From Candidatus Anstonellaceae archaeon (lineage in GTDB: Archaea; Micrarchaeota; Micrarchaeia; Anstonellales; Anstonellaceae): DNA of 32,648 nucleotides. Location: the NCBI GenBank assembly GCA_038824715.1, contig JAWBPP010000005.1, forward strand, positions 1 to 32,648. Direction: 5' to 3'. Positions 1 through 32,648 of the stretch are shown here, one piece after another. The position numbers and the translations under genes were made by a program. The notes beneath the pieces were generated by a model that saw nothing but the letters and a program-made list of their open reading frames with translations, was not told the DNA's origin and made no database searches. The first letter of the stretch is position 1, and every line of letters begins with the position of its first letter.

Positions 1-452
1 CGATGGATTTTTTCTATCCGTGACATCTTTTCGGCTGCAATAGCCGTGATTTCATATGTTTTCCGGGCGTTTGGCTTGCTAATGTCAAGGTTTGAGATTT
101 CCCAGCACGACTTCTGCTTGTTGTGAACTATTTTCGATTCAGGGTTGAAAATGGAAAATTCTTCCAGCCATGGGAAAAAAATCCCGCCTTTCATCCTCCT
201 GACTTGCTCCTTGAGGAGGAGCTTTTCATCTTCTGAGAGGGCAGACACCATCCCTATGAGCTTCTTTGTGACCAGGGGAGATTCGGGATGGTTGACGCGC
301 CCGAAAATGTTTTTTGCCACCTTGTCCACCTCCTCAAGCCTGACGGAACGCGAGTGCAGGGGCATTGCCGCATGAGCCGGATTCGTGGCGTTCTGTTCCT
401 GAGCACAGGAGGAAGCTTTTCTGAAATGGAAGAAACGAGGCAGAAATTTCAT
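1..452 (-). CDS. Hypothetical protein, runs off the left edge of the window (3' end missing)
   Basis: Manual translation: ATG at 452, MKFLPRFFHFRKASSCAQEQ...HSRSVRLEEVDKVAKNIFGRVNHPESPLVTKKLIGMVSALSEDEKLLLKEQVRR..., open to position 1. Absent from the ORF track because it has no stop in the window. Confidence 0.65.
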   Translation of the reverse strand, partial: MKFLPRFFHFRKASSCAQEQNATNPAHAAMPLHSRSVRLEEVDKVAKNIFGRVNHPESPLVTKKLIGMVSALSEDEKLLLKEQVRRMKGGIFFPWLEEFSIFNPESKIVHNKQKSCWEISNLDISKPNARKTYEITAIAAEKMSRIEKIH

Positions 453-492
453 ACGTGGACTTCCATTTATAACAATTTAAAAAGCAGGCTGG

Positions 493-1533
493 CTAGCGCA
501 ATCTGAAGCGCAGCAGCGCCGCAAACCCTCCATATCCTGCAAGCTCCCTGCCGCCGTCGGATTCGTGGGAAAAGACAACAAGCTTCACCTTCCGTTTCTC
601 CGCCTCCTCGACGATTGCCTCCATCTCTTTGTTATTCCGAAGAAGTTCGTCCTCCACCATGAGTGTTTCCACTGCTGAAGAGGAGACTGCGTTTCGAATG
701 TCTTCAACGCCATAAGCGACCAAGCCTGAATCTTTCCTCAGTTCCGCAGAAAATCTGTCCATGAGTTTCAGCTCGTTCTCCGCCCGCTCCTCTTCCGCCA
801 CTTTGGAAACAACGCCGCGCTTCAGTAGCTCGTTAATGCCGCTCCTCTCCGCATAGGAACAGTGCTCGAGGATTATTTTTTTTGCCAAATCAGGCGACTT
901 TTGCTTTATGAATTTCATCAGGTTTTCCTTTCCAAACCCCGGCCCTGCCACAATGAGCTTGCCCACCGGAGCTGATTGCATCTTTTTCACAATCTCCCCG
1001 AAAAACGACTGCGTCTTCTCATCGAACTTGTCGTCCCGCTTGCTTGCGTTGTTCTCAAGCTCAAGCTCATATTCCACGCCATATCCCCTCAAGGTTGCGA
1101 AAATTGCCTTGCTCTCGTCAAGGACAAGCATGCCGATTTTAGGGCGCTTGGTCTCAGCGATAGCTTGCTTTATCCTTGAAAGATGATGTCCCATCCACCT
1201 GTCCTTGATTATGGAGACAGGAAAGTTCTGTTCGATATCAATGGTATGGTATGCACCCTGCTGCACGAACTCTGCAGGCGTGCCCTCGATTATCTTGCCA
1301 GTGACTCGCAGCCTGTTAGCAAACCGGGAGAATTCCACTTTTTCCACGAGAAGTTTCATGGTGACTGCTTTTTTCTCGCCCGCATCGTTCTCAGTTGCCT
1401 TGAAGCGCCTCCACGTCTTGGAGATAATGCGGTCGCCAGGCTGGAGAATTCTCTCTATGTGCCAGAGGTCTTCCGTGTTCTCTGGAGTGAGGCGGATTTC
1501 GCCTTCCGACACGTCCTGCTTGCCCAATTTCAT
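493..1533 (-). CDS. pelA: mRNA surveillance / ribosome rescue protein pelota (Dom34, eRF1 family)
   Basis: PENTEDLWH, RLRVTGKI, GAYHTIDI, IVAGPGFGKE and C-terminal GGFAALLRF motifs typical of pelota. Confidence 0.96.
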   Translation of the reverse strand: MKLGKQDVSEGEIRLTPENTEDLWHIERILQPGDRIISKTWRRFKATENDAGEKKAVTMKLLVEKVEFSRFANRLRVTGKIIEGTPAEFVQQGAYHTIDIEQNFPVSIIKDRWMGHHLSRIKQAIAETKRPKIGMLVLDESKAIFATLRGYGVEYELELENNASKRDDKFDEKTQSFFGEIVKKMQSAPVGKLIVAGPGFGKENLMKFIKQKSPDLAKKIILEHCSYAERSGINELLKRGVVSKVAEEERAENELKLMDRFSAELRKDSGLVAYGVEDIRNAVSSSAVETLMVEDELLRNNKEMEAIVEEAEKRKVKLVVFSHESDGGRELAGYGGFAALLRFRLR

Positions 1534-1567
1534 GGGATATTGGGGCGCGAAATGTAATTTAATTCAA

Positions 1568-2824
1568 TTAGTTTGGCTGGAGATAGCCGTAGGCTGAGAC
1601 GAGACGGTCGAAAGCCGTCCTGAATTTCTTTTCTATGTCGGCATGCTGGAATTCGCAGTAGCTATTGAGCATGTCCTTCATCTGTTCGTGCGCGCGCTTG
1701 GAATTCTCCTCCAATTCTGCAAACTTGTCCCGCACCTTTGCACTTTTGGCAGCCTCTCGCCGAGGCAGGCTGTCACGGATCATCTCAAAGTGCCAGATGA
1801 GCGCCTTGGAAAAGCCCTTTGCGAGCAGTACGCCCCCTGCCACAATTGCCACCAGCGAAACGCCGACAAGCTCGGGCGGAAACTGCGAAAGCAGCGGGAT
1901 GTGCTCTATCACGTCCTTTATCAAAAGCTTTGCCTGCTCGAAGGCTGCGCTGGCGCCACTCATTAGCGCGCCTATGCTCACCCCGATCTTGCCCAGCCCG
2001 AACTTCTTGGCAACCTCCTTTATTTTCTCCACAACCCAGCTTGGCTTGCAGCTGCTCTCTATTCTTGCAGCCAAGCGCGCGTCCTTGCGCGAATAGTAGC
2101 GGGATATTGCCGCAAGCTCCTCGTTTTTCTCGGTTTCGAACCTGATCATCGCATCAACCAAGCGCTGTTCAACTTTTGCTATCCGCTCGTCGATGTCGAT
2201 CTTGACGCGTATCATGTCCTGCGCGTAGCGGAGAGCCTCGTTGTTTATGGCTGACACAAAATTGCGAGCCCTGCCGATATCGCCAATTCCATTACCTTCA
2301 AGCAAAAGAGGCGAATCGAAGTAATTCGGGACGTATGTTTTCAGCTTTGCAGCCACTTGCTCGTCTTTCGGATTTTGCTCGTAAAGCCATGCAAAGTAGT
2401 AATATTTCAACAGGTCCACTGCCTGGCACTCAGTTATGGGTGGCATTATCTCAGAGCAGAGCTGGGATTTCTCAAATCCGCTTTTAGAGCCGTTCGCTTT
2501 TTGTCTGCGCCTGATTCTCTGCTCTGCGCTTTCTCCGTCCTGCGGCCCGATTTGCCCGGGAAGCACCAGGAAATCCTGCTCTCCTGGAATGGCAACGTGC
2601 TCTGGCGTCTTTGAGGTTTTGTCTTCGGAGAACTTCATGGGCTTCCTGTCAGGCATCCTGCCGAAAATCCTCCCGCCAAAATCCTCTAGCGCCTTGGCTT
2701 CCGGAATTTTTCTCTCAAGAAGAGCTACAGCCCGCGCTTGCTTATTAGAACCAGGCCGATTCAATAGTTCCGTCCCATTGCCAACAAACTGCAGTGAACG
2801 GAACGTGCTTGCACCCCCCACCAT
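1568..2824 (-). CDS. Orphan coiled-coil protein with a two-helix hydrophobic hairpin near the C-terminus
   Basis: Long ORF; ATG at 2824 behind a GGAGGGAGGTGG RBS (track start 2833). Hydrophobic segments FGLGKIGVSIGALMSGASAAF and LVGVSLVAIVAGGVLLAKG flanked by charged helical regions. Confidence 0.8.
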   Translation of the reverse strand: MVGGASTFRSLQFVGNGTELLNRPGSNKQARAVALLERKIPEAKALEDFGGRIFGRMPDRKPMKFSEDKTSKTPEHVAIPGEQDFLVLPGQIGPQDGESAEQRIRRRQKANGSKSGFEKSQLCSEIMPPITECQAVDLLKYYYFAWLYEQNPKDEQVAAKLKTYVPNYFDSPLLLEGNGIGDIGRARNFVSAINNEALRYAQDMIRVKIDIDERIAKVEQRLVDAMIRFETEKNEELAAISRYYSRKDARLAARIESSCKPSWVVEKIKEVAKKFGLGKIGVSIGALMSGASAAFEQAKLLIKDVIEHIPLLSQFPPELVGVSLVAIVAGGVLLAKGFSKALIWHFEMIRDSLPRREAAKSAKVRDKFAELEENSKRAHEQMKDMLNSYCEFQHADIEKKFRTAFDRLVSAYGYLQPN

Positions 2825-2983
2825 GGTGCCCACCTCCCTCCGTCACATGCTTTTCAGACAGATATTCTACTAAATGCGTATATACCCTTGTATCGCACCT
2901 TTGGCGACTGTCAAGCAGGTGTTGGACAATACGCAAAGCGAAAAGCGCGCATAAGGAAAATGCTGGGAAGGGCAGCTAAATTA

Positions 2984-3946
2984 CTACGGAGAAGAAGGTT
3001 GCTGCGCCGATGCTTGTTCCGGTTTGGAAACATCTCCGTTTATCGCCCCTGACACGTATTCCGGAAGGTTGAGCGATGCCGGGAAGAAGTCCCTGATGGA
3101 CTCCGGAACAGTGCTCCTTATCTGGCTTATCCTGTGGTTTATGAGCTTCCATATGCCCGCAATATCGTTGGACTGCGATTTGTTGAGAAGCGTTTCGTCC
3201 CCGCTGCTTTTCAATTCGGATTCATAGCCGAACTCTGCTGCAAGGCCAAGGCCGATTTGCTGCACTAGGCCGCGTATGGCATCGCGGACTTTTCCTTCCT
3301 CCTTGAAAAATACCTGCAGCTTCTCATCGCGCTTTTGGCGAATCCTGTGTTTTGTCCATTCGGAAAGCTTGGAGATTCCTGCGCTTATGGCAGCCATTGC
3401 CCCGAGGCCGAAGAAGTCTGCAGCTGCCTTTGCCAGGTTCACAAAGTCTTTGGAGACTGTTTTGTCTATGTAAGCCATCAGGTCATTCCATGCGCCAGTA
3501 TAAACTGCCCCGACCGCCACAGCGGGACCAGCAAGCCAAGGCGCCCATTTCTTGAGGTTTTCCCAGACGTTTCCTGCGGCAATCTTCGAATTGCTGTAAA
3601 CGGTTATTTCATTCACTTTGGCATGCCATATTTCCTGCATCGACTGGAACGAATTGGTAAGGTTGCAGATGTGCGCGAACAGTGCAGATACGTAATCGGA
3701 AGTTTTCTGAAGCTCAGCCAAGCGCTCTTTGTCAGGCGCATCTTTCTTTCTCTCCGCGTTGTAATCCGCAAGGGTCTGTGACTGCAATTCTCTGAGTTCT
3801 TCGTAGAATATGTTTGCGCGCCCCTTCTTGTCTGGCTTGGACGAAGTCAGGTCAAGTATGTTGTCTGCATAAGGAAGAAGCTTGTACATTGGAACGGGCG
3901 CTTTCTTGGCAGCCTGAACCTGACTAGTGGCCTGTGCCTGCAGCAT
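2984..3946 (-). CDS. Orphan coiled-coil protein with a central two-helix hydrophobic hairpin
   Basis: Start reassigned to ATG 3946 (MLQAQATSQ) behind GGTGGAGGGA; the longer track ORF overlaps the ABCE1 start. Hydrophobic WAPWLAGPAVAVGAVYTGAW and AAADFFGLGAMAAISAGIS. Confidence 0.8.
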   Translation of the reverse strand: MLQAQATSQVQAAKKAPVPMYKLLPYADNILDLTSSKPDKKGRANIFYEELRELQSQTLADYNAERKKDAPDKERLAELQKTSDYVSALFAHICNLTNSFQSMQEIWHAKVNEITVYSNSKIAAGNVWENLKKWAPWLAGPAVAVGAVYTGAWNDLMAYIDKTVSKDFVNLAKAAADFFGLGAMAAISAGISKLSEWTKHRIRQKRDEKLQVFFKEEGKVRDAIRGLVQQIGLGLAAEFGYESELKSSGDETLLNKSQSNDIAGIWKLINHRISQIRSTVPESIRDFFPASLNLPEYVSGAINGDVSKPEQASAQQPSSP

Positions 3947-4088
3947 GTTTTCCCTCCACCCCGATATGAGCAAGATCTGGCTAGAAGTGTATTTAAACCT
4001 ATCTTTACATTTTGAACAACAACGATAGGAAAATTGGGGAAGGAACGGTAATAAACAAGCATGGGAGAATACCCAGCAGGAGAAGAGC

Positions 4089-5864
4089 ATGGCGGATTTT
4101 TTCGGGAAAACAAGGATAGCCATAATTGACCGCGAGAAGTGCCTCAAGGAAAAATGCGGCTACATCTGCATGAAAGTCTGCCCGGGCGTGAGAATGGGCG
4201 ACGACACGGTGACGGTTGACTCTGACGGTTTCCCGGTGATTTCAGAAGAGCTTTGCACAGGCTGCGGGATTTGCCCGAAAAAATGCCCTGTCGACTGCAT
4301 CACCATAATCAATTTGGCAGAGGAGAAGACGCATCCGATTTATCAGTATGGCGAAAACACATTCAGGCTTTACGGATTGCCGCTTCCGCAGGACGGTGTT
4401 GTGGGGTTGGTTGGAAAGAACGGCATAGGGAAGAGCACGGCAATAAAGCTCATGGCTGCACAAATCCACCCGAACTTTGCGGACTTTGAAACCAAGTGGA
4501 AGCCCGAAGAAATCCTTGAGAGGCTCTCGCCAGACATGAGGAATTATTTCCGCTCAATTCAGGATAAGAGGCTGAAGGTCTCGCTCAAGCCGCAGAACAT
4601 TTACAAAATACCGGAAGTGTTCAGGGGCAAGGCAAAGGCGCTTCTTGCCAAAGGCGACGAGCGCAAGATGATGGCGCATGCAGTGGAATTGTTCGCGCTT
4701 TCAGATGTGCTTGAGAGGAATGTCTTTGAGCTTTCAGGAGGCGAGCTTCAGCGGCTTGCAATTGCAGTTGCATTCTGCAAGGATGCGGACCTTTACTATT
4801 TTGACGAGCCTGCCGCTTACCTTGACATAAAGCAGAGATTGGCAATGGCGCGAGCGCTCAAGGAATTGTCTGAAAGCAAGCGCGTGGTCGTCATTGAGCA
4901 CGACCTTGCGATATTTGACTATCTTTCAGAATATGTCCACGTGCTTTACGGGCAGGAGAATGCGTACGGAGTTGTCTCCGGAGTGAAAAGTGCGCGAAGC
5001 GGAATAAACGAGTATTTGGACGGGTTCCTGAAGGACGAGAACACGCGCTTTAGGGACCACTCCATAAGATTCTCAGCGACCTCGGCAGCACAGGTCAAGG
5101 CAAGCACAGCATCCAAGTTTTCCTATCCTGCCTTGCAGAAAAAATTCGACAAGTTTTCCTTTGCAGCAGAAGAGGGCAGCATAATGGAAGGAGAAGTGAT
5201 AGGCATGCTTGGTGAAAACGCGATTGGAAAGTCGCTTTTCATCCGCATGCTTGCAGGCATTGAGCAGCCTGACAACGCAAAAATGCTTTCTGCCCTCCGT
5301 ATCTCCTACAAGCCGCAGCAGGTGAAAGCTGACAGCAGCGAAGAAGTTAGGGAACTTTTTGCAGCAGCAGGGCTGGACCCGTTCGTTGCCGAGCAGGCGC
5401 GGCGGAAACTGAATGTGAATTCGCTTATGGACAAGAAGGTGAATACCCTCTCGGGGGGAGAGATGCAGCGCGTGGCAATTGCGCTTGCGATTTCCAAGGA
5501 TGCTGACATTTACCTTTTTGACGAGCCATCTGCGTTTTTGGACATCGAGCAGAGGCTGGAGTTTGCTGACCTTGTGCAGTCAGTAATACCTGAAAGCAAG
5601 AAATGCGCGTTTGTCATTGACCACGACTTGCTGCTTCTTGACGCCGTTTCTTCCCGGGCGATAATTTTTGACGGAAAGCCCTCTGTGCAGGGGCACGCAA
5701 GCGCCCCAAAGAACAAGCGGGAGGGCATGAACGGATTTTTGAAGTCAGTCGGGATCACCCTTCGCCGCGACAAGGATTCAAAAAGGCCGAGGATAAACAA
5801 GCCTGGCTCAGCGCTTGACAGGGAGCAAAAGGAGGCTGGCGAATTCTACTATTACGAAAATTAG
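4089..5864 (+). CDS. rli1: Ribosome recycling ATPase ABCE1/Rli1
   Basis: N-terminal 2x[4Fe-4S] Cys clusters (CLKEKCGYICMKVCP; CTGCGICPKKCP), two ABC domains (GKNGIGKS, LSGGELQR; GENAIGKS, LSGGEMQR) and the C-terminal RPRINKPGS..DREQK motif. Confidence 0.98.
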   Translation: MADFFGKTRIAIIDREKCLKEKCGYICMKVCPGVRMGDDTVTVDSDGFPVISEELCTGCGICPKKCPVDCITIINLAEEKTHPIYQYGENTFRLYGLPLPQDGVVGLVGKNGIGKSTAIKLMAAQIHPNFADFETKWKPEEILERLSPDMRNYFRSIQDKRLKVSLKPQNIYKIPEVFRGKAKALLAKGDERKMMAHAVELFALSDVLERNVFELSGGELQRLAIAVAFCKDADLYYFDEPAAYLDIKQRLAMARALKELSESKRVVVIEHDLAIFDYLSEYVHVLYGQENAYGVVSGVKSARSGINEYLDGFLKDENTRFRDHSIRFSATSAAQVKASTASKFSYPALQKKFDKFSFAAEEGSIMEGEVIGMLGENAIGKSLFIRMLAGIEQPDNAKMLSALRISYKPQQVKADSSEEVRELFAAAGLDPFVAEQARRKLNVNSLMDKKVNTLSGGEMQRVAIALAISKDADIYLFDEPSAFLDIEQRLEFADLVQSVIPESKKCAFVIDHDLLLLDAVSSRAIIFDGKPSVQGHASAPKNKREGMNGFLKSVGITLRRDKDSKRPRINKPGSALDREQKEAGEFYYYEN

Positions 5865-5871
5865 ATGCGGC

Positions 5872-6462
5872 TTAACCTGAACTTACATCAAGCACCTTGT
5901 TCTGTGTCTTTGAGACAACCACTTGATAAGAGGAATTTGCCGAAGCAGAGCTCCAGCTTACGAGCCAAACGCCGCTGTAGTCCTTGTAGTTCTCGAAGAA
6001 TGCCGCTTCTGCCTTTGCATCCGCGTTGCTTTTCACGAACTCCTGCACTGCCTCTGCGCCAGAATAGGTGTGCGAGGCGATTATCGCCTCTTCTGGAAAG
6101 GCAAGCACGCACACAGGCTCGTTTATGCATACCTGGCATCCCTTTGTTATGTATTCCGGAGGCTGGGTAACGAAATTCTTGGGCGGATAATCGTAGTAGA
6201 CGTGTATCCGCTCAGGGCAAGGAGTGGAAAGTCCGTTTGTAACCCTTGCCTTGAGCTGGAAGTATGGCTTGCCGTCGCTTCCAGTCTGGCTGGTGATGTC
6301 TGTTATCTCACGCACATCTGCCGAAGGGTATTTGCCCTGCAAATCCTCGAGGAAAAACTTTCTTGCGTCCTGCTCGGTCGGAGGGGATGACTTTGTGAAG
6401 ATGAAAAATGCCGCGATGAGAGCCACGGCAACAAGGACGGCGATGAGCGCAGCTGTTTTCAT
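5872..6462 (-). CDS. Secreted or membrane-anchored hypothetical protein with Cys pairs
   Basis: Start reassigned to ATG 6462 (MKTAALIAVLVAVALIAAFFIF, a signal/anchor); the upstream part of the track ORF overlaps tRNA-His. Confidence 0.8.
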   Translation of the reverse strand: MKTAALIAVLVAVALIAAFFIFTKSSPPTEQDARKFFLEDLQGKYPSADVREITDITSQTGSDGKPYFQLKARVTNGLSTPCPERIHVYYDYPPKNFVTQPPEYITKGCQVCINEPVCVLAFPEEAIIASHTYSGAEAVQEFVKSNADAKAEAAFFENYKDYSGVWLVSWSSASANSSYQVVVSKTQNKVLDVSSG

Positions 6463-6519
6463 GAGGAAGAATTCTCGCAGCAAGTTTAAGTTGATTTCCT
6501 TCACAACAAACCTTTGCGT

Positions 6520-6667
6520 GGCCACGGTGATGTCAATGGTAGCATGGGGGCCTGTGGCGGGCTTTTCTTTCTTTAACGAGAAATAAAAGCCCGGGCAAAA
6601 GAAAGAACTCTCTTGCCCGGAAAACCGCAGAAAGCCCCTCGACCGAGTTCGAGTCTCGGCCGTGGCC
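6520..6667 (+). tRNA. tRNA-His(GTG) with a 75-nt intron at 37/38 (6558-6632); G-1 genomically encoded
   Basis: Acceptor GCCACGG/CCGTGGC plus G-1:C73, anticodon arm GGGGC-CT GTG G^A-GCCCC, T arm CCGAG-TTCGAGT-CTCGG. BHB: CUGU/GCAG central helix with GG^C and AA^A bulges. Confidence 0.93.
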
Positions 6668-6739
6668 CATGACTTTTCTCTATAAGATCTACAATACATT
6701 TAAATGCACTTCTATACACAGAAGAGGCGAGTGATTTCC

Positions 6740-7435
6740 ATGAGCCTTAGAGATGCACCGAAGGATGGAACCAAACCGCTCTATGCCACTGCCCTGCCAG
6801 GAGACGGAGAGCCCAAGCATGTCCGGGGAAGCCAGGGAAGGAAGATAAACCACCCAAGTGCATTTGTCGAACAGAAGGAGAAGGCTGCAACCGCCAAGGC
6901 ATTGAACGCCGAGGTCCTGAATGACCGCCGAAAAACGAAGGCGCTAGTTGACGCAATCAACGAGGCATCCCCTCACCTCAAAGGAGAATACGGCCTTGAC
7001 AGCAAGGAGCTTCTCAAGCTTGCAACTGCAATCAAGAAGCTCTCTGCAAGCGAACTGGCAGATGCCGGAAGCCTGCAGGCTCTTTGCACCTCGCTCTCCA
7101 TTCTTGAGCTTGCTTTTGCCCGTGGCGAGGCTGATTCCGTCCTGCTTGGCATTTACGAGAAAGACGCGAAAGATATCGTTTTGGAGATAAGGCCCCTGTG
7201 GAGAATGCTTCGTGACAATGCAGCTGGCATTACTGCAGGAGTGCTGGGTAGGCAGCTTTACGTGGCCTCGATGCAGACAAAATACTTGCCACATGAGGAG
7301 AAAAGCCTTACTGCGCAGGCAGAAGAGAGCGGCAGGATACCAAAGCCCGAAATAGAAAGGCACAGGCTGCTGGAGCAATCGCTTGGGAGCCTTGCGGAGC
7401 TTGTCGAAAGGTTCAACTTGCCCCCTCTTTGCTAG
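6740..7435 (+). CDS. Hypothetical alpha-helical protein
   Basis: Long ORF; likely start MSLRD at 6740 behind GAGGCGAGTGA; no recognisable motif. Confidence 0.75.
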   Translation: MSLRDAPKDGTKPLYATALPGDGEPKHVRGSQGRKINHPSAFVEQKEKAATAKALNAEVLNDRRKTKALVDAINEASPHLKGEYGLDSKELLKLATAIKKLSASELADAGSLQALCTSLSILELAFARGEADSVLLGIYEKDAKDIVLEIRPLWRMLRDNAAGITAGVLGRQLYVASMQTKYLPHEEKSLTAQAEESGRIPKPEIERHRLLEQSLGSLAELVERFNLPPLC

Positions 7436-7478
7436 AAAAATTGCTCCCTATTTTTAACCTTCTTTTCCATTTCCCTTC

Positions 7479-8603
7479 ATGCTAAAGCGCATTTTCGCGA
7501 TAAACTTCCTTGATTCGTTCGTATTCGGCATTACGACCGTGATTGTGCCCCTTCTCATGCTCGAGCGGAACATCAGCATCGCTTCAATCGGGCTGGTGTT
7601 TGCGCTTGCGCCAATTGCAAAGCTTGCAGTGAGGCTTGCCGCTTCCTCAATGGCAGACGCGCACGGGGAAAAGGCCTTCTACTCGCTCAATGCAGCTGCA
7701 AACGCCGCTCAGGCTGCAGCCTACTGGCTTGCTGGAAGCGCATGGGGCTTTGCAGCAGGAAAGATTATCGATGGCGCCAGGGAATCATTCATTTGGGCAG
7801 TGAACCGCACAAGCCTGATTTCCACCAAGCCTGACCGCGAGCATTTTGTCCTGGGAGGGCTTGTTTCAGGAAGGGCGGTTTATTTTGCTCTTGGCAGCCT
7901 GGCAGTCGGGCTCCTTTATCCGCATGGAGGCTTTGAGCTCCTGCTAATCTTGGCAGTCGCACTTGGAATGGCCTCGTTTGCAATTTCCCAAGGCGTGCAG
8001 GACACCCCGCACCATGAAAGGAGGAAGGTGAAGCTGTCCGAGCTTTCCATGCTTGGAAGAAGCAGGCTGTTTTACGAGACTTGTGGCGCCATAATGTTTG
8101 GCTCGACCTTCTACAATGCTATCGTGTATTTCATAACCCCTCTTTTCTTCAAATTGAACGGCTATTCGCTTGGGGAGATTGGCAGCTTTTACGCTGTTTA
8201 TTTCCTGATATTCGGCGCTGTCTTGAACTTCCTGTCGCACCGGAAGATAGGGAGTCGCTGGACCACATTGGCTGGAAGCGCGCTTTTCCTTGCCGCACTT
8301 TTCGGCATGGGCCTTGCTGGGCGGGAGCTTTTGCCTTACTTTTTCTTCCTCATGGCAATTGGCGATGGGCACTTGGCGCTTGTCTGGGAGCAGATAATCT
8401 ATCTGCAGGTCAAAAAAAGCCGCACGCGCTCCACAGACATTGCGCTTTTGCATATGCCCTCAAGCTTCGCCCTTGTCGCGGTTTCGGCTGGTTCAGGTTT
8501 TGCGGCTGAACGATTTGGATTTGCGCCGATTTTCCTTGCAGGCGCGTTCACCCTCCTTGTTTTCGGGGTTTGGAGCTACCGGCTGACATCAATCAAAAGA
8601 TAA
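7479..8603 (+). CDS. MFS transporter
   Basis: About 12 hydrophobic segments and a degenerate motif A (SSMADAHGEK) after TM2. Confidence 0.88.
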   Translation: MLKRIFAINFLDSFVFGITTVIVPLLMLERNISIASIGLVFALAPIAKLAVRLAASSMADAHGEKAFYSLNAAANAAQAAAYWLAGSAWGFAAGKIIDGARESFIWAVNRTSLISTKPDREHFVLGGLVSGRAVYFALGSLAVGLLYPHGGFELLLILAVALGMASFAISQGVQDTPHHERRKVKLSELSMLGRSRLFYETCGAIMFGSTFYNAIVYFITPLFFKLNGYSLGEIGSFYAVYFLIFGAVLNFLSHRKIGSRWTTLAGSALFLAALFGMGLAGRELLPYFFFLMAIGDGHLALVWEQIIYLQVKKSRTRSTDIALLHMPSSFALVAVSAGSGFAAERFGFAPIFLAGAFTLLVFGVWSYRLTSIKR

Positions 8604-8626
8604 ACTGTTGCACCGAAATCCTTCCT

Positions 8627-8754
8627 GCTTGAATGAGGATAACGTGGATTCGATTAGCCAACGTCTATGCAAAATCGCGCGAGCGATTTTGCAGAAGTCG
8701 AGCAGATGCTCGACTAAGAGCTGGCGATGAATTTGATCTTGAGTTCTGACAAGC
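8627..8754 (+). ncRNA. Box C/D guide sRNA with an internal twin-hairpin insert; D guide predicted to target C34 of tRNA-Leu(CAA)
   Basis: Terminal stem GCTTG/CAAGC, box C ATGAGGA (8633-8639), C'-like GCGATGA (8724-8730), box D CTGA (8746-8749). Guide GATCTTGAGT is complementary to ACUCAAGAUC. Confidence 0.75.
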
Positions 8755-8915
8755 GAAATCCGCCATTGCCATTAATTAAATTAACAAAAAAAGAGCAGAC
8801 TTGTCGCCCGACGTGGCTGCAAAGGTATATAAATAATCTTCTGCATATACTTGACTACGCCTTTTTTGGTGTTAATAACGCCAGGTTTTTTGCTGGCGAA
8901 CGGTGTGGGAGACCT

Positions 8916-9134
8916 ATGAGTGAACAGACTAAAGTTGACATTCTGAAAGCTTGGAACAAGTACATCTCTGCGCAGCAGAGGCGCTACGCACGAAACGAGG
9001 GCTCTGTCGCGCAGCACGAAGATTACTTGCGCGTTTTCAAGGAAGGCATCAAGAACCACCCCAAGCTGTCCAAAGGCGAGAAAGAGGAGCTCCTTCTGCA
9101 CGTCGGCAACACATTTGCCACGAAGAATTCCTGA
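8916..9134 (+). CDS. Small hypothetical protein (72 aa)
   Basis: Likely start MSEQTK at 8916 behind GGTGTGGGAG; protein-like amphipathic composition. The upstream part of the track ORF overlaps the sRNA and promoter. Confidence 0.65.
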   Translation: MSEQTKVDILKAWNKYISAQQRRYARNEGSVAQHEDYLRVFKEGIKNHPKLSKGEKEELLLHVGNTFATKNS

Positions 9135-9191
9135 TTGGGATTTTTTACCCTGAACAGGTTCGCTTCTTTAACCAGCCCTGGATGATTTTCA

Positions 9192-9252
9192 GGCATCAGA
9201 GTCAAGTCACGTCATCATTCCGAGGTCAGCGTCGTACTTGTCATCATCTGCC
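9192..9252 (-). ncRNA. Canonical box C/D guide sRNA
   Basis: Minus strand reads GGCA-G-ATGATGA-caagtacgacg-CTGA-cctcgga-ATGATGA-cgtgacttgact-CTGA-TGCC: four consensus boxes, 11-12 nt guides and a terminal stem. Confidence 0.92.
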
Positions 9253-9262
9253 AGAAATAAAA

Positions 9263-9697
9263 TCAGACTCTTTCATTTCTTCTTGAAAAGAAATAAACCC
9301 ATAGCACAAGCGAAAGCGCTAGGAAGGGCGCGATGATGTAGGCGTTCTGGTTCAGGAAAGCGCAGGCAAAACCAAGCAGGAGGGGAAGCTCGCTCATTGC
9401 AAAAGGAACGGTTATCCTGCTAACCGCAGGAAATTTGGAATCCGGCTTGTTCACAGTTGAATATATGAAAAGCGAAAGAGGGAGCTGTAGCAGGCTTAAC
9501 CCGAAAAACAGGGTGAAGAATTTTGACTGCAGAAGCGCGTCTGGTTCGAGAGAATTTGTCCATTTATCCTCCTGCGAGCTTGAGAGAAAGAAAAGAATGG
9601 CTGGGAAAAGGGCAAACATTGTAAGAATGGCAAGCGGAAATATTTTTGCAATGAGTTTTTGCCCTGATTCAGACACTGTGCCACTGTTTGAGTACAT
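9263..9697 (-). CDS. Small integral membrane protein (about 4 TM)
   Basis: Four hydrophobic segments; start MYSNSG at 9697 behind GAGGTGA. Confidence 0.75.
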   Translation of the reverse strand: MYSNSGTVSESGQKLIAKIFPLAILTMFALFPAILFFLSSSQEDKWTNSLEPDALLQSKFFTLFFGLSLLQLPLSLFIYSTVNKPDSKFPAVSRITVPFAMSELPLLLGFACAFLNQNAYIIAPFLALSLVLWVYFFSRRNERV

Positions 9698-9707
9698 CAA
9701 ATTCACC

Positions 9708-10094
9708 TCAGACCAGTTCTTCTGGCTTTCGCCCTGCAAGCTTTGCTTTCGAAAGCGTTATCGTGAATGTCTTTCCCTGCTCTTCGAGGAGATGCACGGG
9801 AAACAGGAACCACCCTTCCCTGGAAACCCGCCAGCCGATGTAATAGGTTATGCCTGTCACTTCCTCCCATTTTTTCATCTGCGCGACCTTTTCCTTTTCA
9901 AACGAAAGCGAGCCCGAATCCCAGGCCTTGCACTCGATTGCATACTGCTTTCCGTGCCTGAATGCCAATAGGTCAGGCGAAAGCGAATTCACGCCAGAGC
10001 CAGCTGCGCGGATTACCTGAAAGCCATGCTCTGTAAAAAAATGGATGAGCTCCCGCTCTGCACGGGAGCCTTTTGCATAAGTGCCGAAGACCAT
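9708..10094 (-). CDS. hjc: Archaeal Holliday junction resolvase
   Basis: YAKGSRAERELI, VIRAAGSG, PDLLA, AIECK (PD-(D/E)XK) signature. ATG 10094 chosen; the track uses GTG 10103. Confidence 0.93.
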   Translation of the reverse strand: MVFGTYAKGSRAERELIHFFTEHGFQVIRAAGSGVNSLSPDLLAFRHGKQYAIECKAWDSGSLSFEKEKVAQMKKWEEVTGITYYIGWRVSREGWFLFPVHLLEEQGKTFTITLSKAKLAGRKPEELV

Positions 10095-10133
10095 GACATA
10101 CACTGAAAGAAGAAAAAATAAGAATTGGGAAGT

Positions 10134-10676
10134 CTAGACTTCAGCTTCCTCGATGCACTCCTCGCACTTGAGCTTGCCCTCGTCGCGCTTGAGCGCCTCG
10201 GTGAAGCAGCCGCAGACTTCGCAAACCCCAGTGTAGTATTCATTGGGCTTGGCCTTCCTTATGTCATCGGTTTCAGAAATGACATCGAGAACGCCAGGGT
10301 AGACGCGGAGAAGGTCGTCTTCTGTAACGATTCCGACCAAGCGGGATTTCTTGTCAAGCACTGGAAGGCGCTTCACCTTGTTGTTCAGCATGGCAAGCGC
10401 AGCTGCCTGTATGGTGTCAGACGCCTTTATCACTTTGAGAGGCCTGCTCATTATTGACTTGAGCTTGACCTTCTTGGGGTTCTTGCCCTGAGCAACCACC
10501 TTGTGCACAATGTCACGCTCAGTCATTATCCCCTTTGCCTTGCCTTTTTGCGTGATTATTACCGAACCCACTCCTGTTTTTTTAAGAAGGCGGGCAGCCT
10601 CAAAGACGGATTTGTCTGCCGGAAGAGTGAATACGCCCACTGTCATGCATTGCCCTATTTTTATGTCCATTTTCAT
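10134..10676 (-). CDS. CBS-pair protein with a C-terminal Zn ribbon
   Basis: GIMTERDI and KRLPV...GIVTEDDL CBS motifs; C-terminal CEVCG...CEEC. Confidence 0.9.
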   Translation of the reverse strand: MKMDIKIGQCMTVGVFTLPADKSVFEAARLLKKTGVGSVIITQKGKAKGIMTERDIVHKVVAQGKNPKKVKLKSIMSRPLKVIKASDTIQAAALAMLNNKVKRLPVLDKKSRLVGIVTEDDLLRVYPGVLDVISETDDIRKAKPNEYYTGVCEVCGCFTEALKRDEGKLKCEECIEEAEV

Positions 10677-10921
10677 CTGCTCACCTCCTTGTTTTTCAAT
10701 TCGCAGTGAGAATTTTTAAAGCAAATCATCGGAATCCCGCTTGGGAAAATGGAATTGAAAAGCTTCCTTGCAGGAATATTGTGCTTGTTCGCAGCATAAT
10801 CGCTCCTGCCATTTGTTGGAGTGAGAGTTTCGGTTGCTACTCCAAATCCTATTGTGAATGCCGTGGCTGCGCTTGCTGCGCTTATTGTTGCATACCACTT
10901 GCTTAGGCGCTGAACTTCCAT
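10673..10921 (-). CDS. Possible small protein with an N-terminal hydrophobic segment (may be a gene fragment)
   Basis: GGAG RBS before ATG 10921 and a TATA-like element at 10945-10951. The C-terminal third runs through the CBS gene upstream region and looks non-coding. Confidence 0.35.
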   Translation of the reverse strand: MEVQRLSKWYATISAASAATAFTIGFGVATETLTPTNGRSDYAANKHNIPARKLFNSIFPSGIPMICFKNSHCELKNKEVSR

Positions 10922-10973
10922 AAAACTCCACAAATAGCATAGGCTTATATACCCTTATTTTCATATAGAGAAA

Positions 10974-11339
10974 GCTGCGCGTGGATGGCAGAAGGAGCCA
11001 CGGACTTTTGCGCAAGCAAAAGGACGCGCATTTTTCCGCAAGGAAAAATAGCACCGCAATGAATTGCCTGTCAACAGCGCGCCGCACAAGTGAGAAGTGT
11101 TTTGCAGTCTGGCGGTTCGCAAACCAGCGAGCCGCACATTGGTAACGAAAAGAAAATAACGATTGCAAAAATCAAGCAATTCAAAATTCGAAAAAGGAAG
11201 CATCACCGTGCCGCTTCGTGCGGCTTTCAACAGAATCAAAAGATTTCACGCTCATTTCCGCCTGCGCTTTGCGCATGCGGGGCAGGCGCAGCCTGCTGAA
11301 CACTCCGGCCAACTGCCGGCGCGAGCTGGAAAATCTTTT
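10974..11339 (+). ncRNA. Unassigned highly structured non-coding region (candidate ncRNA or cluster of hairpin elements)
   Basis: TTATATA at 10945-10951. At least seven hairpins, including GCAA tetraloops (11005-11022, 11028-11052), 11112-11135 and a domain closed by AAAAGATTT/AAATCTTTT (11238-11339). No credible ORF. Confidence 0.45.
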
Positions 11340-11353
11340 TTGGAGAAGGGAAC

Positions 11354-11623
11354 TTGCCAACGGTCTTCACAGTCCGTGTATCGGCGAACAGGGGGAGCTT
11401 TTCCGCTTCGCTTGCATCGGAGAACCCGCTTGTCATGAAAGCGGACGTTCCTTCTGAGCCAAGGAAAGGCAAGGCGAACAAGGTGCTTCTTTTCGAACTG
11501 GAGAGATTGCTTGGCTGCCGCGTGGAGCTTTTGTCCGGGCAAACCGGGCGGAAGAAAACCCTGGCAGCAGATTGCACAAGAGAGGAATTGATCGACAAGG
11601 TCAGGAACCAAAGAAAAATGTGA
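11354..11623 (+). CDS. DUF167 (YggU/UPF0235) family protein
   Basis: VPSEPRKGKANKVL and VELLSGQTGRKKTL match the DUF167 pattern; TTG start. Confidence 0.85.
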   Translation: MPTVFTVRVSANRGSFSASLASENPLVMKADVPSEPRKGKANKVLLFELERLLGCRVELLSGQTGRKKTLAADCTREELIDKVRNQRKM

Positions 11624-11681
11624 AAAAACGAAAAATCGAAACGGTGAACGAACCGGACGATGATAAAATAGGTGAATAATT

Positions 11682-13052
11682 ATGGGAAAGACTTACATTG
11701 ACACAGTGAAATACCTCGTGTACGCCAACCTCGAAATCGACGGGCTTGTGGAAAAGCCTGACGTTGTCGGGGCTATTTTCGGGCAGACTGAGGGGTTGCT
11801 TGGAGACGAGCTTGATCTTCGCGACCTGCAGAAAAACGGCAGGATTGGCAGGATCGAAGTCGATTTGCAGCCCCGCGGCGGGAAATCGGCAGGCAAGATA
11901 AAGCTGCCATCTTCACTTGATATGGTGGAGACCTGCATCCTTGCAGCTGCGCTTGAAACTGTTGACAGGGTCGGGCCTTGCGAGGCAAGGATTGGAATCG
12001 AGAAAGTCGAGGACACGAGGAACGTGAAGAGGAAAGTGCTTGTCGACCGGGCAAAAAACTTGCTCAAATCCATGCTCATGAACGAGATACCCGAAAGCAA
12101 GGAAATCTCCGAGATGGTCCGCCAGGAAGTCAAGATCGCCGAAATAGAGGAATACGGCCCTGAAAAGCTTCCGTGCGGACCTGCAATCGAAAAGCAGGAT
12201 GCAATCATCATCGTGGAAGGAAGGGCGGACGTTTTGAACCTTCTCAAGAACGACGTGACCAATGTAGTTGCAGTGGGCGGGGCGAACGTGACAAACGCGA
12301 TTGCCAAGCTTGCGCGCGAAAAGGAAGTGACTGTTTTCCTTGACGGCGACCGCGGAGGAGACATCATCCTCAACGAACTCTCCCGCGTGGCAGACATTGA
12401 CTTTGTCGCGCGCGCACCGGCAGGCAGAGAAGTGGAGGAGCTTTCAAGGAAGGAGCTCATCAAGTGCCTGAGGGCGAAAGTGCCTTTCGAGCAGGGGCAA
12501 AATGGAGGAGAGGAGAAGAAGCCTGAATATGACAGGCGCGAGCGCAGCAGCCGAAGGTATGACGAGGGAGAGCGCTACAGGGACAGGCGCGACAGGGGAA
12601 GGCGCGAGGAAAGGCCGTATGTGCCACCCTCGGATGTGCCGCCCATGCCGCAGCAGGTTTCCGCGCCAGCAGCAAGCCAGATAGCGCAGCCGCCCAGAAT
12701 GGAGCAGCAGGGTGCGCCGGCTCAGCAGCAGGTGCAAGTGGATGAGCCGGCAGATTCAAGCAAGCTTGCTTCCATGCCGCCGCAGCTCTTGACATCGCTT
12801 GACGAGCTTGAGAATACGCTGCGCGCGCGCTTCTACAATTCAGAGCTTGCCCCTACAAAGGAGATGCCTGTGCGAGACATGATAAAGGCGCTTGAGGAGG
12901 AAAAGGATGTCTACGCGATAGTGTTCGACGGCATAATCACGCAGAGGCTTGCCGACTTGGCGGAAAACAAGAAGATCGCCGCGCTTGTCGGGATTAAGCT
13001 AGGGAATGTTTTCCGAAAGCCAGCCAGCGTCCTCATACACACAAAGACGTAA
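11682..13052 (+). CDS. dnaG: Archaeal DnaG-like primase (exosome-associated)
   Basis: VEKPDVVGAIFGQTEGLLGDELDLRDLQKNGRIGRI; Toprim IIVEGRADV...DGDRGGD; C-terminal FDGIITQRL. Confidence 0.97.
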   Translation: MGKTYIDTVKYLVYANLEIDGLVEKPDVVGAIFGQTEGLLGDELDLRDLQKNGRIGRIEVDLQPRGGKSAGKIKLPSSLDMVETCILAAALETVDRVGPCEARIGIEKVEDTRNVKRKVLVDRAKNLLKSMLMNEIPESKEISEMVRQEVKIAEIEEYGPEKLPCGPAIEKQDAIIIVEGRADVLNLLKNDVTNVVAVGGANVTNAIAKLAREKEVTVFLDGDRGGDIILNELSRVADIDFVARAPAGREVEELSRKELIKCLRAKVPFEQGQNGGEEKKPEYDRRERSSRRYDEGERYRDRRDRGRREERPYVPPSDVPPMPQQVSAPAASQIAQPPRMEQQGAPAQQQVQVDEPADSSKLASMPPQLLTSLDELENTLRARFYNSELAPTKEMPVRDMIKALEEEKDVYAIVFDGIITQRLADLAENKKIAALVGIKLGNVFRKPASVLIHTKT

Positions 13053-13095
13053 GTCTTCTTTCTTTTCCGATTTTTTTATTTTCAGGTGATTGCAG

Positions 13096-14406
13096 ATGCA
13101 GGTTATAGGAAAACAGGCAACGAAGACTGCAAAGCTGCTAGCGGACCAAAGGACAGCTGAAAGGCTCAAGGCATTCGGCGACGAAGCACGAAGACATGGC
13201 ATGATTTCAAGGTCCAGCGGAGCTTATTTTCTTGGCAGGGACAGGGAAGGCGCAGCGGTTGAAACAAGAAGCATCGCGGCCTTTCCCATCGTGGTTGACA
13301 AGTGGTATGTCCAGATGGGCTTCAAGCAGGAGGACGCAGATTGGCTGGAAGGGAAATCCCCAAAGGAGATTGAAAATGCCCTCATGAAAACAGGGATACC
13401 GAGGAAGATGAAGAGCTTTGCCCTGCACATAATTCCAGCTGTAAGGTTGCTTGCGCACATAAGCGAAAGCTACGATAATGAAATACGCAAGACTGAGATT
13501 GCGCTTGGGAAGCTAGATAAGCTCAATGCTTCGCTTGCAGAAAAGAAAACGCACACTGATGCAGATATCAAGGAAGCGATAGAAAAACTTCGGGAAATTG
13601 GAGAGGGCTTTCTTGCCTTCAAGCGCGTGGCTGTGAAAAGGATTGTGGCAATGGAAAGGCTAGAGCAGACAGCAAGGATGCTCGATGAATCCCTTAAGCT
13701 GGAAGGAGGCAAGCGCGAAATGCAGGTCAGCAGGGCATGCGCTGTCTTTACTGCATTGCGAAACAGGCTTGGGCAGTGGCGCGACAGGCAGATTGCAGGC
13801 ATATCTGAGCACAACCACCGGAAGGAATATGCCCTTCGGGCGCTTCGGGACGAGTGGCTTCTTTCGCAGCTTGCGCGATTCGCGGAAATTCCGGAAAAAA
13901 TCCATGGCTATCTTCTTGCTGACAGAGAAAAGCTACGTGTGCTTGATGAAATACGCAGGCTGCTTAAGGACGGAAACAAGAGCGGCGCGCTTGAATGCAT
14001 GGAAAAGCACAAGGCACTATTCCGCGTAAGCGAGAGGGAAAGGAAAGGCGTCGAGGAGCGGATTGCGCTCATGGAAGAGGGCAGGAAGCCGCCTGAAGAA
14101 AAAGGCAGGAAAAGCGATTACCAGATAGGGCATTACGCATGGCTTTACATTTATGCCAGGGATGGCGACCTGAAGAATGCTGAGAGGAAACTAGGCGAGC
14201 TCGCCGTGTTTGTGAACGCAAACAAGCCTAGATTCTTACTTGACGAGCTGAAAAAATCAAACGAGCCGTATCTTGCCGGAGTGGTTGGGGCGCTTGAGGA
14301 AGGAGTTGCTTCTTTTGAATCGCAGGATTTCGCGATTGCCAAGTCTCATTTCACCAAGGCAAGGAACCTAATGCGTAAAATCGTGAATCCGACTGCAAAA
14401 GTCTGA
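13096..14406 (+). CDS. Orphan alpha-helical/coiled-coil protein
   Basis: Long ORF, GGTGA RBS 7 nt before ATG 13096; K/E/R/L/A-rich with no recognisable motif. Confidence 0.8.
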   Translation: MQVIGKQATKTAKLLADQRTAERLKAFGDEARRHGMISRSSGAYFLGRDREGAAVETRSIAAFPIVVDKWYVQMGFKQEDADWLEGKSPKEIENALMKTGIPRKMKSFALHIIPAVRLLAHISESYDNEIRKTEIALGKLDKLNASLAEKKTHTDADIKEAIEKLREIGEGFLAFKRVAVKRIVAMERLEQTARMLDESLKLEGGKREMQVSRACAVFTALRNRLGQWRDRQIAGISEHNHRKEYALRALRDEWLLSQLARFAEIPEKIHGYLLADREKLRVLDEIRRLLKDGNKSGALECMEKHKALFRVSERERKGVEERIALMEEGRKPPEEKGRKSDYQIGHYAWLYIYARDGDLKNAERKLGELAVFVNANKPRFLLDELKKSNEPYLAGVVGALEEGVASFESQDFAIAKSHFTKARNLMRKIVNPTAKV

Positions 14407-14412
14407 GAATAA

Positions 14413-14589
14413 GTTGGCTCAGGAAGATCAGGAGAGGAGTTTGGGCGATCTTTGAAACCGCAAGGTTTCGAAGTGCATTCGAGCGATGCGTCGCTCGAAT
14501 ACAATGTCGGACTAGGGTGGGCTGCACAAGTCTGGAGGGCTTTGCGGCGAAGTGGGGCGTAGCTCCGCAAAGAGTCCCCTTGGGCTGAC
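14413..14589 (+). ncRNA. Unassigned structured RNA candidate convergent on tRNA-Val
   Basis: 11-bp terminal stem GTTGGCTCAGG/CTTGGGCTGAC whose G-U pairs work only on the + strand. Internal hairpins at 14451-14472 (GCAA loop), 14477-14500 and 14540-14572. Confidence 0.45.
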
Positions 14590-14592
14590 AAG

Positions 14593-14664
14593 TGGGCCCA
14601 GGAGGAATCGAACCCCCAGTCTTCTGCACGTCAAGCAGACGTCTTACCATTCGACTATAGGCCC
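14593..14664 (-). tRNA. tRNA-Val(GAC), intronless
   Basis: Minus strand GGGCCTA...TCTGC-TT GAC GT-GCAGA...GGGGG-TTCGATT-CCTCC-TGGGCCC-A cloverleaf. Confidence 0.96.
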
Positions 14665-14723
14665 ATGAAAGCATCCGAATTTTGTCGGAATGATTTTTAA
14701 ATGAACTTTGAGCAGCCCTTTCC

Positions 14724-15536
14724 ATGAAAACCGAAGCGTTCTGCCCTTCTTACATAACCGGCTTGTTCTATATCGGCGAGGGAGACGCTGCTGGCGCAGG
14801 ATTTGCAATCGACAGGGGAATGAGAACCGCTGTGGAAACTGCTAAGAGCGGGGCAACAAAGATAACAATAAACGGAAGCGAGTCGGCTGCCCCTGTTTCC
14901 AAAGTCGTGCTTCGCAAGTTTTCAGAGGTTGCAGGCAAGGTGGGCTTGCTGCACATCACCCACGAAACCGACATACCGATTGGCTACGGATGCGGCATGA
15001 GCGCTGCAGGCGCACTTTCCCTTTCCCTTGCCTTGAACGAATTACTTGGTTGCGGACTTTCTCGCGAAAAATGCGTGAAAATCGCTCATGACGCTGACGT
15101 GGAATGCGGCACTGGGCTTTCCGGAGCTGATGCATCAGCGATTGGAGGCATTCTTGCAAGGCGAAGCGTGAAAGACGGCGTTGCGAAGCTGCCTTTTGAG
15201 GAAAAGGAAATTGAAGTGGCGTTCTATGCCCCGATAAAAACCTCGAGCATAATTGCAACCGAAGAATGGAAATTGAAGGTGAATGCTGCGGGCGAAAAGT
15301 CGCTTGCGCTTCTTTTCAAAAAGAAGAAATGGGACTCGCTCGTGGAGGCATCGCGCATGTTTGCTTACGAGTCTGGGCTTGCAGACTGGTGCAGGCAGGA
15401 AATGGATGAAAACAGCCGAGCGAGCATGGCAATGCTTGGAAAAACGCTTTTTTCTGACGCCCCCATGAAGCTTAATAAAGCGCCGATGCGAATGCTGAAA
15501 GCGAAGACTTGCAAAGAAGGCGCAAGGGTGCTTTGA
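14724..15536 (+). CDS. Pantoate kinase (GHMP kinase family, archaeal CoA pathway)
   Basis: AFCPSYITGLF, GAGFAI, PIGYGCGMSAAGAL GHMP loop, AHDADVECGTGL and SMAMLGKTLF match archaeal PoK. Confidence 0.85.
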   Translation: MKTEAFCPSYITGLFYIGEGDAAGAGFAIDRGMRTAVETAKSGATKITINGSESAAPVSKVVLRKFSEVAGKVGLLHITHETDIPIGYGCGMSAAGALSLSLALNELLGCGLSREKCVKIAHDADVECGTGLSGADASAIGGILARRSVKDGVAKLPFEEKEIEVAFYAPIKTSSIIATEEWKLKVNAAGEKSLALLFKKKKWDSLVEASRMFAYESGLADWCRQEMDENSRASMAMLGKTLFSDAPMKLNKAPMRMLKAKTCKEGARVL

Positions 15537-16259
15537 ATGTCTCCTGGCAGAAAAAAGATCGATATTTCGGTTCTTATTCCCAGTTACAACGAGGAAAAAT
15601 ACATCGGAGCCTGCTTAGCTTCCATAAAAAGGCAGAAGTTTTCAGGCACTTACGAAGTCATCGTAGGGGACGGATACAGCAAGGACAGGACAGGCAAAAT
15701 TGCAAAAGACTACGGCTGCAAGGTCGTGCTTGAAAGCTGGGGAACGCCTTCAGGCGGGAGGTATGCTGCTGCAACCAAAGCTCGCGGAAGGATATACGCA
15801 ATAACTTCGGCTGATGTGCAGATTCCTGAGAACTGGCTTGAAGAGATAAAGAAAAGGTTTGACAAAGACGAGAGGGTTTCATGGGGAGTTGGTGCGGTTT
15901 CCCCTCAGGACGGCAACCTGCTTGAGAAAGTCGGGGCGGCTGTTTTGAATTTCATGGCATCTGTGATGAACGGATTCGGAGTGGCTTATGTGAATGCAGA
16001 CAATCTGATGTGCAGGGCAGACGCTTACAAGAAAGCAGGGGAATTCAATCCAAAGCTCATGACAAGTGAGGACACGGACTTGGGAATGCGCCTGATGAAA
16101 ACAGGCAAATTCGCCTATTTTTCGAAGGCAAAGGTGCTCATTTCCATGCGGCGCATAAGGAAATGGGGCTATCTGAATTTCGTGGTTTTCCACACCAGAA
16201 ACTGGCTCAACACCCACCTTTTCGCGCGCCCTGCCGAGATTTACGCGCCTGTGAGATGA
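15537..16259 (+). CDS. Glycosyltransferase family 2
   Basis: ISVLIPSYNEEKYIGACL, EVIVGDGYSKDRT, EDTDL and SMRR motifs. Confidence 0.92.
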   Translation: MSPGRKKIDISVLIPSYNEEKYIGACLASIKRQKFSGTYEVIVGDGYSKDRTGKIAKDYGCKVVLESWGTPSGGRYAAATKARGRIYAITSADVQIPENWLEEIKKRFDKDERVSWGVGAVSPQDGNLLEKVGAAVLNFMASVMNGFGVAYVNADNLMCRADAYKKAGEFNPKLMTSEDTDLGMRLMKTGKFAYFSKAKVLISMRRIRKWGYLNFVVFHTRNWLNTHLFARPAEIYAPVR

Positions 16260-16271
16260 GCTGCTCTCTTT

Positions 16272-16883
16272 TTACTCAATACCTGTCTCCTTCTTACGTA
16301 GTTTCTGTTTCTCTGAGCCTTCTTCCCAAGCACGTATGTCTTCCTTTCTGAGCCGTTCTAGCTCCTCTCTTTTTACAACCTCCCCCTCTCCTTCCTTCAG
16401 CAGTTCTTTATTGAGATTGAAGGCTTCTATCAGTGCCAATGCTTCCTTTTTGTTGCCAGCTTCAACCTCAGCCCTTACCTGTTCCTCAGCCGCTTCTACT
16501 ACCGCCGGCGCAAGGCCGATTCCCTCCCTTTTGACTGCTCTTGCATAGACAAGAAGCTCCTTGGTAAAGGCCCCTTCAGCATAGTCAATATCGCCGTCAG
16601 CATTGATAAATGGGCTCAGATAAGGCTGATGTTTTACCCTCAGCCTATCATAGAGGCTGTCCATTCTCTGGTTCTCAGGTTTCCCCTCTTTATCAATATT
16701 CTCGTAGAGGTTTTTTAGGCACCAGGCGCCATCAAGCTTCTCAATCTTAGCCTTCTCAGCCAGCACCTTGAGTCTTTCAAATTTCGTTCTGCGGACTATT
16801 TTGAAGAACCGGAATTTCGGTGCGACCTCCTCCAGGCCATGCTCCTTCACGCTGTTCTTAGTCAGTATTTTTATTCCAGCCAT
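16272..16883 (-). CDS. Orphan protein; N-terminal module shared with 17652-17918
   Basis: GGAGGTGA RBS; KILTKxxVKEHGLExVxPKFxFFKIV module followed by a charged helical C-terminus. Confidence 0.8.
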   Translation of the reverse strand: MAGIKILTKNSVKEHGLEEVAPKFRFFKIVRRTKFERLKVLAEKAKIEKLDGAWCLKNLYENIDKEGKPENQRMDSLYDRLRVKHQPYLSPFINADGDIDYAEGAFTKELLVYARAVKREGIGLAPAVVEAAEEQVRAEVEAGNKKEALALIEAFNLNKELLKEGEGEVVKREELERLRKEDIRAWEEGSEKQKLRKKETGIE

Positions 16884-16895
16884 TCAAATCACCTC

Positions 16896-17588
16896 CTAAA
16901 ATACTGCCGTGCTCAGGCTGACTCTGAACTGCAGCGTGCCTGAGCCGCCAGAGAGCAGCCATGCCTGCCGCGCCTCGCCAGAGACAGTTATCTTTCCTAC
17001 AGTGGCATTGGTGTTGAAGTCGATTGCAAATTTCTGCAGCTTGCCATCCCATCCGATTACTGCCCCACCGAGAGTCACCCCTTCGAATGGCAGCTTTCCG
17101 TAAGCCACCCAGAAGCCCTTGCTAACATCTATGCCGATTTTTGCTCCAAGACCCTTGACTGCCATTCCGAATGTGGCATCAGGCGCCTTGAAGTACAGGT
17201 CACGATAAACATAGGGAATAACCGTGAAACTCCCTGCAGGGAGAGCTGCCCAAATGCTTGCCTCCTCGCATTTTATTGCGCTGCCTTCCTTCAATCCAGT
17301 AAAGGTGATGCCTGCCGCAACTTTTCTTACCTCAATGCCTGTGTCAAAGCCAAGCCCAGCCCCCTCGCTTTTTCCGCCCTCATAGACGCGAACTACTGCC
17401 TTTGCGGAAAGGGAGGGCTTGAGTGCAATTTCATCGGCTGTCTTGATAGTGTCCTTTTCCTGCGCGAAAAGCGGAGCAGCCACAAGAGGGGAGATTTTTA
17501 CAAATGCCTTGGTGAGCCCCCAGGCTGCCTTAAAGAATTTTTTCGTTTTTTGGAATTTTTGAGGTTTGCATGCTTCGGTTGCCATCAT
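16896..17588 (-). CDS. Orphan secreted beta-strand-rich protein resembling a transmembrane beta-barrel
   Basis: GAGGTGGTG RBS; basic N-region then ...LVAAPLFA|QE cleavage-like site; alternating hydrophobic/polar Gly-rich strands; ends in LQFRVSLSTAVF. Confidence 0.75.
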   Translation of the reverse strand: MMATEACKPQKFQKTKKFFKAAWGLTKAFVKISPLVAAPLFAQEKDTIKTADEIALKPSLSAKAVVRVYEGGKSEGAGLGFDTGIEVRKVAAGITFTGLKEGSAIKCEEASIWAALPAGSFTVIPYVYRDLYFKAPDATFGMAVKGLGAKIGIDVSKGFWVAYGKLPFEGVTLGGAVIGWDGKLQKFAIDFNTNATVGKITVSGEARQAWLLSGGSGTLQFRVSLSTAVF

Positions 17589-17941
17589 CTTCACCACCTC
17601 TTATTGTTTTTTGAAGTTTTCTTTTCAGCCCATTGGTATTCGCTATACCATCTATTCCCTGTGAGTGCTGGCATAGTCAAGTGCGCTCTGAATCGCCTCC
17701 TCGTTCCTTCCGAGTAGGGCGAGAACCGCGGTCTTCTTATCAGGGTGAACAAGGCCCAGGTTGAAATTCTTGTCAAATTTAGTGATAGTTTCAGCCAGGG
17801 TCTTGTAGTCTTCAAACGTCTTTTTGCTGACTATTTTGAAGAACCAGAACTTGGGAACTACATGCTCGAGTCCATGCTCCTTCACAGCTTTCTTCGTCAA
17901 TATCTTCTTCATCTCCATCTTCACCACCTCTTATTGTTTTT
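17586..17941. repeat. 26-bp exact direct repeat of the RBS/start cassette (17586-17611 and 17916-17941)
   Basis: CATCTTCACCACCTCTTATTGTTTTT occurs twice, 330 bp apart; it reads AAAAACAATAAGAGGTGGTGAAGATG on the coding strand. Confidence 0.9.
17652..17918 (-). CDS. Small orphan protein; N-terminal module shared with 16272-16883
   Basis: Same RBS cassette as the next gene; 27 of 39 residues identical to the N-terminus of 16272-16883. Confidence 0.78.
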   Translation of the reverse strand: MEMKKILTKKAVKEHGLEHVVPKFWFFKIVSKKTFEDYKTLAETITKFDKNFNLGLVHPDKKTAVLALLGRNEEAIQSALDYASTHRE

Positions 17942-18015
17942 CTTTCTGGCAATTCATGTCGTTAAGGATGTATTAATAATCTTGCACACCACTACTAGTA
18001 GAGCAATGTGGCTTT

Positions 18016-18783
18016 ATGGCGGGCAAGGCGCTAAGACAGCTTTCTGAGGCAGGGCTTACCGAGGGCGAGGCGAGAGTATATCTTGCTCTTTTGGAGCTTG
18101 GGCCTTCCACAACAGGCCCCATCGTCGAAAAGTCGGGCGTGGCAAGGTCGATAATATATCAAATACTCGAAAGGCTGGCGCAGAAGGGGCTGGTTTCCTC
18201 TGTTACGAAGGAGAAAACCGCTTATTTCCAGGCAGCGCAGCCCGACAGGCTGCTTGAGTATATGGAGGAGAGGCAGAAAGGGCTGGAGGAAAGCAAGCGC
18301 AAGCTGCAGGAGCTGCTCCCGAAACTGGCTGGGATGCAGACAAGCGCAAAGGAGAGCGAGGTGCAGGTATTCACAGGCTTTAGGGGCATGATTTCTGTGC
18401 ACGAGCACACTTACCAGAAATTGGCAAAGGGCGAGGAATACTTTTTCTTCGGGATTCCGCAGGAGCAGCCCAAGCACTATCATGCTTATTGGCAGAGGGA
18501 CCATATTCGAAGAGCGAGAGCTGGAATTCGCTGCAAGCTGCTATTTCACCCTAAAACCCCCAGAGAGGTGCTGAAGAATCGCAACTCATATGCTGGCTGC
18601 GACGCTAGATACATGCCGATAGAGGTGAATACGCCGGCATGGTTCATGGGCTACAAGAATGTCGCTGTGATTGGGTTTGCCTCGGAAAGCCCGATAACGA
18701 TTGAAATTGTGAACCGGCAGGTAGCAGACTCGTTCCGCTCCTATTTTGAGGAGTTTTGGAAGGACAGCACGAGATTCAAGTAG
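18016..18783 (+). CDS. TrmB-family transcriptional regulator
   Basis: GLTEGEARVYLALLELG...IYQILERLAQKGLV winged HTH plus a PLD-like effector domain ending FRSYFEEFWK. Confidence 0.92.
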   Translation: MAGKALRQLSEAGLTEGEARVYLALLELGPSTTGPIVEKSGVARSIIYQILERLAQKGLVSSVTKEKTAYFQAAQPDRLLEYMEERQKGLEESKRKLQELLPKLAGMQTSAKESEVQVFTGFRGMISVHEHTYQKLAKGEEYFFFGIPQEQPKHYHAYWQRDHIRRARAGIRCKLLFHPKTPREVLKNRNSYAGCDARYMPIEVNTPAWFMGYKNVAVIGFASESPITIEIVNRQVADSFRSYFEEFWKDSTRFK

Positions 18784-18786
18784 TAC

Positions 18787-19560
18787 TCATTTCCTCTCGA
18801 AAAAGCTGCCCACCTTTTCCCGCATATTCACTGCGAACTCCCTGCCGCCTTCGGACTTGAAAAGGAGTATTTCGCCTTTTGCGCCAAGTATTTCACCCAA
18901 GATTGAGCCTGTTTCTTGGGGAGAGTGGATGCGAGGATAGTGGGAAGAAAAGTCGAGAGGATGCGCTGAAAAATCAGGCAAGACTCCGGAAGAGCGAACC
19001 ATCTCCACTTGCGACTTGAAGTTTTCCCATGCCGCGGACTTGTCGAATACGAGCCTGCGGAGCTTCTGCGCTATCCGGACGGAATTGTTGAAGGAAAAGC
19101 GTGACTGGAGGGATTGTTCTGCGCCGTATACCTCATCCGGGCCTGTGAAGGCGGCGATTATGCAGCCGAAGTCAGCGCCCTGTTCCCTCATCCTTTCCTT
19201 GAAGCGCTCTTTCCTTGTGACTCCGCACTTGACTATGTCCTCGCCAAAGCCTGCAAGGTAAAGGCAGTATTCCTCCTTTTTCGCCTCTTCGTATAGGGAG
19301 GGGTAGCCTGAAAAGTCGCCAACCGTGTACGCCTTTGCCATGTCGCGGAAGGCGCACGAGGGGCATTGCTTTATGTGCACTGCGCCGTTCACGCACTGGC
19401 AGTAACCGTCTGGCGTGCGGAATCCGATGCAGGCTTTGCGGTCCGAGAAGGTTATGTCTTCAGATGCCCCAAGCTCTGTTGGAACGACTTCCCCGTCTTG
19501 CCAGTGGAGAAAGGTCGGCTTTCCTTCGCCAGAATAGAAACGGATAAGGTGAGGAAGCAT
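18787..19560 (-). CDS. DUF2797-like protein
   Basis: Cys cluster (ACIG...CQC...QCPSC), LYLAGFG..VKCGVT..RMREQGA and GEILGAKGEILL. Confidence 0.75.
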   Translation of the reverse strand: MLPHLIRFYSGEGKPTFLHWQDGEVVPTELGASEDITFSDRKACIGFRTPDGYCQCVNGAVHIKQCPSCAFRDMAKAYTVGDFSGYPSLYEEAKKEEYCLYLAGFGEDIVKCGVTRKERFKERMREQGADFGCIIAAFTGPDEVYGAEQSLQSRFSFNNSVRIAQKLRRLVFDKSAAWENFKSQVEMVRSSGVLPDFSAHPLDFSSHYPRIHSPQETGSILGEILGAKGEILLFKSEGGREFAVNMREKVGSFFERK

Positions 19561-19656
19561 GGCAAGGTTTGCGTTCGAGGCGGTTTATATAGATTCGCGA
19601 ACCTGCCTGCCGGTGGCAATTTTAATGTTGCTACCCGAAATTTTGACGGTGGAACC

Positions 19657-20844
19657 ATGAAATTCGACGATTACTTGAAAAGCGAAGTGGATTCCCTACG
19701 CGAGAAGGGGCTGGAATGGAAGGTTCGGACTCTTGACGGCCCGTCCGTTCCGCGGGCGAACGTAGCTGGAAAAGGCGTAATCATGCTCTGCTCCAACAAT
19801 TACCTTGGCTTGTCTATGCACCCGAAGCTGAAAGATGCTGCCATTAAGGCAGTGCAGACGCATGGCGCAGGCTCAGGCTCGGTGCGGGTGATTGCTGGCA
19901 CGCAGGACTTGCACCTGAAGCTTGAGAAGGCGATTGCGAGATTCAAGCACACACAGGCAGCACTTTATTTCCAGACAGGCTTTGCGGCAAACCAAGGGAG
20001 CATACCGTGCTTGTCAGGCGAGGGAGATTTGCTGATTTCTGATGAGCTGAACCACGGCTCGATTATCGACGGAGTGCGGCTCTCGAAAGCTGAAAGGGCG
20101 ATTTACAAGCACAAAAACATGGAGGATTTGGAGCGTGTGCTTCGCGAGGCGAAGGCGAAGAATTACAAGCGGATTTTCGTGATAACTGACGGCGTGTTTT
20201 CAATGGATGGCGACATTGCCCCTCTCGACAAGATAGAAAAAATAGCGCACGAGCACGATGCAGTCATTTATGTGGATGACGCGCATGGAGACGGAGTGCT
20301 GGGCGAGCATGGGAGGGGGATTGTGTCGCATTTCAAGCTTGAGGGGAAAATTGAGATTGAGATGGGCACATTCTCCAAGGGCTTTGGGGTGGTTGGCGGG
20401 TATGTGGCAGGCTCGCAGGCACTTTACGACTATCTGCAGAACAAGGCAAGAAGCTTTTTGCTTTCCGGCTCTGCCCCGCCTGCGACTGTGGCAGCTTGCA
20501 CTGCCGCAATTGAGCTTCTCGAAAGCGATGATTCACTGGTGAAAAAATTGTGGGAGAACACAAAATACTTCAAGGGACAGCTTAAGGCGATGGGCTTTGA
20601 CACAGGAGAGAGCGAAACACCTATTACCCCAATAATGCTTGGGGAGAGCAAATTGGCGCAGGACTTTGCTGGCAAGCTGTTTGAGGAGGGCGTGTTTGCC
20701 CTGCCGATTGTTTATCCCATGGTGGCGCAGGGGAAGGCGCGCATTAGGACGATGGTTACTGCCGCGCACACAAAGGAGGACTTGGACACTGCGCTTTCTG
20801 CAATCGAAAAGGTTGGCAAAAAACTTGGAGTTGGGAAGAAGTAA
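19657..20844 (+). CDS. kbl: Glycine C-acetyltransferase (2-amino-3-ketobutyrate CoA ligase) / BioF-family PLP enzyme
   Basis: CSNNYLGL, GAGSGSVRVIAGT, SDELNHGSIIDG, DGVFSMDGD, VDDAHG, GTFSKGFG (PLP Lys), ARIRTM. True start MKFDDY at 19657. Confidence 0.88.
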   Translation: MKFDDYLKSEVDSLREKGLEWKVRTLDGPSVPRANVAGKGVIMLCSNNYLGLSMHPKLKDAAIKAVQTHGAGSGSVRVIAGTQDLHLKLEKAIARFKHTQAALYFQTGFAANQGSIPCLSGEGDLLISDELNHGSIIDGVRLSKAERAIYKHKNMEDLERVLREAKAKNYKRIFVITDGVFSMDGDIAPLDKIEKIAHEHDAVIYVDDAHGDGVLGEHGRGIVSHFKLEGKIEIEMGTFSKGFGVVGGYVAGSQALYDYLQNKARSFLLSGSAPPATVAACTAAIELLESDDSLVKKLWENTKYFKGQLKAMGFDTGESETPITPIMLGESKLAQDFAGKLFEEGVFALPIVYPMVAQGKARIRTMVTAAHTKEDLDTALSAIEKVGKKLGVGKK

Positions 20845-20891
20845 TAAGCGAGATGAACTTACGAATTGGAAAAATTTGGAGTTGGCAAAAA

Positions 20892-21665
20892 ATGAAACCC
20901 AAGAAGACCAAGGCTCAGCTTGAAGAGTTTTCGAAAAAAGTGCAGCAGCACATGGATTCCGAGAGGAAAAACGTGCAGGCAGAGGCGCTTTCTGACGTTA
21001 TTTTGGGCGGGCAGGACGGGCTTGTCAATGTCATGGGAATTGTCCTTGGTGTTGCATCTGCTACAAGCGACAAGTTCATCGTTCTTGTGGCAGGGCTCGT
21101 AGCCACTTTTGCGGAGTCCATTTCCATGGCCGCAGTTGCATACACTTCGGTCCGGGCTGAGCAGGACCATTACAGGCGCGAGCTTGAGCAGGAGAAATGG
21201 GAAATAGAGCATGTGCCAGAAGTAGAGGAAGAGGAGATAAGGCTTATTTACATGAGAAAGGGCTTCCGCGGCAAGGAGCTTGAGAACCTTGTGAAGAGTA
21301 TTACATCGAACAAGGAGCTTTGGCTTTCCACTATGATGAGCGAGGAGCTGGGCTTGCCCCCACTTGAAACGCAGAACCCAACGCGCGCAGCAGTGATCGT
21401 GGGCGTATCTGCAGTGATAGGTTCTCTTGTGCCCCTTGCCCCTTTCCTTTTCTTCGGAGTAGGTGAATCGATAGTCTACTCGCTTATTCTAGGAACGCTT
21501 GTGCTTTTTGCAGTCGGGGCTTACAAAGCGAAAATAACTGTAGGCAAGTGGTGGAAGTCTGGGATAGAGATGGCTGCCGTTGGCATGGTGGCAGCGCTTG
21601 CGGGCTGGATAGTTGGCAAATTCCTTGGCGATTGGTTCGGGCTCAAGCAGGTTCCTACTGGATAG
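20892..21665 (+). CDS. VIT1/CCC1 family Fe/Mn transporter
   Basis: LSDVILGGQDGLV, AESISMA, E-rich cytosolic domain, MMSEELG and GSLVPLAPF. Start 20892 (alternative 20853). Confidence 0.92.
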   Translation: MKPKKTKAQLEEFSKKVQQHMDSERKNVQAEALSDVILGGQDGLVNVMGIVLGVASATSDKFIVLVAGLVATFAESISMAAVAYTSVRAEQDHYRRELEQEKWEIEHVPEVEEEEIRLIYMRKGFRGKELENLVKSITSNKELWLSTMMSEELGLPPLETQNPTRAAVIVGVSAVIGSLVPLAPFLFFGVGESIVYSLILGTLVLFAVGAYKAKITVGKWWKSGIEMAAVGMVAALAGWIVGKFLGDWFGLKQVPTG

Positions 21666-21711
21666 AAGACAGGTTCTGGGCAAGTGGCTCTGGCTTGAAG
21701 CAAGTGCCTAC

Positions 21712-23358
21712 TTAAGGAGAATCTTTCTTCTGCTGCAGCTGCTCCAATTTCCTGTCTATTTTCTTTTCAGCTTCCAGCCGCTCCAAGCCATACGAGCCGT
21801 AATCCACAAATTTCATTCCAGAAGCAAGCAGCGGATGAGCTTTTGAGACAAGCGAGTGCATATCCTGCGCAACCTTCCTGTAGTCGGCATGCCCCTGCCG
21901 CATGGAGCGAAGCTCTGCCAGATGGTAAACTTCGCGCAGGTTCATTTTGGCATACCAGCGCATGCGGCAGCCCAAGGGAACTACGTATTGCGCCTCGTAG
22001 GGCATGGAAACGGAAAGCCGCGAGTAAAGCGAGTCTGCTGCAGAGATCGCCTCCATTACTTCCCCATCAAACCCGGCATCAACCAATTCCTGCGGCATGT
22101 CAAAACCGTGCTTTGTTGTAAGAAGCTGCCTCTCCTGCGTGAGCATCCTGTGCCTGTGCAAGTCGCGGTACATACCGAAATTGCCTGTTATGCAGAAAGT
22201 ATAATCGACTGACTCGAACGCACGGCCTGGCTTTTGCCGCCGGTTCTGCCTGTTGCCCATGTATGCTAGAATGAGCTGCTTTTTCTCTTCCGCAGGCATT
22301 TTTGCAACGAGTGATTTTATTTCGGATGATTTTGCGTGCAGGTGCGAAAAAAGGATGGCTGCGGCCACTTTGTTTTCGGCAGTTTCGTTTTGGTCGCATT
22401 CCACAAGTTCAACGTGCGCGGCATCTTGCGAAGCTGAAGCTTGTGCCGCATATTTGGATGCAAGCGCCGCTATTGCATTCCTATTCGCAGCAAAATAATC
22501 CTGCATTTCCTTTCCGTATTTGTCGTCAGCCCTCTTCACGAATGAGGGGATGACTTTTGCAAGCTCTGCATGGATTGACTTTGCCACGCTTCGCGATTCT
22601 GCAAGAGGATGGGAATACATTTTCACGAGCAAGTATTCGAACGCCCGGCCGTTGCCGAAAAAGCCCGAGTTGGTAAGCGTTGCAGCAGGAAGGATGCCTC
22701 GCAGTATGTCGCAGACTTTTGCGCGGATAGTGGATGCGTATGCGCGCTCGCTTGTCTTTTCGTCTCGGGGATTTTTCTCCTGCTCTATTTTCGTCATCTT
22801 TGGCACAAGCGAAGCGTAAGTGTCGAAGAGCAAATCGCAGACTCGAACGTATTCGTCGGCGAATTCGGATTGCATTACCCTCTCTTCGCGCAGGTAGCGG
22901 TATTTCCCGTCTTCCTTCTGGTCAAAATAAACGTAGCGGGTGGATTTTTCGAGTGGAGAGATGCCTATGCGCGAGTCCTGCATTATTTTTGTGGCAAGAT
23001 TGGAGATGTTTTCCGCAGCGAGGTGCGCCCCTCCCAATTCAGCGACAGAGTCATCCCCGTAGCCAACGAGAACTCGGTCGTAGAATTCTTCTGCCTTCTT
23101 TGTAGCCACGAGCTGGGATTCGCCCCTCCTTGCGGCTTCGCCCACAATTGCATCAAAACCAGATTCAGGATTCTGTATGAATTCTTCGAGAAGGACGCGA
23201 CGAAGCGACTTGGGCGTGCGCGAATAGCGGGAGAAAAGCGCGCCTTTCACCACTTCTGGAAGGTTGAGGAGAACAAAACAATCCGAGTCCACGCTTGAGC
23301 AGAATTGCGAAAGAATCGCGCGCTCCTTTTCAGTGAAGTTTTCAGGCACCGGCCACAC
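21712..23358 (-). CDS. thyX: FAD-dependent thymidylate synthase, tandem-domain ThyX
   Basis: ALFSRYSR, GYGDDSVAEL, SPLEKSTRY, LRGILPAATLTN, YRDLHRHR and NLREVYHLAELR; 548 aa double-length form. Confidence 0.88.
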   Translation of the reverse strand: MWPVPENFTEKERAILSQFCSSVDSDCFVLLNLPEVVKGALFSRYSRTPKSLRRVLLEEFIQNPESGFDAIVGEAARRGESQLVATKKAEEFYDRVLVGYGDDSVAELGGAHLAAENISNLATKIMQDSRIGISPLEKSTRYVYFDQKEDGKYRYLREERVMQSEFADEYVRVCDLLFDTYASLVPKMTKIEQEKNPRDEKTSERAYASTIRAKVCDILRGILPAATLTNSGFFGNGRAFEYLLVKMYSHPLAESRSVAKSIHAELAKVIPSFVKRADDKYGKEMQDYFAANRNAIAALASKYAAQASASQDAAHVELVECDQNETAENKVAAAILFSHLHAKSSEIKSLVAKMPAEEKKQLILAYMGNRQNRRQKPGRAFESVDYTFCITGNFGMYRDLHRHRMLTQERQLLTTKHGFDMPQELVDAGFDGEVMEAISAADSLYSRLSVSMPYEAQYVVPLGCRMRWYAKMNLREVYHLAELRSMRQGHADYRKVAQDMHSLVSKAHPLLASGMKFVDYGSYGLERLEAEKKIDRKLEQLQQKKDSP

Positions 23359-23439
23359 CAGAGAGGTTCGGATAAGTGTAGTTTAAAACCCTTCTCATCC
23401 GTAAAAATGCGCCCATTTTTATCTTTAGGAGGTGGGGCA

Positions 23440-23664
23440 ATGGCAGAGAAAAGACCGTTTGACATACTAAACGGAGCATTGAACAACAACGTGGTCGTCG
23501 GGCTCAAAGGCGGGCGCGATATGCGCGGACTGATGGTCTCCTACGACGTGCACATGAACATCGTGCTTGAGAAGGCAGAGGAGCTCGTGAATGGAGAGGT
23601 CAAGCGCGGGATTGGCACAGTGCTCCTTCGCGGAGACTCGGTCGTCTATATTTCCCCGGCCTGA
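23440..23664 (+). CDS. Sm-like archaeal protein (SmAP1/Lsm)
   Basis: RPFDIL, GLMVSYDVHMNIVL (Sm1) and LLRGDSVVYISP (Sm2); GGAGGTGG RBS. Confidence 0.95.
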   Translation: MAEKRPFDILNGALNNNVVVGLKGGRDMRGLMVSYDVHMNIVLEKAEELVNGEVKRGIGTVLLRGDSVVYISPA

Positions 23665-23709
23665 TTTCCTTCTTTTTTCTTTCCGCATTTTTGCAAACTG
23701 CCGCTTTTC

Positions 23710-23829
23710 GGGCTTGTGGCGCAACGGTAGCGCGCCTGCATGGCACAGCCCTTTCGTCGTGCGAAAGGGCGCGACGGAGCATGGGCTCCGGAGTGCAGGA
23801 GGCTGGGGGTTCGAATCCCCCCGAGTCCA
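23710..23829 (+). tRNA. tRNA-Ala(GGC) with a 48-nt intron at 37/38 (23746-23793)
   Basis: Acceptor GGGCTTG/CGAGTCC with the G3:U70 Ala determinant; CCTGC-AT GGC A^T-GCAGG with A32-U38; relaxed BHB closed by AGCCC/GGGCT. Confidence 0.92.
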
Positions 23830-23899
23830 TTCCGTAGGGGGCAGAGCTTTCCCGCGAATCCCCCTGACGGTTCATCCCCAGAAGGAAACCCTAATTCTC

Positions 23900-25171
23900 T
23901 TAGTGCCGATATAATGATACTGTGGCTTGCCCAAAGGAGAGCGAGTCCAGCCAGATTTCATATGTCCTGCCGTATTTGTCCTTGGTGAGGAAAGGCAGGT
24001 CTTTCCTCGCAATTCCAAAGTCGGTGACATAGCCGTCCTCGTCCAGAACCTCGATCGCAGCAGTCAAATCGGCTGCGTTCGTGTACCAGCTGTCCTTTAG
24101 CCTGAGAGAAAATTCGCGTTCTGTCATAACTGAACCATAACTTGGGAGCGTAAGCTTCTCTACAAAGGAAGTGGACTTGTTCTGCTTCCAGTTCTGTGCA
24201 GAATATAGCCTTTTTGCCTGCGGGCTTCCAGAGCCTGCATTGGTTACCCTCAGGCTTGCATATTTCACACCTGAACTTTGACCGACTCCCCCGCCCTCGT
24301 TGTAGATTGCGTATTTGCCTCCGCTTGGAGCGGAGAAAATATATGCGTGGCTTTGGGGGATTTTCGCCTTGTCAAGCACTACGCCGTTTGAGTCCAGAAT
24401 GCTGACAAGTGCTGTGCTTGTTCCTGCATCCGAATATTTGTTCAAGTCGTCAAAACGCACCAGGAAATTCTTTGCGTCAAGAATCTGCGTGTTGTCGAGT
24501 AGCCCGCGTGACACCTGCGAGCCCAAGAGAGAGGAGTATTCCATTTTTCCCAAAGTGTCGTCACCTATGAAATCTGCGTAGAGCGACTTGAGGAAGCGGT
24601 TGTCCCCTTCCTCTTCTTTGGCTTCAAGCACAAAGACCTTTGCCCATTTCTTTTGTATGTCCATGCCGCCGCCGGTCATGGACACGTAGAGCCAGAATTT
24701 CCTTCCTGAAGGGGAAACGTATGAGATTGGGCTTCCCGGGAGAGCTTGCGCTGCTTTTTTCGAAATCTCGCCAGTCGGCGTTTTGGCTGTCAGGAATGCG
24801 AGCTGCGTTTCATGAGCAGCAATGTCCTCGAGCCAAACCGAGCCTTCGGAAAAATCAATCCCCTGCCCCATGTCAAGAAGCCCATACTTGTAAATTGAAG
24901 GCGCTGGCTTTGGCGCTGGCGCAGGAGTGGTATTTTGCGCAGGAGGATTTGCAGGCGGGGCTGAAGGAAGGTCTGCACTGGGAGAAGGCGGCGATTGGGC
25001 GGGCGTACCTGCTGGCGGCGCTGGAGGGAGCTCGTTGTCATCAGGCTGAGGAGGGCTAGAGGGGTTGATTGCCGGAGAAGCTGGAGGCTCGCTTCCTTGC
25101 CCGAGAAGCGAATCCACGCATCCAAAAAGAAGAAGGGAAACCGCAATCATCGAAAGCAACCAGAACTTCAT
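23900..25171 (-). CDS. Surface lipoprotein-like protein with a Pro-rich linker and three repeated beta domains
   Basis: MKFWLLSMIAVSLLLFGC lipobox-like signal, about 65-aa Pro-rich stalk and three similar domains (x-RL/F-xD...A..IL D..G...SGxKY). Confidence 0.82.
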   Translation of the reverse strand: MKFWLLSMIAVSLLLFGCVDSLLGQGSEPPASPAINPSSPPQPDDNELPPAPPAGTPAQSPPSPSADLPSAPPANPPAQNTTPAPAPKPAPSIYKYGLLDMGQGIDFSEGSVWLEDIAAHETQLAFLTAKTPTGEISKKAAQALPGSPISYVSPSGRKFWLYVSMTGGGMDIQKKWAKVFVLEAKEEEGDNRFLKSLYADFIGDDTLGKMEYSSLLGSQVSRGLLDNTQILDAKNFLVRFDDLNKYSDAGTSTALVSILDSNGVVLDKAKIPQSHAYIFSAPSGGKYAIYNEGGGVGQSSGVKYASLRVTNAGSGSPQAKRLYSAQNWKQNKSTSFVEKLTLPSYGSVMTEREFSLRLKDSWYTNAADLTAAIEVLDEDGYVTDFGIARKDLPFLTKDKYGRTYEIWLDSLSFGQATVSLYRH

Positions 25172-25229
25172 TTGACCACCACAAAATGAAGGAGTGCGTG
25201 ATTTAAATCAATTCTGCCATAAGAGAGGC

Positions 25230-25409
25230 ATGATGGAAAGAATCAAGGCATTTTTCGCAAAGCCTGGTCATTCTTATTTTTTCCTCGGAGGGCTGTGGGG
25301 GCTTGCAGCAATCCCATGCGTGTGCCCTGCTTGCCTCGTCGGGCCTGCGGCAGTTGCGGGAAGGGGCGTGCTTGAGCACATACCTTTCTGGAAGAAAAAG
25401 ACTGGCTGA
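25230..25409 (+). CDS. Small hydrophobic Cys-motif protein (59 aa)
   Basis: GAGAGG RBS before ATG 25230 and TTTAAAT upstream; hydrophobic core with PCVCPAC. Confidence 0.6.
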   Translation: MMERIKAFFAKPGHSYFFLGGLWGLAAIPCVCPACLVGPAAVAGRGVLEHIPFWKKKTG

Positions 25410-25423
25410 AGGACATGCCCTAT

Positions 25424-26704
25424 TCAGGCGAGGAACGTCTGGTAAAGGAGATAGATATTAAAGAGGATTATTACGAGCGCAAGCGCTGCTGCCGCATATG
25501 TCGTGGATCTCCTGTTTGCAAATTCGCCCATCACATCCTTTTTGGCAGTGTAGTAGATGAGAGGGAGCAATGGGAGAGGGATGAGCAGGCTGAGTATGAC
25601 CTGGCTTATTACGAGTATTTGCAATGGCTCGATTTGGAAGTGGATCGCGAAGAGTATTGGAATGAGATTCACCACACGCGTGATAAGCCTTCTTGCCGTG
25701 GCACCAAGCTTGAAATCAGTCAGCGTTTCCATTATGCTTTGGCCAGAAAGAGTTCCGGTTATCGATGAAGAAATTCCGGCTGAGAGGAGGGCAACTGCAA
25801 AGACTATGGAGGCCAGAGAGCCGAAGAGAGGGGAAAGAGTCCTGTAAGCCTCGTCGATTGTTGCGACAGCTATGCCTCGCTGGTAAAATGCCGCGGCAGA
25901 CATTATGAGGATTGCAGCGTTCACAAGGCTTGCTATTGCAAGCGACAGGATTACGTCGGTCCGGTGGAAGATGAGGAGCCTGCGCTTGTCAGGAGCGCCA
26001 TTCTTCCCGTTGTAATTTTCCTCAATCTTGTTTTTCATGAGCCACGAGTGCACGAAAAGCGCATGCGGCATGACAGTGGCACCGATTATGCCTACAACAA
26101 GAAGGGCTGTTTCAGCAGAGAGGCTCGGTTTGAACGAGAATGAAATGACTGATGCTATGTCGGGCTGCGTGATTGCTATTTCATAAACGTAGCCAATGCC
26201 GATTACCGAAACAAAGAGTATGAATGCGTATTCCAGCACACGGAAGCGCTTGCTTGTGAGGTGGATGAGAAGAAAAATGTCTGCAACCGCAAGGAAAGCT
26301 CCAATTGCGTATGGGACACCAAACAGCAAGTTCAGAGCTACCACTATTCCCAAAAACTCGGCAAGGTCGGTTGCCAGTATAGCAAGCTCGGCAAGCAGCC
26401 AGTAGCTAAAGACAAGCCGCTTGTCCTGCCATCGCTGCCTAACCAGATCGCCTATGGTGTGCCCGGCTATGCCGAGTTTCCCTGAAAGATATTGGAAAAG
26501 CATTGCAGCGCCGCTAGAGAACCAGATTGCCCAAAGCAGCAGGTAATTGTATTGTGCGCCTGCGGAAATAGATGTCCCCCAGTTTCCCGGGTCCATGTAA
26601 GCCACACTGACAATGAGGCCTGTCCCGAAAAACATCCAGAAGCGCTTGTCTGAAAGCGCGTACACGGACTCCAGCGCCGAGAATAGTCTTGATTTCAAAG
26701 ACAT
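25424..26704 (-). CDS. mntH: Nramp-family divalent metal (Mn2+/Fe2+) transporter
   Basis: VAYMDPGNW, TDLAEFLG, GATVMPHALFVHS and SSSITGTLSGQ signatures. Confidence 0.96.
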   Translation of the reverse strand: MSLKSRLFSALESVYALSDKRFWMFFGTGLIVSVAYMDPGNWGTSISAGAQYNYLLLWAIWFSSGAAMLFQYLSGKLGIAGHTIGDLVRQRWQDKRLVFSYWLLAELAILATDLAEFLGIVVALNLLFGVPYAIGAFLAVADIFLLIHLTSKRFRVLEYAFILFVSVIGIGYVYEIAITQPDIASVISFSFKPSLSAETALLVVGIIGATVMPHALFVHSWLMKNKIEENYNGKNGAPDKRRLLIFHRTDVILSLAIASLVNAAILIMSAAAFYQRGIAVATIDEAYRTLSPLFGSLASIVFAVALLSAGISSSITGTLSGQSIMETLTDFKLGATARRLITRVVNLIPILFAIHFQIEPLQILVISQVILSLLIPLPLLPLIYYTAKKDVMGEFANRRSTTYAAAALALVIILFNIYLLYQTFLA

Positions 26705-26714
26705 GAAGATACCT

Positions 26715-27113
26715 TTACTCCACTATTGGCGAACCGTGCGGGTCGTATTTCGGCTTGCCCATCATGGCATAGATCCGCTTGACAGCGTCATCAGAGATTG
26801 CGTGCTCGAGCCGCGACGCCTCATCATGTATCCTATCGATGGGCATCCGCAGCTTTTCTGACAAGAAATACTCCAGTACGCGGTGGCGGAAGGTCATCTT
26901 CCGGGCTATGGACGCGCCTTTACTTGTTAGAGTAGCGGGCGCGTATTTCTTCGCCTTGACAAACCCGTTCTTCCCGAGGGAGGCAAGCATTTCGGATACG
27001 CCTGCCTTTGAGATTCCCAGGTAGCGGGCAAGCTCTGATGCGCGCGCCTGCCCGTTTTTCTGCTGCAGGTAGTAGAATGCACGCAAGTATTCTTCGGCAG
27101 TCTCGCTTCCCAT
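26715..27113 (-). CDS. DtxR/MntR-family metal-dependent repressor
   Basis: EEYLRAFY, HTH, LTSKG, FRHRVLEYFL, EASRLEHAIS and DPHGSPI. Confidence 0.94.
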   Translation of the reverse strand: MGSETAEEYLRAFYYLQQKNGQARASELARYLGISKAGVSEMLASLGKNGFVKAKKYAPATLTSKGASIARKMTFRHRVLEYFLSEKLRMPIDRIHDEASRLEHAISDDAVKRIYAMMGKPKYDPHGSPIVE

Positions 27114-27116
27114 GCT

Positions 27117-27138
27117 AAAGTTAAGCGCGCTTAACTTT
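27117..27138. promoter_or_regulatory. Perfect 22-bp palindrome, probable DtxR/MntR operator
   Basis: AAAGTTAAGCGCGCTTAACTTT lies between a TATA-like element (TTAAAAA on the minus strand, about 27136-27142) and the regulator start codon. Confidence 0.75.
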
Positions 27139-27197
27139 TTAAGGCAGATGCAGGCAGAGAGGTAAATCTTTTTTAACCCTCGTTGAGAATCTGCTCC

Positions 27198-27410
27198 ATG
27201 GCATCAGACAAGACAAGGGCGGCAATCGCATTCGTCAAGGTGCTTGTGGCGCTTGCCGCAGGCTACGGGATAAGCTGGATTTGGATCGACACGCGCGGCT
27301 TCCAGGACGAGGTCTACGTGCCGTTTGCCCCGTATGTGGCAGGGCTGATAGTTGCAGTGATGGTCTACCTGCTGCTTACCAAGCTTTCCAAGGGAAGCGG
27401 CGGCGACTAG
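27198..27410 (+). CDS. Small two-TM membrane protein
   Basis: MASDKTR start, two hydrophobic helices; TTTTTTAA about 25 nt upstream. Confidence 0.7.
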   Translation: MASDKTRAAIAFVKVLVALAAGYGISWIWIDTRGFQDEVYVPFAPYVAGLIVAVMVYLLLTKLSKGSGGD

Positions 27411-27411
27411 C

Positions 27412-28410
27412 TCAGGCAGAAAGCGCAAACATCCTGTCCAGCGAAGCTTTTGCCTTCTTCACCACAGAAGGAGAGAGAGTCACCTCATTCTGAGGCAAGC
27501 CGCCCTGCAGGATTTCAAGTATTGCGGCAAGCGAGTTCTTTTTCATGTATGGGCAAAGCGAGCACATGCCTACAAACTCCTTTTTGGGAAACTCGCTTCG
27601 CAGCCTGTCCGAAAGCCCGCATTCGGTCAAAAGCATGAATGATGGCGCGTCGGAATTCTTGACGTATTTTTCCATGTCAGTTGTGCCGCCCATAAGGTCT
27701 GCCGATTGTGCAATCTCAGGAGGGCACTCGGAATGCGCAAGCACGCGGATGCCAGGGAACTGGTTGCGCACAGCATCCACTTTGCGGGAATCGAAATCCT
27801 TGTGCACCACGCACTTGGAGCGCCATGAGACTATCGTCTTGCCTGTTTCCCTTGCAAGATTTTTCGCCATGAATTCGTCTGGCACGAAAATTATTTCCTT
27901 TTCCGGAAAGCTCCCGATTATTTTCGCCGCGTTCGCACTCGTGCAGCATGCGTCTGACTCCGCTTTTACTTCTGCAGAAGTGTTCACATAGCAGATTACT
28001 GGCGCGCCCTTGTGCTCCTTTTTGAGCTGCCGCACATCCTCTGCCGTGATGTCGTCTGCAAGCGAGCAGCCTGCATCAAGCGAGGGCACGAACACACGCT
28101 TGTCAGGGTTGATTATTTTTGCTGTTTCTGCCATGAATTTTACGCCTGAGAAGATGATTGTTTGCGCACTCGTGTTTTTAGCCTGCAAGGAAAGGCCGTA
28201 CGAGTCGCCCACAAAATCAGCAACACCGTATATTATGTCAGGCGTCTGGTAGGAATGCGCAAGCACAATTGCATTTTTTTCCTTCTTCAGCTTGTTTATT
28301 TCAAGGGTGAGGGGCGCGTATGTTTTGCAAGTGTCTAAGCTCCAGCCCAAGCTGGACAGTCTGGTGTGCAGCCTTGCAGCCTCTTCGTTAAGCTCGTTTT
28401 GTGAGAACAT
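27412..28410 (-). CDS. nadA: Quinolinate synthase
   Basis: LAHSYQ, GDSYGL, GVKFMAETAK, AGCSLA, YVNTSAEVKA, CCTSANA, CVVH, AHSEC and CPYMK. Start at ATG 28410 (track GTG 28428). Confidence 0.96.
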   Translation of the reverse strand: MFSQNELNEEAARLHTRLSSLGWSLDTCKTYAPLTLEINKLKKEKNAIVLAHSYQTPDIIYGVADFVGDSYGLSLQAKNTSAQTIIFSGVKFMAETAKIINPDKRVFVPSLDAGCSLADDITAEDVRQLKKEHKGAPVICYVNTSAEVKAESDACCTSANAAKIIGSFPEKEIIFVPDEFMAKNLARETGKTIVSWRSKCVVHKDFDSRKVDAVRNQFPGIRVLAHSECPPEIAQSADLMGGTTDMEKYVKNSDAPSFMLLTECGLSDRLRSEFPKKEFVGMCSLCPYMKKNSLAAILEILQGGLPQNEVTLSPSVVKKAKASLDRMFALSA

Positions 28411-28518
28411 AAACAAACCAAAATCCACTTTTGAGCGAGCGATTCGTGCCGACCGGAATAAGGGCGGCAGGCGTTTTCTTCTTGCAAACGACGCGCATAT
28501 TGTTTTTCTTTATTTTTT

Positions 28519-28830
28519 GCAAGCGGGGGGTGGTAGCCTGCCTTCTGTGCCAAGACGGCATTGGACTTAGCGGCGTAAAGCCTTGCACCGCGCACGGCGG
28601 ATGACGCACCGAAGTGCATATTCGCCTCAGCCCGGTTTCCCAGGCATCCTGTCCATGCAGGGACCGTTTCATCTGCCGTTCGGCATCTCCTTTCGTCATC
28701 TTCATCTGCCGAATGCAGTCTTTCGTTTCTGTTTCCCATTGCCCCTTAAGGGCTTAGGACTCTTGCGGTGGGCAGAACTTCCTCCCTTAGCTCTCGAAAG
28801 AGCCAGGTTTGCCATCCTCCCCCCACTGGC
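28519..28830 (-). ncRNA. rnpB: RNase P RNA
   Basis: Minus strand: P1 GTGGGGGGAGG/CCACCCCCCGC, P2 GGATGGCA/TGCCGTCT, CR-I GAGGAAGTTCTGCCC, ACAGAAAC, TGAAACGG, GGTGCAAG and CR-V ACAGAAGGCAGGCTA. Confidence 0.9.
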
Positions 28831-28885
28831 ATCTTTAATATGAAATGGCTGCTTTTAATGCCTTTCGCCTCCAATTAGACGTCGT

Positions 28886-29168
28886 GCCAAGGTAACTCAG
28901 ATGTGGATTTGCTTGCATTTCTACAGAGGAGCTTGGTTAGAGTGCCAGACTCATAGAACCCTTTTTGCTTGCCTCGTTCGCATTTGCTGCAGCTCACTCG
29001 GCTGCGCAAAAAGCGTTCACGGAAAACGTGAGCTCGAGGCAGCGGGGACAATGTATGAGTGATGAGTCTCTTTGGAGACGATGATATAGAATGACACTCT
29101 GCCGCGAATTGTCGCGCGCAGGCAACCGAGAAATCTGGAAGCCGCGTGTTCAAATCACGCCCTTGGCA
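28886..29168 (+). tRNA. Elongator tRNA-Met(CAT) with two introns: 31 nt in the D loop (15/16; 28901-28931) and 177 nt at 37/38 (28956-29132)
   Basis: Exons 28886-28900, 28932-28955 and 29133-29168 join into a 75-nt cloverleaf: GCCAAGG/CCTTGGC, ACTC/GAGT, CCAGA-CT CAT A^A-TCTGG, GCGTG-TTCAAAT-CACGC. Confidence 0.88.
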
Positions 29169-29260
29169 TTTTCTTCTTCAGAAAATGCCAGCCATTTTTC
29201 AGCAGAAAAATAGGATGGCACATTTTCATTTTTACTAATTTTATCGCAAAAAATTCCAAT

Positions 29261-29839
29261 ATGAATATAAACCATCCCGAATCTACTTTTCCCATGGAAG
29301 ACCTCCGCTGGATTGCAGATGCAAGGCGCAAGCTCGGCCTGACACAGCATTCGCTTGCCAAGATGGCTGGCGTGTCGCAATCGCTTGTCGCAAAAATCGA
29401 GGCAGGCAGGATTGACCCGGCTTATTCGAAAGCAAGGAGGATAATCGAGTCGCTTGAGCGCTCCCAAGCTGCATCGGAAAAAACAGCAAGGGAGCTCATG
29501 CACGGCGGGGCGCAGACCATCTCGCCTTCTGAAACGCTCCATTCCGCAGCGCAGAAGATGAGGAAACTTGCAATTTCTCAGCTGCCGGTTTTTGACGGAA
29601 GGCAGGTCGTGGGGAGCATCTCCGAGCAGACCATACTTTCAAACTTTTCTGCAGACCCGAAAAAGACGGCCGGCATGAAAGTGGGCGACGTGATGGATGA
29701 GGCATTCCCAACAGCGCTTGCCTCCACGCCTGCTTCAGCAATAGCCGCTCTTTTGCGCCATTACCCCGCAGTGCTTGTAATGGAGAAGGGGAAGGTGGCA
29801 GGGATAATAACCAAGGCTGACTTGCTGAAGACGATTTAG
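29261..29839 (+). CDS. XRE-HTH plus CBS-pair transcriptional regulator
   Basis: RRKLGLTQHSLAKMAGVSQSLVAKIEAGRIDPAYSK HTH; ISQLPV..VVGSISE and GIITKADLL CBS motifs. Confidence 0.92.
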   Translation: MNINHPESTFPMEDLRWIADARRKLGLTQHSLAKMAGVSQSLVAKIEAGRIDPAYSKARRIIESLERSQAASEKTARELMHGGAQTISPSETLHSAAQKMRKLAISQLPVFDGRQVVGSISEQTILSNFSADPKKTAGMKVGDVMDEAFPTALASTPASAIAALLRHYPAVLVMEKGKVAGIITKADLLKTI

Positions 29840-29941
29840 GAGAGGGGCGCACCTGATGAGGAATTTTCAAAAATTCCTCAGCATTAGGAAATCCGAAAGG
29901 ATTTGCTACTAAAATTAAAACGTTTGGTGAGAAGGAGAGCC

Positions 29942-30616
29942 ATGGCAGATGAGAAAGCTGCGGCAGCTGGCAAAGCACTTGCATTCGTAAAGCCCGGCAT
30001 GAGAGTGGGCCTTGGCACAGGAAGCACATCAGCCATATTCATCGAGCTTTTGGGGAAGAAAAACAAGAAGGAAAAGCTGGATTTGACTTGCATCGCGACT
30101 TCCGAAGCCTCTGAGAAACAGGCGAAAAAACTCGGGCTGCGCCTTGCCACTTTTGCAGAGCTGAAAGGAATTGACGTGGCATTTGACGGGGCAGACCAAG
30201 TCGACCCTGAGAAGAACCTGATAAAGGGCTTGGGAGGCGCGTTTGTGAGAGAGAAGATAGTGGACTACCGCGCGGAGAAATTCATCGTGATGGTGGGCGA
30301 GAACAAGATGGTGGACGCCCTTTGCGGGATTGTGCCTGTAGAAGTCATACCCCTTGCCGAGGAGGCTGTAAGGCGAGAAATCCTTGCCCTTGGAGCAAAG
30401 AGCGCGCCCACGAGGATGGAGGGCAAAAGGAAATTTGTTTCCGACAACGGGAACTTCATCATCCATGCAGAGTTCGGACCTCTTTCTGACCCAAGGAGGA
30501 TGGAGGAGAGGATAAACTGGATTCCCGGAGTTGTGGACAACGGCATTTTCACCTCGCAGAATGTGAGTATTGTGGTCGGGAGGAAAGACGGCACGGCGCA
30601 GGCAATAGAGTGGTGA
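29942..30616 (+). CDS. rpiA: Ribose-5-phosphate isomerase A
   Basis: VGLGTGST, DVAFDGADQV, LIKGLGGA, REKIV, PVEV, DNGNFI and IPGVVDNGIF. Confidence 0.96.
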   Translation: MADEKAAAAGKALAFVKPGMRVGLGTGSTSAIFIELLGKKNKKEKLDLTCIATSEASEKQAKKLGLRLATFAELKGIDVAFDGADQVDPEKNLIKGLGGAFVREKIVDYRAEKFIVMVGENKMVDALCGIVPVEVIPLAEEAVRREILALGAKSAPTRMEGKRKFVSDNGNFIIHAEFGPLSDPRRMEERINWIPGVVDNGIFTSQNVSIVVGRKDGTAQAIEW

Positions 30617-30617
30617 C

Positions 30618-31121
30618 ATGCTTCTTCTGCCAGAGAACTTGCGCGAAGAGGTGAGAAAGCCGTTCGGAAAAGTCCTTACAGGGAAAAAATTATCCCTTGA
30701 AATTGCGAATGCACCCCGCCCGCTTATCTCTGTGGGCGACCAGTGCAGCGCAGACCTCATAAAAAATGGCACGCCACCAGACATGCTTGTCTTTGACTTC
30801 AAGATTAAGCGCGAAGAAATACCGAAGGAGATGAAGCAGCTTCTTGCTCCTTTTGCCAAGAATGCGTTTGTTGTCCTTTCCGCGCCAGGAGTGATAAGCG
30901 ACCAGCTCGAAGAAGCAGTTAAGCACCTGCTGGCAGAAGGAAATGGCGCAATATTCGTGGCAGGCGAGGACGATTTGTCAGCCCTTCTCATCATGGCGCA
31001 TGCGAAAAAAGGGACGCTTGTTTATGGGCAGCCTGACATGGGAGCGGTTGTCGTGGAGCTTGGGAAGAAAGAGACTGTAAAAAGGGCGCAAGGCGCATTG
31101 GACAGGATGACAAGGCAATAG
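30618..31121 (+). CDS. GTP-dependent dephospho-CoA kinase (DUF359 family)
   Basis: LPENLREEVRKPFG, ISVGD, DFKIKR, APGVIS, GEDDL and YGQPDMG motifs. Confidence 0.88.
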   Translation: MLLLPENLREEVRKPFGKVLTGKKLSLEIANAPRPLISVGDQCSADLIKNGTPPDMLVFDFKIKREEIPKEMKQLLAPFAKNAFVVLSAPGVISDQLEEAVKHLLAEGNGAIFVAGEDDLSALLIMAHAKKGTLVYGQPDMGAVVVELGKKETVKRAQGALDRMTRQ

Positions 31122-31123
31122 GC

Positions 31124-31867
31124 TCAAATGTTGCAGACCGGCGCAGGAAGGAGCTTGTGCCTGTTTTTTTCCATGCGCTCAAGGACGGCGGCAACGGTCT
31201 TCTTCCCGTATTTATTTTCCAATCCATTTCTTTTTTCCCCTTTTTCGATTCCCCGCAATATGTCGTCAGCAACTTCGTACGAAAAGCCAAGCTCATTTTC
31301 AGCAGTCTGCCCTGCCCAAAGAGCAGGCGAGGGCGGCTTCTTCGCAACGGACGGCGGCACGCCCATCTGCATGGCAAGTTCCCGGACTTCTGTCTTGTAA
31401 AGCCCACCGATGGGAAACAGGTCCGCTCCGCCATCGCCGTATTTGGTGAAATAGCCCAGCATGAACTCAGATTTGTCCCCTGTCCCGACAACCAAGCCGT
31501 CGTTTTTTGCAGCAAGCGAATAGAGGATAGCCATCCGCACACGGGCAGATGTGTTGGCTCGTGAAAGTTTGTCTGCGGAAAGGGAGCCGAATGAGGCGAG
31601 AATGGGGCCAATTGGAATTGTTTTTGCTTTTACTTTGAACTTTTTGGCGAGCAGTTTCGCATCCGAAATGTCGCGCGCTGGAGTGGACGGCGAAGGAAGG
31701 AGGACTGCAAGAACCCGTTTGCTTCCAAGCGCCTTGCAGCACAGGGCAAGCGTGGCGGCGGAGTCAAGCCCGCCAGAAAGGCCGATGACCGCAGTGCGCT
31801 TTTTTGAGGAGGAAAAATAATTGCGAATGAATCTGATTATTTTCTTTTCTACTGCTTTTGCACCCAT
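31124..31867 (-). CDS. nadE: NH3-dependent NAD+ synthetase
   Basis: GLSGGLDS, N..ARVRM, GTGDKSE..LGYFTKYGDG, LYKTEV and KPPSPALW.GQT.E. Confidence 0.96.
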   Translation of the reverse strand: MGAKAVEKKIIRFIRNYFSSSKKRTAVIGLSGGLDSAATLALCCKALGSKRVLAVLLPSPSTPARDISDAKLLAKKFKVKAKTIPIGPILASFGSLSADKLSRANTSARVRMAILYSLAAKNDGLVVGTGDKSEFMLGYFTKYGDGGADLFPIGGLYKTEVRELAMQMGVPPSVAKKPPSPALWAGQTAENELGFSYEVADDILRGIEKGEKRNGLENKYGKKTVAAVLERMEKNRHKLLPAPVCNI

Positions 31868-31876
31868 CCAATCACT

Positions 31877-32648
31877 TCAGTAGGCAGTTGCAAGAGGGAA
31901 GAACTTTTTCTTGATTTCTTCGATTACCACAATCAGGAATGCCGAGCCTGCTATGACTGCAAGGTCAAATGGCTCAAGGGGCACGGTCTTGAAAATCTCC
32001 TGCAGGGCAGGCAGGTAGACGATGAGCATATGGAGCAGGAGCGAGACGATTATTGCAGCATAGATGTAAAGGTTGGAAAATGGCCGCGAAAGCACTGATT
32101 GTTGCGCAGAGCGGCAGTTAAGAGCGTTGAAAAGCTGCAGGAAGACAAAGAGAGTGAATACTGCGGTGAATGCCTTCTCTTGCGAGAATGACAGGTAAGA
32201 GTAGAAGACCGCAAGCGAAACTGCAGCCATGGCAACTCCAATCAGGACTATGGAAAGTGCGAGGTTCTGGCTTATGAAGGGCGCTTTTGAGTTCCTGGGC
32301 TTCTTTTTCATCTCCTCGTTCGACGGCGGCTCTGCACCCAAGGCAAGTGCTGGCGGGCCGTCAATCATGATGTTTATCCAGAGTATCTGCACTGGGATAA
32401 GGGGCAGAGGCATGCCAAGGAGCGGGGCGGAAAACATCAGGCAAAGCGCGGCAACGTTGGTGGAGAGCTGGTAGCGCACAAAGGACTTTATGTTGTTGAA
32501 GACCGTCCTGCCGTATTTTATCGCAGAAACAATGGAAGCGAAATTGTCGTCAGTGAGCACTATTTCCGAGACTTCTTTTGACACATCGGTTCCAGTTATG
32601 CCCATTGCAACCCCAATGTCAGCTTTCTTGAGCGCTTGAGAATCATTC
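31877..32648 (-). CDS. Cation-translocating P-type ATPase (type IIA, Ca2+-like), C-terminal part; 5' end outside window
   Basis: NDSQALKKADIGVAMGITGTDV hinge, DDNFASIV, QILWINIMIDGPPALALG and LQLFNALNCRS. Confidence 0.93.
   Translation of the reverse strand, partial: NDSQALKKADIGVAMGITGTDVSKEVSEIVLTDDNFASIVSAIKYGRTVFNNIKSFVRYQLSTNVAALCLMFSAPLLGMPLPLIPVQILWINIMIDGPPALALGAEPPSNEEMKKKPRNSKAPFISQNLALSIVLIGVAMAAVSLAVFYSYLSFSQEKAFTAVFTLFVFLQLFNALNCRSAQQSVLSRPFSNLYIYAAIIVSLLLHMLIVYLPALQEIFKTVPLEPFDLAVIAGSAFLIVVIEEIKKKFFPLATAY

Follow-up and report, generated by a model that had tools for sequence, protein, structure and literature searches.

In this study, we describe a regulated archaeal gene whose product is predicted to be an exported beta-barrel of the outer-membrane type, in a lineage in which no machine for installing such a protein was found. 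The gene occupies positions 16896-17588 on the minus strand of the window, that is, the whole stretch of 32,648 nucleotides analysed from a Candidatus Anstonellaceae archaeon (contig JAWBPP010000005.1). Its 230-residue product (P0001) comprises an extended signal peptide (residues 1-42; 17463-17588, minus strand) and a barrel domain of 12 strands (residues 56-230; 16899-17423, minus strand). From the open reading frame, AlphaFold2 modelling, structure searches and conservation, the mature part very probably folds as a compact 12-stranded membrane-type beta-barrel of the transmembrane kind. As judged from its sequence, P0001 is outside every named family and appears to represent a fold class that is already known, here in a domain of life where it was not expected.

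The gene starts at an ATG at 17588 that is preceded by a ribosome-binding site (GGTGGTG), and its GC content of 0.52 is the same as that of the genome (0.99 Mb, 69.6% complete). A spurious open reading frame at 16896-17588 was ruled out by conservation. Products passing the NCBIfam cut-offs in the window are pelota, RLI, Hjc, archaeal DnaG and Sm; the close relatives of P0001 are labelled Candidatus Micrarchaeota, and orthologues stand in syntenic Micrarchaeota loci. The archaeal context assumed by the first-pass annotation is thereby upheld, and contamination or a bacterial contig is ruled out. Elsewhere in the source genome are genes for SecY, the ATP synthase c subunit and an S-layer-domain protein.

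The N-region of the leader is amphipathic and, as noted at first pass, long and basic, with eight Lys/Arg residues against one Asp/Glu in residues 1-31. The h-region (ISPLVAAPLFA) is weak, with a mean hydropathy of 1.86, and the cleavage site, between LFA and QE, was assigned by eye and from the alignment. P0001 is devoid of a transmembrane helix, since all of its 19-residue hydropathy windows lie at or below 1.27. A profile of the signal peptide gave no second match below E 0.1 among the open reading frames of the source genome. With regard to Tat export, the alignment shows no conserved RR motif, and a search of the genome, which is 70% complete, did not find TatC. AglB/STT3 was not found there either, for which reason the low sequon density (0.57 versus 1.58 per 100 amino acids) is not counted as evidence. 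The same extended type of signal leads the all-beta proteins L069, L070 and L074 and the non-barrel proteins L071-L073, with no Pfam match in the five that were scanned; for two soluble proteins bearing this signal type, a TonB-like interpretation found no support.

Mature P0001 contains 13.8% Gly, and residues 56-230 have a beta-periodic hydrophobic moment of 1.13, a value that none of 1000 shuffles attained (0.79 +/- 0.09), which agrees with the Gly-rich amphipathic strands reported earlier. AlphaFold2, applied to the mature chain with 30 sequences, returned a 12-strand meander over residues 56-228 (pLDDT 94.5, pTM 0.85), with about 13 mature residues before strand 1 and no passenger domain. 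The five strand segments picked out at first pass were all located (residues 78-87, 121-130, 149-156, 159-166 and 200-207), each inside a predicted strand. All five even-numbered connectors, which lie on one side of the barrel, are two residues long, and the odd-numbered ones on the opposite side are 4, 2, 4, 2, 2 and 6 residues long, a modest asymmetry. The conserved residues of the barrel are K63, R67, Y69, G78, G80, E108, Y126, Y128, G141, E154, W180 and R222. A second model, of a distant family member with 22 distant sequences, likewise has 12 strands (pLDDT 89.5); its alignment shares seven of the 22 sequences with that of the first model, so that independence between the two is incomplete. 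The profiles of the close group (A2) and the distant group (A6) have no sequence in common and are linked by HHalign at 99.1%, partly via the signal.

The P0001 model was searched against 48,161 solved chains, and the best 16 structural matches are 12-stranded membrane barrels (Z 15.3-10.9), one of them designed. The highest score was obtained with AIDA-I (4mee; Z 15.3, rmsd 3.2, 163 aligned residues), followed by COG4313 (4rl8; Z 15.1), BrkA, VhGalP (8xua) and FapF (Z 15.0), NanC (2wjr; Z 14.7), KdgM (Z 14.0) and PcoB (Z 10.9), and the best soluble barrel reached Z 9.2. The second model gave Z 18.7 with EstA and 18.5 with KdgM. Alignments of the predicted fold to 12-stranded barrels cover 153-170 of 188 residues at rmsd 2.7-4.5. 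Foldseek ranked invasin, intimin and porins first, and the Atlas model of P0001 matched Gcw_chp/CopB-type barrels (TM 0.55-0.66). The barrel reading of the first-pass annotation is therefore supported by two AlphaFold2 models from different alignments, by structure searches and by face-specific conservation, all of which agree, and the soluble sandwich or open sheet that it had named as the contrary outcome is absent from the AlphaFold2 and structure-search results. Two barrel scores were less informative: in the first, built from residue propensities, helical membrane proteins swamped the ranking, and the second was trained on the barrel family, so that the top rank of P0001 is circular.

Soluble proteins conserve their hydrophobic core, and membrane barrels conserve their lumen. 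In the 21-sequence alignment, ten of 35 polar-face positions but none of 44 hydrophobic-face positions are conserved at 70% or above (rank test p 6e-5), the faces having been assigned by eye from the P0001 strands and the positions not being independent; with 37 sequences the counts are five of 35 and none of 44 (p 0.009). Gly makes up 19% and charged residues 25% of the polar face, compared with 2% charged residues on the hydrophobic face, a partly circular measure. Since the polar face is conserved and the aliphatic face variable, the pattern is the inside-out one of a membrane pore. We infer barrel closure and an outward aliphatic lipid belt from structural matches and conservation, not from coordinates.

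The beta-signal motif rule requires a terminal aromatic residue in register with the lipid face. The last strand of P0001 has a hydrophobic face formed by L219-F221-V223-L225-T227-V229, and the C-terminal residue is indeed Phe, as first annotated, but F230 falls on the polar-face parity of strand 12 and is thus out of register. When family members were split by profile distance, nine of the 22 close members end in Phe, Trp or Tyr and five are in register, and there are members with a final Pro, Lys, Asn or Arg; 12 of the 15 distant members end in Phe, Trp or Tyr and 13 are in register (for example QAGVEYEF and QIGTEYTF). The background among 974 open reading frames of the source genome is 80 and 16, respectively. 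Because 13 of 15 distant but five of 22 close members are in register, the beta-signal-like end would be a family trait that decayed in the branch of P0001, and of the earlier claim the terminal Phe stands whereas its role as a BAM beta-signal is, from the sequence, a weak proposition.

A single-sequence search with P0001 matched seven of 61 related genomes, the source genome included, and phmmer returned 20 representatives among 1.84 billion proteins, 17 of which were kept (208-262 amino acids); P0018, P0020 and P0021 (1089-3721 amino acids, many short stretches) were left out as repeat noise, P0018 alone having been inspected. Of the 401 genomes of the phylum, 14 were matched by a 21-sequence profile; each of these belongs to one of three families of the source order, and none is among the 258 genomes of families f13-f31. 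A 30-sequence profile matched 28 of the 176 genomes of the order; six of these matches cover the signal peptide alone and were set aside, which leaves the barrel family patchily distributed over 24 loci in 22 of 176 genomes. Searches with the close alignment yielded three loci in metagenomes, two in genomes and none on viral contigs. Restriction to Micrarchaeota holds as far as the search extends, since most matches from beyond the set of genomes are without taxonomic assignment. No Pfam, NCBIfam, PHROGs or PDB sequence family was found for P0001: among 30 members scanned at E 0.1, Pfam gave no KdgM match and its best barrel hint was OMP_b-brl in one member (E 0.0097), and the PDB sequence search gave no match below E 0.1. 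The full-text literature, with most subscription papers and supplements outside reach, was searched without finding such a family described. The words porin, barrel and outer membrane do not occur in the accessible part of PMC12892359, nor do porin and outer membrane in the accessible part of an archaeal domain census (PMC13607799); such domains may appear in the supplements of that census. The portion available of PMC12228718 mentions, for Altiarchaeales, a possible relative of PopA.

The barrel gene faces a divergent gene for a TrmB-family regulator (18016-18783, plus strand; Pfam PF01978, E 4.8e-17), which is likely to be its local controller. A divergent TrmB- or Lrp-like regulator stands within 1.5 kb upstream at 20 of the 24 family loci, one of the misses having 487 bases of sequence; two regulator queries (TrmB and Lrp) match seven of the 974 open reading frames of the source genome, and kin loci are not independent. 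The common intergenic region (17919-18015) holds a TATA-like element, TTATTAATA (17971-17979, minus strand), which is kept in all four aligned loci and which we presume, from the archaeal consensus, to be a TATA element. A palindrome, CTACTAGTAG (window 17990-17999), lies between the regulator and this element, is partly kept in three other loci and is a possible operator.

Two orphan genes flank the barrel gene. That between the promoter and the barrel gene (17652-17918, minus strand) encodes 88 amino acids and is missing from the G007 locus; its first 50 residues duplicate the start of the second orphan and its leader duplicates the barrel-gene leader. The second (16272-16883, minus strand), directly downstream, encodes 203 amino acids without a signal peptide and, being found in two of 176 genomes, is not a general partner; 10% of its synonymous codons differ from the G007 orthologue against 46-57% in its neighbours, which hints at recent exchange. 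At the site beside DUF2797 in other genomes of the genus, the regulator and barrel are absent in 19 informative regions (20 examined, by eye), and in 13 of those 19 the glycosyltransferase is directly next. This absence makes the regulator and barrel unit an accessory islet. The genes up- and downstream of the barrel gene vary among loci and indicate no substrate. The signal peptide is more conserved than the barrel domain: identity to the G007 orthologue is 81% for the signal and 55% for the barrel, compared with 78-82% for TrmB, the glycosyltransferase and the 203-residue product, and synonymous change is of similar extent, at 57% for the barrel, 46% for TrmB and 56% for the glycosyltransferase. 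Between P0003 and P0001, 73% of the signal and 21-25% of the barrel are kept.

Several further features of these loci were recorded. At the TrmB-ThiL site of one genus, one genome has a barrel gene (L004:1207-2073) where a second has a gene for another all-beta protein (L021:1371-2186) bearing a related signal, suggestive of cassette exchange, and genes for class I SAM-dependent methyltransferases adjoin the barrel gene at L014, L062 and L075. Within the window, adjacent orphans of 421 and 387 amino acids (1568-2833 and 2984-4147, minus strand) have a central hydrophobic hairpin, charged helical flanks and no Pfam match. A second variable spot lies beside dnaG (13090-14406, plus strand), where the orphan genes differ between genus members (L023, L024, L028, L032, L034 and L036).

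Omp85/BamA (PF01103) was not found in any of the 176 genomes of the order, 63 of which are at least 90% complete, by a search that detected it in seven diderm bacteria as a control. This accords with the first-pass premise that archaea lack BAM; a very divergent insertase in the order is possible. TamB and POTRA were not found in the five barrel-bearing genomes that are more than 90% complete. Large orphans were observed in two regions: at G000:C24:2504-5905 (minus strand; L045), a 1133-residue orphan with no clear signal, whose last approximately 200 residues score as amphipathic strands, has a weak relative in G022; at G000:C15:2601-12037 (minus strand; L046), orphans of 975, 1315, 567 and 294 amino acids stand in a run, and that of 1315 has a Gly/aromatic beta-rich C-terminal half and weak relatives in G042, G050 and G034. 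These relatives thus occur in one and three other genomes of 176; G022 and G042 carry the barrel family and G050 the variant.

Among characterized proteins, the small specific porins KdgM (4pr7), NanC and VhGalP are among the closest, sharing with P0001 12 strands, a comparable length (171-210 residues), a signal peptide, a charged polar face and the lack of a passenger (Z 14.0-15.0 to the P0001 model and 17.1-18.5 to the distant-relative model). The lumen of KdgM is a basic ladder. That of P0001 has both acidic and basic conserved residues; identity is 6-10%, there is no Pfam match, and P0001 is encoded in an archaeon without detectable BamA. The beta-domains of autotransporters and of intimin/invasin (AIDA-I, BrkA 3qq2, NalP 1uyo, EstA 3kvn and intimin 5g26) have the same 12-stranded geometry (Z 13.8-15.3), and some autotransporters carry extended signal peptides. 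P0001 differs from them in having no passenger, no predicted pore helix, a barrel of 175 residues and shorter strands, at 5-11% identity. COG4313/FapF, Tsx, PcoB/CopB and Gcw_chp are, like P0001, 12-stranded monomeric-type channels (Z 10.9-15.1; Atlas TM 0.55-0.66), with no sequence match. Phage genomes, which have no outer membrane of their own, carry barrel genes meant for the host membrane, according to the part available of 10.64898/2026.10.24.761521. The nearest Atlas feature matches of P0001 are phage clusters (0.88-0.89), a lead only. Phage barrels are produced within the host cell, whose Sec and BAM they employ directly, whereas the gene of P0001 is chromosomal with an archaeal-type promoter, has no viral-contig relative in the search with the close alignment and has no PHROG match.

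The account that we favour, which taken whole has somewhat less than an even chance of being right, is that P0001 may be a small-solute channel acting in the membrane of a partner cell. It would be expressed when the TrmB-type regulator allows, would exit unfolded, either via Sec or by a pathway that depends on cell contact and recognises the unusual signal peptide, and would insert into a lipid bilayer with its hydrophobic face outward. The lumen residues K63, R67, E108, E154, K165, E205 and R222, together with Y126/Y128, may form a selective path for small polar solutes. The target would be a partner membrane, most plausibly the outer membrane of a diderm bacterium during attachment, where P0001 would provide solute access or a docking point. 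A pore in the membrane of the archaeon itself would be costly, because the ATP synthase c subunit implies an energised membrane and the pore is unplugged. A partner membrane is favoured by this cost, by the S-layer and patchiness, which disfavour a standing outer membrane, and by a surface that evolves fast while the atypical signal is conserved, which fits a host-facing protein. The lack of detectable Omp85 in 176 of 176 genomes, the in-register ends of 13 of 15 distant members and the identity of 55% in the mature part versus 81% in the signal are counted, all as indirect evidence, for a foreign membrane, as is the failure of the signal profile to match a second open reading frame of the source genome below E 0.1. 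Strict BAM selection is disfavoured in the close branch, since five of 22 members are in register and several end in Pro, Lys, Asn or Arg. In bacteria and mitochondria, single-chain membrane barrels are bound up with outer membranes that have an insertase of the Omp85 type, and BAM takes its substrates from the periplasm (PMC8292188, accessible portion); the archaeon would therefore need a delivery route, a gene for which was not identified. In a more specific version, which we consider unlikely, the extended signal would direct the chain, still unfolded, to a Gram-negative bacterium in attachment with the archaeon, where the BAM of the bacterium or spontaneous insertion would install it as a private channel or dock. 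If true, this Micrarchaeota order would have bacterial hosts and would edit their outer membrane. The Micrarchaeota hosts named in the available parts of PMC11329633 and PMC8975820 are archaea, and the source lineage may be only partly host-dependent (PMC12892359, as far as accessible).

The barrel might instead reside in the cytoplasmic membrane of the archaeon, inserted from outside after Sec export, either unassisted or by an unrecognised archaeal insertase, and serve as a narrow or gated uptake channel. This arrangement requires neither a partner nor a delivery machine, and SecY is encoded in the genome; some barrels self-insert into liposomes (PMC13018214, part available), the regulator-plus-transporter layout fits nutrient-controlled uptake, and close relatives have lost the in-register end, as would suit barrels that do not depend on BAM. 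However, the ATP synthase c subunit together with short loops and no plug would lead one to expect an ion leak, and the belt would be thin, given strands of 8-15 residues, and we regard this location as doubtful. A second, outer membrane of the archaeon, in which the barrels would act as porins put in place by machinery so divergent that it escapes detection, is rather improbable. In its favour, two membranes have been described for ARMAN cells (PMC4243693, accessible part), the large orphans of C24:2504-5905 and the C15 operon have barrel-like C-termini, and related signal peptides are found on the all-beta proteins L021, L069, L070 and L074. Against these observations stand Omp85 in none of 176 genomes, TamB and POTRA in none of the five barrel-bearing genomes above 90% completeness, the S-layer-domain protein and a family present in 22 of 176 genomes; moreover, an S-layer has replaced the two-membrane reading for cultured Micrarchaeota (10.1101/2021.04.28.441871 and PMC11329633, in the parts available). 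The accessible text of PMC11329633 describes an S-layer, nanotubes and a 21-nm barrel-shaped dock, far larger than P0001, and that of 10.64898/2026.09.08.750209 counts Ignicoccus alone as diderm.

A soluble secreted barrel, its aliphatic face inside and carrying a lipid or another hydrophobic ligand, is very unlikely. Soluble barrels and LolA-like sheets do match at Z 8-9, and the direction of the side chains is deduced via conservation, not coordinates; yet the scores of 12-stranded membrane barrels exceed these by about 6 Z units, and a variable aliphatic face with a conserved polar face of 19% Gly is the reverse of a soluble core. Least probable of all is a membrane-damaging or competition protein directed at neighbouring cells in place of a nutrient channel, for although a fast-evolving mature domain on a conserved signal in a variable islet would fit it, there is no conserved immunity-like neighbour (the 203-residue gene being in two of 176 genomes), the conserved charged lumen suggests selectivity and a single-chain closed barrel is, to our knowledge, not the architecture of known pore-forming toxins.

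Given a regulated and conserved barrel family in S-layer-bearing archaea in which Omp85 is not detectable, one of three unusual conclusions must follow: the barrels are delivered across domains to a bacterial host, the archaea have a second membrane that has gone unrecognised, or barrels sit in the archaeal cytoplasmic membrane without the help of an insertase. P0001 makes the hosts and envelopes of uncultured archaea testable in E. coli and in liposomes.
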